From: Myxococcota bacterium
GTDB lineage: Bacteria > Myxococcota_A > SURF-8
Direction: 5' to 3'
NCBI GenBank assembly: GCA_963674735.2
Contig: CAXXQS010000002.1
Location: 1,280,001-1,344,000, forward strand
Length of the DNA stretch: 64,000 nucleotides
Shown piece by piece: positions 1-64,000 of the stretch; positions within the stretch are counted from its first letter, which is position 1; each line of letters begins with the position of its first letter. Under the pieces are notes generated by a model, which worked only from the letters and a program-made list of their open reading frames with translations, had not been told where the DNA came from and did no database searches. The position numbers were made by a program, and so were the translations under genes.

Positions 1-698
1 AGGTCCGGCTGGAACCACGTGACCGCCGAAGGCTCGACCGTCAGGTAAAACCCGCCGTAGACCAAAAACGAAATCGGAATGCCGTAATCGAGGCCGAAGG
101 GATCGTCGTCGAGAAAATAGTCGGGCTTGCGTTTGGCGAAGAGTGTTTGGTCGTTGTCGTTGTTGGTGTCGATGTAGATCGGAACGCCCAGATAGGGAGA
201 GAAGTAAAAGCGCCAGGCCTCGATACCCGAAGCCAGGTAGGGACGCATGTAGAACACATCCGCCCCGGCAACGTTTTCGAGCGACTGGTTGATCAGACGA
301 AAATGGATGCCGGTGGTCAGAATCACGGGGCGTACGTTGTAGAAGGTGTAATTGACGCCGGTGCCGAAACTGGCGAAGGTGAAACCGGATTTGTCGCCGG
401 TGATGATGTCCATCTCGATATCGAAATCGAGCGACAGTTCGGGCAGAATGCCCACGGTGGCTCCGGGGCTCAACTCGATGATCTGGACGTCTTGAGTCTG
501 CCCCGAAATAAACAGAGTGCCGACGTTGAAGCGGAAGGATGTGTAGTGGAAAAGGCGCGGGCCCGACAGGGTTTCGGGGTAATCGTTTTTCGAATAGCCC
601 TCGTCATCCTCGGCCATGGCGGGCGTCATTCCCAGACCGAGCAGAAAAAGGATGGCCAATAAGGTTGCTACCGCGTTTCGTCCCAATGTCGTCGCCAT
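1..698 (-). CDS. Secreted, probable outer-membrane beta-barrel protein (partial, runs off window start; not in ORF track)
   Basis: Translated by hand from ATG 698 with RBS GGAGGG: MATTLGRNAVATLLAILFLLGLGMTPAMA-EDDEGY (signal peptide), then alternating aromatic beta strands (FGTGVNYTFY, YMRPYLASG, FYFSPYLGVP); frame open to the window edge. Confidence 0.7.
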   Translation of the reverse strand, partial: MATTLGRNAVATLLAILFLLGLGMTPAMAEDDEGYSKNDYPETLSGPRLFHYTSFRFNVGTLFISGQTQDVQIIELSPGATVGILPELSLDFDIEMDIITGDKSGFTFASFGTGVNYTFYNVRPVILTTGIHFRLINQSLENVAGADVFYMRPYLASGIEAWRFYFSPYLGVPIYIDTNNDNDQTLFAKRKPDYFLDDDPFGLDYGIPISFLVYGGFYLTVEPSAVTWFQPD

Positions 699-765
699 GT
701 CGCCCTCCGCTGATATTTCTTTCGAAAGCTGGATATAAAAACGCTAACAAATATGCCCGGTCCTG

Positions 766-2307
766 TCAATCGCGGTGTTTTTTACTTGGCGAGCGGGGGC
801 CGGGTGTTTGGGGCAGGTGAGTGCTGTCGGCGGAAATTTTGGTGACCTGCGCTTCAATCTCGCCTTTGCCGGGAACAAGGGTGACATGAGCGCCGATTGT
901 CAGGGTGGTGGCGTCTCTGACGATCCGTCCGCTTTCGTCGAAGGCAACGGAATACCCGCGTTCCATCACCTTGAGTGGCGACAAGGCATCCAGGGCGCGC
1001 GCCAGCCGGGCGATATCCTGACGTCCGATTTGTTGGCGCGTGTGCATAGCCAGCCTGAGGCGATGCTCCAGGCCTTGCAAGCGTGTTCGCGCGATCGGCA
1101 GTTGCGGTTTGGGAGAGTGCTGCCAGAGTCGCCGGACAGCGCCGTCGAAAACGTCGATGTGTCGATTCAACTCGATTTTCTCGACATGTTTCAAACGTGT
1201 GGCCAACGTTCGCAGGTGAGCCTTGTGGCGTTCGAAACGACGGCCGGGGTGGCGCTGTTGCAGGCGCGTGGACAGTTCATTGAGGCTTTGCATTTTCCGG
1301 TGGATCCGGGTGGGCAAGGTGGCCGCCAGGCGATGAGTCAAGCCATCGAGTCGTAGCCGCTGATCGATGAGCAGGCGCTGTGGATCGCCCAAGCGGTGGG
1401 TGGCGTCGCGCAGATCGTGGCGCGCCTGCGCCAGACGGCTTTGCATGGCGCGGGTTAAACGGTGCTGGAGGGCCTGCAGATCGTCGATCAGTTCGTCTCG
1501 AACGGGCACCGCCAGTTCACCCGCCTGGGAAGGCGTGCTGGCGCGCAGGTCGGCGGTGAAATCGGCGATGGTGATATCGGTTTCGTGGCCGACCGCCGAA
1601 ATGACCGGAACGGGACAGGCGCGGATGGCCCGAGCCACCCGTTCGTCGTTGAAAGCCCAAAGATCTTCAATACTTCCACCGCCTCTGCCGACGATTACCA
1701 GATCCACGTCCTGCAGGCCACCGGCCCGTTCGAGTGCGGTAACGATCTGGGAGGGGGCCGAATCACCTTGTACCAAAGTCGGCACGATCACAAGGGGCAT
1801 GGCAGGAAAACGGCGGCGGATGACGCGGATCATGTCTTGTACGGCCGCTCCCTCGGGCGAAGTGACCAGGGCGATGCGGGTGGGAAGAAACGGAGGCTGG
1901 CGTTTGAGCTCCGGGTCGAACAAACCCTCCTCGGCCAGCTTGCGTTTCAGTTCTTCGAAGGCGGCCATCAGGCGACCCTGGCCCGCCGGTTCCAAATGGT
2001 CGGCGACGAATTGGTAGGCTCCGCGCGGTTCGTAGACATTCAGTCGTCCGTGCAGGCGCAGCAAGTCCCCTTCTCTGGGCGGGCGACCGAACAGGCGGTT
2101 CTGACCCTTGAACATCACCACCGGCAGTTGCGCCCCGGCATCTTTGACCGTGAAATACCAGTGCCCCGAACGGGCCACGGTGAGGTTGGATATTTCGCCT
2201 TCCACCCAAACTCCGGCGAACCCGGTCTCAAGTAACTGCTTGATCTCACGAGTTAACTGGGTAACACTGTAGATGTTTCGCTGGATGCTGAAGCCGTTAC
2301 CCGACAC
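766..2307 (-). CDS. xseA: Exodeoxyribonuclease VII large subunit
   Basis: VWVEGEISN..SGHWYFTVKD, YEPRGAYQ, GRGGGSIEDLWAFNDE, SAVGHETD, ALSPLKVMERGYS motifs. Confidence 0.97.
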   Translation of the reverse strand: MSGNGFSIQRNIYSVTQLTREIKQLLETGFAGVWVEGEISNLTVARSGHWYFTVKDAGAQLPVVMFKGQNRLFGRPPREGDLLRLHGRLNVYEPRGAYQFVADHLEPAGQGRLMAAFEELKRKLAEEGLFDPELKRQPPFLPTRIALVTSPEGAAVQDMIRVIRRRFPAMPLVIVPTLVQGDSAPSQIVTALERAGGLQDVDLVIVGRGGGSIEDLWAFNDERVARAIRACPVPVISAVGHETDITIADFTADLRASTPSQAGELAVPVRDELIDDLQALQHRLTRAMQSRLAQARHDLRDATHRLGDPQRLLIDQRLRLDGLTHRLAATLPTRIHRKMQSLNELSTRLQQRHPGRRFERHKAHLRTLATRLKHVEKIELNRHIDVFDGAVRRLWQHSPKPQLPIARTRLQGLEHRLRLAMHTRQQIGRQDIARLARALDALSPLKVMERGYSVAFDESGRIVRDATTLTIGAHVTLVPGKGEIEAQVTKISADSTHLPQTPGPRSPSKKHRD

Positions 2308-2327
2308 CGCAGACCTCGTTTCGATTG

Positions 2328-3152
2328 TTACAGCGGACGCCGCGCCGTGAAAACGCGCTTGACGGAACGATAGACCTCCGGATTGGAGACAGCCATGATC
2401 CAGGGCATGCGGTGTCGGTCCAAATAGTCTTTCAATTCAAGTGGTTCACCGGATTCGAAAGTTAGCAGATGACCGCCTGCGCGCGTGAGAATGAGGCTGG
2501 AGGCGGCGATATCCCAGATCTTGGGATTCATGATCGCCCCCACACCGGCACCGCGTGATACGACACACATGTGGGCCGCGACGGACCCCAACGAGCGATG
2601 CTTGCCCATGAAGTCGCTGGTCCATAAACGATTGAAATCACTTGGAACCAGGAAGAGGGTGCGGTTGTCGAACGCCGGATCCGGATTGACATGCAAGGGG
2701 ATCTGGCGTTCTTCCGGTGAATCGGGGTACAGTGTCAGCAGAGATTCGGACTGCATGCTAGCGGTATACAGCTCATCGGTTGCAGGCTGATAAAAAGCCC
2801 CCACCAAAGGTTGGCCGCGATAGAAAAGCGCCAGCGAGACGCCCCAGGCGGGAAGCCGCGACGCGAAGGCGTCGGTGCCGTCGATCGGGTCGGTGATCCA
2901 GATCCATTCCTCATCGCCCCGAACCGGGTCGGCCGGACCCGCTTCTTCACCCAGAAAAGCGTGATCGGGAAATTTTTGCTGTACCGCGTCATAAAGCAGG
3001 GTCTGAACGTCGAAGTCGGCATTGGTGACCAATGAGCGGTTGGATTTGATCTGGAGTTCCAGTGAATCGACCATGCGACGGGCCCGTCGCCCGGCGCGCA
3101 AGACCAGATCCCTTGCAAAAGCAAGGTAGTAGCTGTCCGAAGGAATATTCAT
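2328..3152 (-). CDS. Inositol monophosphatase family protein
   Basis: LVTNAD, FLGEE, WITDPIDGT, WDIAA motifs; start chosen at ATG 3152 after AAGGAG. Confidence 0.9.
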   Translation of the reverse strand: MNIPSDSYYLAFARDLVLRAGRRARRMVDSLELQIKSNRSLVTNADFDVQTLLYDAVQQKFPDHAFLGEEAGPADPVRGDEEWIWITDPIDGTDAFASRLPAWGVSLALFYRGQPLVGAFYQPATDELYTASMQSESLLTLYPDSPEERQIPLHVNPDPAFDNRTLFLVPSDFNRLWTSDFMGKHRSLGSVAAHMCVVSRGAGVGAIMNPKIWDIAASSLILTRAGGHLLTFESGEPLELKDYLDRHRMPWIMAVSNPEVYRSVKRVFTARRPL

Positions 3153-3305
3153 GCCGTTCTCCTTGTTCACTTCCAAAGGTGGCCGGACTCATGCTAACAG
3201 AGCCGGAAAGACGTGACAAGGAAAAAGGATACGCAGAAAATGCGCAAAATATAGGCAACTGTATCGGTGAAAGCAACAAAATGTGTGCTTTGCGTCAGAA
3301 AATGC

Positions 3306-3334
3306 TTGACGGATGTTTGTCCAAGTGTTACATT
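3306..3334 (+). promoter_or_regulatory. Sigma70-type promoter of cdnL/carD
   Basis: TTGACG-17bp-TACATT with extended -10 TG. Confidence 0.6.
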
Positions 3335-3369
3335 ACTGGCTCCTTTGTGTCCTGGGGAGGTTCTACAGC

Positions 3370-3858
3370 ATGTTAGATTTCAAAGTTGGCGATAAAGCCG
3401 TTTATCCGGCGCACGGTGTGGGTGAAGTAACCGGGATCGAACAGAAGGAAGTCGCCGGTCAAAAGCTGGACTTCTATGTTCTGAAGATCATGGGGAATGA
3501 TATCACGATTCTGGTTCCGCAGGCCAATGCCGAAAAGGTCGGGCTGCGGACGGTGATTACGCCTCGCAAAGTCAGCAAGGTGATGTCCATCTTGCGCGAG
3601 CGAGATGTCGAAATCGACCGCCAGACCTGGAATCGTCGTTATCGGGAGTATATGGAGAAGATCAAGACCGGCTCGGTGTTCGAAGTGGCCGAAGTCATGC
3701 GCGATCTTTATATCCTTAGCGATGACAAAGAGTTGAGCTTCGGCGAACGCAAAATGCTCGACATGGCTCGTGATCTTCTGGTCAAGGAATTGTCGGTAGC
3801 CCGACGTAAAAAAGAAGACGATATCGAGAAAGAACTCGACAAAATCTTCAATTGTTAA
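3370..3858 (+). CDS. cdnL: CarD/CdnL family RNA polymerase-binding regulator
   Basis: FKVGDKAVYPAHGVGEV, QTWNRRYREYMEKIKTGSVFEVAEV, LSFGERKML; RBS GGGGAGG; lies upstream of ispDF-cysS. Confidence 0.93.
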   Translation: MLDFKVGDKAVYPAHGVGEVTGIEQKEVAGQKLDFYVLKIMGNDITILVPQANAEKVGLRTVITPRKVSKVMSILRERDVEIDRQTWNRRYREYMEKIKTGSVFEVAEVMRDLYILSDDKELSFGERKMLDMARDLLVKELSVARRKKEDDIEKELDKIFNC

Positions 3859-3874
3859 GAACTGGTCTTTTCCA

Positions 3875-3913
3875 CTCCGAGGCGTATACTATTCCCGCCT
3901 GCCTCGGGGTTTT
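3875..3913 (+). terminator. Putative intrinsic terminator after cdnL
   Basis: CTCCGAGGC...GCCTCGGGG stem followed by TTTT; the loop is long. Confidence 0.4.
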
Positions 3914-4111
3914 CAGCATGCGACAGTTTGCAGGTTGACAACACCGATGGCTGATTCGGCGTTTGGCTTCGCTTGGAGTTTGCGTGTGGAGCGGTTTGTG
4001 GTAGGATCGCCTTGGTCGAGTGACTGTCCGATAAGCCGGTAAGGTGAGTCAGACGCCGGAGGGGTGTCGGTTGTCGGTGGAAGACGGACGACGAGGTGTG
4101 GGGATAGGAAT

Positions 4112-5323
4112 ATGGCTGAACAACCCAAGGATCTCTTGACGGCGCCTTTGCATGTCATCATCGTGGCAGGTGGAAACGGCAAGCGGGTCGGCGGTCCGGT
4201 TCCCAAGCAGTTTCTGACTTTGCAAGGCAAGCCTCTAATCGAATGGAGCGCTTCCACCTTCAATAGCCTCGATGAAGTGGCTGGAATCGTGGTGGTCGTA
4301 CCCGAAGATTACCGCCAGGAAAGCGAATCGCTTTTACGGGCCGGTGGCGTGGACGACAAACTGATCGGAGTGGTCAGCGGCGGAAGCAGTCGGCAGGAGA
4401 GCGTGGCCAAAGGATTGCGGGCCTTGCCGCCCAACACCGCTTGGGTTGCGGTGCACGATGCCGCCCGGCCCTTTGTCACCACCCAGCTGATTCGTGCCAC
4501 TCTCACTTTAGCCGAACATGCCGGGGCCGCCATTCCCACCGTTGCCATCCATGACACGCTGGTGCAGGTGGATGCCAGCAACCTGATCGTGCGGCCGATT
4601 TCGCGCGAGTTGGTCAAACGCTCGCAAACACCGCAGATTTTCAAGGCGGAAATTCTGGCCGATGCCCATCGCCAGGCCGCCAATGAAGGGCTGTTGTTTC
4701 AGGACGATGCCACCCTGATCGCACATTATGGGTATCAGGTGGCCACCTTTGCGCATCACGGTGAAAATCGGAAGATCACCACGTCTCAAGACTTGGAGAA
4801 GATCACCATGCAGAAATCCGCCAAACTCTCAAGCATTCGTTGCGGTCAGGGCTTCGATGTGCATCCCTTCGCCGATGGTCGACCCTTGCTTCTGGGCGGT
4901 GTGCGCTTTGCCAACCAACGCGGGTTGGCGGGTCATTCCGATGCCGATGTCATTTGCCATGCCGTATGTGACGCGGTTCTGGGCGGTGCGGCGTTGGGTG
5001 ATATCGGGCAGCATTTCGGCCCTAATGATCCCGCTTACGAAAAGGTATCGAGCTTGACCTTGCTCGAAGAGGTGGCTCATATGGTGCGAAAGCGCGGCTT
5101 CGAGATCACCTATATCGACGCCACCCTGATCGGTGAGCAGCCGCGCATTGCGGGTCACCGGGAAGAAATGCGCGAGAACATCGCCCGTCATTTATCGATC
5201 GATCCCGAGTGTGTGTCGGTCAAGGCCACCACGACCGAAGGTCTGGGATTTCTCGGTCATGGAGAGGGGTTGGCGGCTAATGCGGTGGCGACCTTGCTGC
5301 TGACCGGCGAGGAGGCTCGATGA
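4112..5323 (+). CDS. ispDF: Bifunctional IspD/IspF (MEP pathway)
   Basis: AGGNGKR..PKQF, VHDAARP, QTPQ (IspD) fused to GQGFDVH, GHSDADV, DIGQHF, VKATTTEGLG (IspF). Confidence 0.95.
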   Translation: MAEQPKDLLTAPLHVIIVAGGNGKRVGGPVPKQFLTLQGKPLIEWSASTFNSLDEVAGIVVVVPEDYRQESESLLRAGGVDDKLIGVVSGGSSRQESVAKGLRALPPNTAWVAVHDAARPFVTTQLIRATLTLAEHAGAAIPTVAIHDTLVQVDASNLIVRPISRELVKRSQTPQIFKAEILADAHRQAANEGLLFQDDATLIAHYGYQVATFAHHGENRKITTSQDLEKITMQKSAKLSSIRCGQGFDVHPFADGRPLLLGGVRFANQRGLAGHSDADVICHAVCDAVLGGAALGDIGQHFGPNDPAYEKVSSLTLLEEVAHMVRKRGFEITYIDATLIGEQPRIAGHREEMRENIARHLSIDPECVSVKATTTEGLGFLGHGEGLAANAVATLLLTGEEAR

Positions 5324-6012
5324 ATCACGAAACCCGGCCCGAAAGCGCCCTAGAGGAAGAGGCCACCTTTTTCGAAAATAACGAGTCGTCCGTGCATGAT
5401 GCGGTCGATGACGCAGCCGATGACGCGGCTTTCAACGACGATTGGGGCGATCCGCCCGCAACGTCTCGGAAGCGTCCGCTGTGGATGGCCCTTCTGGCGA
5501 TGCTGGTGTGTCTCTATCTGCTTTTCAGTTTGCGCCACGATCTTGTTTACGCCTTTACCACGGGAGAACCGGTGGATCTGGGCGACGCGGTCGGCTTTGC
5601 GTCCACCGACCTGCCCGACGGCACCCTGGTGGCGATTTCCGGCATTCGCAATCCCACGCGCGGCATTCATCTCAATGCGGCCATCAACGACCGCAATGTG
5701 TTTCAGATGATGGGGGCTCCGAAGGTTTTCATCGAAACCGTGGCCGATGCGGATAAGGGGCAGGATCGTCTGACCAGCGAACGCTTTGTCGGACGGTTGA
5801 GGAACTTTGCCGATGTACCCTATTACAACGTCGTGCGCGAATTTGCCGCTTTCAACTACGGCATCGATATCCAGGAGGGGGCGATTCTGGTGCAGGCATC
5901 GGAAAAACCCGAGGATTTCTGGTATATCCCCATTCTTGCGGGACTTTTAGCGCTGATTGCATTGGTCAACGCCTATCTGGTGACACGGCGGCTCTGGCCC
6001 GCCCGTTCTTAG
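5320..6012 (+). CDS. Hypothetical membrane protein (acidic N-terminus, two TM helices)
   Basis: ATGA overlap with ispDF; hydrophobic segments LWMALLAMLVCLYLLFSL and WYIPILAGLLALIALVNAYLV. Confidence 0.75.
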   Translation: MNHETRPESALEEEATFFENNESSVHDAVDDAADDAAFNDDWGDPPATSRKRPLWMALLAMLVCLYLLFSLRHDLVYAFTTGEPVDLGDAVGFASTDLPDGTLVAISGIRNPTRGIHLNAAINDRNVFQMMGAPKVFIETVADADKGQDRLTSERFVGRLRNFADVPYYNVVREFAAFNYGIDIQEGAILVQASEKPEDFWYIPILAGLLALIALVNAYLVTRRLWPARS

Positions 6013-6064
6013 TCTTCCGGGGCTTCCGGCGACTCTAAGATTTTCGGAAAGGACGAACGGAATT

Positions 6065-7540
6065 ATGGCCTTGCGCGTTTACAACACGCTGACGAAGAAA
6101 AAAGAAGACTTCATCCCGATCGATCCGCCCAAAGTGGGTATGTACGTCTGCGGCGTTACCGTTTACGACCTCAGCCACATCGGGCATGCACGTTCCACCA
6201 TCGCGTTCGATGTCATTCAACGCTACTTGCGTTATCGGGAATTCGATGTCACCTACGTGCGCAATTTCACGGATATCGACGACAAAATCATCCGGCGCGC
6301 CAACGAACTGGGCTGTGCTATCGACGTTCTAACCGGTGATAATATCCGGGCTTTCACGCATGACATGCAGGCGCTCGGACTCCAGACCCCCGACTTGGAA
6401 CCACGTTGCACCGATTACATCGAGGGAATGATCGCCTTCATCGGCAAGCTGGTCGAGGATGGCTATGCTTATCCCACGCCTTCGGGCGATGTGTATTACC
6501 GCGTGCACAATTTCAAAGGCTACGGCAAGTTGTCGGGCAAGAACCTCGACGACCTGGAAGCCGGAGCGCGGGTGGAAGTGAGCGAGGAAAAGGAATCGCC
6601 GGGCGACTTCGCCTTGTGGAAAGCTTCCAAGCCGGGCGAACCCGAATGGCCGAGCCCTTGGGGTGCGGGGCGGCCGGGCTGGCATATCGAATGCTCGGTG
6701 ATGTCCACCCATAACCTGGGAACCATGCTCGATATCCACGGCGGCGGCAAAGATCTGATGTTCCCGCATCATGAAAACGAAATCGCCCAGTCGGAAGCCC
6801 ACAACGGCCAGCCTTACGCTAAATACTGGCTGCATAACGGTTTTGTCAACGTGCCTTCCAACGACAACCCGGATGGCGACAAAATGTCGAAATCGTTGGG
6901 CAATTTCTATACGATTCGCGACGTGCTGGCGGCTTATCATCCCCAGACGGTGAAATTCTTCATGTTGTCCACCCATTACCGCAACGATGTGATGTTCACG
7001 GAAGAAGGGCTGACGAAGGCCCAGGGGCGCGTGAGTTATTTCTACGATACGATTGCCAACGCCCAGGCTTGGTTGGCGGCGCATCCGGCCGAAAGTGGCC
7101 AATTGCTGGAAGCCGAAAAAACCGAAGCGGTGCTGCCGAGTTTCGAAGCGGCCATGGACGACGATTTCAACACGCAACGTGTGTTTGGACAGCTTTCGGG
7201 TGTTTTCAAGATCATGAACGACCTGATGGCCGGAGGCGGACAAACCGAGGCGGATACGGCTGCGACCCTCGAACGTCTTTTAAACGACTTGAAGGTGATT
7301 GCGGGTGTGCTGGGTGTCTTCGATCTCGATCCGATGATTTTCGCCAGCGAGTTGCGGGCGTTGCGCTTGGCTCAGATCGGCATGGCCGAAGCGGATGTGG
7401 AGGCGCTGATCGCGGCGCGTCAGGCCGCGCGCGAGGCGAAAGACTGGGCACGGGCCGATGAGGTGCGTGACGAATTGATGGCCAAGGGTATTCTCGTCAA
7501 AGACGCCAAGGGCGTAACCACCTGGACCGTCAAAAATTGA
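6065..7540 (+). CDS. cysS: Cysteinyl-tRNA synthetase
   Basis: MYVCGVTVYD, HIGH, PGWHIECS, FPHHENE, KMSKSLGN. Confidence 0.99.
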   Translation: MALRVYNTLTKKKEDFIPIDPPKVGMYVCGVTVYDLSHIGHARSTIAFDVIQRYLRYREFDVTYVRNFTDIDDKIIRRANELGCAIDVLTGDNIRAFTHDMQALGLQTPDLEPRCTDYIEGMIAFIGKLVEDGYAYPTPSGDVYYRVHNFKGYGKLSGKNLDDLEAGARVEVSEEKESPGDFALWKASKPGEPEWPSPWGAGRPGWHIECSVMSTHNLGTMLDIHGGGKDLMFPHHENEIAQSEAHNGQPYAKYWLHNGFVNVPSNDNPDGDKMSKSLGNFYTIRDVLAAYHPQTVKFFMLSTHYRNDVMFTEEGLTKAQGRVSYFYDTIANAQAWLAAHPAESGQLLEAEKTEAVLPSFEAAMDDDFNTQRVFGQLSGVFKIMNDLMAGGGQTEADTAATLERLLNDLKVIAGVLGVFDLDPMIFASELRALRLAQIGMAEADVEALIAARQAAREAKDWARADEVRDELMAKGILVKDAKGVTTWTVKN

Positions 7541-7569
7541 GTTGTAACAAATAGTTGTATGAATCGACG

Positions 7570-7599
7570 AACGTCGGGCCTGCGGGTCCGGCGTTTTTT
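7570..7599 (+). terminator. Intrinsic terminator after cysS
   Basis: AACGTCGGGCC-TGCG-GGTCCGGCGTT stem-loop followed by T run. Confidence 0.7.
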
Positions 7600-7642
7600 C
7601 ATGCTTGTTTTCATCTGGGGTGGTGTGGATTGGCCGACTCGC

Positions 7643-8536
7643 TCAGCCCTGACGAAAAGCCCGCCACACAATCCGTGCTTCCGCACCCAAATGCATCAGC
7701 TGCGATAGCGCCGATTCGCTCAGGGAGTCGCGCGTCAGGATCGTGTGCAGTGCCAGTCTCCACGCGCGTGAGGCGATGCGCCCCTTTAACGATCGACCGC
7801 GCAAAACAAACCCACCCATACTCGGTGCCATCAAGCTGTGTAACAGCCTGCGTTGGTTTGCGGTGACCTTTGCGATCGAGACCGGTAGCGGACACCCGGC
7901 GGCTTCAAGCAGGCAAGCGGTGGCGAACTGCGCCTGGGCCAGGTTTGCCCAGCGCTCGACCCGCTCCCAATCGGGCGGCATGCGTTCGATCAGGCGGCGG
8001 ACGTCGTCGAGTTGGAACGGTTCGACAACGAGCCCGTGATCGCGAAAATGCAGGGCCAGGGCGATCAGCGTCGCTTCCGTAGTTGGTTCGATGATACCCG
8101 GAAAGGCGAAGGGTGCTTTCGCGGCTGGGGCGTTGTCGAATAGACGACGGCTAAAGCGTGCCGCGCCCAATCCCGTGGCCACGGCGCGGTGCAGTTCCAC
8201 CTTGAGTCTGCCCTCGCGCACGAAGACCCGCTCGATGACGGCCCCGAAACCGATGCGGTTGGACAGACGTTGGTCGGGGGCATACCCCAATGTTTCCATG
8301 TGCTTGCAGGCGCTATCGAAATGGTCGGGATGAATCAGCAGATCCACGTCGGCCATGGGACGCTCGGCCGGGTCGTCGTAGAGCCGTTTTCGGAACAGGA
8401 CGCCCTTGAGCGGTGCTGCGCGTAAACCGAGAGTTGAAAAAGAGTGAAGAATCTCGATAGCTTGCGCTTCGCCCAATTCACCGCGTACAAATGTTTCGGC
8501 GGCGTGCGATAGAGGTTTGGAGGATTCGTCGGTCAT
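7643..8536 (-). CDS. Nucleotidyltransferase family protein (NTP_transf_5-like)
   Basis: PLKG..LY..RPMADVDLLIHP, VELH motifs; start ATG 8536 just after the wecB stop. Confidence 0.8.
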   Translation of the reverse strand: MTDESSKPLSHAAETFVRGELGEAQAIEILHSFSTLGLRAAPLKGVLFRKRLYDDPAERPMADVDLLIHPDHFDSACKHMETLGYAPDQRLSNRIGFGAVIERVFVREGRLKVELHRAVATGLGAARFSRRLFDNAPAAKAPFAFPGIIEPTTEATLIALALHFRDHGLVVEPFQLDDVRRLIERMPPDWERVERWANLAQAQFATACLLEAAGCPLPVSIAKVTANQRRLLHSLMAPSMGGFVLRGRSLKGRIASRAWRLALHTILTRDSLSESALSQLMHLGAEARIVWRAFRQG

Positions 8537-8546
8537 GGGCTGCCGT

Positions 8547-9635
8547 TTACAGACGTTCAGTGAGGATATCGAGGATGCGCTCGGCGGTCCGGCCGTCCCA
8601 CAATTCGGGAATGCGCCCGGTTTTGCCGTGGCCTGCCAAAATCGCTTCGGCCTCACGCCAAATCGCGGTGGGGTCGGTGCCGGTGAGGGTGTTGGTGCCT
8701 TCCGTGATCGTGACGGGGCGGTCGGTGTTTTCACGCAGGGTGAGACAAGGGATACCGAAAACGGTCGTTTCCTCTTGCAGTCCGCCGGAATCGGTCATGA
8801 CGAAACGTGCTTGAGCGGTCAGGGCCATGAAATCGAGATAGCCGAGGGGTTCGGTTAAAATCAGGCCCGGCGTGTTTTGCAGCGTGGTCCACAAACCGGC
8901 TTTCTCGGCTTGTGCGCGGGTGCGCGGATGTACCGGAAAAACCAGCGGGACGGCTGCCGCCGTTTGCGCGAACAGCTCGACGAAGCCTTTCAGAAGCGCC
9001 GGGTCGTCGACGTTCGAAGGGCGGTGCAAGGTGGCCAGCGCATATTGCCCGGGTTCGAGCGACAAGCGCACGAGGAGGGTCGAGGCAAGCGCCCGCTCGC
9101 GTTGGGCCATCAGCGTGTCGATCATGATGTTGCCCACGCAGAAGATCTTTTCATCCGCGACGCCTTCGGCGCGTAGATTGGCGTCGGCGTCGGGCGAGGG
9201 TGAAAAGCAGAAATCCGCCAGATGGTCGGTGAGCACGCGGTTGATTTCCTCCGGCATGGCGCGGTCGAAGCTGCGTAACCCGGCTTCGATATGCGCCACC
9301 GGAATGTGGCGCTTGGCGGCGGCGAGCGCACAGGCGAGGGTCGAGTTGACGTCGCCCACCACCAACAAGATATCCGGAGTGAGGCGGTCGAGAACGGCAT
9401 CGAAGCGGATGAGAATCTCGCCCGTCTGCACGGCGTGCGAAGCCGACCCCACTTCGAGGTCGATATCGGGCTTGGGAATGCCCAGCTCGTCGAAAAAGAC
9501 TCGGCTCATGCGTGCGTCGTAATGCTGGCCGGTATGAACGAGGGTTTGGGAGAGTCTGCGCCGAGCCATGGCGTGTACGAGCGGGGCGATTTTCATGAAG
9601 TTGGGGCGCGCGCCCACGACGTTCAGGGCGTTCAT
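8547..9635 (-). CDS. wecB: UDP-GlcNAc 2-epimerase (non-hydrolysing)
   Basis: VGARPNFMK, HTGQHYD, HIEAGLRS, MPEEINR, TDSGGLQEE; RBS GGAGG. Confidence 0.95.
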   Translation of the reverse strand: MNALNVVGARPNFMKIAPLVHAMARRRLSQTLVHTGQHYDARMSRVFFDELGIPKPDIDLEVGSASHAVQTGEILIRFDAVLDRLTPDILLVVGDVNSTLACALAAAKRHIPVAHIEAGLRSFDRAMPEEINRVLTDHLADFCFSPSPDADANLRAEGVADEKIFCVGNIMIDTLMAQRERALASTLLVRLSLEPGQYALATLHRPSNVDDPALLKGFVELFAQTAAAVPLVFPVHPRTRAQAEKAGLWTTLQNTPGLILTEPLGYLDFMALTAQARFVMTDSGGLQEETTVFGIPCLTLRENTDRPVTITEGTNTLTGTDPTAIWREAEAILAGHGKTGRIPELWDGRTAERILDILTERL

Positions 9636-12187
9636 CCCACCTCCTCGGATGCCGTGGGCAGGCAATCGGTATCCGATTCCAGATCGGCCGGTCGATAGCC
9701 GAGCGGCATATGCGCGAGAAATTCCTTGATCTGGCGACCCGAACCGCTGCGAATCAAATCGCGCAATTCATCGAGTGAGCGGCGGATGGCCATGGTATCG
9801 ATGGGGCGCGAGGGGGCGATGAGGATTTTGTCGATCTCGGTTTTCGATACGCCGTTTTCTTTGGTCAGGCTCGGTTCGTGCAAACGTTCGCCGGAACGCA
9901 AGCCGGTTTCCGTAATCGTTGCGCTCTGGCGCGTATGACCCGACAGATACACCAGATCCTCGGCCAGTTCGGCAATGGGGATGGGCTCGCCCATGTCGAG
10001 TATGAAGGTGTCGTGGCCCTGCATCAGGCCCGCCGCCACCAGGACCAGGCGTGAGGCTTCCTGCACGGTCATGAAATAACGCGTGGCCTCGCGGCTGGTG
10101 ACCGTCAGCGGAATGCCGTGCTCGATCTGGTAAAGGAACGTAGGCACCACCGACCCGCGCGTGCCGATGACGTTTCCGAAACGTACGCAGCCGTAGCGGG
10201 TGGGGCCGGGAGCGCTACGTCCGAGCACGATCAGTTCGGCCAATCGCTTGGTGGCGCCCATCACGTTCACCGGCTGGTAGGCTTTGTCGGTGGAGAGCAT
10301 CACGAAGCGTTCCACTTCGTAGCTTTCGGCCAGTTCCACCACGGTCAGGGTGCCGAAGACGTTGTTCTCAACGGCTTGCACGGCGTTGCTTTCCATCAGG
10401 GGAACATGCTTGTAGGCCGCCGCATGCAAAACGACGTTGGGGCGGAAGGCTTTGAAACATTCCCGCATGCGCGATTCGCTGCGAATGTCGGCGATGACGA
10501 GCTTGCGTTTGAGTGTGGGCGCGATCCAATCAAGATCGAGACCGACTTTGTAAAGGCTGTTTTCATCCTTGTCGATCAACATAACCGATTCGGGTTTCAG
10601 GCGCACCAATTGTGCCACGAGTTCCGAACCGATGGACCCGCCCGCTCCCGTAACCAGGACGCGCTTGCCTTCGACGGCGGGGCGGATCGTGGCGTCGAGA
10701 CGGGCCTCGTAATCGGGTGCATGCGTGCGCCGGCCCAGCAGATCCTCCACACGGATTTTCCATATCTGGCTGAGGTCGAGTTGGCCGTCCAGCTCTCGGA
10801 AGCGTGGCGGAACGATTTTCAAGCGGGCCGAAGAGTGACGCGCAAGGCGCAGCAGGCGGCGGATTTCGGCGCGGGTGATGGCGGTTACCGCCACGATCAC
10901 CTGTTCGGCGTGCAGCCGCTGTACGTGAAAAGCCAGTTCGTCCACTCCGCCCAAAACGCGATAGCCGAGAATTTCCTGACCTTTTTTGGCCGGATCGTCG
11001 TCGAGCATTCCGATCAGGCGGAAGGGGGGAGACTTTCGGTTGATGGCCTCTTTCACCAACAGGTGGCCCATTCTGCCCGCCCCCACGATCAGGGTGCGCG
11101 GCAGGACGATCGGATCGGTGCGGCGGCTCGACTCCCGTTGCTCGAAGACCACCCGGCGTAAAAGTCGGAGTCCCACCACGCCGAAGAAGTTCAAGAGCGC
11201 TTCGATGGCGATAACGGCATAGGGAACCTGGCCGTAGTGCAGGGTGTCGGGTAGAAGCAGACGGCCTAGCAGAAACACGCTGCTGACCGAGAGAGTGGTG
11301 AAAATGAACAAGGGAATGTGGTCGATACGGATGGAGCGCCAGGGAATGGCGTAGACCCCCGATAAAAACATCACACCCCAGCGCAGTAAAATGACATAGG
11401 GTGTCAGTAAAATCATCTTCTTGAACTGGATTCCTTCGGGAATACCTTCGTAGCGAATGATGTAAGCCAAGAGGAACATCAAGCCGATGACGACCATATC
11501 GAGCAGATATTGAACGCGCCGGTCCAGTTCCACTTCATCGAAAATAACCAGTCCCGGCAGTAAAATCTTGAAAACCGTCAAGAGGATCAGTTCGAGGTCG
11601 AACCAGAAGCTGGCGCGGCGCAAATACTCTTTTTTGAAGCGCATTTTGCGGCGCAGCACCGTGTTGATGTAGAAACGCTCGTGATCTTCGGCGGAGGCCA
11701 GCAGTTCTTCTTCATTGCGGAAACTGACCGTGGCGATATCGGTGAGGCCGGGTCGCAATTTCAGGATGCGGCGGTCGTCTTCGGTGTAGTAGTCGACGAA
11801 TTCCGGCGTTTCAGGGCGTGGACCGACGACGCTCATGTCGCCGCGTACGACGTTGAAAAGCTGCGGGAGTTCGTCGAGTTTGGTTTTGCGCAGAAGGCCG
11901 CCGATACGGGTGATACGCGGGTCTTTCTTTTCCGTAATCAACGACCCGGCCGCGCCCGTCACCATGGTACGAAATTTGTAAATGCGGAAGGAAACGCCGT
12001 CTTTTCCGATTCGTTCCTGGCTGAACAATACCGGGCCCGGCGATGATAGCTTGACCAGCAGCGCCACCAGCAGCATGACCGGAGCAAACAGGATGAGCGC
12101 CACTCCGGCGGAGGCGGCATCGAAAATCCGTTTGGCGATGAGATAACCGCGGCGTTTTTCAAGCGGCGTCTCTTGAATGACCAGCAT
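9632..12187 (-). CDS. Fusion of monotopic phosphoglycosyltransferase (Bac_transf/PglC-like) with membrane-bound UDP-sugar 4,6-dehydratase (CapD/PglF-like)
   Basis: N-term [35 protein letters not shown]; TM block; C-term [35 protein letters not shown]. Confidence 0.9.
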
Positions 12188-12376
12188 CCCTTGTATCCTC
12201 GCTATCCGAAAGCGGCGTCGGTTCCCCTATTCACTCCATGAGAAGTTCGCCTCAATCTAACACAGGCCACCATACTTGGCAACGTGGCGGCATGGCCCAA
12301 ATGGCCATTTCTTGAAATGAGTGTCATTTAGCCGGAAATCGAATGAAATGAAGTTCTTCGATGGCCTCAAAAGCGC

Positions 12377-12405
12377 TTGCGTCGAATGCCGACTCGCTCT
12401 AAACT
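12377..12405 (+). promoter_or_regulatory. Putative sigma70 promoter of the metalloprotease-deacetylase pair
   Basis: TTGCGT-17bp-TAAACT. Confidence 0.4.
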
Positions 12406-12459
12406 GACCGCAAGCTGTGAAGATTCCAAAACCGAACCGAAAAATTCGGAGCAAATACC

Positions 12460-14142
12460 ATGTTTCGCATGATTTACACAGTCCCCCTTCTTGTGATGGC
12501 CGTTGTTTTCATGTCCTTATCTGCTCCGGCTTCGGCCGCAAGCGAGAATATTGGCGAGATTGCGGTGATCGAAGATGTGGGTGGGGTGATCTTGACGGGT
12601 ATGGGGGCTTCGATGCCGAATGTGTACTGCCAAAACGCCGCCTGCGCGTTTTTTCAGAATCACGTGGACGAATATGATGCCTTGTTTATTTTCAATAACG
12701 CCGTCACCAATATGCAACAGGGCTGGTCGGTCCAGAACTTCAACGAAGGAATCGGGCGACCCCTGTTCGATTGGACTTCCACCTATTGCGCCACCAATGG
12801 CCGCTTGCGTATTACCGTCAGCATGGGCAATCTGCGTACCCTGCCTTTCAACCCCGACGACATTGCCGTCATCGTGCCCTTCTATCCACTCACCGGGGCC
12901 GAATTGATGGCGCATGAGTTCGGTCACCACTGGCTGTCGGCCGTCAATTTCGACAAAGGTGACGGCCAGGGCATGCAATGTCTCCTGCGTGGCTACGAGC
13001 CGTCGAGCAGCGGCGGTGGGAAAAACTCGCGGGCCGACGGAAGCTGCAACGGCTATAACACCAATGATTTCAATCAACACTGGTCGTACAACTACAACTC
13101 CTGCTCGTTGATGTACGGAAGTTGCATCGAGGATCTGGGCGGAGGGCAATTTCATTACAGTTATCCTCTCGGTGAGGTGAAGTACAGCCCGCTGGATCAG
13201 TATCTGATGGGTCTGCGTGCGCCGGAAGAGGTGCCTCCCAACTTCGTCGTGGATACCGGCGATTTCGTCGGCACGTCCTCCATTCCCATTTCCCATTCCT
13301 CGGCCGGGGTCGAAAAAAGCGGTGCGCGCGTCGATGTCACCATCGAAGACATCATTCGCCAGGAGGGGCCCCGCAATCCGGCTACCGACAGCTGTCATTG
13401 GAAGGCGGCCTTCGTGTTGATCCACCCGGAGGGACAACCTCCCACCGATCTGGATCTGCAACAGATGGAGGCCTATCGTCAACGCTGGGAGAGTTTTTAC
13501 GATTGGGCCACCGATGAGCGGGGTTCTTTCGATACAACCTTGGATGGTTGCGGAATCGGCACCGACACCTGTGCGGGCGAAACCTCGTCCCAATGTGGTG
13601 CGGTGGGCGACTGCAGCGAGGGGGATTACCGCTGTGCCGGACTGGCGGTGGTTCAGGTTTGTAGTCAGGGGGAATGGATTTTCTCCGAGGAATGCGGGAC
13701 CGGGTTCGACTGCAAAGACGGAGTTTGCGAACCCGAAGCCGTCGATGGGGACAATCCGACCGATGGGGATTGGCGCGCCGATGGCGATGACCCGACCGAC
13801 GGCGACAAAGCGACCGATGGCGACGATCCGATTGACGGCGATGTGCCGATGGACGGCGACGAGAATGAAGACGGCGATCTGTCCGGTGACGATATGCCTT
13901 ACGATCGCGTATGCGTGCCCGATGAAACACGCTGCAATGTCGCTGTTTGGCAACGGTGCTCCAAGTCGGGCGGGGCCTGGCTGGACGTCGATACCTGTTC
14001 GAGCGCCGAGGCTTGCCAGCCGATAAGCGGCTGTGAGGACGAAGCGGGCGACAGCGGCTGCGGCAGCCTTTCCGGTTCCGGTCCTATCGCTTTGTTGTTA
14101 TTGATGATTATCGGAATTCGTCTGCGGCGGCGAGCATGCTGA
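12460..14142 (+). CDS. Secreted zinc metalloprotease-like surface protein with Cys modules, DGD repeats and MYXO-CTERM-like tail
   Basis: Signal peptide; HEFGH zincin motif; downstream HWS and YSPLDQYLMGL; C-term SGCG..PIALLLLMIIGIRLRRR. Confidence 0.75.
   Translation: MFRMIYTVPLLVMAVVFMSLSAPASAASENIGEIAVIEDVGGVILTGMGASMPNVYCQNAACAFFQNHVDEYDALFIFNNAVTNMQQGWSVQNFNEGIGRPLFDWTSTYCATNGRLRITVSMGNLRTLPFNPDDIAVIVPFYPLTGAELMAHEFGHHWLSAVNFDKGDGQGMQCLLRGYEPSSSGGGKNSRADGSCNGYNTNDFNQHWSYNYNSCSLMYGSCIEDLGGGQFHYSYPLGEVKYSPLDQYLMGLRAPEEVPPNFVVDTGDFVGTSSIPISHSSAGVEKSGARVDVTIEDIIRQEGPRNPATDSCHWKAAFVLIHPEGQPPTDLDLQQMEAYRQRWESFYDWATDERGSFDTTLDGCGIGTDTCAGETSSQCGAVGDCSEGDYRCAGLAVVQVCSQGEWIFSEECGTGFDCKDGVCEPEAVDGDNPTDGDWRADGDDPTDGDKATDGDDPIDGDVPMDGDENEDGDLSGDDMPYDRVCVPDETRCNVAVWQRCSKSGGAWLDVDTCSSAEACQPISGCEDEAGDSGCGSLSGSGPIALLLLMIIGIRLRRRAC
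13744..13887 (+). repeat. 18-bp (DGDxxx) tandem repeat, 8 copies
   Basis: DGDNPT DGDWRA DGDDPT DGDKAT DGDDPI DGDVPM DGDENE DGDLSG. Confidence 0.9.
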
Positions 14143-14921
14143 TTCTGGCCTATCACGATCTCGATGACCCCGCTTTTCCAAACGAGAAACGCGGTACGGA
14201 AGCCTATCATTACGTGCTGGATCTCGCCGTTTTCACCGCTCACATGCAGGCTCTGTACGACAGCGGTCGTCCGGTTTTCACCGCACCCGATCTCCTGGCC
14301 TACGCGGCGCAAGGCAAACCGATACCCAACGAAGCGGTGGGGTTGACCTTCGATGACGGGCACGCGTCATTTTTCGAACTGGCGCGGCCGGTGCTCAAGC
14401 GTTTCGGTTTTTTGGCCGATGTCTTTCAAGTAACCGACTTCATAGGCCAATCTCATTATCATGGTCCGGACCAGCTTGTGCGACTCAAGGACGAGGGTTT
14501 CGCCATCGGCTCCCATGGCGCTTCTCACCAACCGCTGACCGGACTCGGCCGGGCGGAGCTGTCCGACGAGCTGTCCCGTTCACGAAATAAGCTATCTGAT
14601 TTACTGGGAGATTGTATTTCTTTCGCTTATCCGCACGGGGCCATGAATCGTCTGACCCAACGCGCTCTGAAGGCGGCCGGTTACCAGGCCGTATATACCT
14701 CCGAACCGGGTTTGGTGGGGAATTTCCCGAACTTTGCCGTTCTTAAGCGTGTGGCTCTGACGCGCGCCACCGATATGGAGAGCTTCCGGCGTTTGCTGGC
14801 TGACGATCCGGTCTTGCTGCGGCGTCTCCGTCTGCGTCGCCTCGCCCTTGAAAGCGCCAAACGGGTGATGGGTGCACAGCTTTACCGCGGCTTGCGCGAA
14901 CATCTGGTGCACACCCGCTAA
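14136..14921 (+). CDS. Polysaccharide deacetylase (NodB/CE4 family)
   Basis: ILAYH, LTFDDG, IGSHGASH, FAYPHG; overlaps the upstream gene by 7 nt. Confidence 0.9.
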   Translation: MLILAYHDLDDPAFPNEKRGTEAYHYVLDLAVFTAHMQALYDSGRPVFTAPDLLAYAAQGKPIPNEAVGLTFDDGHASFFELARPVLKRFGFLADVFQVTDFIGQSHYHGPDQLVRLKDEGFAIGSHGASHQPLTGLGRAELSDELSRSRNKLSDLLGDCISFAYPHGAMNRLTQRALKAAGYQAVYTSEPGLVGNFPNFAVLKRVALTRATDMESFRRLLADDPVLLRRLRLRRLALESAKRVMGAQLYRGLREHLVHTR

Positions 14922-14985
14922 CATTGAGTTCGGCCCTTCTCGATCTTGACTTCGATTCCGCCAAGGATACCACCGAAAACCCAAT

Positions 14986-15012
14986 AAAAAACGGCGGCTT
15001 GAAAGCCGCCGT
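14986..15012 (-). terminator. Intrinsic terminator after the PPIase gene (possibly bidirectional)
   Basis: ACGGCGGCTT/AAGCCGCCGT inverted repeat with T run on the minus strand. Confidence 0.8.
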
Positions 15013-15032
15013 CGTTGAGTGGTCAGGTTTGC

Positions 15033-16262
15033 TTAGTGACCCTTGGGGGGCATTTTCTGCATCTGGGGCATGCCGGGGGGTGGGGTGGCCTTTTCCGGGT
15101 CCGTGCGCATCAGGACGTGGAATCCATAGGCCGACTTGACCGGTCCGGCGACTTCGTCCACTTTCACTTTGGTCAGCGCTTCTTCGATGCTGGGCAGCAT
15201 GTTTCCCTGTTCCCACACACCGAGCGCTCCGGCGTTCATGATGGCACTGGGATCCTCGCTGCGGCGCATGGCCAGTTTGGCGAAATCGGCCCCCTCTTTT
15301 TTGGCTTCCGCGATGATTTCCTCGGCCAACTTTTTGGCTTCCGCCTCGTTTCGCGTAATCGATTCCGGAGCGTTTTCAGCACCCTTGAACTGGATCAGGA
15401 TGTGTGAAGCGGCCATTTTGGGGCCGTGTACCGGTTCGAGGCGCTGGAAAATGTGGAAACCGAAAGGCGTTTCGACGACGTCGCCCACTTGCCCGACTTT
15501 GAGAGCCAGTACGGCTTTATCCAAATCGGGCAACATGCCTTCACCGGTGGTCCAGATCGGCATTTTCACGCGCGGATCATCGGAATTCTCTTTAGCGACG
15601 GTCTCGAAGGAATCGGGGGCGGCTTTCAACTTGGCGGAAAGCTCACCGGCCAGTTTCTGGGCTTCTTCTTTGCTGCGGGTGACATTGCCGCGCGCCCGTG
15701 CTGCGCCCTTGTAACTGATGAGGATGTGATAGGCGGTCACTTCGATGGAGTCGATGGCCTGGTTGCGGCGGATGATATGGAAGCCGAATCCGGTTTCCAC
15801 CGGTTCCGCCGTCGCTTCGCCGACTTTCATCTTTTCGATGGCGACATCGAATTCCGGCACCATCATGCCTTTTTTCCAGAAACCCAAATCACCGCCTTTG
15901 GCGCCGGTGGGACCATCCGAGAATTTCTTGGCCATTTCTTCGAGTTTGGACGGATCCTTGGCCACTTCTTTGGCCAGATCGGTGGCCAGCTTCTGGGCTT
16001 CTTCTTTGCTGCGGGTGACCGTTTCGGCGGCGCGCATGGCCCCTTTATAGGCGATCAGGATATGCGATCCCGCCAGAGTCGGGGGCTTTTGGGTTTCGCC
16101 CATGTTGATTTCCTGGGCCGGTTTTTCAGCCGCAGCGGTATCGGCGACGGCTTCGGCGGCATCGGCGGCGGTGTCGGTTTGATTCTTGTCGCAACCGAAA
16201 GCGCAAACTGCCAGCAGTCCGGCTAGCAGTAAAATGACGGTTATACGGTGAGTGGTTGACAT
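15033..16262 (-). CDS. Lipoprotein peptidyl-prolyl isomerase with three parvulin (rotamase) domains
   Basis: Lipobox AFGC; three HILI..KGA..RSKEEA-type units, each ending in a GFH motif. Confidence 0.9.
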   Translation of the reverse strand: MSTTHRITVILLLAGLLAVCAFGCDKNQTDTAADAAEAVADTAAAEKPAQEINMGETQKPPTLAGSHILIAYKGAMRAAETVTRSKEEAQKLATDLAKEVAKDPSKLEEMAKKFSDGPTGAKGGDLGFWKKGMMVPEFDVAIEKMKVGEATAEPVETGFGFHIIRRNQAIDSIEVTAYHILISYKGAARARGNVTRSKEEAQKLAGELSAKLKAAPDSFETVAKENSDDPRVKMPIWTTGEGMLPDLDKAVLALKVGQVGDVVETPFGFHIFQRLEPVHGPKMAASHILIQFKGAENAPESITRNEAEAKKLAEEIIAEAKKEGADFAKLAMRRSEDPSAIMNAGALGVWEQGNMLPSIEEALTKVKVDEVAGPVKSAYGFHVLMRTDPEKATPPPGMPQMQKMPPKGH

Positions 16263-16337
16263 GTGAAAGTCCTCTCATGAAATAAATTTGGCCACATCAT
16301 GCCTCTTGCGGTCGCGGCTGTCCAGAAAAAGCGACAG

Positions 16338-17207
16338 TTAGCCGGAAATGGTGGCGAGATAGCCGGCCAGAGCGTCGCGCCAGTGCGGCAGACGATCGAG
16401 CCCGGCGGCGCGCAAGCGGGCGTTATCGAGTACCGAATAAGGCGGACGGACGGCCACGCTGCCGTATTCCCGGGTGGTGACCGGCGTCAGGTCGGCCTGC
16501 AATCCGGCCAGTTCGAACAGAGCCTGGGTGAAGGAATACCAACTGCACTGACCCTGGCAGGTGGCGTGCACGATACCGGTCAGATCGTGAACGGCCAGTT
16601 CGAGCACCAGCTGCGCCAAGGGTTGTGTCCAGGTTGGGGTGCAGATTTGGTCGGCCACGACTTTGATGGGACGGCCTTCACGGGCCATTTTCAGCATGAT
16701 CAGGGGGAAATTGTAGGCCTTGCCGTTGGGCGGTGTTTGGCCGTAAAGGCCGCAAGTGCGGATGATGACTGAGTTTTCGCAATACGCGCGGATCAGGTTC
16801 TCGCCCGCATATTTGCTGGCGGCATACACCGATTGCGGGTTGGGGCGGGCCGTTTCGTTAAGCGGCTCGGCCTCCGGCGTTTCATGGAAAACGTAATCGG
16901 TGGAGAAGTGGATCAGGCGCGTTCCGTTCAGTTCACAACTGCGCGCCAGTTTGTAGGCGGCGATGGTATTGACGGCAAATGCGTCCTCGGGGGTTTCTTC
17001 GCAGCGATCGACGTCGTGATAGGCGGCCAGGTTGATCACCGTATCCGGTCGCTCGTCGTTCAAGAGGGTGTCGATGCCGTGGGCGTCGCGCACATCGATC
17101 TGGGGGAAGTCCACGCCGCCGACCCGCTGCTCTTGGTGGTCCTGCGCCGCCCGCATGATATCCGATCCCAGTTGACCTTTCGCACCGATGACGATGGTTT
17201 TCGACAT
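16338..17207 (-). CDS. rmlD: dTDP-4-dehydrorhamnose reductase (RmlD-like)
   Basis: GAKGQLG, STDYVF, YAASK, DQICTPT, RPPYSVLD. Confidence 0.9.
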   Translation of the reverse strand: MSKTIVIGAKGQLGSDIMRAAQDHQEQRVGGVDFPQIDVRDAHGIDTLLNDERPDTVINLAAYHDVDRCEETPEDAFAVNTIAAYKLARSCELNGTRLIHFSTDYVFHETPEAEPLNETARPNPQSVYAASKYAGENLIRAYCENSVIIRTCGLYGQTPPNGKAYNFPLIMLKMAREGRPIKVVADQICTPTWTQPLAQLVLELAVHDLTGIVHATCQGQCSWYSFTQALFELAGLQADLTPVTTREYGSVAVRPPYSVLDNARLRAAGLDRLPHWRDALAGYLATISG

Positions 17208-17221
17208 GACCGCGTTTCCTC

Positions 17222-18193
17222 TCACAGGTCGAGCGGAGTGGGGATGAACTGGCCGAATTGCACCCCGAAGATCATGGCAAAGCCGTCGGCCAGCCGCGCT
17301 TCACCGAAGGGTTCGGCCAGCAAATAACTCATGGCGACCGAGATTTTGGCGAAGCTGGCTACGTTGGCGTCGATGCCGACCATGGGTTGGAAGGCCAGGA
17401 AGGTGGAATGACGGTTGTAATGAGTGCTGACGTTTTGGATGTCGAGCGAGGATACCGACAATTCGGAATCGTAACCCGCGCCGCCCACGCCGAGTAAAAA
17501 GCCCAGGGGAAACTCGATGGTGTCGCCCATGCGGAAGACGTATTCGGCGGTAATTCCGCCATAACCACCCGTTATCCGGCGACTTTTTGATATGGGAAAG
17601 AGGTCGCTCGACAGCTTGAGGTTCTCGCCGTTTTCGCCGAATCCTCCGGCTCCCATGCCGCCGATACGCCATTGGTCGTTGTCGCCCAGATAGGTGTAAC
17701 CGCGACCGCCGAAGAAGAAGCTGGGGCCGTCGAAATCGCCGTAGGCGCTGTTGAAGCTGTTGAAAAGAATCATGAAAATGGGACCGCCGCCCGCCCGGTG
17801 ACGTTTGCAGGCGCAGGCCGTGGTGCAACGCTCGCGACAGGCCTCGCTGACCGGTGCCGCTTCATTGCCGACGAGCGTATCAGCGGGAACGGCTTCATCG
17901 CCGGGAATTTCCTCGTCCGCGTCGGTCTGCTCCGCTTCGGCGGGTTCGTCGATGTTTTCGGGTTCCGCATCCTGGACGACTTCAGCCGATGTTTCCTCTA
18001 CGCCGGTCGGGATGGCTTCCGTCGTTTCTGCGGCTGTGTCGGCGGGCGTCTCCGTTTCAACGACGGCCTCGGCAGTCGGGTCCGGGTCGGGGGCGTCTGC
18101 GGGAGCCGCGGGAGGCGCAGCGGATTCTTGGGCGTAAAGCGGCCATGCGGCCAACAGCAGCAACACGCAAGCCAAGCGGCACAACACCTGCAT
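17222..18193 (-). CDS. Secreted protein: Pro/Ala/Glu/Thr-rich stalk, Cys cluster, C-terminal beta-barrel-like domain
   Basis: Signal peptide ending LYA-QE; low-complexity acidic stalk; CRERCTTACAC; Gly/aromatic strands (GGYGGITAEYVF, FQPMVGID, FGVQFG); RBS GGGAGG. Confidence 0.7.
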   Translation of the reverse strand: MQVLCRLACVLLLLAAWPLYAQESAAPPAAPADAPDPDPTAEAVVETETPADTAAETTEAIPTGVEETSAEVVQDAEPENIDEPAEAEQTDADEEIPGDEAVPADTLVGNEAAPVSEACRERCTTACACKRHRAGGGPIFMILFNSFNSAYGDFDGPSFFFGGRGYTYLGDNDQWRIGGMGAGGFGENGENLKLSSDLFPISKSRRITGGYGGITAEYVFRMGDTIEFPLGFLLGVGGAGYDSELSVSSLDIQNVSTHYNRHSTFLAFQPMVGIDANVASFAKISVAMSYLLAEPFGEARLADGFAMIFGVQFGQFIPTPLDL

Positions 18194-18346
18194 CTCAACC
18201 TCCCGGGAGAATGATGAAAACGGAATCGTCTTGGCGAGCATCATAGCAGACTCGCGCATGCCGGGCAACCGATGGATGTTTGAGTGGGGGCGGGAGTCGA
18301 GGTCAGTGCGGCTGACGTAAGAAGAACAATGCCCGGCAAGTGCTGA

Positions 18347-20752
18347 CTATTCCGGTGGATGGCGAAAGTTTTCGTCGGTGGTGCGGAGGGCTAACCTTCC
18401 TTCGCGTCCGGCAAACAATATTTCACCATTAGGTAACAACTCAATGCGTAATGGGGATGCACCATATTCGTCTTCATACGTCGTATTTTTCATGGCCTGA
18501 TAGGCTTCGGAAAAGATAATATCAGGGATTTCCAGATTTCCAAAAGCGATTTGCATGTATCCGGTTTGTGGACTCCACTCCAACATACCACCTCGTAGTG
18601 ATGCAATCCAGCGATCGTCATTTAGTTGCACAGCGTCAGTTATATATGGGTAAACGTTATCATCATCCAGAGGCGGCAATATTTGAGCAAGCGTTCCGTT
18701 TTCTGTATCAATTGCAGTCAAGCCGCCTGCGCCGCAATAAAGTAGTTGCTGGTTGTGAGAGCGCAAATAACCCCGTGTATTCAGATTGGCAACAAGTTCG
18801 CCTTCTCCTTCCCGTAAACGAAATACATAGTATGGGAAAGCATAATTGGTGACCTGCAGATAAATTTCCCCTCGATGGCGCACGAGCAGGTATGGTGTGT
18901 AAGTCTCCGAAATCGGCAACTCAACTTCATTCCAATCGGCGGCGGAGATGTTTTCTGCCGGTTTCTGCATGGCCCAACGAGGAAGAAAATAGAGTTTTCC
19001 CCTTTTAAGGAAATCCCCCTCTCCACTCCATGCAACGACATAAAGTCCGTCGTTGTCTTCAATCACAGACTGGCCGACGACCCAATCAGGCTTGGGGCCT
19101 GAAATATGTATCGGTGAACCGTCGTCTTCAATCCGCAACATATCCGGAAACTCACCGACTGCCCAGATGTAGCGTCCGGCATCGTCAAGCGCACGCACAC
19201 TCTCGGAGCCGGGAAAGGCCTCTTCCCATTCGTGGCAATCGGTGCGACGCATGACAGGCGTGTGATAACCGGCGGCATGAACGCGAAAGTTCCCCTGATC
19301 ATCCTCGCCTACGACCAAGGAACGGAAATAAGAAGGAACGATTTCAACTGGAGGTTTGGCCAGCGGATGCGACCAGATTTCCTCGAAACGGTCTTGTTCG
19401 GCGTTGTAACGATAGGGAAAGGAGTTGCTGAGTAGAAAAATATCGCCGGTTACAGAGTTTTTCGCAATCTGTCTGGGAAGCCAATTATAGATTATATTGT
19501 CTATAGGGCCTAAAGGTGCGACGGAGTTCCAATCAGAACTTCCGGGGAGCATGCGTTGGAAATGCGAATCGTTTGGGCCGTCAACGTTGCTTTTTCCTCC
19601 CCACAAAATACCGCTTTCAAAATCTTTATAAACAATCCAAGGCACGTCGCCCACCACTTGACGTGTGATCGTAATGGGATCACCCAGAATGCCTTCCACG
19701 TTGATTGAATACCCTGCGGCAACAAACTCCCCGCTAACCGGGTTGACATTGCCTGAAAGAAATGGGTTGTAGTTATTTTCCGGATCTTCCATCTGCCATG
19801 CAAGATCAAACAGCATAGTGTCTTCATTAAGGGTGTAAATGGCAGCAAACCAGTCTGCAGGACCTTCCTCTTTATAATAGACTGTTGATCCCAAATAATA
19901 CTGTTTTCCCGCGAATTCTGTAATCTCGCTACCCAATCCCATGCTGCCGATGCTGTCGTCGCTTGGCGAAAGATGGAGTATCTGTTGGCCATCCCATACC
20001 GAAGCGTAATGCATCGTTGTAAGCAACGGATAGATGAATATTCGTCCTTGATTATCGACGAACGACTTCGTTTGATGAGCATATTCAGGTCCTGTCTGAA
20101 AAAGCTGTGAAAAAGATTGCTCACGCTCGCCGTACATGCTTAAAAGATAGCAATAGTCGCCAGAGATGTTTATCGATTGAATGGTAAACCACTCCCCATC
20201 TTCACGTTCAACCGGAACATGGCCCTGTGAGTAGCTGAAAGGCCAGCAAAAAGTAATAGGGTCCAGTTGTGGAAAATATAGCACCGTCTGTTTTGGGCTT
20301 GAAAAATACTGAGTCGCATCATCCGACTGTCCGATCGTTTGGTACGGAATACTGACTACTCGCGGAAAATCCAACATCCATTGCGACAACCGCCGTTCGG
20401 GCAACGGACAGACGCCATGGTTCGGATAGGAAATGTCGCTTTCGACGGGTAGTTCCTCCGTTTCAAGGTCTTTGCCGTCATCATCGACAGCATCGATTTC
20501 ATCTTCCGCTTCCGTTTCCGTGTCGCTATCTCCGTAATCCTCGTCTAAATCTCCATCGGGTAAACCATCTAAATCAACGAACTCTTCAGCTTCGTAGATA
20601 TCGGCTTGTTCACCATCGAGATCGCCATCCTCGATGGGCAAGTCTTCATCGCCCGTCGGGTTGAAAAAATCTTTGTCCCCCTCTCCACCGACCTGCGAGG
20701 AGGAACATGCGAAGAGGAGGAGGAAGCATATTAATGTAATTGTGTAATGCAA
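18347..20752 (-). CDS. Large lipoprotein with acidic DGD linker and probable beta-propeller body (AT-rich)
   Basis: Lipobox LFAC; EDGDLDG and PDGDLDED linker; short beta repeats such as IWAVG, LYVVAW and ILFAGREG. Confidence 0.7.
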   Translation of the reverse strand: MHYTITLICFLLLFACSSSQVGGEGDKDFFNPTGDEDLPIEDGDLDGEQADIYEAEEFVDLDGLPDGDLDEDYGDSDTETEAEDEIDAVDDDGKDLETEELPVESDISYPNHGVCPLPERRLSQWMLDFPRVVSIPYQTIGQSDDATQYFSSPKQTVLYFPQLDPITFCWPFSYSQGHVPVEREDGEWFTIQSINISGDYCYLLSMYGEREQSFSQLFQTGPEYAHQTKSFVDNQGRIFIYPLLTTMHYASVWDGQQILHLSPSDDSIGSMGLGSEITEFAGKQYYLGSTVYYKEEGPADWFAAIYTLNEDTMLFDLAWQMEDPENNYNPFLSGNVNPVSGEFVAAGYSINVEGILGDPITITRQVVGDVPWIVYKDFESGILWGGKSNVDGPNDSHFQRMLPGSSDWNSVAPLGPIDNIIYNWLPRQIAKNSVTGDIFLLSNSFPYRYNAEQDRFEEIWSHPLAKPPVEIVPSYFRSLVVGEDDQGNFRVHAAGYHTPVMRRTDCHEWEEAFPGSESVRALDDAGRYIWAVGEFPDMLRIEDDGSPIHISGPKPDWVVGQSVIEDNDGLYVVAWSGEGDFLKRGKLYFLPRWAMQKPAENISAADWNEVELPISETYTPYLLVRHRGEIYLQVTNYAFPYYVFRLREGEGELVANLNTRGYLRSHNQQLLYCGAGGLTAIDTENGTLAQILPPLDDDNVYPYITDAVQLNDDRWIASLRGGMLEWSPQTGYMQIAFGNLEIPDIIFSEAYQAMKNTTYEDEYGASPLRIELLPNGEILFAGREGRLALRTTDENFRHPPE

Positions 20753-20755
20753 TTC

Positions 20756-23449
20756 TTACCACCCACACAAGAATTGATTATCCGGATCCCACTGATTAAG
20801 ATACGGGTTAGGAACACTTATAGTACCGGTAAATGAAGTTGTATATGGATATCTGCCGTCATTAGCGCCTAATAAGCTTGTCCAGTTTCTACCAATATTC
20901 CATGTAGTATTATCCCCCACAAACATTAGATGAAAAGGATCTTCATGAATTCCCGTGTAAATTTCTATTTTATTCGCAAGCTGCTCTCCGCCAACATTCA
21001 CCACACCGGGAGGCGGGTTATTTGTCGTGTTCAAGTAGTTTATTCCCCACTCGACTTTCATATTATTGCACGTGATTGAACTAGAAGAAGAAAGTCCTAT
21101 ACTCTGTCCATGCAATATATTTATTCCAAGAACCATGTAATCAATGATATTCTTACGGATAATGACTCCAGACTCAGGCTGAACAAAAAATGCGATACCA
21201 ATACCTATGGTGTTTGGAAAATCATTCGAAAAAGTATTATATTCTGCCAAGCAATTCATGTTTCCATCTGTCAGATCGCCCGTTAACTTAACACCAAAAT
21301 CTGGACCCATAAACGTATTATGGTAAATATTCCAGCCCTTACAAGTATAGTTTCCATCTAGACCAATGTACTTAATATTTTGTTCAAGGTCTCTTGACAT
21401 GGTGTTATTACTAATTGTGGATTCAGGGGCGTACTGAAGGAGAATACCTGTTCTGTTGTCTACACTACCTTGCACGGGCGTAAATTCGATAACGTTGTCG
21501 TGGATTTCACAACCTTCAGTCTGATTGTATATATCCATGCCACTCCAAATATTGGTTGCATGCACTTTCTGAACGATGCAACCGGAATCGGTTCCAAAAC
21601 CGTCGTTATCCAGTGTAATCGCGTAGTTACTGCCAGCATTATTTTCTTTACCGGTGATATATACATCTCCGTCGTTCATTCCACCTATAACCGTATCTGC
21701 GCTTAGTTCCACATTTATGGCTCCGAGAAGATTTGCATCTGTGTTCGCAATCTCTGTACTCTGCGCCAGGAAATGGTCGCTTTGTTCGACTTTTATACCA
21801 TACGAGCATTCATACAAATCAATTACACCAGAATCTTCAAGATTTCCAACCCAGGAAACATTATTGCTATACTGGGTATATACACATGGGTTGTCATTAT
21901 CCACCCCCCACACCCAATTTTGTTCGAGTGATGTATCGTTCGAATTAAATATGTATATTCCATACTGTTCGTCTAGATTGCTATAGACTATATTTCCTAT
22001 TACCGTCGCTTCTCTCAAAGCATCAGACTCGTAGTATATTCCATAGCCTGTGAATCCGCTAACAATATTCCATTTTACCAGGCTATCAGCTCGGTTGGCT
22101 TCTAGTTTGATCGGGGAGTTCCACGATATATTGTTTCCGTTCAAAAGGATATCGTTGTCCTGGATCTGAACGTACTCGCCCGTATCGTCCAAGTCTGAAA
22201 CGCTGGAGATGCGAACCGCGTACGGAACGCTGATGCTTGGATTTAGACTATTATCAAGGCTACAATTGAAAATATTGTTCAAAATTCTTATCTGATCGAA
22301 ATCTTCATTTAGGTTTATCCAAATACCCCTTCCCCAGAAGTCGTTGAAATAATTCTGAGGTATTGCCATACCAGAGGATGCTCCTATTTGAATATCACCG
22401 TCCCCTTCATGATAGAGGAGATCGCGAAAGCCTTCAACCGTTGAACTAAACATACTAATATCGCCATCATAGCGGCTGTAAAAAGCCCAGGACTGGGGAC
22501 AACTCGTACTGCATGAAAATGTTGAATTCATGACGTTGAGAGGTCCGCCATCCATGGTTGTGCGAGCGCTGGTATAGGTGGGATTCCCGAAGGTGATGTC
22601 GGCGCCGTCAATGGTTAAACCGCCCTCATTCTTCATCCAAATGCGGTTCGCCACGTAGACATCGGATGTGTTCGTAATAGCAAGTGTGTCGGATAGTGTT
22701 GATTCGCATTGAATTCTGTCGTTAACATTCAAATTTGTTTCGGATAAGGATGCCTTGCCTCCTGAAATAATATATAAATCGTCCCCAAGATTGATGTCTG
22801 GCCGATAACTCGAACTCGTTTGCGAAATGAATTGGGAGCCTGTTCCCTCGATGTGAAGATCGCCACCCGCTGTGAAATCACAGCCACGATCGTAAACGAC
22901 ACAACCATTCAGGATCTTGACGCTTCCACCGACGTTCGACGGCGGGCAGGAGAAGGGATAGGTCCAATAAACGTTTCCAGCTCCGCTGCACACGTAATCG
23001 CTTCCGCTCCAATTGCAGGTGCAAGATGTCAATAGCAAAGATTCCGCCTGCATGGACGCGGACAACGATTCCGCCGATGAACGCTCGGGTACATCGTTGT
23101 CATCGTAGAAGCATTCACGCGTTTCTTCGTTGAATTCACCCGGGCAGTTGTCGGCCGTGCGCCGGTCGATGAGATCGTCCTCGGTCAAAACAAGGGGTTC
23201 CCGTTGGTCCCGCACACGGTTGCGACTCTGAAGCTTTTCATGCAGCGACGGTGTTTCGAGGCCGTCAACGAAATCATCGGCCGTCAGGCCCAAGCGATCC
23301 ATGAGACTTTGCTCGTTGGCATCGTTAGCTGTTCTGTTGCGTTCGCTACCCCAAACCGGCGTGGCAACAAACGCCAACAGAGCCATAACCACCAATCCTA
23401 ACCATTCCAACCGAACCAGCTTGGCTTGACGTGACATGGGCAACTCCAT
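20756..23449 (-). CDS. Secreted right-handed parallel beta-helix repeat protein (AT-rich)
   Basis: Signal peptide; recurring Asn/Ile/Gly motifs (IRILNNIF, IQDNDI, GIYY, VIGNIV, IHDNVI, ISNNTM, IYHNTF). Confidence 0.7.
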   Translation of the reverse strand: MELPMSRQAKLVRLEWLGLVVMALLAFVATPVWGSERNRTANDANEQSLMDRLGLTADDFVDGLETPSLHEKLQSRNRVRDQREPLVLTEDDLIDRRTADNCPGEFNEETRECFYDDNDVPERSSAESLSASMQAESLLLTSCTCNWSGSDYVCSGAGNVYWTYPFSCPPSNVGGSVKILNGCVVYDRGCDFTAGGDLHIEGTGSQFISQTSSSYRPDINLGDDLYIISGGKASLSETNLNVNDRIQCESTLSDTLAITNTSDVYVANRIWMKNEGGLTIDGADITFGNPTYTSARTTMDGGPLNVMNSTFSCSTSCPQSWAFYSRYDGDISMFSSTVEGFRDLLYHEGDGDIQIGASSGMAIPQNYFNDFWGRGIWINLNEDFDQIRILNNIFNCSLDNSLNPSISVPYAVRISSVSDLDDTGEYVQIQDNDILLNGNNISWNSPIKLEANRADSLVKWNIVSGFTGYGIYYESDALREATVIGNIVYSNLDEQYGIYIFNSNDTSLEQNWVWGVDNDNPCVYTQYSNNVSWVGNLEDSGVIDLYECSYGIKVEQSDHFLAQSTEIANTDANLLGAINVELSADTVIGGMNDGDVYITGKENNAGSNYAITLDNDGFGTDSGCIVQKVHATNIWSGMDIYNQTEGCEIHDNVIEFTPVQGSVDNRTGILLQYAPESTISNNTMSRDLEQNIKYIGLDGNYTCKGWNIYHNTFMGPDFGVKLTGDLTDGNMNCLAEYNTFSNDFPNTIGIGIAFFVQPESGVIIRKNIIDYMVLGINILHGQSIGLSSSSSITCNNMKVEWGINYLNTTNNPPPGVVNVGGEQLANKIEIYTGIHEDPFHLMFVGDNTTWNIGRNWTSLLGANDGRYPYTTSFTGTISVPNPYLNQWDPDNQFLCGW

Positions 23450-23590
23450 TTGTTATAATTTATTCGATCATGATTCAATATTTATCGAGAATGAGGCGGA
23501 CTGTCAAGCAATAATCATGCATGTGACGTATTCTGACACACCGTGGGCTATAATAATTATATCTTGTATATGGTAAATTGAAATCACCAC

Positions 23591-23614
23591 AAAAAAAACC
23601 GCCCCGAAGGGCGG
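23591..23614 (-). terminator. Intrinsic terminator after cooC
   Basis: CCGCCC-TTCG-GGGCGG followed by 8 T on the minus strand. Confidence 0.85.
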
Positions 23615-23637
23615 CGTATATGGTAACCGACGAGCGT

Positions 23638-24399
23638 TTAGAACGTGGCGTGCTCGACAACCAGATCGGACACCGCTTTCACCGATGGTGAATCGTCGTC
23701 CATTTCGAACAGGCTGCGTTGAGACATGTCGAAGTCCATCAGGGCCGGATCGCTGGGAACCGAGGCCCAGATGGGCAGGCCGATGTCTTCCACTTCCTTC
23801 AAAAAGGCCGGATCCAGTTCGGCGGGGGCACGGTTGACCACGATGCCGCGATTTTTGATGGTCAGATTCAAGCTGTCGATCAAATCGTTGATGCGCCGGA
23901 CGGCCCGCAGACCGCGCAGGGCGTGGTCGGTCACCAGCCACAGACTGTCCACCGCGTGGGTGGTGCGGCGGCTCAGATGCTCCATGCCCGCTTCATTGTC
24001 CACCACCAGATACTTGTAATTGTTGGCCAGTTCCTCCGAGTAGTGGCGCAGGATGTTGTTGATGAAGCAATAGCAGCCCGGTCCTTCCTGGCGACCCATG
24101 ACGAGCAGGTCGTAGCCGGTTTCTTCGATCATGATACGGTTGAGCATCATGGTGAAATAGACGTCTTTGCTCATGCCCGCCGGTACCGCGCCTTTGGCTT
24201 GGAAGAAATCTTCGCGCATATCGCCGATGGTGCGTTCGCCGATATCGATGCCCAGGCTTTCGCCCAGGTTGCTGTTGGGATCGGCGTCCACCGCCAGAAC
24301 CGGGGTGAGGGCCGCTTGGACCAGATGACGTACCGCCAGAGCGGCGACGGTTGTTTTTCCGGTGCCGCCTTTTCCGGCGACGGCGATGACCTTGCTCAT
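23638..24399 (-). CDS. cooC: CooC/AcsF nickel-insertion ATPase (CODH/ACS maturation)
   Basis: GKGGTGKTT, DADPNSNL, GPGCYC, DNEAGMEHLSR. Confidence 0.92.
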   Translation of the reverse strand: MSKVIAVAGKGGTGKTTVAALAVRHLVQAALTPVLAVDADPNSNLGESLGIDIGERTIGDMREDFFQAKGAVPAGMSKDVYFTMMLNRIMIEETGYDLLVMGRQEGPGCYCFINNILRHYSEELANNYKYLVVDNEAGMEHLSRRTTHAVDSLWLVTDHALRGLRAVRRINDLIDSLNLTIKNRGIVVNRAPAELDPAFLKEVEDIGLPIWASVPSDPALMDFDMSQRSLFEMDDDSPSVKAVSDLVVEHATF

Positions 24400-24500
24400 G
24401 AGTTCGTCTCCCTGTCGTTGAGGATTCGAGATTACAGACAAATCCGTTGGTGTTTTCAGCTCAGCACAAGATAGAGCATCCGCTCAACCTGCCTATTCCG

Positions 24501-26468
24501 TCAGCCGTCTTTTTGTCGGCGCAGCAATTCGGTTACGGCGGGAAAAAGATGCCCGGCGGTATGGGGTAAAAACATACCGGCGACGTAGTCGTCCATAAAA
24601 CGCGGGTTCACGCCCAGATCGATATACGTGATGCGATGCGCCAGGGCTTCGGACCAGCGGAAGCCATCCATACATTGGGCGGTGAGACGCGCCCCGGCCA
24701 GCGAACCGTTGCCGATGAAGCGGAAGCGGTCGAGGGGCAGATCCGGCAGCAGTCCGATGGTGATGGCGCGTTCCACGTCCAGGCTCTGGCCGAAACTTCC
24801 GGCGATCAGCACCTGGTCGAACATGGACGGATCCATGCCCACCTCGCTCATCAGGGTGGTGATACCCGCAAACACGGCCGCTTTGGCGCGCAGCAGATTT
24901 TCGACATCCACTTCGGTGAGCGTGATGTCCTGACCGCCCGCGCTGTTGGCCGCTTCCACCAGCACGTATTCGAGACCGTCCTCGGTTTCGCGCAGGCGGC
25001 GGATGCCGTCGGGAGCGATGTATTTTCCGTTGGGCTGCAACACCCCGGCCAAAAACAGCGCCGCGACGGTGTTGATCAAGCCCGATCCGCAGATGCCGTT
25101 GGCGCGCGCCTGACCGATGGTCAGCACCATCGGTTCGGCATCGGGGCCGTTGAGATGGAAATCTTCGATAGCGCCCTTCATGGCGCGCACGCCATGTTTG
25201 ATGCCGCCGCCCTCAAACGCCGGACCCGCCGAGCAGGAAGCCGACATCAGAAATTCCTTGTTGCCCACCACGATCTCGCCATTGGTACCCAGATCGATGT
25301 AGAGCGTCATGGGGTCGTCGTCGGTGAAGCCCGCCACCAGCGCCCCGGCCACGATATCGCCGCCCACCCAGGCGGATACGTTGGGGATACTGAACAGCGG
25401 GGCCTGAGAATCGAGAGAAAGGCCCAGCGTGGCCGCCTTGACCGGCGGGAAAAAGCGTGTGACCGGCACATGGGGTGCAAGCTGGATATGGCGCGGGTCC
25501 ACTTCCAGCAGGATGTGCGACATGGTGGTGTTACCGGCGGCGACGGCGTAAGCCAGCGAGGTGAGCGGCAAGCCGCATTGTTCCGCCATTTGTTCGAGCA
25601 GGCGGTTCATGGTGTCCACCACCGCCTGGCGCACGCGTGAGAGTCCACCTTCTTTTTTACAGGCCAGGATGCGGTTGATGACGTCGGCTCCGAAACGGAT
25701 CTGGTCGTTGTAATCGGCCGCCTCGGCCAGGACCGTGCCCGCCTTCAGGTCGAGCCATTGGGCCCAAACCGACGTGGTGCCGATATCGAACGCGACGGCA
25801 TACAGCTTTTCGCTCGTGTCGCCCGTTTCGAGGTTGACCAAAAGCGGCAAGCCGCCACAGATGGCATCGTCGCGCTGAGCGGACAGGGTGGCCGTTACCT
25901 GGCCGTCTTGTTCGCGCAGGACCGTGGGCATGCGGCGCATCAGTTCGATGTCGATCAAGGATCCGCGTAGCGGAACGCCTTGTTTTTCCAAGGCGGCGGC
26001 CAGACGAAAACGGTCGGTACTGCCGACGTCTGCCGCGGGCGGTTCGACGGTGACGCACTGTTTGGTCAGAAGCGGCGAAACACCGCATTCGTGCACGCGT
26101 GCATCGGCGTCCAGACCGGTCAGACGCACCCGGCGGGTCGAGCCCTCACTGCGGCTGGGTAGCGTGCCGGTTACGCGCGTCGCTTCCGGGACGGTCACGG
26201 TGCAATCGCCCAATACCTCGCAACGGCAGGCCAGAACGCCCGCTTCCTGCTCGTCTTCGTGCAGGTAATCCGCTTCACTCAGGCGGTAATCGCCCTGAAC
26301 CTCGACGCGGCATTTTCCGCACACGCCCGCACCGCCGCAGGTTGCGTCGATATGAATGCCGTGATCCACCGCCACCTTGAGCAGGTTGTCGCCGACGGCG
26401 GCTTCGGCAATGATGTTGTCGGGAATGAACGTGATGTGGCAGGTTTCGATCTCGCTTGGGGAACGCAT
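24501..26468 (-). CDS. ASKHA-type reductive activator of corrinoid proteins (RACo/AcsV, DUF4445) with N-terminal 2Fe-2S domain
   Basis: CGGAGVCGKC..LAC; DIGTT, GADVINRI, GGDIVAG, DLGTNGE, AGPAFEG, GICGSG, AGSFG. Confidence 0.9.
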   Translation of the reverse strand: MRSPSEIETCHITFIPDNIIAEAAVGDNLLKVAVDHGIHIDATCGGAGVCGKCRVEVQGDYRLSEADYLHEDEQEAGVLACRCEVLGDCTVTVPEATRVTGTLPSRSEGSTRRVRLTGLDADARVHECGVSPLLTKQCVTVEPPAADVGSTDRFRLAAALEKQGVPLRGSLIDIELMRRMPTVLREQDGQVTATLSAQRDDAICGGLPLLVNLETGDTSEKLYAVAFDIGTTSVWAQWLDLKAGTVLAEAADYNDQIRFGADVINRILACKKEGGLSRVRQAVVDTMNRLLEQMAEQCGLPLTSLAYAVAAGNTTMSHILLEVDPRHIQLAPHVPVTRFFPPVKAATLGLSLDSQAPLFSIPNVSAWVGGDIVAGALVAGFTDDDPMTLYIDLGTNGEIVVGNKEFLMSASCSAGPAFEGGGIKHGVRAMKGAIEDFHLNGPDAEPMVLTIGQARANGICGSGLINTVAALFLAGVLQPNGKYIAPDGIRRLRETEDGLEYVLVEAANSAGGQDITLTEVDVENLLRAKAAVFAGITTLMSEVGMDPSMFDQVLIAGSFGQSLDVERAITIGLLPDLPLDRFRFIGNGSLAGARLTAQCMDGFRWSEALAHRITYIDLGVNPRFMDDYVAGMFLPHTAGHLFPAVTELLRRQKDG

Positions 26469-26550
26469 GGGCAGACCCTCCAGGAAACGTGTATGACTTC
26501 CAACGATCGATCCGCAGCATGGTAACACGGGTGCGGCGAGACTTGAAGAG

Positions 26551-26580
26551 AAAAGGACGGGCCTCGGCCGAGACCCGTCC
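26551..26580 (-). terminator. Putative terminator after folD
   Basis: GGACGGGTCTCGGCCGAGGCCCGTCC hairpin followed by TTTT on the minus strand. Confidence 0.65.
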
Positions 26581-26591
26581 CGATCGAGTGA

Positions 26592-27485
26592 TTAGATGCC
26601 CAGATGCAGTTTGGCGCTACGCAGGGTGTTTTTCATCAACATGGTGATGGTCATGGGGCCCACGCCGCCCGGTACCGGGGTGATTTTACCGGCAATTTCC
26701 TTGGCTGCGTCGAAATCCACGTCGCCACGCAGGATGGCTTTGCCGGTGTCCGGGTTGACGCCCACGCGATTGACGCCCACGTCGATGACCGTGGCGCCCG
26801 GTTTGATCCATTCGGGTTTCACCAGGCCCGGCACGCCCGCGGCCACGATCAGAATATCGGCGCGCTGGCAGTGCGCGGCCAGGTCTTTGGTGCGGGTGTG
26901 CACGATGGTGACGGTGCTGTTGGCTCCCGGCCCCTTTTGTGCCATCATGATGGCGATGGGCTTGCCGACGATATTCGAGCGTCCCACCACGACCGTTTCC
27001 GCACCGGAGGTTTCGGTGTTGGAGCGAATCAGCATCTCCTGGATCCCGGCCGGGGTGCAGGGTGGAAAGCGTACTTCATCGCCGCCGATCATCAAACGCC
27101 CCACATTGACCGGATGGAAGCCGTCCACGTCTTTGTCGGGATCGATGGCGGTGAGGACTTTCTTTTCGTCGATGTGCTTGGGCAGCGGCAGCTGCACCAG
27201 GATGCCGTGAATTTTCGGATCCTGGTTGTATTTTTCGATCAGGTCGAGAAGGTCTTTTTCGCTGATATCGGGCGGTTGGCTGTCTTGCACCTCATGGAAG
27301 CCCAATTCGTGAGCGGTTTTGATTTTCAGGGTGACATAGCTCATGGAGGCGGGATTTTCGCCCACCAGGATGGTGACCAGGCCGGGCACGGTATCGTGCT
27401 GGGCCTTCATCTTCGCCACTTCCTCTTTGAGCTCCGCCAGGATGACTTTACGAATCTCGGTTCCCTTGATCAGTTCGGCTGTCAT
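26592..27485 (-). CDS. folD: Methylene-THF dehydrogenase/cyclohydrolase
   Basis: GILVQLPLP, KDVDGFHP, PCTP, GRSNIVGKP, PVPGGVGPMT. Confidence 0.98.
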   Translation of the reverse strand: MTAELIKGTEIRKVILAELKEEVAKMKAQHDTVPGLVTILVGENPASMSYVTLKIKTAHELGFHEVQDSQPPDISEKDLLDLIEKYNQDPKIHGILVQLPLPKHIDEKKVLTAIDPDKDVDGFHPVNVGRLMIGGDEVRFPPCTPAGIQEMLIRSNTETSGAETVVVGRSNIVGKPIAIMMAQKGPGANSTVTIVHTRTKDLAAHCQRADILIVAAGVPGLVKPEWIKPGATVIDVGVNRVGVNPDTGKAILRGDVDFDAAKEIAGKITPVPGGVGPMTITMLMKNTLRSAKLHLGI

Positions 27486-27563
27486 CGTTTTCCTCCGCGA
27501 ATGGATCGCCCAACGTGACGGGGCCGGGTTGCCCCGGCCCCGCAGGGCGTCGTTTTTATTCGA

Positions 27564-29339
27564 TTAGAACAGTCCCTTCACCTTGCCGGTTTCCACGTCT
27601 ACGTCCACGCGGCGGTAAGCCGGATTGGAACCGCTGCCCGGCATCAGGCTGATGGCGCCCGCCACCGGAACGATGAAGCCCGCGCCGTTGTAGGTGAGCA
27701 CGTCGCGGATGAACAGCGGCCAGTCTTTCGGCACGCCCTTGAGGGCGGGGTTGTCGGAAAGGCTGAGATGGGTTTTCACCATGCACATGCCGAGCTTGGC
27801 GACTTCCGGGTCGGCCTGGAATTTGGCCAGCTTGGCATTGGCTTCGGCGGAATATTCCACGCTTCCCGCGCCGTAGACTTCCTTGGCGATGAGATCGATA
27901 CGATCTTTGATCGGCAGGTCGAGGTCGTAGAGCAGGCGGAAATCGTTTTCTTCCTGGCAGGCGTCCACCACGGCATCGGCGAATTCCAACGCGCCGTCGC
28001 CGCCGTGCTCCCAATGGCGGGACAAGGCCACGCGCGCTCCGGCCGATTCGGCCATCTCGCGCACTTTCTTGATCTCGTTGTCGGTGTCGGTGTAGAAGGC
28101 GTTGATGCAAACCACCGGGTTGATGCCCGCTTTTTTGACGGTTTTGATATGGTGGATGAGGTTGGCGCAGCCCTTCTCGACCCACTCGACATTCTCGCCT
28201 TCGTATTCCTTGGGCATGGCTTTGCCCGGAACGGGGATGGGTGCGCCGCCGTGGCATTTGAGGGCGCGGATGGTGGCGACGACGACGGCCGCATTGGGCT
28301 TCAAGCCGCTGAAACGGCACTTTAAGTTCCAGAATTTCTCAAAACCGATATCCGCGCCGAAGCCCGATTCGGTTACGTGGTAATCGCCCAGTTTCAGGCC
28401 CACCTGGTCGGCGATGATGGAGCTCTGGCCGATGGCGATATTGGCGAAGGGACCGGCATGGACGAACACCGGCTGGCCTTCGAGGGTTTGCATCAGGTTG
28501 GGGTTGAGCGCTTCGGCCATCCAGGCGGTCATGGCTCCGGCCACTTCCAGATCTTCGGTGGTGACGGGGTTGCCCTTCTTGTCGTAGGCCACCACGATGC
28601 GGCCCATGCGCTCGCGCATGTCTTTCAGGCTGGTGGACACGGCCAGAATCGCCATGACTTCCGACGAGACGGCGATGCCGAATTTGCTGTTCATCATATA
28701 GCCGTCGAATTTGCCGCCGACGCCGGGGATCCCGATGATGATGTTACGCAGGCTCTGGGCGCAGAAATCGATGATCCAACCCAGTTCGACTTTGGTCGGG
28801 TCGATGTCGAGGCGACGCATGTTGGTCAGGCGCGCCAGTTGCTCGTCGTTGTAATTGCGTTCGTGCTGCATGCGCGACGTCATCGCGACCATGGCCAGAT
28901 TGTGGGCGTTCATGATGGCGTTGATGTCGCCGGTCAGGCCCAGCGAGAACGGCGTGAGCGGGATGCACTGCGAGCGTCCGCCGCCCGCGGCCGAACCTTT
29001 GATATTCATGGTGGGACCGCCGGACGGCTGGCGGATCGCGGCCGTGACGTTCACGTTGCGTTTTCCGAGTCCTTGAACGAGCCCCATGGTGGAGGTGGAT
29101 TTACCTTCGCCAAGCGGGGTGGGCGTGATGGCCGTTACATCGACATACTTGGCGTCGGGTTTGTCCTTGCGTGCTGCGAGGACTTTCCGGAAATCGACTT
29201 TGGCTACGTAGTGGCCGTGGGGCAGAATTTCGTCCTTGGTCAGGCCGAGCATTTCCGCGAGTTCGTCCACGGTTTTCATGCGCGCTTCCGCTTCTTCCGC
29301 AATCTCCCAATCGGCGTGCTTCGTCGGGTCCAGTGTCAT
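27564..29339 (-). CDS. fhs: Formate-tetrahydrofolate ligase
   Basis: [45 protein letters not shown] motifs. Confidence 0.98.
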
Positions 29340-29658
29340 GGGGGTTCCTCCTTCGGCTTGGGACCGGGTTGCCCTCCGGCCGCATGATGATCGAAATCAC
29401 AATTTACCTAAAAGATACATCACCCAAATCAGAGTCGGATTCCTAAATGGTGGAACCCGGATCTTTATCACCCCTATGCACAAGCGGGTGTCATCGGAAC
29501 GGAGACAGTTCATCAAAAACTGGCAAACAGGCCGGAATGGCGCAGCTAGTTACCTGACCATCAAACCGACATTGCCAGTCTTTTCATATTGTTGGAAGGT
29601 AACATACTGCATCCCCGGCCGACTGTTCGAAATAAGATCGTCAGTCAAGCGCGAACAT

Positions 29659-29687
29659 ATTCTGCATCATGGCGTCGAGTGGGTCAA
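29659..29687 (-). promoter_or_regulatory. Candidate sigma70 promoter for fhs, implying a leader of about 310 nt
   Basis: TTGACC-17bp-CAGAAT on the minus strand. Confidence 0.35.
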
Positions 29688-29896
29688 GTGATTTGCTGGG
29701 AAATCGTGACACGGGCTTGACGCAAGGCGGCAGAAAATCAAGGATGTACTGCGTTATTGATAAGGATACGTATTTTATTTACTGATCGAGCGCAGGGAGC
29801 GAATTCGGCGCTTTTTCACCTTGTCGCAGGGGAAGAGCATACCGTATACTGTCGCACGCTGGTGCATGACTTGAATTTAGCGTCAAGGAGCCGAAC

Positions 29897-32377
29897 GTGG
29901 GGATTCTCCGCCTGATCCGACTGTCACTGGTCGTATGGTTGCTGTTGAGCGCCTCCGTCTTATGGGCGGAGGAAGGACGCGCCGGGGATTGTCTATCGCC
30001 CGCCGATACGCAATCCTGGTTTGTCTGGTTGCAAGCGCTCTCGGCTCAAGCGGATTTCGACGGGTTAGGCGAACCCGGTTTGGTGGTGAGTCCGGATCAT
30101 GCCGAAGCCTATTTCGGACCCGGTCGCAAAGCCCCGGCCCTCAGCATCTATCCACGCCGCTCCGGCGATACTTGCGATCTTGTCGGCAAACATAGCTGTA
30201 TCCGTTTCGGCGAGCTATCGCCCCGCTACCGGGCTGTGTTTCGTGCCGCTGTAGCGCTTACGCCGCCGCCCGATGCCTGGAGCGTCTGCGGCCAGCCCGA
30301 CGAGGTGAACGCGCGTATTTTCAAAACTCTCGAACCCCAAAAGTGGTTTTGCGTGTCGTTTGTCGGCCATGGCGTGTTGCTGATCTGGCTTGTCCTGGCG
30401 CTGTGGCGTTGGCGGCGTGAGCAGGTGACGCTACGCTGGGAACCTTCCATGCGCTGGCTGATGGTCGCGGCGACGGCCCTGATGCTGGCCTTGCAAGTGA
30501 TCTCCCTGACGGGGTTTCAGCACTTCAACATGGATAGCGGGCGCAACTTGACCGCCGGGCTGCTTTGGTTGCACGGGATCGAATGTCCGTTTCGCGGACC
30601 GGAGATTTTCAGCGGCAGTGTACATGTGGGACCGCTTTACTACATCTTGACGGGTTTGGTGGCCCTGGTCGACGATGCCCCGCAACTCTTTTTCCTTGTT
30701 CCCGCCTTGGCGCAACTTGTGACGTTGTGGTTGGGCATGGCCTTTATGCGGCGTGCATTCGGGTTTGTCGGAGCGGCGGCTTTCGCCCTCTTATGGGGTG
30801 GATCGGCCTTTTTGATTACGCATTTGACCATCTACACCCATGACTACTTGACTTTCCCTTTGTGGATTTTGGTCGTCTGGGTCACCCACGACATGGTCAA
30901 ACGCGGAGACGGGCGGCTATTCCCGCTGGCTGTGTTACTGACGGCGCTGGGGCTGGAGTTGTACAGCATTTACGCCTTGGTGCTGGTTTCGCTTCCGTTG
31001 ATTGTGTGGCTGGGGCGCGTGCGTCCGGGTTTAAAGAGCTGGTTTTTGGCTGGATTGGCGTTTCTGTTGGCCCATATTTACACTCCCGTCATTCTATTCA
31101 TCGACGGCTGGCAGGGAACGGATGCGCCGTTTAGTATCGGACGACCCGTATTTGGTGTGCCGTTTAGTCAATTTCTACGCGGGATGCAAGTCGCAATGGC
31201 GGGTTTGGCCGGACAGCCGTTGTGGTTGTCGACTCCCTTGGTCCTGGTCGCCCTGGCGGCGGCCGCTTATTTCGTTGTCAAGCCGCGTCCGTTCGATCCG
31301 CCCGCCCGGCGGCAGGCGCGTATGATTCTGTGGGTTTTCTTTCTCCCCATCGTCATCGTAACCGCTTCGTTGTGGTTCGTATTCGTCGATCGCTACCATG
31401 TGGTGATGTTGCCCTTTGCCCAGTTATTGATTGCCGGGGGAGCGGCCGATCTTTTACGGGGACGAAAGAACGGCGAGGCTGCCTCACGTGAAATGGGTTG
31501 GGTGGCGCTTCTGGTTTTCGTCATTATGGCGCTTCTGGTGGTTCGGGCGGAACAAGCTGATCTGCGCATGCTTCCCTCCGCTTTTTCATTACACGATCAG
31601 CAAGCCTTGGCGACGGTTCTGAAACGCCAAGGCGTCGTGACGCCGATGGATTTTCGGCGGCGTGTGCATGCCGTCGCGCTGCAAACGGAAGATTGCGGTT
31701 TCGCGGGGTTGCTTCTGGTCGATCCGGCTCGATCCGATCCCGATGCCGATCCGGCCCGGCAGTTCTGGCTGACCGAAGAGCCGTTGCCGGCATTGGCGCC
31801 GGATGCGACCCTGTATCCGACGGCTTCCACGGATCGACCGTACCGGCTTGTAGGCTATGAAAGCCGGCTCGCGCTCGATCAGATGACGGTGGCGGCCGGT
31901 CCGGATATGTCGGAACGTGTTCCTTTCTACAAGGTTTTCCAGCCTTGGGGCATCCTCAACCAGTCGCGTTCGATCCTCATGCTACATGGCCTGGAATGGG
32001 GGACCAGTGATTTCAAGGTTCGGGAGTTGGCGGAGCTGGCCACCCGCATTCGGGTGGAGATTCCTTTACGGGCTCCCCTGGACCGCCCTTTGCGCGTGAT
32101 AACCAGCAAGGGGTGCACGCTCCGGCTGTTTGCCGGAGGACGATCCATCGAAGGGGAAAGCGGTTGGCCAGGGTTGACGGGAACTCATCAGCCCAGGATA
32201 AGCAGCTATCCGCCGGTGGGAGCGGTTGAACGGTTGATTTTCGAGATCGATACCCAGGGCTGCAATCTCGACGTTTTCGATGTTTTCGACCTGCCCGTCG
32301 GGCCCGATTTCGAGGTTGGAGAGGAAGGCGAAGCGGAGAGCGCGGGCGGTCTCTTCAATGGACAGCCGCGAAAATAG
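29897..32377 (+). CDS. Polytopic membrane protein, GT-C (ArnT/PMT-like) glycosyltransferase
   Basis: More than ten hydrophobic segments; D in the first loop (NMDSGR), HVGPLYYIL, DRYHVVMLP motifs; soluble N- and C-terminal domains. Confidence 0.65.
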   Translation: MGILRLIRLSLVVWLLLSASVLWAEEGRAGDCLSPADTQSWFVWLQALSAQADFDGLGEPGLVVSPDHAEAYFGPGRKAPALSIYPRRSGDTCDLVGKHSCIRFGELSPRYRAVFRAAVALTPPPDAWSVCGQPDEVNARIFKTLEPQKWFCVSFVGHGVLLIWLVLALWRWRREQVTLRWEPSMRWLMVAATALMLALQVISLTGFQHFNMDSGRNLTAGLLWLHGIECPFRGPEIFSGSVHVGPLYYILTGLVALVDDAPQLFFLVPALAQLVTLWLGMAFMRRAFGFVGAAAFALLWGGSAFLITHLTIYTHDYLTFPLWILVVWVTHDMVKRGDGRLFPLAVLLTALGLELYSIYALVLVSLPLIVWLGRVRPGLKSWFLAGLAFLLAHIYTPVILFIDGWQGTDAPFSIGRPVFGVPFSQFLRGMQVAMAGLAGQPLWLSTPLVLVALAAAAYFVVKPRPFDPPARRQARMILWVFFLPIVIVTASLWFVFVDRYHVVMLPFAQLLIAGGAADLLRGRKNGEAASREMGWVALLVFVIMALLVVRAEQADLRMLPSAFSLHDQQALATVLKRQGVVTPMDFRRRVHAVALQTEDCGFAGLLLVDPARSDPDADPARQFWLTEEPLPALAPDATLYPTASTDRPYRLVGYESRLALDQMTVAAGPDMSERVPFYKVFQPWGILNQSRSILMLHGLEWGTSDFKVRELAELATRIRVEIPLRAPLDRPLRVITSKGCTLRLFAGGRSIEGESGWPGLTGTHQPRISSYPPVGAVERLIFEIDTQGCNLDVFDVFDLPVGPDFEVGEEGEAESAGGLFNGQPRK

Positions 32378-32461
32378 TTGCAGTTTTTCCGCTAGTGTTT
32401 AAAATAAGGGCACTGTGGTAAAAGCGGAATGACTCGCCGCGTTACAAGTATACATGGAGGC

Positions 32462-35287
32462 ATGATGAAACGGTTCAGCTTGGCGCTGCTCGTGGGTGTC
32501 CTTGTTTTAGTGTTGGGTTGCTCGGAAGACGACAGCGTCTCGACCATTGCCTGTTCCAGCAATCTCGATTGTCCGGTCGATCAGACCTGTGTGAGCGGGG
32601 TTTGTAAAGACAAGCCCGATTTCAACCCTAGCGATGGCGATATTCCGTCCGATGGCGATGACCCCACTGACGGGGATGAACCTTTCACGGGAGAATGTCG
32701 CGAGGATGCGGATTGCGATCCGGGTTACGTTTGCGACGACAATTTTTGTCTTCCCGAAGGTTTGACCGACGGCGACCTCGATGGCGTCGACCCGGATGGC
32801 GACGACCCGGACGGGGACGATCCGGATGGCGATGATCCCGATGGCGACGGAGAGGATCCGGACGGCGATCTCGAAGGCAAGGAATCGGATGTGCCCGTGG
32901 GACAGCCCTGCGTGGAAAATTCCGATTGCAACGATGGTCTGTTCTGCAACGGTATCGAGCTGTGCGGCGACGATAACCGTTGCATCGTCGGCGATTCACC
33001 CTGCGACGATGACATCGCGTGCACCGACGATAGTTGCGATGAGGCCAACAACCAGTGCGAGCGCATCGCCAACCATCAGCGTTGCGACGACCGCGATCCC
33101 TGCAACGGTCCGGAATATTGCGACCAGGTGCTCGGCTGCCAGGCGGGCGTCCCGCTCAATTGCGACGACGAAATCGCCTGTACGGATGATAGCTGTGAAG
33201 AGGGGGTGGGCTGCAAAAACCTGCCCGTCGACGCCAACTGCAGCGATGGTCTGGATTGCACCGACGGCGTGTGCGACCTGGAAGCGGGCGGTTGCGTGTT
33301 CGTGGCTCACGACGAGCGCTGCGGCGATACGGTGGGTTGTACGGATGACCGCTGCGACCTCAGCGAGGGCTGTGTACACGATCCCAACAACACTCTGTGC
33401 GATGATGGCATCGGCTGCACCACCAATCTCTGCCAGGCCGCTACCGGCTGTACCTATCCGCCGGATCACAGCCAATGCAGCGCCGCCGATCTCTGCGATC
33501 CCGATGGCTTCGGAGCCGACGCCGCTACCGGCTGTGCGCCGCGTCCCGAGTGTGCCAACGACGGCGAATGCGACGACGAAGACTACTGCAACGGCCCGGA
33601 GGCCTGCGTCAACGGCTTTTGCCAGCCCGGTGCTCCGATCAACTGCGACGATAGCGTCGCGTGTACGACGGATGTCTGCAACGAAGTGGCCGAAAGCTGC
33701 GACCATACGCCCGTCAATGCGTCCTGTTCCGACCAGAATGTGTGTAACGGAATTGAAACCTGCGTGGTGGGGGTCGGTTGTGCGCCGGGAACGCCGCTCA
33801 ATTGCAACGACAGCATCGAGTGTACCGAGGATAGCTGCGATCCGGTCCTGGGCTGTATCCATTCGGCGGTCAACGCCTATTGCGACGACAATATTGCGTG
33901 CACCCTCGATTCCTGCAACAAGACCACCGGTTGCATCAATGCACCCGACAACACCTTCTGCAACGACCACGTGCCGTGCACGGTCGATACCTGCAATGCC
34001 CAGACGGGTTGCGAATTTACTCCCAATCACGATTATTGCGATGACGACATCGATTGTACCAGCGAAACCTGTTCGCCTCAATTTAACTGTGACTACGTGA
34101 TGCACAACGACCAGTGCGACGATGGGATCGACTGCACGGACGACATCTGCGAGAATGGCGTCGGCTGCCGCTTCCAACCCGACGATACGGCCTGCACCGA
34201 TCCGCAGGTCTGCGATTTCGAGCTCGGCTGCGTCGATCCTCCCGACTGTGACGTCGATGCCGACTGCAACGACGGCGATCAGTGCAACGGAACGGAAAGC
34301 TGTGTCGACGGTTTGTGTCAGTCCGGTGTGCCGCTCGACTGCAACGACGGGGTTTTCTGTACCGTCGACTCCTGCAGCCCGGCCAACGGCTGTCTGCATG
34401 CGCCCGACCATCAGGTTTGCGACGACGACCAGGTCTGTACGTCCGATTTCTGCGATCTCACCTACGATTGTCAGCATGCAGTGACCAAGGATGACGACAA
34501 CGACTATCACATCGACGACGCCTGCACGGGCGGCAACGATTGTGACGATAACGATCCCGACGTTCATCCGGACAGGGTCGAAATCTGCGACAATGGCGTG
34601 GATGATGATTGCGACGGCAATACCGATCTGGTCGACGACGATTGCCGCCCCTGCGACGGCGAGTGTCCGGCGGGCAAGGATTGTTGCGACGGCCAGTGCG
34701 TCGATATTTTGTACAACAACACCCATTGCGGCGGCTGCGATCTTCCCTGCGGGACGGCCTGCTTCAAGGGCGAGTGCCTCCCGGCCGGTAAGTGCGCCAC
34801 GGCCCTCAAGAATCTCATCACTTCCAACGTGAGCTATAGCAACCGAAGCACCTGCGGGTTGGGCGATACCTATAATCCCACCGGCGGCTGCTCGGTCAGC
34901 GGAACCGGTCAGGATCAGATTTACGCCATCAAGCCCGTTGCGGGCAACCAGATGCAGGTTTCGATGTATCCGGACGGTGAAAGCGTGGAATACGAAGCGC
35001 TCTATTTCCTGACCGATTGCCGCGATATGAACAGCTGCTTCGACTCGCAGACCAGCGGCAACTGGAATGCACTCGAAATCGAATCGTCCACCGGTGACAT
35101 TTTCTTTGCCGTCACCGACTTCCGCCAGTCCCAGTGCGGCATTTACGATTTCAAGGTGGATTACGATTATGACGGTGACTGCCGTCAGGGCGGCCTGATT
35201 CCCTTCGGTGGTCGTTTCGGAGCGCTGGCCGGTTTCATCACGTGGTTGGGACTGGCGCTCATGATCTGGCGTCGTCGTCGCGCCTAG
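32462..35287 (+). CDS. Cys-rich repeat surface lipoprotein with DGD linkers and C-terminal TM/basic tail
   Basis: RBS GGAGG; lipobox VLGC; about 18 CDDxxxCTxDxC-type repeats; DCDDNDPDVHP..EICDNGVDDDCDG motif; C-term GDC..LAGFITWLGLALMIWRRRRA. Confidence 0.85.
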   Translation: MMKRFSLALLVGVLVLVLGCSEDDSVSTIACSSNLDCPVDQTCVSGVCKDKPDFNPSDGDIPSDGDDPTDGDEPFTGECREDADCDPGYVCDDNFCLPEGLTDGDLDGVDPDGDDPDGDDPDGDDPDGDGEDPDGDLEGKESDVPVGQPCVENSDCNDGLFCNGIELCGDDNRCIVGDSPCDDDIACTDDSCDEANNQCERIANHQRCDDRDPCNGPEYCDQVLGCQAGVPLNCDDEIACTDDSCEEGVGCKNLPVDANCSDGLDCTDGVCDLEAGGCVFVAHDERCGDTVGCTDDRCDLSEGCVHDPNNTLCDDGIGCTTNLCQAATGCTYPPDHSQCSAADLCDPDGFGADAATGCAPRPECANDGECDDEDYCNGPEACVNGFCQPGAPINCDDSVACTTDVCNEVAESCDHTPVNASCSDQNVCNGIETCVVGVGCAPGTPLNCNDSIECTEDSCDPVLGCIHSAVNAYCDDNIACTLDSCNKTTGCINAPDNTFCNDHVPCTVDTCNAQTGCEFTPNHDYCDDDIDCTSETCSPQFNCDYVMHNDQCDDGIDCTDDICENGVGCRFQPDDTACTDPQVCDFELGCVDPPDCDVDADCNDGDQCNGTESCVDGLCQSGVPLDCNDGVFCTVDSCSPANGCLHAPDHQVCDDDQVCTSDFCDLTYDCQHAVTKDDDNDYHIDDACTGGNDCDDNDPDVHPDRVEICDNGVDDDCDGNTDLVDDDCRPCDGECPAGKDCCDGQCVDILYNNTHCGGCDLPCGTACFKGECLPAGKCATALKNLITSNVSYSNRSTCGLGDTYNPTGGCSVSGTGQDQIYAIKPVAGNQMQVSMYPDGESVEYEALYFLTDCRDMNSCFDSQTSGNWNALEIESSTGDIFFAVTDFRQSQCGIYDFKVDYDYDGDCRQGGLIPFGGRFGALAGFITWLGLALMIWRRRRA
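32768..32869 (+). repeat. DGDDP-type (15-bp period) tandem repeat
   Basis: DGDLDGVDPDGDDPDGDDPDGDDPDGDGEDPDGD; three further DGDxxx units start at 32633. Confidence 0.85.
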
Positions 35288-35297
35288 GAAAATCCGG

Positions 35298-37154
35298 ATG
35301 TATTTTCGTATGACCGGGCTGCGGGGTATCATCCCCGCGGCCTTTTTACTGGCCTGTTTCCTGCTCGGCTGCGCGGGTCGCGGTCCCGGTGTGTGGCCAC
35401 CCGCCGCCGCTTATGCTCCCCGGGCCGAACGGATTCCCGCCGCGGAGGACTGGTGGCAGCGGGCTGCCGGAAGCCTTTTACAGAGTCCGCGTGCGCTGAA
35501 AGACTTGCATCGTGACGCCCGTCTGGCTCCGTTGGCGCGTGAGTTGGCCGAGATCCGACTGACACGCCGCTTGCCCGGCGAATCGCCCGAGCGTTTTCTC
35601 GATAGCCTATGCGCCCGAACCGGGGTGGCGGCCCGACCCGTCAGCGCTGATTGGCGTTTGTTCGACGGTCCGTTGGAGCCGCGTCGCGATCGGGCCACGG
35701 TCTGGTTGGCCGAGACGCTCCACCGCTTCCAATCCCAGGGTTACAGCCATGCCGCCGTTGCCCAGGCGATCGACGGCAAGGGAAATCTGGCGCTGGCGGT
35801 AACGGCCGTCTGGCGCAGTGTGACGCTGACCCGCCCCTTGCCGCGCCGGGTGGAACGAGGCGGGCGGCTGGTATTCGAATCCGTGATCGGGGATGAGGCC
35901 GGGCTGGCCTATCTGATGGCGCAGGCGCCCAATGGGCGGATGGTCGAATTGGCTTTTCCGTATTGGGCTGGGGATTTGCATTTCGCTCTGACACTCGCCT
36001 TTCGGGGTGATTACCGTTTCGAATTGCTGGTGCCGGAACTGGATGGAGGGCGTCGCACGGTTTTGCGTTTCGATGTGGCGGTTGGGCAGTCGGCCCGACA
36101 AAACCCCGTGGTCGCATTGGCCGAGGTGTCGCCGCGCGATTTCGTACGGACCATGGAAAACGCTATTGCCGTACAACGGCGACGCATGGGGAAAGCGGTC
36201 TTGCCGCGGTTGGTGAAGAGCATCGATGCGCTCGGAGTCTGGGTGGGACGCGAGGCCGAAGGGCTGTCCCCGACGATGACGGCTTTCCAACGCACGGTGA
36301 CCTTAAGCGACTACCCTGGCTGGGAGTGTCGGTATTTCAGCACCTATACCGATGATCTCAATGCTTTGGCTGCAGCCAACCTGCTGCGCCCCGCCTATCG
36401 GAGCCTTGCGGTGGCTCGGCGCGCCAAAGGCTATGCCGCCCATGTCTCACCGGTTGGAAGCGGCTATCGTGTGGGGGAGTTGATCTGTGCTTCACCCGCC
36501 GCACCCGCTCGTCCGCTTCTGGATTTATCGCGCTACAGCGAGCGTTATCGCCTGATCGATCATCAACGCGAGGTACTGGCGCGCACATTGGGTCTCGAAG
36601 TCGAAGAGGACGCCGCGACGGCGTTGGCGCGGCTGGAATGGAGCGCCGCGCTCGAAACCATGGATCGTCACGGCGGTCTGCCCGGTATTTTGTTGCAGAG
36701 TCTGCGTGTCGGGCAACAGGAAGACCCGAACTACACGGAGTTCAAGCGTGTGGAATTGGACGAAGCATTCGCCACGTTGTGGCATGCGGCGGCCGTGATG
36801 GAGAGCCGTCTGCCCGTCGGCGACGCCCGCCGCGGAGCGTCCCGCCTGCCGGTGCTGGAGGCGCTGTTGCATCAAGGGCGACCCGAGGCCTATCGCCATG
36901 AGTTGGAACGTGTAAGCACGACCGGTCCGCGATCAGGCTGGGCCGTCACCCGTGTGGCTTTGGGACAGGCTTGGCTGGCGGCCTATCTGGGCGACCCCAA
37001 ACGTGCACTCGAACACCTGCTGGTGGCGATCAAAGGCTACGAAATGCTGCACTACGACCACCTGTTGAAAAAACTGGCCTTGCAGATGGTGTTGCTGGCC
37101 AAACTGGCGCAGGCCAAAGAAGGATCCGACCTCTTGCCGGAAGGGCTTCGCTGA
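35298..37154 (+). CDS. Hypothetical lipoprotein
   Basis: Lipobox LLGC; long ORF 10 nt downstream of the Cys-rich gene; helical C-terminus. Confidence 0.65.
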   Translation: MYFRMTGLRGIIPAAFLLACFLLGCAGRGPGVWPPAAAYAPRAERIPAAEDWWQRAAGSLLQSPRALKDLHRDARLAPLARELAEIRLTRRLPGESPERFLDSLCARTGVAARPVSADWRLFDGPLEPRRDRATVWLAETLHRFQSQGYSHAAVAQAIDGKGNLALAVTAVWRSVTLTRPLPRRVERGGRLVFESVIGDEAGLAYLMAQAPNGRMVELAFPYWAGDLHFALTLAFRGDYRFELLVPELDGGRRTVLRFDVAVGQSARQNPVVALAEVSPRDFVRTMENAIAVQRRRMGKAVLPRLVKSIDALGVWVGREAEGLSPTMTAFQRTVTLSDYPGWECRYFSTYTDDLNALAAANLLRPAYRSLAVARRAKGYAAHVSPVGSGYRVGELICASPAAPARPLLDLSRYSERYRLIDHQREVLARTLGLEVEEDAATALARLEWSAALETMDRHGGLPGILLQSLRVGQQEDPNYTEFKRVELDEAFATLWHAAAVMESRLPVGDARRGASRLPVLEALLHQGRPEAYRHELERVSTTGPRSGWAVTRVALGQAWLAAYLGDPKRALEHLLVAIKGYEMLHYDHLLKKLALQMVLLAKLAQAKEGSDLLPEGLR

Positions 37155-37233
37155 CGCTTCAGTCATCGGGAATAAACGAATAATTTCGCTTGTTTGATTA
37201 AAGTAAGCATCGCTTCGGAAGCGCTTGGATCTG

Positions 37234-37262
37234 TTGACATCCGACCGGGTTCATGGTATAGA
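37234..37262 (+). promoter_or_regulatory. Sigma70 promoter of the tol-pal operon
   Basis: TTGACA-17bp-TATAGA with extended -10 TG. Confidence 0.65.
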
Positions 37263-37319
37263 TGTCCATCTTTCAGGCCGTACAATCCGGCAACGGGTGA
37301 GCAATAAGGAGGATGGGGT

Positions 37320-38057
<738 letters not shown>

Positions 38058-38094
38058 GCCGTCTAGCCGAAACGAGCGACCGGGTAGGTGTACG

Positions 38095-38577
38095 ATGAGT
38101 ATGAGCACAGGCGAGCAGCGCAAAGGGCGGACGACGTTGAGCGAGATCAATGTCACGCCGCTGGTGGACGTGATGCTCGTATTGCTGATCATCTTCATGG
38201 TGACCGCCCCCATGATTCAGCAGGGTGTGGATGTGGATCTGCCCAAAACCGAAACGGTGGAGATCCGCCCCGACGAAGGTAAAAATATCGTTACCCTCAA
38301 CAAGGAGGGCAAGGTTTTTATCGGTGAAACCGAGGTTGCGCTCGAAGAATTGGAAGACAAGGTCCGCTACAACGTCAAAATTCAGAAAGAGCAGGAGATC
38401 TACCTCTATGCCGATCGCCAATTGAAGTATGAGTTGGTGGCGCGGGTGATGGCGATTCTCAAAAAAGCCGGCGTGACGAGCCTCGGCATGGTGACGGATC
38501 CGCTCGACGACATGCTGCCCGCTTCCGACGCTAAAGGCGAGGCGAAGCCCCCGGCCCCCAAAGGGGGGACGAAATGA
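38095..38577 (+). CDS. tolR: TolR
   Basis: SEINVTPLVDVMLVLLIIFMVTAP. Confidence 0.95.
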   Translation: MSMSTGEQRKGRTTLSEINVTPLVDVMLVLLIIFMVTAPMIQQGVDVDLPKTETVEIRPDEGKNIVTLNKEGKVFIGETEVALEELEDKVRYNVKIQKEQEIYLYADRQLKYELVARVMAILKKAGVTSLGMVTDPLDDMLPASDAKGEAKPPAPKGGTK

Positions 38578-39341
38578 CGGCGGCTCAGGTGTCGGATGGT
38601 CGGATGACCTACTTCCTGGCCGACACCCAGAATCGGGTCGTCCCTTTCCTGGTGGTGTCGATTCTGGCTCACATCGCCTTTTTCGGTTTTGCCTGGTGGG
38701 AATCGCGCCGCATCGACGATGAAGGTTTGCTCTACAAAAAAGCAATTATGGTTCAGCCGGTGCGCTGGGCGCCCGAGGTGCGGCCCGAACACTGGATGCC
38801 GCGGCTCGAACCGACTGCACCGGAGGCGGAAGCCAAGGCCGAGCCCTTGAAACTCAAGCCCAATCCCAACACTCCGGTGGAAACGAAAGCGCCCGAGAAA
38901 CCGGAAAAGAGCAGCGCTCAGAAAACGAAAGAACGCGAACGACGCATGGCCAAGGCGCTCGATCGTGTGCGCAATAAATTCAATAGCTGGGATGGCAGCC
39001 CCGACGGCGTGAAGGGGGCACCGTCATCGCGGGCCGTGCAGATTCTGGGGTCGGTTTATGCGGGACAGCTGGCCGAATTGTTCCGAGCCAATTTCAATGT
39101 GCCGCGTGTGATTCCCGAAGATGAACTCAAGCGGTTGACCTGCAAGATTCTGATTAAAATCGACCGCAGCGGCGCTCTCGTGAAACACCAACTGATGGAA
39201 GGTTCGGGCAACGCGCTATTCGATTCGTCGGCCATGCGCGCCGTCAAAATTACGCCGCGTGTGCCGTTGCCCGACGACATGCTGAAAAAGCTCGTGTTCA
39301 GCCAAGGTATTCTCATCAACTTTTCGTGGAAAGAATCATGA
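38574..39341 (+). CDS. tolA: TolA/TonB C-terminal domain protein
   Basis: TM with SILAH, Pro/Glu/Lys linker, SGNALFDSSAMRAV; position between tolR and tolB. Confidence 0.8.
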   Translation: MTAAQVSDGRMTYFLADTQNRVVPFLVVSILAHIAFFGFAWWESRRIDDEGLLYKKAIMVQPVRWAPEVRPEHWMPRLEPTAPEAEAKAEPLKLKPNPNTPVETKAPEKPEKSSAQKTKERERRMAKALDRVRNKFNSWDGSPDGVKGAPSSRAVQILGSVYAGQLAELFRANFNVPRVIPEDELKRLTCKILIKIDRSGALVKHQLMEGSGNALFDSSAMRAVKITPRVPLPDDMLKKLVFSQGILINFSWKES

Positions 39342-40669
39342 TGACGATAAAAGGGTTACGTTTGACGGGATATTTGCTGATTTTTCTTTTATTGCCGACC
39401 ACGGCAATGGCTCAGCTCGTGATCGATGTCGATCCGGCGAACTTCCGCAAATACCCGGTGGCGGTGACACCGCTTAAAAATTTCGGTGAAACGGAAGATA
39501 CCGCCGGGCTGGCGGCCGAAGGGCAAGCCATCCTCATGAACGACCTGGCCATTGCCGGTTTGTTCGAAGTGCTCGATCCGAAGGCGTTTCTCGAAGATCC
39601 CAAAACGTCCGGCATCACCGAAGCCACGGTTAATTTCACGCAGTGGTTGCAGGTGGGGGCCGAGGGGTTGGTCAAGGGCGGTTTCTGGATCATGGGCGAT
39701 CGCATCAAGGTGGATCTGCGTCTGTTCGATGTGGCGCTGGGACGGGAGATGCTCAAGAGCGCCTATGAACGGGACGCCGGCGATTTCCGCCGCATGATGC
39801 ATGCCTTCGCCGACGAAATCGTGGGTTTTTTCACCAAAGAAAAAGGGATCTTCTCCACACGTATCGTTTCGGTGCGACGGGTCAACAAAACCAAGCAGAT
39901 TTATGTCACCGACTTCGACGGCAATGGCGGGACGGTGATGGTGGACAACAACAACATCAATCTGTTGCCCACTTGGTCTCACGACGGAAACCACCTGTTT
40001 TTCACCTCCTACATCAACAACAACCCCGATCTTTACCGCGTGAAGGCCAAGCCCGGCGCGAAAATGATCAAAGTATCGAATTATCGCGGGCTTAACGTCG
40101 GTGCCTCGACGTCCGCCGATGGCCAGCGTCTGGCGCTCACCTTGAGCAAGGACGGGAATTCGGAAATCTATGTCATGAACGTGGACGGCAGTCAGTTGCG
40201 CCGGATCACCCATTCCTGGGGGATCGACAGCTCGCCGAGTTGGGCTCCCGATTCCAAGCGGATCGCTTTCGTTTCCGACCGTTCGGGGACGCCGCAAATC
40301 TATGCGGCCACCGTATCGGGGGATGCCGCCATGCGACTGACATTCCAGGGCAACTACAACCAGTCGCCGGCTTGGTCGCCCCGAGGCGACAAAATCGCCT
40401 TCTGCGGACGTGACGAGCGTTTGGTGTTCGATCTGTTCCTGGTCGATCCCGACACGCGCGAAATCGTTCGTCTGACACAGGATCAGGGCAACAACGAAGA
40501 CCCCGCCTGGTCTCCCGACGGGCGACACATCGTATTCAGTTCCACTCGCACGGGTGAGAGCAAGCTGTTTATCATGAACGCGGACGGCACCAACCAACGG
40601 TTGATTACCAAGCAGCCGGGATCGTTTTCCACGCCCGATTGGTCGCCGAGACTGGAGGTGTTGAAATGA
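39338..40669 (+). CDS. tolB: TolB beta-propeller
   Basis: Repeated PxWSPDG (PD40) motifs; HAFADEI. Confidence 0.95.
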   Translation: MMTIKGLRLTGYLLIFLLLPTTAMAQLVIDVDPANFRKYPVAVTPLKNFGETEDTAGLAAEGQAILMNDLAIAGLFEVLDPKAFLEDPKTSGITEATVNFTQWLQVGAEGLVKGGFWIMGDRIKVDLRLFDVALGREMLKSAYERDAGDFRRMMHAFADEIVGFFTKEKGIFSTRIVSVRRVNKTKQIYVTDFDGNGGTVMVDNNNINLLPTWSHDGNHLFFTSYINNNPDLYRVKAKPGAKMIKVSNYRGLNVGASTSADGQRLALTLSKDGNSEIYVMNVDGSQLRRITHSWGIDSSPSWAPDSKRIAFVSDRSGTPQIYAATVSGDAAMRLTFQGNYNQSPAWSPRGDKIAFCGRDERLVFDLFLVDPDTREIVRLTQDQGNNEDPAWSPDGRHIVFSSTRTGESKLFIMNADGTNQRLITKQPGSFSTPDWSPRLEVLK

Positions 40670-41397
40670 CACGGATATCCGCCCGCCACCTGATGGTTTT
40701 GCTGATGCTGGTTTCGCTGGTTGTCTGGTTCGTGGGCTGTGCCAGCAAGCCCCCCAAGGAGGAACGCGCGGCCGCCGAGCAGGCCTTCAAAACGGCACAG
40801 GTCGCCGAAAAATGCGCCGCCCTCACCTATACCGCTGCCGAAAACGCCCTGCTGAAGGCGCGTCGACTGACGACCGAGAAAAAATACGACGAAGCGCGCC
40901 ATTATTTCGTGGTGGCCAAGGAGCTGGCCGAAAAGGCCCGGCGTGAAGCCGCCGCCAACGAAGAATGCATGAATCCGAAGCCCGTCTCGGCCGGTGCTCC
41001 GGCTGAGTCGACGGAATCGGAGGATGAGCCGGTATTGACGGGGACCAACAACCCGGATTTCGAATTGAAGCCGATCTTTTTCCCCTTCAATTCCGATGAG
41101 ATCACCGAGGAAGCCAAAGCAACGTTGGCGGACATCTCCGCCTGGATGAATCGTTTTCCGGATGTCAGTGTTGCCGTTGAAGGGCATTGCGACGATCGGG
41201 GCAGTACCGAATACAACCTTGCTCTAGGTGAGCGCCGCGCCAATGCCGTGCGTAAAGTCCTGATTCTGCTCAATGTCAATCCCGACAAATTGGATATCGT
41301 ATCCTACGGGGAAGAACGGCCGCTCGTTGACGCCGAAAACGAGGAAGCCTGGAGCCGAAATCGGCGAGCCGAATTTAAAAAACGCTGGAATCGTTAG
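40666..41397 (+). CDS. pal: Peptidoglycan-associated lipoprotein with extra N-terminal helical (DUF4398-like) domain
   Basis: Lipobox FVGC; EGHCDDRGSTEYNLALGERRA, SYGEERP, NRRAEF. Confidence 0.9.
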   Translation: MTRISARHLMVLLMLVSLVVWFVGCASKPPKEERAAAEQAFKTAQVAEKCAALTYTAAENALLKARRLTTEKKYDEARHYFVVAKELAEKARREAAANEECMNPKPVSAGAPAESTESEDEPVLTGTNNPDFELKPIFFPFNSDEITEEAKATLADISAWMNRFPDVSVAVEGHCDDRGSTEYNLALGERRANAVRKVLILLNVNPDKLDIVSYGEERPLVDAENEEAWSRNRRAEFKKRWNR

Positions 41398-41576
41398 AAA
41401 CGATCCGTTTTTTTCAAATCTCGTTGCCACCAGCACCTGTGGTTTGTTAGTATAGCGCACCAAATCGTCTTCGTATCAGCATCAACGGCGAGCTCTTTTG
41501 CGTCGCCGAAACCGAATATTTCCGAATGGCAAAGTCGCTTGGCCAGCGAACGAGCGACGGTGGAAAGGAAGAGTTT

Positions 41577-43643
41577 ATGATGGATCAGTTGGTTATGGGA
41601 AAAATAAGTACGTGGCTGTTTTTTGCAACGCTGATTGTGGGGCTGGGTATTTTTCTCTACGTTTTCTATTACCGACTTCAGATCCTCGCTCTTGGCCGGG
41701 CCGATAATCGTTTCGACCAGCTTCCCCGACGTATCGGTTTCGCCATCAAAAATGCTTTTTTGCAGTACCGCATGCCGCAGGAGCTGTCGGCGGGTATCTT
41801 GCATATCATGATCTTCGCCGGTTTCATGACCTTGTCCCTGCGGACGCTCATCATCTTCGGACAGGGGTTCGGCGGCGCGGAATTTTCGTTGTACGCGCTC
41901 CCGGTGGTGGGGTATTACCTCGGTCCGCTGTATGCCATCGCCAAGGAACTGGTGGTGATCGGAGTGCTGATCGGTTGTGTGGGTTTCGCCTGGCGGCGAT
42001 TGATTTCCAAACCGGTGCGTATGCAGGACATTCCCCAGGCGGAACCGGTGGTCATCCTCTGCTGGATCGGTGGATTGATGGTGGCCGATATTCTGCTCGA
42101 AGCGGGCTTGCATGGGGCGGGTTTCCATGAAAACGGCTTCATGACGGTTCCCTCTCTGGGTTGGATTTTCGCTCCTTTGTTCAACGCCCAGTCGGGGCCG
42201 GTTATGTGGGAAGTGGCGGTGTGGGTGCATTCCGTCATGATCCTGATCTTTCTCAACTATTTACCTTTCGGTAAGCATTTTCATATCATTACAGCCATTC
42301 CCAACGTGTTTTTCGCCCGTCTGGATGAACGCGGGCGTTTACGTCCGATCGAGGATCTTGAAGGCAAGTTCGAAGAGATGGAGACCAACGAGGACGTGGC
42401 TATCGGCGTCAAGAATGTCGAACAGTACACCTGGAAGGAAATCCTCGACCTCTACACCTGTACGGAGTGCGGCCGCTGCATGCCCCAGTGTCCCGCGTGG
42501 TCGACCGACAAACCGCTGTCGCTCAAGCGTGTCAACAAGGAATCCAAGCATCATCTTTATGAGCGGGTGCCGTACCTGTTGGGCAAAAAGGCGGGTCCGG
42601 ACGGCAAAGCCACCGAATACGAAGGACCGATTACGGCCGGTGGTGCGATTTCAGCCGAGACGATCTGGGCCTGTACGCTTTGTGGCGATTGCGAAGAGCG
42701 CTGTCCGGTGTTCATCGAGCAGGTTCCGCGCATTGTCGAAATGCGTCGCCACCTGGTGATGATGGAAGGCGATATGCCGCAGGAGCTGAACAACACCTTC
42801 CGTGGTTTCGAGCGTAATTCCAACCCCTGGGGATTGGGTTACGATAAACGCGGCGACTGGATCACCGAAGATCTGGGAATCAAAACCCTGGCCGAAGATG
42901 CGGATGTGGAATACCTGTTCTATGTCGGTTGCATGGGCAGCTTCGACGACCGCTCCACGCGCGTTACCAAGGCGCTGTGCAAAATCCTGAATGCGGCGGG
43001 AGTGAGCTTCGGCGTTTTGGGGATGGAAGAACAGTGTTGCGGCGAGACCGCCCGGCGACTGGGTAACGAATTTCTGGGCCAGATGATGGTGCAGGCCAAC
43101 GTCGAGGTGCTCAAGGGTTACAACGTCAAGAAAGTCATCGCGTTTTGCCCGCACTGCTTCAATACCCTCAAAAACGAATACAAAGACTTCGACATGGAAT
43201 TCGATGAAGTCTGGCATGCGTCCGAATTTGTGTTGAATCTGCTCAAGGACGGTCGCATCAAGGTGACGCCGGAAGGCTTGGGCGAAGTGGGTTACCACGA
43301 TTCCTGTTTCCTCGGCCGTTACAACCAGATTTACGCGCAGCCCCGTGAATTGCTCGAAGCGGCGGGCGCGACGGTTCGCAATCCGTCTTTATCGCATGCG
43401 CAGTCCTATTGCTGCGGCGCGGGTGGCGGGCGTATGTGGATGGAAGAGGAAAAACCGCGTGTCAACGACAAACGGTTTGCGGAACTGTATGAAACCACCG
43501 GCGAACCCGGCCTGCTGGGCGTGTCGTGTCCCTATTGTCTGACGATGATCACCGATGGCAGCAAGAATGCCGACAAAGAGGAAGACGTCAAAGTCAAGGA
43601 CGTCATCGAGTTGATTGCGGATCATCTGGCAGTGGAAGCGTAA
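41577..43643 (+). CDS. Membrane-bound Fe-S oxidoreductase (HdrD/FadF-like; TM domain, two 4Fe-4S motifs, CCG domains)
   Basis: N-terminal TM helices, YLPFGKHFH, CTECGRC..CP, CTLCGDC..CP, CCGE, CPHC, YHDSCFLGR, CCGAGGG, CPYC. Confidence 0.9.
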   Translation: MMDQLVMGKISTWLFFATLIVGLGIFLYVFYYRLQILALGRADNRFDQLPRRIGFAIKNAFLQYRMPQELSAGILHIMIFAGFMTLSLRTLIIFGQGFGGAEFSLYALPVVGYYLGPLYAIAKELVVIGVLIGCVGFAWRRLISKPVRMQDIPQAEPVVILCWIGGLMVADILLEAGLHGAGFHENGFMTVPSLGWIFAPLFNAQSGPVMWEVAVWVHSVMILIFLNYLPFGKHFHIITAIPNVFFARLDERGRLRPIEDLEGKFEEMETNEDVAIGVKNVEQYTWKEILDLYTCTECGRCMPQCPAWSTDKPLSLKRVNKESKHHLYERVPYLLGKKAGPDGKATEYEGPITAGGAISAETIWACTLCGDCEERCPVFIEQVPRIVEMRRHLVMMEGDMPQELNNTFRGFERNSNPWGLGYDKRGDWITEDLGIKTLAEDADVEYLFYVGCMGSFDDRSTRVTKALCKILNAAGVSFGVLGMEEQCCGETARRLGNEFLGQMMVQANVEVLKGYNVKKVIAFCPHCFNTLKNEYKDFDMEFDEVWHASEFVLNLLKDGRIKVTPEGLGEVGYHDSCFLGRYNQIYAQPRELLEAAGATVRNPSLSHAQSYCCGAGGGRMWMEEEKPRVNDKRFAELYETTGEPGLLGVSCPYCLTMITDGSKNADKEEDVKVKDVIELIADHLAVEA

Positions 43644-43847
43644 TTAGCGATCGGATTCCGATTCGGCGCTCGGTGTCGATTTCCGGGACATCGAGCAGAA
43701 GAATTGTATTTTATCCTCGAATCCGGCTGAAAGTCAGGCTGCGACCCGTCAATCGTATTTCAGGTTGGGTGATGCTTGACATCCTGGCCGGTTCGGAGTA
43801 TGCATGGGGTCTTTTTCTTAGCGATCCTGTGACCAAGGAGGTTAGTC

Positions 43848-44117
43848 GTGGCCACCCAGAAAGAAATCGACATCAAGCTCTTTGACGTACGGGCCGTCGA
43901 CCGTAATATCGACAAGGGCCACCTGAGCGCAGAAGATCTGCAAAAACACCTCGATGCGTTGCCCGATGCTGCCGATAAGGCAGCGGAAATGGACGTCGAT
44001 CAGTACGATGAGATCGCCGAGCGCGAAGAGAGACGTCGTCAGCGAGAAGAAACCGAACCCAAAGCGACCGGCCTGAAAAAGACCGTGGAGGAGGATGACG
44101 CCGACGAGAAGGAATAG
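43848..44117 (+). CDS. Small acidic hypothetical protein
   Basis: Strong RBS AAGGAGG, GTG start; LFDVRAVDRNIDKG..HLDALPD; candidate promoter TTGACA-17-TATGCA at 43776-43804. Confidence 0.8.
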   Translation: MATQKEIDIKLFDVRAVDRNIDKGHLSAEDLQKHLDALPDAADKAAEMDVDQYDEIAEREERRRQREETEPKATGLKKTVEEDDADEKE

Positions 44118-44157
44118 GCCCGCCTGTTTGCGGTTTGTCGTCGATTCTGGCTGGCGG

Positions 44158-45915
44158 ATGCTGTGGCTGATCGTCTTGTCTTTGTCGACCGTCCTGGGGT
44201 GTGCTCACCGGCCGCTTGATCTTTCCGCACCCGAGGTTCCAAACCGCCTGATCCAAAACCAACCGAAACCGATGCCCGAGACGCCCGCTGCGGCGGCCTA
44301 CGGGCATTTTTTACGCGCCCAGAAATTGGAGCAGGAGCAACGCTATGGCGAAGCGGTCGAGCAACTGCGCCTGGCTTTGGCTTTCGATCCCCAATCCGCC
44401 GATCTGCACTATCACCTGGGTCGTCTTCTGTTAGGAGAACGGCAAACCGGTGAAGGGGTGAAGGAACTGACCGAGGCTTCCCGCCTGAACCCGGACTGGT
44501 ACAAACCCTCGGTGTTGTTGGGTGAAGTCGCTTTTTTCTCGAATCGTCTCGATGACGCCGTTCGCTTATTCGAACGGGTTTTGGCCCTCAAGCCCGACCA
44601 CGAAGGAGCTCTGCGACGGCTTGGAGAAATCGCGTATCTGACGCGGGGACTTGTCGGACAAAAAGCGTTTTTCGAGACGATGGCGGTTCGCTATCCCAGG
44701 CAGGTTTATATTTTCGAAGCCTTGGCGCGCATCTACCAATTTACCCAGGATTATCCGCAGCTTGAAGCCGCGCTGGAGCGTGTGTTGGAGTTGGACCCCG
44801 ACAACACGCAGGCTATCGAACGCTTGTCCGACTGGTACAACCGTACCCGACGTTATAAGGACGCTATCGCGCTGTTTACGCGGCTCAAGATGTTGCTGCC
44901 GCCCAATCCGCTGATCCCTTTGAAACTGGGACGGTTTTACCTGCATGCCGGAAATATGGAAGAGGCGCGCAACGCTTTCGCAGAAGCCACCGCCTTTGAT
45001 TTGAACAACGACAACATGGCGATGGCGGCCGCTTTGGCATTCTTTGAGGCGGGAAAACTGCCGGAGGCGGAGACGGAACTACAGAGAATCGTCGATCATA
45101 GCGGGGATGGGGCGGCTCGCTATTTTCTCGGTTTGGTGCGTATGGATCGGAAGCGCTACTGGGCCGCGATCAAGACCTTTGGAGAGATTCCACGTTGCGA
45201 GGAGCGGTATTATCTGTCCGCCCAGGTAGAAGTTGCGCGTTGTTACTGGCATCTCAAACGAAAATCCAAGGCGGATCGGCGGGTTCGCCGTTTGATGGAA
45301 GAACATGCCGACAAACCTGATTTCGTCCGCACCGCCGCCGCTTTTTTTCAGGAAACCGAACGCGCCGATGAAGCGGTTGCCGTGCTTGATGTCGGACTGG
45401 AAAAATCGCCCAATCACACCGACTTGCTTTACACCCGAGGACTGGTTTTGGAAGCGATGGGGCGTAAGACGGAAGCCCGGCGCACGATGCGTTTGCTTTT
45501 GGATGTCGACAAGGACCATGCCGATGCACTTAACTTCATCGGCTATTCGCTGGTCGAAGAAGGCATCGAGCTTCAACGCGCCGAGCAAATGATTCGCGCG
45601 GCAATGCGTCTCAAGCCCGAAGAGGGCTATATTCTCGATAGCTTGGGCTGGTTGTACTATCGGCGAGGCGAATTTGACGAAGCGGTGCGTTGGCTTTCGC
45701 TGGCAACCATGATCGAGCCGCAGGAACCCGAGATTCTTTTGCATCTCGCCTTGGCGTTGAAGCAGACGAAGAACACGGAGCGTCTCCAGGTCATCTTGCG
45801 CCAAGCGGCCGGGTTGGCTCTGTTTCCGACCGAATTGACCGACCGTTACACGGCTGCTTTTCCCGAGCTCTGGCCGCCCCTGCGCCGCAAATGGGCTCCC
45901 AAGGAAAAACCATGA
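44158..45915 (+). CDS. TPR-repeat lipoprotein
   Basis: Lipobox VLGC; many TPR units; ALNFIGYSL, YILDSLGWLYY. Confidence 0.88.
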   Translation: MLWLIVLSLSTVLGCAHRPLDLSAPEVPNRLIQNQPKPMPETPAAAAYGHFLRAQKLEQEQRYGEAVEQLRLALAFDPQSADLHYHLGRLLLGERQTGEGVKELTEASRLNPDWYKPSVLLGEVAFFSNRLDDAVRLFERVLALKPDHEGALRRLGEIAYLTRGLVGQKAFFETMAVRYPRQVYIFEALARIYQFTQDYPQLEAALERVLELDPDNTQAIERLSDWYNRTRRYKDAIALFTRLKMLLPPNPLIPLKLGRFYLHAGNMEEARNAFAEATAFDLNNDNMAMAAALAFFEAGKLPEAETELQRIVDHSGDGAARYFLGLVRMDRKRYWAAIKTFGEIPRCEERYYLSAQVEVARCYWHLKRKSKADRRVRRLMEEHADKPDFVRTAAAFFQETERADEAVAVLDVGLEKSPNHTDLLYTRGLVLEAMGRKTEARRTMRLLLDVDKDHADALNFIGYSLVEEGIELQRAEQMIRAAMRLKPEEGYILDSLGWLYYRRGEFDEAVRWLSLATMIEPQEPEILLHLALALKQTKNTERLQVILRQAAGLALFPTELTDRYTAAFPELWPPLRRKWAPKEKP

Positions 45916-46724
45916 ACGGCAATCGAACCCGACTGATGATTCTGGTGATCGTTTTAGGGCTTGTCGGTTGTCGAGCCACCGCCCCCGATCCGGCTGTTTC
46001 CCCTGCCGATGTGGCGGGCTGGTTGCAAAACATGGACAGCCTGGAGGCGGTCGTTCAGGCGGTGGAGGCCGAAGGCACCATGGAGATGACCACCCGCGAT
46101 GGACGTCACGAGCGGGTGCATGCCTACTGGGCGGTCGCGCGGCCCGACCGGGCGCTGTTCGAACTGACCGGGGGTCCGGTGGGATTGGTTGGAGCGGCCG
46201 CCCTCGATGGGCGACGGATGGTGGTTCTGGATATGACCAACAAGGTGGTTCGTGTGGGTAAGCCGACGCGTCGCACGGTCGAGGCGTTTGCCCATATCGA
46301 CATCGAACCCGCCGATCTGGTCGCCACTCTGTTGGGCATGCCGCGCCGTTTGCCCGAACCCGTGGGGCATCCTACATACGATTCCAACTTGCGGCGGTGG
46401 CGCATCGCTCGCCGCGATACGGAGAAGCAATTGTTGCAGGTGCTCTGGTTCGAGTCCGACGGCCGTCTGTACCGTCAGCGGCTGATCGATAAAAAGAACG
46501 ACGATCAACTGGAGGTCACTTTTCTCGGGTGGACGCAACAGGGGCCGGAAAAGCGCCCCTATCCGGGCTTTATCAAGCTAGTTCACCAGCGCACCGGCGC
46601 AAAATTGACTTTGAAGGTGAGCGGCTCGCCGCGCTTCAATCCCTCGTTGGCAGATGATTTCTTCTCGCTTTCCATCCCCGAATCGTTCCAGCGGATCGAT
46701 CTGCCGGATGCGCCTGCTGAGTAA
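45912..46724 (+). CDS. LolB/DUF4292-like lipoprotein
   Basis: Lipobox LVGC; beta-rich LolA/LolB-like pattern ending FNPSLADDFFSLSIP; ATGA-coupled to the TPR gene as in TPR-lolB loci. Confidence 0.6.
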   Translation: MNGNRTRLMILVIVLGLVGCRATAPDPAVSPADVAGWLQNMDSLEAVVQAVEAEGTMEMTTRDGRHERVHAYWAVARPDRALFELTGGPVGLVGAAALDGRRMVVLDMTNKVVRVGKPTRRTVEAFAHIDIEPADLVATLLGMPRRLPEPVGHPTYDSNLRRWRIARRDTEKQLLQVLWFESDGRLYRQRLIDKKNDDQLEVTFLGWTQQGPEKRPYPGFIKLVHQRTGAKLTLKVSGSPRFNPSLADDFFSLSIPESFQRIDLPDAPAE

Positions 46725-46809
46725 ATTGGGTGAGCCTCGGAATTAAGGTTTAATTACATCGCTAATATCAGTTAGTTATATTCTGTTTTGGCGAGGCAAG
46801 GTTTTTTTC

Positions 46810-46882
46810 TTGACAAATATATGAACGTGTTCATAATTGAACCGAGTCAAAGATGAATGCGTTCACATGTGAGCGTGCTCAT
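46810..46882 (+). promoter_or_regulatory. Sigma70 promoter with three palindromic operator boxes (probable TetR sites)
   Basis: TTGACA-16bp-CATAAT; ATGAACGTGTTCAT (46821-46834), ATGAATGCGTTCAC (46853-46866), GTGAGCGTGCTCAT (46869-46882). Confidence 0.75.
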
Positions 46883-46908
46883 TTGTCATGCTATACACGC
46901 TGAGGTAA

Positions 46909-47520
46909 ATGATGTCGCCGGTACGTGAGCAGAAAAAGGAAAAAACCCGTCAGCGTTTGATTCGGGCGGCCTGGGAGTTATTTTGTACGCAAGGGGTTGC
47001 GGAAACCACCGTGGCCCAGATTACCGAGCGAGCCATGGTCGGGACGGGTACGTTTTATAACTATTTCAAAACCAAGGTGCATGCCCTGTCGGCGCATCTG
47101 GACGAACGCATCCGGCAGGCGATCGGCAACTACCATGCCCATCCGCAGCCGGAAGACCCCATCGACGCCATCGAAGACGTTTTCCGCCATGTTTTCGAGG
47201 TGGTCGAGGCGGAGAAACGTCTGTTGCGTGAGGCCATGGCCTACTTTTTCAAGCGTGACCAGTCGTTCGACGAAGAATTCGAGAAAGCCGATCTGCTGAT
47301 CATGCGTTTGATCGCCGACGTGATCGAAAACGCCCAAGCGCAGAATCGCATGAATCCCGATATGGACCCCATGGTGGCGGCCATGACCGTCTATTCCGTT
47401 TACATGTTTGGTTGGATGGCCTATTTGATGGATTACTATCCGGATGTGGAGACGACCCTGGCGGCCAATCGCGGCTTGTTGATGACCTTGTATCATGGAT
47501 TGAAAGGAGGCGTTCAATGA
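46909..47520 (+). CDS. TetR/AcrR family regulator
   Basis: REQKKEKTRQRLIRAAWELF..TTVAQITERAMVGTGTFYNYFKTK helix-turn-helix. Confidence 0.95.
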   Translation: MMSPVREQKKEKTRQRLIRAAWELFCTQGVAETTVAQITERAMVGTGTFYNYFKTKVHALSAHLDERIRQAIGNYHAHPQPEDPIDAIEDVFRHVFEVVEAEKRLLREAMAYFFKRDQSFDEEFEKADLLIMRLIADVIENAQAQNRMNPDMDPMVAAMTVYSVYMFGWMAYLMDYYPDVETTLAANRGLLMTLYHGLKGGVQ

Positions 47521-48362
47521 TCGGTGAACGGAAACAGCTTATCTTTTCGGTCATGTTATGTCTGTTAATGTGGGGGGCGATGGGAGTATTCTCGGCTTCT
47601 TCCGTTCAGGCGCAATCGGCGGCAAGTGAAGCGACCAAGCCGGCTGCGGTCAAGGCCGATGACTCGTCGGCTCAACCGCCGTTGGATGTTCAGGACATTC
47701 TCGACAAAGTGGATGACCTGTGGCGCGGTCAATCGTCGAAAAGCATCGTGACCATGCAGGTGAAAACGCGCCATTGGGAGCGCAGCCTGACGATGGAAGT
47801 GGTTACCCAGGGAACCGAACGAACCCTGGTGAAGGTGCTGAAACCGTTGAAGGAAAAAGGCACTGCCACGCTCAAGGTCGACAAGGATATTTACAATTAT
47901 CTGCCCAAAACCGATCGCACCATCAAACTGACGGCCGCGATGATGATGGGGGCTTGGATGGGATCGCATTTCACCAACGACGACTTGGTGAAAGAGTCGC
48001 GTATGAGCGAAGACTACGATGCCAAGCTGGGCTTTTTCGGTGAGCGTGCCGGTCAGCGGGTGGTGGAAATCGTGCTGACGCCCAAGCCGGAGGCGGCGGT
48101 TGTGTGGGGGAAGGTCGTGTTGGTCGTGCGCAACGAAAGCTGGCTGCCCGTTTCACAAACGTATTTCGATGAAGAGGGTGAAAAGGTGCGTGTGATGACC
48201 TTTTCCGACGAAAAAACCGTGTCAGGTCGTCTGTTGCCCATGCGCATGCGCATGACACCGCTTGACAAACCCGAAGAGTTTACCGAATTGATCTACGAAA
48301 ACCTGTCCTTCGATGTGAAGCTCAAGGCCGGGTTCTTTTCGCTGAATCAATTACGGCGCTGA
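47517..48362 (+). CDS. Outer-membrane lipoprotein-sorting (LolA-like) protein
   Basis: Signal peptide; PLKEKGTATLK, YNYLP, WMGSHFTNDDL, FFSLNQL. Confidence 0.85.
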   Translation: MIGERKQLIFSVMLCLLMWGAMGVFSASSVQAQSAASEATKPAAVKADDSSAQPPLDVQDILDKVDDLWRGQSSKSIVTMQVKTRHWERSLTMEVVTQGTERTLVKVLKPLKEKGTATLKVDKDIYNYLPKTDRTIKLTAAMMMGAWMGSHFTNDDLVKESRMSEDYDAKLGFFGERAGQRVVEIVLTPKPEAAVVWGKVVLVVRNESWLPVSQTYFDEEGEKVRVMTFSDEKTVSGRLLPMRMRMTPLDKPEEFTELIYENLSFDVKLKAGFFSLNQLRR

Positions 48363-48373
48363 AGGAGCCTGCC

Positions 48374-49591
48374 ATGTTGACGGTGCGAATGGCTGCCCGT
48401 AACCTGTTCCGGTCGCGACGGCGCTCCCTGGTCACGGTGGCCGCCATGGCTTTCGCCTTGGCGATCATGGTGGTTTACACGGGGATTATGGACGGCTTCA
48501 TGGGCAGCATGGTGCAAAATGCCACCATGCTCGATATGGGTCACCTGCAAATACATGCCCCCGGTTATCGGGCTTCGCCGTCGATTTACGAGCGGGTGCC
48601 CGAACCGGACAAGCTTTGTAAAAAAATCGAAGCGTTGGGTTATCATTGCAGTTATCGGTTGTTCGCCACGGCGTTGGCGGCCCACGGACAGGCGTCCAGC
48701 GGGGTCCAGATCCGCGGCGTCGATCCGTTGCTGGAAGCCCGGGCGCTTGAGTTGCCGAGCCACGTTGCACAGGGTAAGTGGCTGACGGAGGACGATCCCA
48801 AAGGGGTGATTATCGGAAAGGCGCTGGCGCGCGCTTTGGATGTCCGGTTGAGCTCCGAAATCGTCCTGGTTTCGCAGGCCGCCGATGGCTCGATGGCTAA
48901 CGATCTTTACTATGTACGCGGTATCCTGAAAACCGTCAGTACCCAGATCGATACGGGCGGCTTGCTTATGACGGCCCGTTCTTTCCGTGAACTGATGGTG
49001 ATGGAAAGCGGAGCGCACGAGGTGGCGGTCACCTTGCCGAAGAACACGCCGCTGGATCCGGCCGTCGCTGCCGTGGCGGCTCTGGCGCCCGGCTTGGAAA
49101 CCTTGGGCTGGAACAAGCTCAACCCGGCCATGGCCGAGTTGATCGCCGTCAACGATGCGTTCTTGCTGCCCATGATCGTCATTACGTATATCGCGATCGC
49201 GATCATCATCCTCAATGCCATGCTGATGGTGGTATTCGAACGGGTGAAGGAATATGGTTTGATGAAAGCGCTGGGCATGACGCCCTGGGGCGTGTTTCGT
49301 CTGGTCATGGCCGAGACGGCCGTGTTGTCGGTGGCGGCGGCGGCATTGGGCTTGGGAGGCGGCTTGCCCTTGGCATCCTATCTGGAGTCCCATGGGCTCA
49401 ACCTCAGCTCCTTCAGTGAGAGCATCAACATTTCGGGGGTGGCGATGAGTTCGCTGGTGTACGCCAAAGTCACCACGCGTTCGGTGCTGCTGCCGCTTGT
49501 TACGTTGCTGGTCCTCGTTTTGTTGGCCACGCTTTATCCTGCAATCAAGGCATCGCGACTCAATCCGATCGATGCCATGCGACATCAATAA
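48374..49591 (+). CDS. ABC transporter permease (FtsX/MacB/LolE-like)
   Basis: AARNLFRSRRRSL, VFERVKEYGLMKALG, YPAIKASRLNPIDAMR. Confidence 0.93.
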   Translation: MLTVRMAARNLFRSRRRSLVTVAAMAFALAIMVVYTGIMDGFMGSMVQNATMLDMGHLQIHAPGYRASPSIYERVPEPDKLCKKIEALGYHCSYRLFATALAAHGQASSGVQIRGVDPLLEARALELPSHVAQGKWLTEDDPKGVIIGKALARALDVRLSSEIVLVSQAADGSMANDLYYVRGILKTVSTQIDTGGLLMTARSFRELMVMESGAHEVAVTLPKNTPLDPAVAAVAALAPGLETLGWNKLNPAMAELIAVNDAFLLPMIVITYIAIAIIILNAMLMVVFERVKEYGLMKALGMTPWGVFRLVMAETAVLSVAAAALGLGGGLPLASYLESHGLNLSSFSESINISGVAMSSLVYAKVTTRSVLLPLVTLLVLVLLATLYPAIKASRLNPIDAMRHQ

Positions 49592-49601
49592 GGAGGCGCA
49601 C

Positions 49602-50834
49602 ATGCTGTGGCGACTTGCCTGGCGCAACCTGTGGCGCTCTCGGCGTCGAACCCTGATCACGCTGGCGTCGATCATGTTCGGGTTGCTTTTATCCATTACG
49701 TTTACCAGCATGTCCGACGGTTCGTATTCCAAGCTGATCGACTCGGCCGCCCGTGCGGGGCTGGGGCATGTCACCTTGCAGCCGCAGGGTTTTCGCGATC
49801 GGCCGGGAAACAATCTGTATTTGAAGGAAATCAACTCGCTGGTTGAAGCGGTACGCGCCGATGAAGACGTGGAGACCGCCCAGGTGCGTGTCTTCGGTCA
49901 GGCCATGGTGGCCACCGCCGCCGATACCGCCGGGGTAGCCTTTGCCGCCATCGATCCGCAGGCGGAGGGCGAGAGCTTCAATCTCTTCGACCACATCAAG
50001 GAGGGGCGGGCGGTTCAATCCATGGTGAAGGGTGAAGCGGTTATCGGGCGGAGATTGGCCGAAACACTCGAACTGAAACTTGGCAGCAAGCTGGTGCTTA
50101 CCACTACGGACAAAGACGGGGAAGTGGTGTCCGGCCTGTTGCGGGTGCGCGGCATTTTCGAAACCGGAATCGACGAAGCCGATCGCTACCAGATCGCCGT
50201 TCCGCTGGGCTGGGCGCGTAATCTGATCGGTTTCAGCGACGACGAGGCGACCTTGATCGCCGTGACCGTTCACGATCAACGCCGCGCCGAACGGATTGCC
50301 GCGCGACTGGGCGCTTTATCTGGTCCCCATAGCGGAGAGGGGCTGCCCTGGTTCAAGGTCATGCCCGACTTCGCCGGGATGATTGCCATCGACAATGCCA
50401 GCAATTACCTGTTCCAGATGATCATCATGTTGCTGGTGGCGGCGGGTATTTTCAACACGGTGTTGATGAGCGTCATGGAGCGCATGCGCGAAATGGGCGT
50501 GATGATGGCGGTGGGCATGACCGCCCGGCGCTTGTTCTGGATGGTGACCATCGAAACCTTCTGGCTGGCCGTGGTCGGTATCCTGGCCGGATTGTTGGTG
50601 TCGGCACCGGTTTATTACTATATGGCGACGGTCGGACTCGATTTCACCGAAACCTTGAAGGAGCAGCAGAACTTCGGCGGTGTGGCTTGGGATCCGATCA
50701 TGACCTCATCCCTTTACCCCGATCATCTGGCCATCATTCTGGTGGCGGTGTTCGCTCTCGTGATGCTGGCGGGTCTCTACCCGGCCGTCATCGCATCCAA
50801 AACGAAACCCCTGCGCGCTTTGCGCATGCAATAG
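49602..50834 (+). CDS. ABC transporter permease (FtsX/MacB/LolC-like)
   Basis: AWRNLWRSRRRTL, VMERMREMGVMMAVG; RBS AAGGAGG. Confidence 0.93.
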   Translation: MLWRLAWRNLWRSRRRTLITLASIMFGLLLSITFTSMSDGSYSKLIDSAARAGLGHVTLQPQGFRDRPGNNLYLKEINSLVEAVRADEDVETAQVRVFGQAMVATAADTAGVAFAAIDPQAEGESFNLFDHIKEGRAVQSMVKGEAVIGRRLAETLELKLGSKLVLTTTDKDGEVVSGLLRVRGIFETGIDEADRYQIAVPLGWARNLIGFSDDEATLIAVTVHDQRRAERIAARLGALSGPHSGEGLPWFKVMPDFAGMIAIDNASNYLFQMIIMLLVAAGIFNTVLMSVMERMREMGVMMAVGMTARRLFWMVTIETFWLAVVGILAGLLVSAPVYYYMATVGLDFTETLKEQQNFGGVAWDPIMTSSLYPDHLAIILVAVFALVMLAGLYPAVIASKTKPLRALRMQ

Positions 50835-50846
50835 AGGAGGTGGAAC

Positions 50847-51545
50847 GTGACGACGTCCATCGTGGAACTCAAGGGAGTGGAAAAAACCTACAAAGACAAC
50901 GGTGTGGCCGTCCATGCCTTGCGCGGTCTCGATCTGATCGTCAAACCGGGGGAGTTTACCGCCATCTGCGGCCCCTCCGGATCGGGTAAGACCACCGCCC
51001 TCAATCTGATTGGGGCGCTCGATACGCCCAGCGCCGGAACGGTGACGGTGGAAGGCCGGGATTTGTCGAGCATGCGTGGACATGAGTTGTCCAAAATGCG
51101 CTTGATGCGTCTGGGTTTCATCTTTCAAGCCTACAACCTCATTCCGGTGCTAACCGCGATGGAGAACGCCGAGTTCGTGTTGATGCTGCGGGGGGTGCCG
51201 GAGAGCGAGCGGCACGAGAAAGTGCGCGCCATCATGAAAGATGTGGGGATGGAAGACTTGATGGACCGGCGTCCGAACCAGCTCTCGGGCGGACAGCAAC
51301 AGCGAGTGGCTATCGCCCGCGCCGTGGTGACCGAACCGGCCTTGGTTCTGGCCGACGAACCCACCGCCAACGTGGATTCGAAAACGGCGGAAGCCTTGCT
51401 GGATCTGATGCACAAACTCAACCGTGAACGGAACGTCACCTTCCTGTTTTCCACCCACGATCCGCGCGTCATGGAGCGCGCCGACAGGCTCGTCACCTTG
51501 CAGGACGGCCAGGTGATCGCCGACGAGGTACGTCGGTCCGCTTGA
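50847..51545 (+). CDS. ABC transporter ATP-binding protein (LolD/MacB-like)
   Basis: [31 protein letters not shown]. Confidence 0.96.
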
Positions 51546-51579
51546 TCGGATAGGGGGAAGAGGGTGACGATCGGTCGGA

Positions 51580-52488
51580 TTACTTGGCGATTGAGACGCC
51601 CAGGCCGATTCCGGCGAACAATCCGTGCATGGTGCCGAGTTTCCCCTCGGCATTTTGGGGAATGTTTTTAAAGACGCCTTCGTAAGCCACGAACAGATCG
51701 ACCATCAGGAATTTGTAGATCTTGTATTCGATTCCGGCGCCGACATCGACGCCCGCCCCTTCATCGTAGCGGTCGGTCCCGCCCGGCGGAGCCCAACCGG
51801 TTTGGACAAAGCCGACGTGACCCATGATGTAGGCGCGAAAGCTCTCATCATAAAAGCGATAGCGCAGGCCGGGCTTGACTTCGATGATTTTCAATCCAGC
51901 CGTTGCGCCGTCGAGGCTGGTTTTGCCCCAAGTCTGAGATAACCAAAGTTCGATGCCGAGATAGTCCCACAAGTCGTAACCCAGGTTGCCACCCACCGCG
52001 AAGCTCGTTCTTTCGCCGGTGGCCGGTACGGAGCCTGCACCGAAAAGTGAAAAACGCAGGTGATGTTGGCCTTTTCCCTCTTCGTCTGGAACGGATTCAT
52101 CTTCGGAACCGGCGATAACCTCGTCCTCCTCTTCGTCTTCGGATTCGTCGTCTTTTACTGTTTCGGTGGTCGGAGTTTGGGGTGCCGCTTCAGCGGTTAC
52201 CGGATCAGCTGGAGAAACGGGGGCCGCCTCGGGCTCCGTTTCAACTGGCGGCTCGGCAGGGCTTTCTTCAGTGGCCGGTTCTTCCGGACCAGCAGTCGGG
52301 TCGGCGGCCGTTTCGGACTTGGCGGGTGTCGGCTCGGTGGCAGCCTCGGAGGGAGGACTACTTTCGATCGTCGCTTCGGGTGCGGGTTCCGATGGCGCGG
52401 TCGAAGTGGATTCGGCCCACAATAAAGTCGGAAAGCTCAGCGTCACAAGTATGAGCGTTATCGGTAAAGACAAACCTTTGAGAACCAT
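51580..52488 (-). CDS. Outer-membrane beta-barrel protein with Pro/Ala/Glu/Thr-rich stalk
   Basis: Signal peptide; low-complexity acidic N-half; about 8 amphipathic strands ([31 protein letters not shown]); RBS GGGAGG. Confidence 0.8.
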
Positions 52489-52762
52489 CTGTATCCTCCC
52501 CGAACGGCAGTGTGGACATACGCCGACAAGCCACATGAAAAGTGGTATGAGTGTAGCAGAGGTTGGGGAGGATGCAAACGAAAGTTATGATGCGTTTAAG
52601 GTCGGACATAAAAGTATCGCGGCCTTCTCTGCGACTTTTGGGGAAGGGAAGGGTCAAGAATTGACGCGCATCACTCTTAGATGGGGAAACAAGGAGAATA
52701 AACCCATTCTCCCTCGGGGGTATTCTTGAAGAAATATTGATCCGCAGAGAAGGCCGTGGAAA

Positions 52763-52846
52763 TCACTTAGCTTCAAAGAACGTGGCTAACCAGTATCTGA
52801 CGTTTTCGCGAATGATGACGGTGACAAGTTCAAGAAGCGGTTGCAT
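52763..52846 (-). CDS. Unannotated 27-aa small ORF MQPLLELVTVIIRENVRYWLATFFEAK
   Basis: RBS GAGGA 7 nt before ATG; lies downstream of a sigma54 promoter; followed by hairpin GGAGAAT/ATTCTCC at 52693-52712. Confidence 0.45.
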   Translation of the reverse strand: MQPLLELVTVIIRENVRYWLATFFEAK

Positions 52847-52861
52847 GATGTCATCCTCAAT

Positions 52862-53052
52862 GAAAGGAAAAAGGGAGGAGACCGGATAGGGCAACCTGGA
52901 AATAGAACATGAACCTCAGCGCACGACCAACTTTAACTTCAACACCACAGCGAGCCGCAATTAGTTCCGGTCTCCTCGAACCTTGATTTCGTCTTTCCTT
53001 GCCGTAGCAAGGTGAGATAGCCATTTTCTCAAAGAACTCACATCCGAATGGC
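52862..53052 (-). ncRNA. Candidate sigma54-dependent structured sRNA or leader RNA
   Basis: CCTTGC-TACG-GCAAGG hairpin (52997-53012); perfect 12-bp stem GAGGAGACCGGA/TCCGGTCTCCTC (52966-52977 with 52875-52886) followed by CCTTTTTCCTTT. Confidence 0.5.
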
Positions 53053-53062
53053 AGTTAATAGT

Positions 53063-53079
53063 AGCAATCAGTGTGCCAA
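53063..53079 (-). promoter_or_regulatory. Sigma54 (-24/-12) promoter
   Basis: TTGGCAC-ACTGA-TTGCT, an exact match to TGGCAC-N5-TTGCW; IHF-like AATCAACACTGTA at 53087-53099. Confidence 0.8.
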
Positions 53080-53620
53080 AAAACGCAATCAACACTGTAA
53101 TGGTTGTTAATTACCTTGAATCATTGATAATTTTTAGTTATTTTTGTTTTACTGGATTCCACGGAGAAAAAAGACTATACGATCTCAAGCAGAAACGACG
53201 CAATATTTACGCCAACGAGCCGCTATAGCTCGAATGGGTCTACTGAAGGGAATTATTAAGCACTGATATGCAAAACCACGTATTTACGCTATTGAAAATC
53301 AGTAGAAGTACGTAGTCTTCTTGCCTTTTTGCCGCGCATTAATTGCGTTAAATTACGTATTGACACAAGTATGATTTAGTATAGTACTGATATAATTATA
53401 TAAATTAGATAATGATGACGCATTCATTTGTGTGTCCATAAATGCAACACAATTATGCGTTATTTTCCAGGTTAACCAGGTATACCAAAAGCTACTTACT
53501 TCGATCAAAATCGAGCTGCAAGATGGTGTCATATCGGTAATACTCAATAAATCCAGATATATAGGAAATATTACCCTCAACGGTTATGCCGCATGCACTC
53601 TTTTTCCAGAGATCGGATGA

Positions 53621-53759
53621 AGTGTTGCACGAAAACTGCAACACTGTATTTTTGGGCGAACATTGTGCAGCGATGCGTGTAAGTTATTGTTATTTCATGA
53701 TCATTTGCAATATAAGTAAGAATGAGGCCGAATAAGTGTTGCCGATTTGCCGCAACACT
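53621..53759. promoter_or_regulatory. Two palindromes AGTGTTGC-N9-GCAACACT with identical arms
   Basis: 53621-53645 and 53735-53759; IHF-like TAACAATAACTTA (minus strand) at 53680-53692 between them. Confidence 0.7.
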
Positions 53760-53989
53760 TTGCTGCGCTGGCCCGCCTTCTCTCTCCGTGTGACGCCGGG
53801 AGAAGCGTTGGAAATCGAATCGTTTTTACATCAGAACCGATTCGAAAACGCTGGGACGATAGTAAGGAGCGTGTTACCGACCCGAGCGGAAGAAATCACG
53901 CTTGCGGTTTTGACACGATGTGTTAAAGTGACCGCAACATCCAGATTAATCGCCGACCGTGCCCTTCTTTGGAGCGAATGGAGTGAAAC

Positions 53990-55912
53990 ATGGCGGCTTT
54001 TCGTTTTTCGGCCCGTGAACATGAGATCATCTATCGCCTGGGTCAGGTCATGATTCCGGCGGGAAAGATCTTCCCGCCGTTCTATCGTGATTTGTCGCTC
54101 AAAATCGAGCGCAAGCTGGCCGAGTCCTCCCCGACTTTGGGGCAGGCGTTTCGTGGCATGTTGTGGACGCTGGAAGAAAGTTCGCGCCTGCGCTACCTAC
54201 GCCCCTGCTCCAAGCTCGTTCCCGCAAAACGCTTGGCTTATCTAATGAGTTGGGCTCATGGCAGTTATCCCCAGCGCCTGGCCCTGCGACTGGTGTCCGG
54301 AGCCATCAAGATTGCGTATTACGACGATCCCGGGCTGTTCGAGCAGATCGGGGTGGACTATTACAAGCCGCCGGTCAAAGACGAGCCGGCGCGCTGGATG
54401 CAGCAGGTGATGCCCGGCGATGCGTTGACCGAAGACACCGAGCTTGAAGCCGAAGTGGTGGTGGTCGGCACCGGCGCCGGTGGGGCCGTGGTGGCTGCCG
54501 AACTCGCAGCCGCGGGCAATGCCGTCGTGATGATCGAAGAGGGCGATTACACAAGCCGCTCCCAATATTCGGGGCGTCCGTTCGACATGCAGGCGCTTTT
54601 ATATCGCAACATGGGGCTCACGGCCACCGTCGGCAACACCAGCATGGTGGTCCCGGTGGGCTGCACGGTAGGCGGTACCACCACGATCAATTCGGGAACC
54701 TGCTTTCGCACGCCGCGCCGAACACTCCGGCGCTGGCGCGAGCAATACGGCTTGACCGACTTTACCCCGAAGGCCATGGAATCCTATTTTCAGCGGGTTG
54801 AGGCCGTTTATCAGGTAACGGATGCGGAGATGAAGTATGTCGGTCCCAACGGCACCATCATCGCACGCGGGGCCGAACGCCTCGGTTATTCGCATGGCCC
54901 GCTTCCCCGCTGCGCCCCCGACTGCGACGGCCAAGGGGTCTGCTGTTTCGGCTGTCCGACCGACGCCAAGCGTTCCACCAACGTGTCCTACGTGCCCCGC
55001 GCGCTGGAAAACAATGCCTATTTGGTTGCCGGAACCTGCGTGGACCGCATTCTGATCGACCAGGGGCGCGCCGTGGGCGTGAGCGGTCTTTCGAAGAAAA
55101 CCGGTAAGCGTCTGACGGTCAAGGCTTCGGTTGTGGTGTTGGCCTGCGGAACCTTTTATACGCCTCTTATGTTGATGAAACACAAACTGGGCGCACGATC
55201 GGGTCAGCTTGGAAAGAACCTCTCCATTCATCCGGCTTCCAATGTCGGAGCGCTGGTGGATGAGTCGGTCGAGGCCTGGAAAACCATTCCCCAGGGTTAC
55301 ATGGTGGACGAGTTCGATGAAGAAGGCATTATGCTCGAAGGGGCGACGCTCCCCTTGGACTTCACCGCCATGTTCGTGCCCGATATCGGGCGCAGTTTGC
55401 AGGAATTGATGGAGAACTACACCCATCTCGCCAGCTTCGGGTTCATGATTGAAGATACGTCGCGTGGGGTTGTGCGTCCCGGTGCGGCAGGCATGCCGTT
55501 GATTTCCTACTTCGTCAACAAGCAGGATCTGGGAAAAATTCTACGCGGAATCGAAATCTTGTCGCGCGTGTATCTGGCCGCCGGAGCGCGCAAAATCATG
55601 CCACCGGTTTTCGGCTGGGATCCGATATTCAGTGAAACCGACCTGGAAGCCAACCTTACCCGCAAGGTGCATGCCCGCGATGTGGACCTCAGCGCCTTCC
55701 ATCCCCTGGGGACCTGCAGTATGGGCGACAATCCCGATCGGTCGGTGACCGGGCCCTACGGCGAGATGTGGGATGTGCCCAACCTGTTTGTCTGTGATGG
55801 CTCGGCTGTTCCGCCCGCGCTGGGAGTGAATCCGCAAATCACCATCGGGGCGCTGGCCACTCGCACGGCCGATTATATTTCCGACCGGCTAAAGACCCTC
55901 AGCCAGATATGA
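53990..55912 (+). CDS. GMC family oxidoreductase
   Basis: VVGTGAGG, VGGTTTINSG, CDGQGVCCFGCP, FHPLGTCSMG, GVNPQITI. Confidence 0.92.
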   Translation: MAAFRFSAREHEIIYRLGQVMIPAGKIFPPFYRDLSLKIERKLAESSPTLGQAFRGMLWTLEESSRLRYLRPCSKLVPAKRLAYLMSWAHGSYPQRLALRLVSGAIKIAYYDDPGLFEQIGVDYYKPPVKDEPARWMQQVMPGDALTEDTELEAEVVVVGTGAGGAVVAAELAAAGNAVVMIEEGDYTSRSQYSGRPFDMQALLYRNMGLTATVGNTSMVVPVGCTVGGTTTINSGTCFRTPRRTLRRWREQYGLTDFTPKAMESYFQRVEAVYQVTDAEMKYVGPNGTIIARGAERLGYSHGPLPRCAPDCDGQGVCCFGCPTDAKRSTNVSYVPRALENNAYLVAGTCVDRILIDQGRAVGVSGLSKKTGKRLTVKASVVVLACGTFYTPLMLMKHKLGARSGQLGKNLSIHPASNVGALVDESVEAWKTIPQGYMVDEFDEEGIMLEGATLPLDFTAMFVPDIGRSLQELMENYTHLASFGFMIEDTSRGVVRPGAAGMPLISYFVNKQDLGKILRGIEILSRVYLAAGARKIMPPVFGWDPIFSETDLEANLTRKVHARDVDLSAFHPLGTCSMGDNPDRSVTGPYGEMWDVPNLFVCDGSAVPPALGVNPQITIGALATRTADYISDRLKTLSQI

Positions 55913-55939
55913 TGCTAGGCATTTGTTCGGATCGACGGG

Positions 55940-57682
55940 CTATTCCTCACCCAAACCGATAAGAATACCGCGTACTTCCGCCGCGTGCGCATCGCGGGGA
56001 TAGAGGGACACGAAGCGCTTGAACAAGTCGGTGGCTTTCGCGCTTTGCCCAACCTTGATGAGGCTTTTCCCCTGGCGGTACAGCGCGTCGTTGCGCCGGT
56101 CGCGTTGGCCGGTGCCGAGATAGCGATCGTACAGTTGGGCCGCTTCCTTATAGCGTTCGAGTTTGTAGGCGGTGTCGGCCGCGGTCAGCAGAGCGCGTGG
56201 CGCCTGATAACCATTGGGATGCCGATCGGCCACACTTCGGCAACGGTGCAGTGTTTCGATGTCCTGGCCACTCTGTTGGGCATTACGGCACAGGGCGAAA
56301 CGCACTTCCTCACTCAAAGTTCCATCCCCGAATTCCGCCAGATAACGCGCCCAGACCGTGCGAGCCTGCTTCAGCCGTGCCAGGCGGTCCTGCAGGATGT
56401 AACCGTGTGTATATAGGGCATTTTCACGTAGGCTTGGACGTGTGAGAACACGTTCGGCGCGTTCGAGAGTGTTGACGGCCGTTGATAGACGACCCAGGGC
56501 GAGCTGGTTTTCCGCCGACAAATAGAGGGCGTCTTCGGCTTCCGGGGCTTGGGGAAAACGTCGCTGCAGGGAATCGAGCAAGGCGAGTGCCTGATCGAAG
56601 CGGCGGCCACTTTGCGCCTGGCGTGCTTCGGCCAGAAGATCGGCGGCTGTCACCGAGTTTTCGGTCGCTGGAGAGGCTTTGAAAGCAACACGCGGCGTCG
56701 GTTTGGTATGCCGAGGTTTAGGCGAGGTGTAGTCGGTTTCGGGCACCGGTGCGAGGAGAGCGACCAGCGTGGGCCATTCGGCCAGGGGTTCCTGTTCGGT
56801 GGATCCGTCGGGCTTGAAACGAAACGCTTGACCCGGTTGCACGATCCGGCGGGGCCGGTCGGGCTCGTGGGGGGTGACCAACACCTCACCTTCGCTGACG
56901 CCCACCAGCGTATCACCCGTAGGTGTGACTTGCACGGCGAAGCGTGTTCCGCGAACGCTGATTTTATGGGTAGGAGTGGTGACGGCCAGGCTTTGATCGG
57001 ATTTGAGCGGAGCGACGTCCACCGCCGTGACACCGGCACGCAGGTCGAGCAGAATATCGCGTTCGTCCGCGCGCACCACCTGCACGGTGGCGGTTTCGAA
57101 AACGACTTCCACCCCGCTGCGGAAAAGGGTGGTAAGGCGTGCGTCTTCGGCCATTTTCAAAGTGGAACCGGCGCTTAACTGGACTCCGGCATCAACGACT
57201 TCACTCGAACCGTCGGGATTCACGCGGGTGATGGCACCCTTGAATGATAACGGCTGAATGGATAAAGGTCGTGGAATATCGGTCGGTTCGGATGGTGGAT
57301 TGCTCTGCGCCACTTGGTTTCCGGGATCGGGAATGGGGGAAAGGGTTGGGCTCAACATCAGCCCCCAGATTAGAAGACCGATCAGAATTCCGGCCGCCAA
57401 AGCCGGAGCCGGACGCAGACAGCCGCGTAAAAGCCGGTTCAGCCAGGGAAGGCCGGATGTTTCCTCCGCAGCCTGCAAAAAGCGGGCGCGTGCACGAAAC
57501 GTCTCTTCGCGTCCGGCTTCTGGAACTGCGGTTTCAAGCAGGTCGCGAATCCCTTGCATGCGTGCCGATCGGGCTTGGCAGCTGGGACAGCTTTCGACGT
57601 GCGTCCGCCAGCGAGCGGCTTGCGGGCCGTCGGGGCGGTGATGGCAATCGATCAGGTCATTGAAAGTCGGATGGTCGGGCAT
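55940..57682 (-). CDS. Anti-sigma factor: HxxxCxxC zinc finger, TM, FecR domain, C-terminal TPR domain
   Basis: HVESCPSC; TM ALAAGILIGLLIWGL; ISVRGTRFAV, VSEGEVLV; TPR units with RFPQAP, DALY, FVSLYP. Confidence 0.8.
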   Translation of the reverse strand: MPDHPTFNDLIDCHHRPDGPQAARWRTHVESCPSCQARSARMQGIRDLLETAVPEAGREETFRARARFLQAAEETSGLPWLNRLLRGCLRPAPALAAGILIGLLIWGLMLSPTLSPIPDPGNQVAQSNPPSEPTDIPRPLSIQPLSFKGAITRVNPDGSSEVVDAGVQLSAGSTLKMAEDARLTTLFRSGVEVVFETATVQVVRADERDILLDLRAGVTAVDVAPLKSDQSLAVTTPTHKISVRGTRFAVQVTPTGDTLVGVSEGEVLVTPHEPDRPRRIVQPGQAFRFKPDGSTEQEPLAEWPTLVALLAPVPETDYTSPKPRHTKPTPRVAFKASPATENSVTAADLLAEARQAQSGRRFDQALALLDSLQRRFPQAPEAEDALYLSAENQLALGRLSTAVNTLERAERVLTRPSLRENALYTHGYILQDRLARLKQARTVWARYLAEFGDGTLSEEVRFALCRNAQQSGQDIETLHRCRSVADRHPNGYQAPRALLTAADTAYKLERYKEAAQLYDRYLGTGQRDRRNDALYRQGKSLIKVGQSAKATDLFKRFVSLYPRDAHAAEVRGILIGLGEE

Positions 57683-57684
57683 GA

Positions 57685-58326
57685 CTATCCCTCGTTTTCC
57701 TCGCCGCTGAAATAGCCGTGGCGGTTGATTTTTTCCCAGAAAAGTTTGCGGGCCTGGTGCAGCCGCGACCAGACGGCCGACACGCTGCAGCCGAGAACCT
57801 CGGCAATCTGTTCACTCGACAATTGTTCCAATTCGGCCAATAAAAACACGTTACGCTTTTTTTCCGGCAGAGATTGCAGGATTTCGGCCACCATTTTGAG
57901 ACGTTCGTTTGTTTCCATTTGATTGAGTGCGTCGGGGTCACCGGCCATGGCGTCCACGGCTTCCATATCCACACGTCCGGGTTCGCGCATCTTGCGTCGC
58001 AGGTGTTGATTGGCCACATTCATGGCGATGCGAAAAACCCAGGACGACAGTTGGGAATCGCCGCGGAAGCGTTTGAGACCGCGATGAATTTCGAGCATGG
58101 TGCTCTGCACCAGATCTTCCAATTCCGGCCCGGGGCCGTATAGCCGGATCAAAATGCGGCGGACATTGGGGTAGGCGCGGGTGAAAAGCGTTTCAAGCGC
58201 CTCGCGTTCCCCGTGTTGGCAACGGGCCACGAGTTCGGGGTCACTAAGATGATGGGAGGCCGCTTGTGGTCCGGGATCTTCTTTTCCGGGTATGGAGGCG
58301 ACCGATTGTCCGAACATGAATGCCAT
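57685..58326 (-). CDS. ECF RNA polymerase sigma factor
   Basis: EDLVQ, FRGDSQLSSWVFRIAMN, LPEKKRNVFLL, EQIAEVLG..VWSRLHQAR. Confidence 0.95.
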   Translation of the reverse strand: MAFMFGQSVASIPGKEDPGPQAASHHLSDPELVARCQHGEREALETLFTRAYPNVRRILIRLYGPGPELEDLVQSTMLEIHRGLKRFRGDSQLSSWVFRIAMNVANQHLRRKMREPGRVDMEAVDAMAGDPDALNQMETNERLKMVAEILQSLPEKKRNVFLLAELEQLSSEQIAEVLGCSVSAVWSRLHQARKLFWEKINRHGYFSGEENEG

Positions 58327-58399
58327 TCGCAATTCTCCCCTTGCTTATAGATAGGGTGACGGCGGCAGGCAATCCTTGCAGGCATTTGATCTCACGGGG

Positions 58400-59479
58400 T
58401 CACCTTAAAAAGTCGAAGACCAGTCCGGCGTTGAAGCGAAGGGAGAACGGAGGTTGTTTGAACAGCGTTTCATTGGCTACCTGATAGGTTTGGGCGCGGG
58501 GGGTGAAACCGCCGTTGATGTTGAGCGTGAAACCCATAAATGGCAGAAAATAATAGGCATATCCAGCCCCGGCGGTCAAGCCGATATTGACTCGGTCGAA
58601 GCTGTGATCGGGAATTTCATTTTGCGGATCGGAAAAATGGAAACGAGTGATGGTGGCCAGCATGGCGAAGTTGAAGGCGACTTCGTGACGCTCGACGATC
58701 AGGACGAAGCGGCCCCCGGCCCAAAGGGGAATTTCGAGGAAGCGCAGCCGATAGTTTGGGTGATCGGGATGGATGGGCAGCAGGTAGGCCGCACCCAGAT
58801 GAAGAAGCAGTGGAGGAAAGGGAAAGTATCCGATATCACCGGAGAAACCCCACATTTTAGTTCCGGTCTCGGGATAGGCAACGAAGGTCGCAGTCGTTTC
58901 CAGGGCCAGCTTGCTCGGTTCCTCCGGTTTGGGTGGCAGCACAACTTTTGTTGATGGCAAAGACGGCCTAAAGGCTTTTTGCGCTGTGGCGGGGGTGGGT
59001 CGGGGGCGTTCGTAGCGGATCATGGAAGCCAGTAGCGAAGCCAATGGCGCACTGGCCACAGCCGACCCGGCGCTGGACAGGCGACGCACGATCAGAACGT
59101 CGACAGCCGGAAAATAGACGGATAACGAAACCTTCGTTTCCGTCTCATCCTTCCGTGCATTCGGATTGTCTCCCCCGATCCAGGCATAGGCCACCACGTT
59201 GCCACGCGGCGTTGCAGCCGCGAGGCGTTTGGCCAGGGATTCCGACCCGTTGTCAAGGTTTGGAATGCTTTCAGCTTGGACGGTCAGGCGTTCCTTTTCC
59301 AGATCGCCGCTCAAAAGGGCCGCGATTTCATCCATGTTGCCGGTTTGGGAGGCGGTTTCCGGGAATTTGAACAGAACCACCGTTCCCAGCGAAGGATGGG
59401 CGGAGGCGGTTGCGGTGCACAACCACATCCAGATCAGCCCGAGCATGAAAACGTTCGATGTGGTTCGCCGTCCCTTCAC
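58400..59479 (-). CDS. Secreted protein with C-terminal outer-membrane beta-barrel
   Basis: GTG after RBS GGGAGG; signal peptide ending ASA-HP; Pro-rich linker; strands GAGYAYYF and LRFNAGLVFDF. Confidence 0.7.
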   Translation of the reverse strand: MKGRRTTSNVFMLGLIWMWLCTATASAHPSLGTVVLFKFPETASQTGNMDEIAALLSGDLEKERLTVQAESIPNLDNGSESLAKRLAAATPRGNVVAYAWIGGDNPNARKDETETKVSLSVYFPAVDVLIVRRLSSAGSAVASAPLASLLASMIRYERPRPTPATAQKAFRPSLPSTKVVLPPKPEEPSKLALETTATFVAYPETGTKMWGFSGDIGYFPFPPLLLHLGAAYLLPIHPDHPNYRLRFLEIPLWAGGRFVLIVERHEVAFNFAMLATITRFHFSDPQNEIPDHSFDRVNIGLTAGAGYAYYFLPFMGFTLNINGGFTPRAQTYQVANETLFKQPPFSLRFNAGLVFDFLR

Positions 59480-59685
59480 AAAACCTCCCGTTGAAAATCG
59501 CGCATTAAAAGAATTCGATTGTAGCATAAATGATCCCATTTCGGAAAGCCGGTGCTGCAGCTTTCGTGCAGCTTTCAGTCGGTCTGGGAAACCAGCGGGA
59601 TTGCAGGCTTGTTCGTATTGATACATAACTGGCTTGAATTACATGGCTTTTGCCGGAATGTCAGAGGGGCTATACGAAATTATAC

Positions 59686-59713
59686 TTGACGACGCCGGGA
59701 TGAGGACTATAGT
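59686..59713 (+). promoter_or_regulatory. Sigma70 promoter of dprA-topA-trmFO
   Basis: TTGACG-16bp-TATAGT. Confidence 0.55.
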
Positions 59714-59745
59714 CAGACACCGTTTATGGAGGACGAGTAGCTCTG

Positions 59746-60906
59746 ATGACCCTGTCTTTCGACATCCGTTGTGCCTTGCTGGCAATCGCCGAACGCCTTG
59801 TCCGTGACGAGGCTCGTCGGGTGGTGCTGGAATCGCTGGATGAGGATATCTTCGATCGTTCCGTGGATGCCTGGTGCGATCTCGGTTTGAAGCCGATTCA
59901 GGCACAGGCGCTGGTTGAAGGCTTGCATGACGAGGGTCTGGCCAAGCGGGTTGAGGGATTGGATGCGCGGAATATCCGCCTACTCCACTTCGGGGAAGCC
60001 GTGTTTCCATACACGCTGCCCCAGGGCGCGTCTTTGCCGCCGATTCTGTTTTTCCAGGGTCGCGCGGAAGGCTGGCGGCGTGCCGGGTTGGCCATTGTGG
60101 GTACCCGCAAACCGTCCGCCTACGGACGCGAATCGGCGACGGCCATCGCCCGCGAAGCGGCTTTGCGTGGAATTCCGGTGATATCCGGCGCGGCAACCGG
60201 TATCGACACCTGTGCGCATGAAGGTTGCTTGAAGTATGGCGGTTTGACGGTGGCGGTGCTGGGCTGCGGTCTCGATCATGTGTATCCGCGCCAGGCCGGT
60301 CCGCTGTATGAACGGATTGCCGAAAATGGGGCGCTGGTGAGCCAGTTCGCTCCGAGTGTGCCGCCCGACCGCAAACGCTTTCCGATGCGCAATCACGTGA
60401 TTGCGGCATTGAGCGAAACCGTGGTGGTGGTCGAAGGCGCGGCCGGTTCGGGAGCTCGTTATACCGCTCAGGCGGCGCGTAAACTGGGTTTGCGATTAAT
60501 GGCTCTGCCCGGCGATATCAGCCGCCCGCAGGCCGTATTGCCCAACCGTCTGTTGGCGGAAGGGGCTGAAATCATTATTGATCCGGCTGCGCCGGTAGAT
60601 CCGCTGGCCCGTAAAAGCGCTCAGCAGGCTTCCTTCGACTGGAAGGGGCCGACCGCGGCGCAGAAAACGGGCGCAGGGGTTGAAGCGGCAAGGCTTTCGG
60701 AATTGGAACGGAATCTGGCGGCTCTTATCGCGGAAGGCTCGGGATCGGCCGATGACCTTCTGGCAGCCGGTCTGGCTGCTCCGGGAGCGGTGAATGAGGC
60801 GCTCTTGCGCATGGAATTGGTCGGTGTCGTCCGGCAAGAGCCGGGCCGCCGTTATGCATTGGCGACCGCCGAACGCGGGTTCGGTGGCCTGAACGAACGC
60901 GAGTAA
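59746..60906 (+). CDS. dprA: DNA processing protein DprA/Smf
   Basis: AIVGTRKPSAYG, SGAATGID, AVLGCGLD, FPMRN, VVVEG..SG. Confidence 0.93.
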   Translation: MTLSFDIRCALLAIAERLVRDEARRVVLESLDEDIFDRSVDAWCDLGLKPIQAQALVEGLHDEGLAKRVEGLDARNIRLLHFGEAVFPYTLPQGASLPPILFFQGRAEGWRRAGLAIVGTRKPSAYGRESATAIAREAALRGIPVISGAATGIDTCAHEGCLKYGGLTVAVLGCGLDHVYPRQAGPLYERIAENGALVSQFAPSVPPDRKRFPMRNHVIAALSETVVVVEGAAGSGARYTAQAARKLGLRLMALPGDISRPQAVLPNRLLAEGAEIIIDPAAPVDPLARKSAQQASFDWKGPTAAQKTGAGVEAARLSELERNLAALIAEGSGSADDLLAAGLAAPGAVNEALLRMELVGVVRQEPGRRYALATAERGFGGLNERE

Positions 60907-60909
60907 TTC

Positions 60910-63177
60910 ATGGGAAAATCGTTGGTTATCGTTGAGTCCCCCACCAAAGCACGCACCTTGGCGCGCCTTCTGGGAAAAAACTATGAGATCATGGCCTCCA
61001 TCGGTCATGTAAAGGATCTGCCCAAAAACAACCTGGGGGTCGAGCCGGAGAACGGCTTCAAACCCGAATATGTCGTCATCCAGGGGAAGGGTCGGGTATT
61101 GCGGGACATCCGCAAGTCGGCCGAGTATGCCGACAAAGTGTATCTGGCGCCCGATCCCGATCGGGAAGGAGAAGCGATCGCCTGGCATATCGCCGAGGAG
61201 ATCCGCAAGAAAAACAAGAACCTTTATCGTGTCTTGTTCCACGAGTTCACCAAGCGCTCGGTGCTCGACGCGATCGAGCATCCATTGGAACTGGACCAGC
61301 GCAAGTTCGAATCGCAACAGGCGCGGCGCATCCTGGATCGTCTGGTGGGTTACCAGATCAGCCCGCTTCTGTGGGACAAAGTCAAGCGCGGTCTCTCCGC
61401 CGGGCGGGTGCAGTCGGTGGCCGTGAAACTGGTGGTGGATCGCGAAAAGGCCATTCGCGCCTTTGTGAGCGAGGAATATTGGACGATCACCGCCCGTTAC
61501 CTCGGCAGCCAGGCCCCGGAATTCGAAGCCAAGCTGATCAAATCGGACGATAAAAAGGTGGCTCTTTCCGATGGCGAGTCCTCCCGCGCCGTGGTGGAAG
61601 ACCTGCAAAACGGTGAACATGTTCTTTCGCGGGTCGACCGCAAAGAACGTCGTCGTCGTCCCGTGCCGCCCTTTATCACCTCGAAGTTGCAGCAGGAAGC
61701 GTCGCGGCGTCTGCGCTTCGTTCCCAAACATACGATGTCGGTGGCGCAGCAGCTCTATGAAGGTATTGAACTCGGGGCCGAGGGTGCCGTGGGTTTGATC
61801 ACCTATATGCGTACCGATTCCACCCGTATTTCGGATGAGGCGCTCGGCGAGGTGCGCGAGTACATCACCACGGCTTTTGGCAAGGAATATCTGCCCGAAA
61901 AACCGAATACGTACAAAAACCGCAAGAATACCCAGGACGCCCATGAGGCGATTCGTCCGACATCGGTGGTCAATTCTCCCGAGAAGGTCAAAGCCTTTCT
62001 TTCGCGTGACCAGTTCCGCCTGTATCAGTTGATCTGGAACCGCTTCGTGGCCTCCCAGATGGTCCCGGCCGTTTTCGATGCCACCGTTTTCGACGTGACT
62101 TGCGGGCGGCATTTGCTGCGTGCCACAGGTCAGGTTCTGAAATTTGCGGGATTTACCAAGGTTTACATCGAGCAGCGCGGGGAAGAGGTTCAGAAAGACC
62201 CTGATGAAAGCAAGCAGACCCAACTGCCCAAGTTGGAGCAGGGTGAGGCGCTGGAACTGAAAAACCTGAATCCCGAACAGAAATTCACCCAGCCGCCGCC
62301 GCGTTTTTCCGAGGCGATGTTGGTCAAAGAGCTGGAAGACAACGGCATCGGACGCCCGTCCACCTATGCCTCGATTCTCTCCACGATTCAAGACAAGAAA
62401 TACACCGCCAAAGACAAAGGCCGCTTGCACCCCAGCGAGTTGGGCGAGGTGGTGACGGAACTTCTGGTGGAAAACTTCCCCGACATCATGAACAGCGAAT
62501 TCACCGCCAACATGGAAGAACAGCTCGATGAGGTGGAAGAAGGCAAAGTGGGTTGGCTGGAGCTTCTAAAGCAATTTTACGGCCCCTTCTCCGGAACGCT
62601 TGAAAAAGCCCGCGAGGAAATGCGCAACGTCAAGCGCCAGGAGACGCCCACCGGCCTCAAGTGCCCGAAATGCGAATCCGAACTGGTGATCAAGTGGGGA
62701 CGGAACGGGAGTTTCATCGGGTGTCCGGCTTACCCGGATTGCGATTTCACTTCCGAATACACGCGCGACGAAAAGGGAAACGTCAAGTTGCAGACCGATC
62801 AGGTCACCGACGAGGTCTGCGACAAATGCGGCTCGCCTATGGTGTTGAAGAACGGCCGCTTCGGCAAGTTCTTGGCTTGTTCCAGCTACCCGGCCTGCAA
62901 GAACACCAAGCCGGTCAAAGTCGGCGTCAAGTGTCCGGAAGACGGGTGCAACGGCGATATCATCGAAAAACGCACGCGTCGCGGCAAGCTTTTCTTCGGT
63001 TGCGACAAATTCCCGACCTGCAAATTCGCCAGTTGGGATCGACCGGTGGCGAAAGCCTGTCCGTCCTGCGATAACCCCTATATGGTGGAGAAAAACCAAA
63101 GCAGCGGCCTGGTGTATCTGTGCCCGCGTTGCAAATACCGTCTCGAAACCCAGGAGGAGGACGGCCATGCGTCCTGA
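60910..63177 (+). CDS. topA: DNA topoisomerase I with C-terminal Zn ribbons
   Basis: [40 protein letters not shown], Cys4 repeats. Confidence 0.99.
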
Positions 63178-64000
63178 TGTCGTGGTGGTGGGTGCCGGGC
63201 TGGCGGGCTGCGAGGCGGCTCTGCAACTGGCGCGGCGCGGTGCGGTGGTGCGTCTTTACGAGCGCAAACCCCAAACACGTAGCGCCGCATCGGCCAGCGA
63301 TCTGTTTGCCGAACTGGTCTGTTCCAATTCCCTGCGCGGCCGTTCTCCCGAGAACGCCGTGGGGTTGTTGAAAGAGGAAATGCAGCGGCTGGGTTCGTTT
63401 GTGATGGCGGCGGCGCTTGAATGCGAAGTCCCGGCCGGAGGCGCGTTGGCGGTGGACCGAGAGCGCTTCGCCGCCCGGCTCACCCAATGGGTGCGGGACG
63501 AAACGCGCATCGAAGTCGTGACGGCGGATGTCGAGGATATTCCTTTCGATGCCGAAGAAGTCATTTTGGCCACCGGTCCGCTGACGGAAGGCGCGCTGGC
63601 CGAAAATCTGGCTCGGCACACCGGCGCGGAGCACTTACATTTTTACGACGCCATCGCCCCCATCATCGACGCCGACAGCATCGACCGCTCGATCGCCTTT
63701 TTGGCTTCGCGTTACGATAAGGGCGGGGATGATTACCTCAACCTGCCCCTTTCGGAAGAGGAATACCACGAGTTGGTCGAGGGACTGAAGCAGGCCGAGA
63801 AGGTGCCGCCGCGCCCCTTCGAGGATCCGACCTATTTCGAAGGCTGTCTGCCGGTGGATATCATGGCCGAGCGTGGCGAGCAGACCCTCGCCTACGGACC
63901 GCTGAAACCGGTGGGGTTGATCGATCCACGTACCGGCAAGCAACCGCACGCCGTGGTTCAGTTGCGGGTGGAGAATGCCGATCGCACGGCCTACAGTTTG
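63167..64000 (+). CDS. trmFO: Methylene-THF-dependent tRNA m5U54 methyltransferase (partial; not in ORF track)
   Basis: Translated by hand from ATG 63167: [59 protein letters not shown]. Confidence 0.95.

Follow-up and report, generated by a model that had tools for sequence, protein, structure and literature searches.

As described in the relevant passages of PMC12612679, RNAIII/hld of Staphylococcus aureus is a highly structured, response-regulator-induced RNA of 514 nt whose 5' part encodes a helical peptide of 26 aa; intramolecular structure delays translation of the peptide, and the 3' domains target ribosome-binding sites. The unit that we describe here, on the minus strand of a 64,000-nucleotide stretch of Myxococcota DNA (the window), recalls RNAIII as portrayed in those passages: its predicted RNA measures 433-572 nt across four homologous loci, its promoter is of an activator-dependent type, its ORF encodes a putative 27-30-aa helix, its Shine-Dalgarno (SD) sequence is predicted to be masked, and its 3' domain is C-rich with YCCC motifs. 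The likeness is one of architecture only; the two share no sequence or structural homology and belong to different phyla. The promoter of the unit is of the sigma-54 type, unlike the AgrA-dependent promoter of RNAIII, and its peptide is known here as a predicted helix, which does not imply secretion or lysis.

Other described systems share aspects of this layout. The sigma-54-dependent regulatory RNAs Qrr, GlmY/GlmZ and CrcZ are non-coding. Like them, the unit would be a short, self-contained RNA gene driven by an activator-dependent sigma-54 promoter; unlike them, it has a conserved ORF and two long-range helices, and its sequence is unrelated. mRNAs of the hok/mok type are long and folded, with a masked ribosome site and a coupled upstream frame. 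The unit is likewise long and folded, its ribosome site is predicted to be masked, and an upstream frame may overlap or be coupled to its ORF, but in contrast to hok/mok/sok its peptide lacks a stretch that could span the membrane, there is no evident antisense RNA gene, and the unit is single-copy, chromosomal and placed behind a sigma-54 promoter. A precedent from the same phylum, cited by the original prediction as a sigma-54-associated regulatory RNA, is the Pxr sRNA of Myxococcus xanthus, characterized in the pertinent part of PMC5684412 as short and non-coding, with three stem-loops. Set against that partial account, the unit has roughly four times the length and is predicted to be coding, and it has no Rfam match at E-values up to 10, Pxr included if present in the library. 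A different locus of the same genome (C2:1240624) resembles what we take to be the gene order of the Pxr locus, an activator followed by pxr.

The original prediction had read, on the minus strand of the window, an exact sigma-54 promoter without an ordinary gene for about 570 nt downstream, a C-UACG-G tetraloop hairpin, a perfect 12-bp stem around 79 nt, a U/C tract followed by a ribosome-binding site, a 27-aa ORF and a further hairpin. All of these are present, and comparison with related genomes confirmed that the element is conserved and the observation real. The same layout - promoter, helix P1, pyrimidine tract, SD and ATG, an ORF of 27-30 codons, helix P2 - occurs once per genome in four of six genomes of one Myxococcota family, representing four of five genera: the genome of the window and those designated G001, G003 and G004. 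The 12-bp stem, U/C tract, ribosome-binding site and ORF are retained in these relatives with covariation and a coding signature, and the promoter lies at a fixed distance. A search with the single peptide sequence found G001 (E = 2.3e-5), G004 and G003, and a peptide profile run over 401 Myxococcota genomes matched exactly four of them, with E-values of 4e-16 to 3e-17, the next best hit being at 0.011; outside those four, the unit was not found among the 401. Of 61 genomes searched with a covariance model of P2, four gave a hit, each at a single place. Compared with its own genome, the unit matched only itself, and the repeat-element check accordingly revealed no repeat and a single copy per genome. 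cmscan of positions 51000-55000 (E up to 10) returned no Rfam match in the unit and three weak matches outside it, all at 52139-52330.

Wider searches added few members. A DNA search of 40 relatives with a 641-nt query recovered only the window's own genome, searches of protein collections with a 55-aa ORF and a 43-aa extended ORF returned no candidates, the window's own included, and a metagenome scan with the 55-aa ORF produced 594 pattern stretches, none of which was confirmed. A pattern combining the P2 arms with GCGTCAA identified six stretches in genome contigs, two of them true (G001 and G004); three of the other four were an unrelated Anaerolineales assembly repeat and one a Paraburkholderia coding region. 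The four stretches that it picked out in metagenome contigs contained no true instance. Profile search of 1.84 billion representatives gave four matches, three true (that of G001, the fused form of G004 and P0003) and one a spurious repeat protein. The protein collections contain only versions of the small protein of at least 29 codons or the fused version; genes this short escape gene callers. Four sequencing runs were listed for the locus, none of them RNA. A full-text literature search found no paper on such a unit, which is not proof of unpublished status.

The promoter, TTGGCAC-N5-TTGCT, lies at 53063..53079 on the minus strand, with TTGGCAC (-24 element) at 53079-53073 and TTGCT (-12 element) at 53067-63, and matches exactly the sigma-54 consensus tested, TGGCAC-N5-TTGC(A/T), with GG at -24 and GC at -12. 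TTGGCA[CT]-N5-TTGCT precedes the ATG in all four homologous loci, at a distance of 98-104 nt from the P1 arm. With one mismatch permitted, the pattern has a single occurrence in the window, and the exact 12-base form has 10 copies in the 5.26-Mb genome. rpoN is present in the genome of the window (G000; PF04552, 216.6 bits) and in 5/5 family relatives.

The region upstream of the promoter (53100..53600) is AT-rich, with 33-37% G+C compared with 55-65% in the flanks. It is this stretch that answers to the "AT-rich gap" in which the original prediction had placed the element, the element itself having 44-48% G+C. In three relatives, the 420 nt upstream of the promoter have G+C fractions of 0.44, 0.41 and 0.48, AT-rich for those genomes. 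Two palindromes could serve as activator (bEBP) sites: AGTGTTGCA-N7-TGCAACACT at 53620..53645, about 545 nt upstream of the promoter, and AGTGTTGC-N9-GCAACACT at 53735..53760, about 660 nt upstream. The latter is one of six TGTTGC-N(1-13)-GCAACA sites in the genome, three of which sit upstream of two sigma-54-type promoters, and elsewhere in the genome a palindrome of the same type as the former comes after a gene for a REC-PAS-AAA+-HTH_8 activator. A candidate activator gene is located at G000:C2:1238597-1240474. G004 has a palindrome of this activator-site type at -162 from the promoter; no exact one was found upstream of the unit in G001 or G003.

Given the promoter, transcription would start near 53052 and yield a 5' leader (52978..53052, minus strand) of about 75 nt in the window and 72-78 nt across all four loci. 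The only leader sequence common to the four is a UCUUUGA motif (53035-53029 in the window), which RNAalifold pairs with a purine run at the start of P1. The tetraloop hairpin corresponds to CCTTGC-TACG-GCAAGG at 53012-52997 on the minus strand, and a hairpin at this leader position is found in three of the four genomes. Two competing stems had also been proposed, GCCATT (53052-47) with AATGGC (53026-21) and GTGAG (53041-37) with CTCAC (53015-11); their sequences can be read on the minus strand of the window but are not conserved as sequences in the relatives.

P1 is formed by two perfect 12-nt arms on the minus strand, GAGGAGACCGGA (52966..52977) and TCCGGTCTCCTC (52875..52886), which enclose an A-poor, G/U-rich interior (52887..52965) whose length among the genera ranges from 78 to 197 nt. 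Eleven of its pairs are kept in all four genomes (44/44 cells paired), with compensatory change at three positions, and in the full-length fold of each species the pair probability of both P1 and P2 is about 1.0. An antisense small ORF noticed in P1 (MN[VL]S...) was dropped, being conserved in neither G003 nor G004.

Downstream of P1, a pyrimidine tract and the SD sequence GAGGA together occupy 52847..52874 on the minus strand (C/U tract at 52874-52859, GAGGA at 52858-52854). The U/C-rich tract follows P1 in 4/4 genomes, and 28-40 nt separate the end of P1 from the ATG. The SD is predicted to be paired in the window, G001 and G004, in the window with UCCUU of the tract, from which we infer that the tract masks the SD. 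A near relative represented by contig pieces from run X4 carries two 2-nt deletions in this segment.

The small ORF (MQPLLELVTVIIRENVRYWLATFFEAK; 27 codons plus stop) spans 52763..52846 on the minus strand, with its ATG at 52846 and its stop at 52765-63. G001, G003 and G004 encode homologues of 27-30 aa, and P0003 is a further one of 29 aa; in the four loci the ORF is 84-93 nt long, and its ATG, SD and stop are conserved. Judged by its substitutions, the ORF behaves as coding. Differences at the three codon positions total 87/33/100, second positions being the most conserved, and the forward frame, open in all four loci, has the best mean BLOSUM62 score (2.32 vs -0.51 to 0.96 in the other frames); one antisense frame is likewise open in all four. 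Relative to the X4 sequence, six of nine changes fall at third positions, and four codons are changed synonymously; the other changes are Q2K, I12V and A26V.

The small protein is predicted to be a single helix (pLDDT 81.8) with a conserved charged R/K-E-N/Q-x-R/K block at its middle and a hydrophobic moment that is moderate only. It has no significant match in Pfam (best E 0.11, in one of four members) or the PDB (best E 1.2) and none in NCBIfam, and a look-up of the fused 78-aa form in the ESM Atlas gave no match at 0.9 or above. Neither the unit nor any of its parts matches a described RNA or protein family. We dropped the idea of a RiPP precursor, with a variable Cys-containing part and a conserved helix, since the neighbourhood lacks a conserved modifying enzyme or exporter.

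The second helix, P2, had been missed by the original prediction. In the window it is a 15-bp stem after the ORF, with a 5' arm CGGCCTTCTCTGCGG at 52742..52756 and a 3' arm at 52620..52634 (minus strand), and includes a perfect 14-nt inverted repeat (52756-43 / 52633-20). All 60 of 60 cells are paired across the four genomes, and four pairs have changed on both sides. None of 500 shuffles reached the observed pairing and slid controls were 42-51% paired, although these helix statistics come from four related assemblies that are kin and not independent, and the shuffle control overstates significance. P2 spans 129-146 nt in the four loci and begins 6-21 nt after the stop codon. Its interior (52635..52741, minus strand) is C-rich and G-poor (C/G 1.67) and contains seven YCCC motifs, the hairpin already seen after the ORF (52713-52693) and a conserved motif, GUGAUGCGCGUCAAUUC, at 52674-52658, the core of which, GCGUCAA, is invariant. 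Small alternative hairpins occur in G001 and G003 only. By eye we also noticed TGAT-N5-TCAA in P2, a candidate FNR/CRP-type DNA site that was set aside. A short U-rich stretch after P2 (CGAUACUUUUAUG, 52607..52619, minus strand) is a possible 3' end; it is UUUUAUG-like in three of four genomes and reads UUUUUCUACG in G004.

The nearest gene downstream, which encodes an OMP_b-brl exported protein (51580..52488, minus strand; Pfam E 3e-08), lies outside the conserved unit and starts about 564 nt from the predicted transcription start, in keeping with the gene-free stretch noted at the outset. No terminator-like or promoter-like site was found between P2 and this gene at the scan threshold, so the unit and the OMP gene are possibly co-transcribed. 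The unit might then be a regulatory 5' leader of the exported-protein gene, its ORF a leader peptide whose translation would govern read-through of P2 and the C-rich, G-poor region, by Rho- or structure-dependent attenuation. The next same-strand gene has a signal-peptide-like N-terminus in 4/4 genomes, no terminator-like site was found between the unit and that gene in G001 either, the short distance from stop codon to P2 would suit attenuation, the P2 interior plus the next 100 nt resembles a Rho-loading site (C/G 1.3-2.4), and sigma-54 has been linked to cell-exterior genes, as stated in part of PMC3162934. We nevertheless regard this reading as improbable. The downstream genes lie 130-500 nt off and are not homologous save in the window and G004: among the relatives, an OMP_b-brl orthologue follows the unit only in G004, and the OMP gene is the sole neighbour within 9 kb that is shared, between these two genomes only, so that a conserved regulated operon does not directly follow the unit. 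Even in the window and G004, the stretch after P2 shows no similarity. Moreover, G004 has a terminator-like hairpin and then a promoter-like site before its next gene, and G003 has a 10-of-12 sigma-70-like site. Finally, the peptide is conserved as a protein sequence; leader peptides, which have only to be translated, seldom are.

The interior of P1 bears on how much of the RNA is translated. It shows a strong period-3 signal (period-3/6 in the window), with G in one phase, and in 4/4 genomes the G-phase frame runs without a stop from the P1 arm to a point at most 12 nt short of the ATG, a result with a joint expectation of 0.012-0.014 in shuffles; a translated product of more than 27 aa is therefore possible. 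The frame could be a translated upstream ORF or an N-terminal extension, coupled or fused to the 27-residue part, rather like mok with hok, and P1 would be mainly a structure for ribosomes to open. Consistent with this, the frame is fused to the ORF in G004, where the gene caller gave a 78-aa protein (P0002), and, by the visible differences, in the X4 contig (85 codons). In G001 the frame ends in a stop that overlaps the ATG (ATGA), and in the window the stop overlaps the SD. Against it, the reading frame of the conserved P1 arms differs from genome to genome, the start codons vary (ATG, TTG, GTG, GTG) with no clear SD before them, and gene calling gave P0003 as a gene of its own, of 29 aa. 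Shuffled sequences often (21-59%) have a frame open over just the P1 span, and G-first triplets by themselves exclude stops. In the X4 comparison, the interior has one visible change in 79 nt and the 84-nt ORF nine; conservation of the interior exceeds that of the ORF's synonymous sites, which points to constraint at the nucleotide level. On balance we consider a larger product unlikely. Far less plausible is a locus resembling type I toxin-antitoxin systems, that is, a structured, translationally silent mRNA for a membrane-damaging peptide, checked by an antisense RNA. Such loci have short peptides, long structured mRNAs and sequestered SDs, and the 27-30-aa peptide and predicted fold of the unit conform to that description. 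The analogy, drawn by the original prediction, proved weak: the best 19-residue Kyte-Doolittle mean of 0.46-0.98 is too low for a membrane span, and the charged mid-helix block, the moderate hydrophobic moment and the single copy per genome also speak against it. No conserved antisense promoter was found on inspection by eye, and a sigma-54 promoter is not usual for such loci. That the unit is non-functional, a chance promoter-like match with chance stems or a decayed mobile element, has next to no probability in our view, even though its folding energy does not stand out (z of -2.0 over 573 nt and -0.7 over 213 nt) and 27 of 100 shuffled windows contain at least one promoter-like match with up to one mismatch. 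The strongest argument against chance is that promoter, spacing, both stems and ORF have all been kept in three other genera, where a flanking GMC oxidoreductase is only 55-64% identical across the four and synteny via it is not conserved. The single copy argues in the same direction, as does the X4 relative, which is about 92% identical over the unit and about 84-86% over neighbouring genes.

We therefore return to the reading of the original prediction, an undescribed sRNA or controlled micropeptide system, which remains supported, since no Rfam family or repeat accounts for the unit and its helices, ORF and promoter are conserved. In our judgement, positions 53079-52620 of the minus strand probably constitute a self-contained, activator-dependent mRNA of about 430 nt that combines a helical small protein with RNA control domains, and the unit may be a dual-function RNA. 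Sigma-54 holoenzyme and an ATP-dependent activator would start transcription near 53052. The 75-nt leader would be followed by the long-range helix P1 closing its G/U-rich insert, the pyrimidine tract that presumably masks the SD, the 27-codon ORF for the single-helix protein, and the second long-range helix P2 closing a C-rich, G-poor domain of about 105 nt, soon after which the RNA most likely ends. Synthesis of the small protein would then depend on both firing of the activator and opening of the masked ribosome site, and P1 and P2 would act as RNA-level control or stability domains, maybe with a role of their own. Several points weigh against this model: its basis is four sequences, all taken from metagenome-assembled genomes that are related, the thermodynamic folding is ordinary, P2 with its U-stretch is not a canonical intrinsic terminator by scan, and the candidate activator sites in the window are far off, 545-660 nt upstream.

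A bolder proposal, by analogy and in our estimate doubtful, is that the unit is a myxobacterial counterpart of RNAIII, an RNA of about 0.45 kb triggered by an activator and sigma-54 that is both the mRNA of a helical protein and a riboregulator. If so, the YCCC motifs of the C-rich P2 domain would base-pair with mRNAs for envelope proteins at their G-rich ribosome-binding sites, for example with that of the neighbouring OMP gene (SD GGGGAGGA), and the G/U-rich, triplet-periodic insert of P1 would either be where an oligomeric RNA-binding protein loads or serve as a coupled upstream frame that sets the timing of translation. The unit might also be co-regulated with a second sigma-54-driven non-coding RNA beside a REC-PAS-AAA+ activator gene. 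Development and envelope biology in Myxococcota are under the control of sigma-54 and its many activators, and small proteins and regulatory RNAs are almost unexplored beyond model bacteria. Within a known range that is narrow, one family of uncultured bacteria, the locus offers a comparatively supported, unannotated unit with a predicted activator-dependent promoter, two covarying long-range helices and a protein of 27-30 residues. It is suited to testing how RNA structure gates translation of a small ORF and would allow a test for dual-function RNAs of the RNAIII type in Myxococcota.

TTGGCAC-N5-TTGCT reads at 53079-53063 on the minus strand, as expected from the claim of an exact sigma54 promoter, and this pattern has a single occurrence in the window, also when one mismatch is permitted. 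The exact 12-base form has 10 copies in the 5.26-Mb genome, which encodes RpoN, and the looser TGGCA[CT]-N5-TTGC has 27 matches there, 12 of them outside open frames of at least 150 codons. The RNA elements of the original prediction were all located: small leader stems, a UACG tetraloop hairpin (CCTTGC-UACG-GCAAGG, 53012-52997), a perfect 12-bp stem (inverted repeat 52977-66 / 52886-75, enclosing 79 nt), the C/U tract that follows it, and GAGGA as ribosome-binding site, seven bases upstream of the ATG of a 27-codon ORF (52846 to 52763). Right after the ORF lies a second perfect inverted repeat (52756-43 / 52633-20) that had escaped the original prediction. As also stated there, no ordinary gene follows nearby; the next one on the minus strand begins at 52488 and encodes an exported outer-membrane beta-barrel protein (OMP; Pfam OMP_b-brl, E 3e-08). 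The supposed AT-rich gap holds upstream of the promoter (33-37% G+C at 53100-53600) but not for the element itself (44-48%). By itself, folding energy does not stand out (z = -2.0 for 573 nt, -0.7 for 213 nt), and a genome self-search gave no second match to the region within its own genome.

A six-frame search of 40 relatives with the 27-aa query had hits in three genomes, all from the same family: G001 (E 2.3e-5, 59% identity), G004 (0.02) and G003 (0.06), and the small-ORF translations are plainly homologous (MSALLKLMAVIVREQTRAWLATFFDTKAVR; MKAVFELFSTIFKENMKFWFSSIFEEKRG; MRAMFELITVVVRENWKILVSSIFETR). With the four-sequence profile, exactly four of 401 Myxococcota genomes, these three and the window's own, reached E 4e-16 to 3e-17, the next best match being at 0.011; the peptide was not found in two genomes of a fifth genus (86% and 79% complete). 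Searching 1.84 billion protein representatives with the profile added a single member, P0003, of 29 aa, and revealed that the G004 copy stands in the protein collection as a 78-aa fused protein. The unit is confined to one family of uncultured Myxococcota.

All four loci carry TTGGCA[CT]-N5-TTGCT on the unit's strand, downstream of regions that are AT-rich relative to their own genomes, and their geometry is nearly fixed: 72-78 nt from the predicted start to P1, the long-range stem before the ORF; a P1 span of 100-223 nt; 28-40 nt from its end to the ATG; an ORF of 84-93 nt; 6-21 nt from the stop to P2, the stem after the ORF; and a P2 span of 129-146 nt, giving whole units of 433-572 nt. Covariation bears out both stems. 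Aligned at its CCGG core, P1 retains 11 pairs across the four genomes (44/44 cells), with compensatory change at three positions (for example, G-C and A-U in the window versus A-U and G-C in the other three). P2 keeps 15 pairs (60/60 cells), four of them altered on both sides, each in one genome, alongside two G-U variants. In 500 column shuffles the observed P2 values were never attained, and slid partners pair at 42-51%; four related sequences are few and this control overstates significance, yet no pair is broken anywhere. Each stem has a pair probability of ~1.0 in the fold of every whole unit. Because a P2 covariance model, run on 61 genomes, hits a single site in each of the same four, a repeat or mobile element is ruled out. 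Matches to the P2 pattern in L035, L036 and L038 (three contigs from a single Anaerolineales assembly) and in L073 are unrelated chance hits; they belong to a repeat of ~160 nt, with nearly identical copies and terminal inverted ends, that looks like a miniature mobile element.

Smaller elements are shared as well. A UCUUUGA motif lies ~17-24 nt into the four leaders, followed by a hairpin in three, and a U/C-rich tract follows P1 in all four. The P2 interior is C-rich and G-poor (C/G 1.7-2.4; YCCC motif counts 7, 9, 2 and 6) and contains a conserved motif whose core, GCGUCAA, is invariant. This motif (52658-52674 in the window, with counterparts at loci L022, L023 and L024) reads TGAT-N5-TCAA, which as DNA resembles an FNR/CRP-type half-palindrome, and it might be a DNA site instead of an RNA motif.

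Nucleotide identity of the ORF is 46-58% among the four genera, with differences by codon position totalling 87/33/100. The forward ATG frame has no internal stop in any of the four and gives the highest score (mean BLOSUM62 2.32 vs -0.51 to 0.96 for other frames), and one antisense frame is likewise open throughout; the positions of the ATG, of the purine-rich SD and of the stop are maintained. With this signature, the predicted ORF behaves as coding, and its expected conservation was confirmed. None of the four sequencing runs listed for the locus is an RNA run. Run X4 (Logan contigs of a near relative, from a different study) offers a closer comparison: a 262-nt piece spanning 52737-52993 shows 21 letter differences plus 4 gap letters (identity ~92%), and pieces on neighbouring genes have ~84-86% identity (13/82, 23/161 and 16/94 letters differ). 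Among differences at least 33 nt from contig ends, nine fall in the ORF, six of them at third codon positions; four codons are changed synonymously, and the remainder are Q2K, I12V and A26V. This spread argues that the ORF evolves as coding sequence. The pyrimidine tract shows two 2-nt deletions and two substitutions, and 52866-52960/61 only two changes, one within a P1 arm, which points to nucleotide-level constraint on the P1 domain.

The small protein has no relative in Pfam, NCBIfam or PDB. AlphaFold2 with five sequences predicted a single helix (residues 2-28, mean pLDDT 81.8), whose centre carries a conserved charged [RK]-E-[NQ]-x-[RK] block. Kyte-Doolittle means over 19 residues peak at 0.46-0.98, and the hydrophobic moment is only moderate; the protein is thus predicted not to span the membrane, and the proposed analogy to type I toxins is unlikely.

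Inside P1 the sequence is poor in A and rich in G/U, with a strong period-3 and period-6 signal and G concentrated in one phase. One reading that remains is a coupled upstream frame or an N-terminal extension of the small ORF: in all four genomes a frame stays free of stops from the P1 arm up to a point no more than 12 nt before the ATG (joint shuffle expectation 0.012-0.014). This frame is joined in frame to the small ORF in G004 and, by the visible differences, in the X4 contig (85 codons); in G001 its stop overlaps the ATG, and in the window the SD. However, the conserved P1 arms are read in differing frames in different genomes, start codons are inconsistent, G-first triplets by themselves exclude stops, and the X4 comparison shows the interior conserved beyond ORF synonymous sites. 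A triplet-periodic platform for protein binding remains the other reading. As for the unit's relation to its surroundings, a classic leader-peptide attenuator would be consistent with the exported-protein-like beginning of the next same-strand gene in all four genomes, and our scan found neither a terminator-like nor a promoter-like site ahead of that gene in the window and G001; read-through into the OMP gene is possible in the window. Such an attenuator is nevertheless unlikely because the downstream genes, 130-500 nt distant, are otherwise unrelated, the OMP gene being the sole shared neighbour within 9 kb and only in the window and G004. These unlike genes, the absence of similarity between the window and G004 after P2, and the promoter-like sites of G004 (behind a terminator-like hairpin, ahead of the OMP gene) and G003 (sigma-70-like, 10/12, ahead of the next gene) lead us to prefer a self-contained unit. 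In the relatives, the unit's linkage to the divergent GMC oxidoreductase gene is not preserved.

The OMP_b-brl SD region (GGGGAGGAUACA, 52490-52501) is complementary at 11 of 12 positions to 52565-52576, 63 nt upstream, which suggests that this translation start may be masked too. The protein itself (51580-52488) has a ~130-residue acidic Pro/Glu/Thr/Ala-rich linker between signal peptide and barrel, opposite which run long spurious open frames. Adjoining the GMC oxidoreductase is an ECF-type sigma factor gene (58332-57685, minus strand), and immediately after it comes a FecR/TPR anti-sigma-like gene (57682-55940), the one of the two that was searched against Pfam; the pair spans 55940-58332.

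The putative sigma-54-type promoter at fixed distance, the two helices and the ORF with its coding signature are all conserved in the unit, whose transcription would need an activator. The SD is predicted to be masked in the RNA in the window, G001 and G004; folding pairs it with UCCUU of the pyrimidine tract in the window and places it within a CCUCG/CGAGG hairpin in G001. The purine run opening the 5' arm of P1 could pair with either the leader UCUUUGA or the P1 3' arm, which offers a switch to expose or sequester a pyrimidine run able to pair with the SD. P2 may guard the 3' end or fix its position; alternatively, with the C-rich, G-poor tract, it may load Rho.

Candidate activator sites are the TGTTGCA-N-TGCAACA palindromes at 53620-45 and 53735-60. 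The genome holds six sites of this type (mirrored control pattern, five), three of which lie upstream of two sigma-54-type promoters, the third directly following a REC-PAS-AAA+-HTH_8 activator gene. At that locus (G000:C2:1238597-1241030, L077:2098-4530), a REC-PAS-Sigma54_activat-HTH_8 gene has GCAACAC/GTGTTGC palindromes within 60 nt and the sigma-54 promoter TTGGCACACATATTGCT at +149 from its stop, followed by ~375 nt without a convincing ORF and a strong terminator. The layout recurs after a 66%-identical orthologue in G004, Rfam gave no match at the locus, and the stretch is a candidate activator-linked non-coding RNA. Such a palindrome lies 162 nt ahead of the small-ORF promoter in G004, and G001 and G003 have no exact copies; a link, through these palindromes, between the REC-PAS activator and the small-ORF unit is suggestive only.

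Qrr, GlmY and others are sigma-54-driven sRNAs. In its working, the unit comes closest to S. aureus RNAIII, a likeness of architecture without homology: RNAIII is a 514-nt, response-regulator-activated RNA that encodes a 26-aa helical peptide, whose translation is delayed by RNA structure, and has 3' domains acting on ribosome sites (PMC12612679). Pxr differs, being described as short and non-coding (PMC5684412). The suggestion of an undescribed system held up: no Rfam model matched the region at E up to 10, Pfam, NCBIfam, PDB and the protein-representative profile search returned no family, and our literature search found no paper on such a unit. Judged from sequence, the unit is real, conserved and so far undescribed, and we rate its kind as a putative activator-dependent small-ORF or dual-function RNA. 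Narrow in range and predicted from sequence, it is relevant to small-protein and RNA biology.
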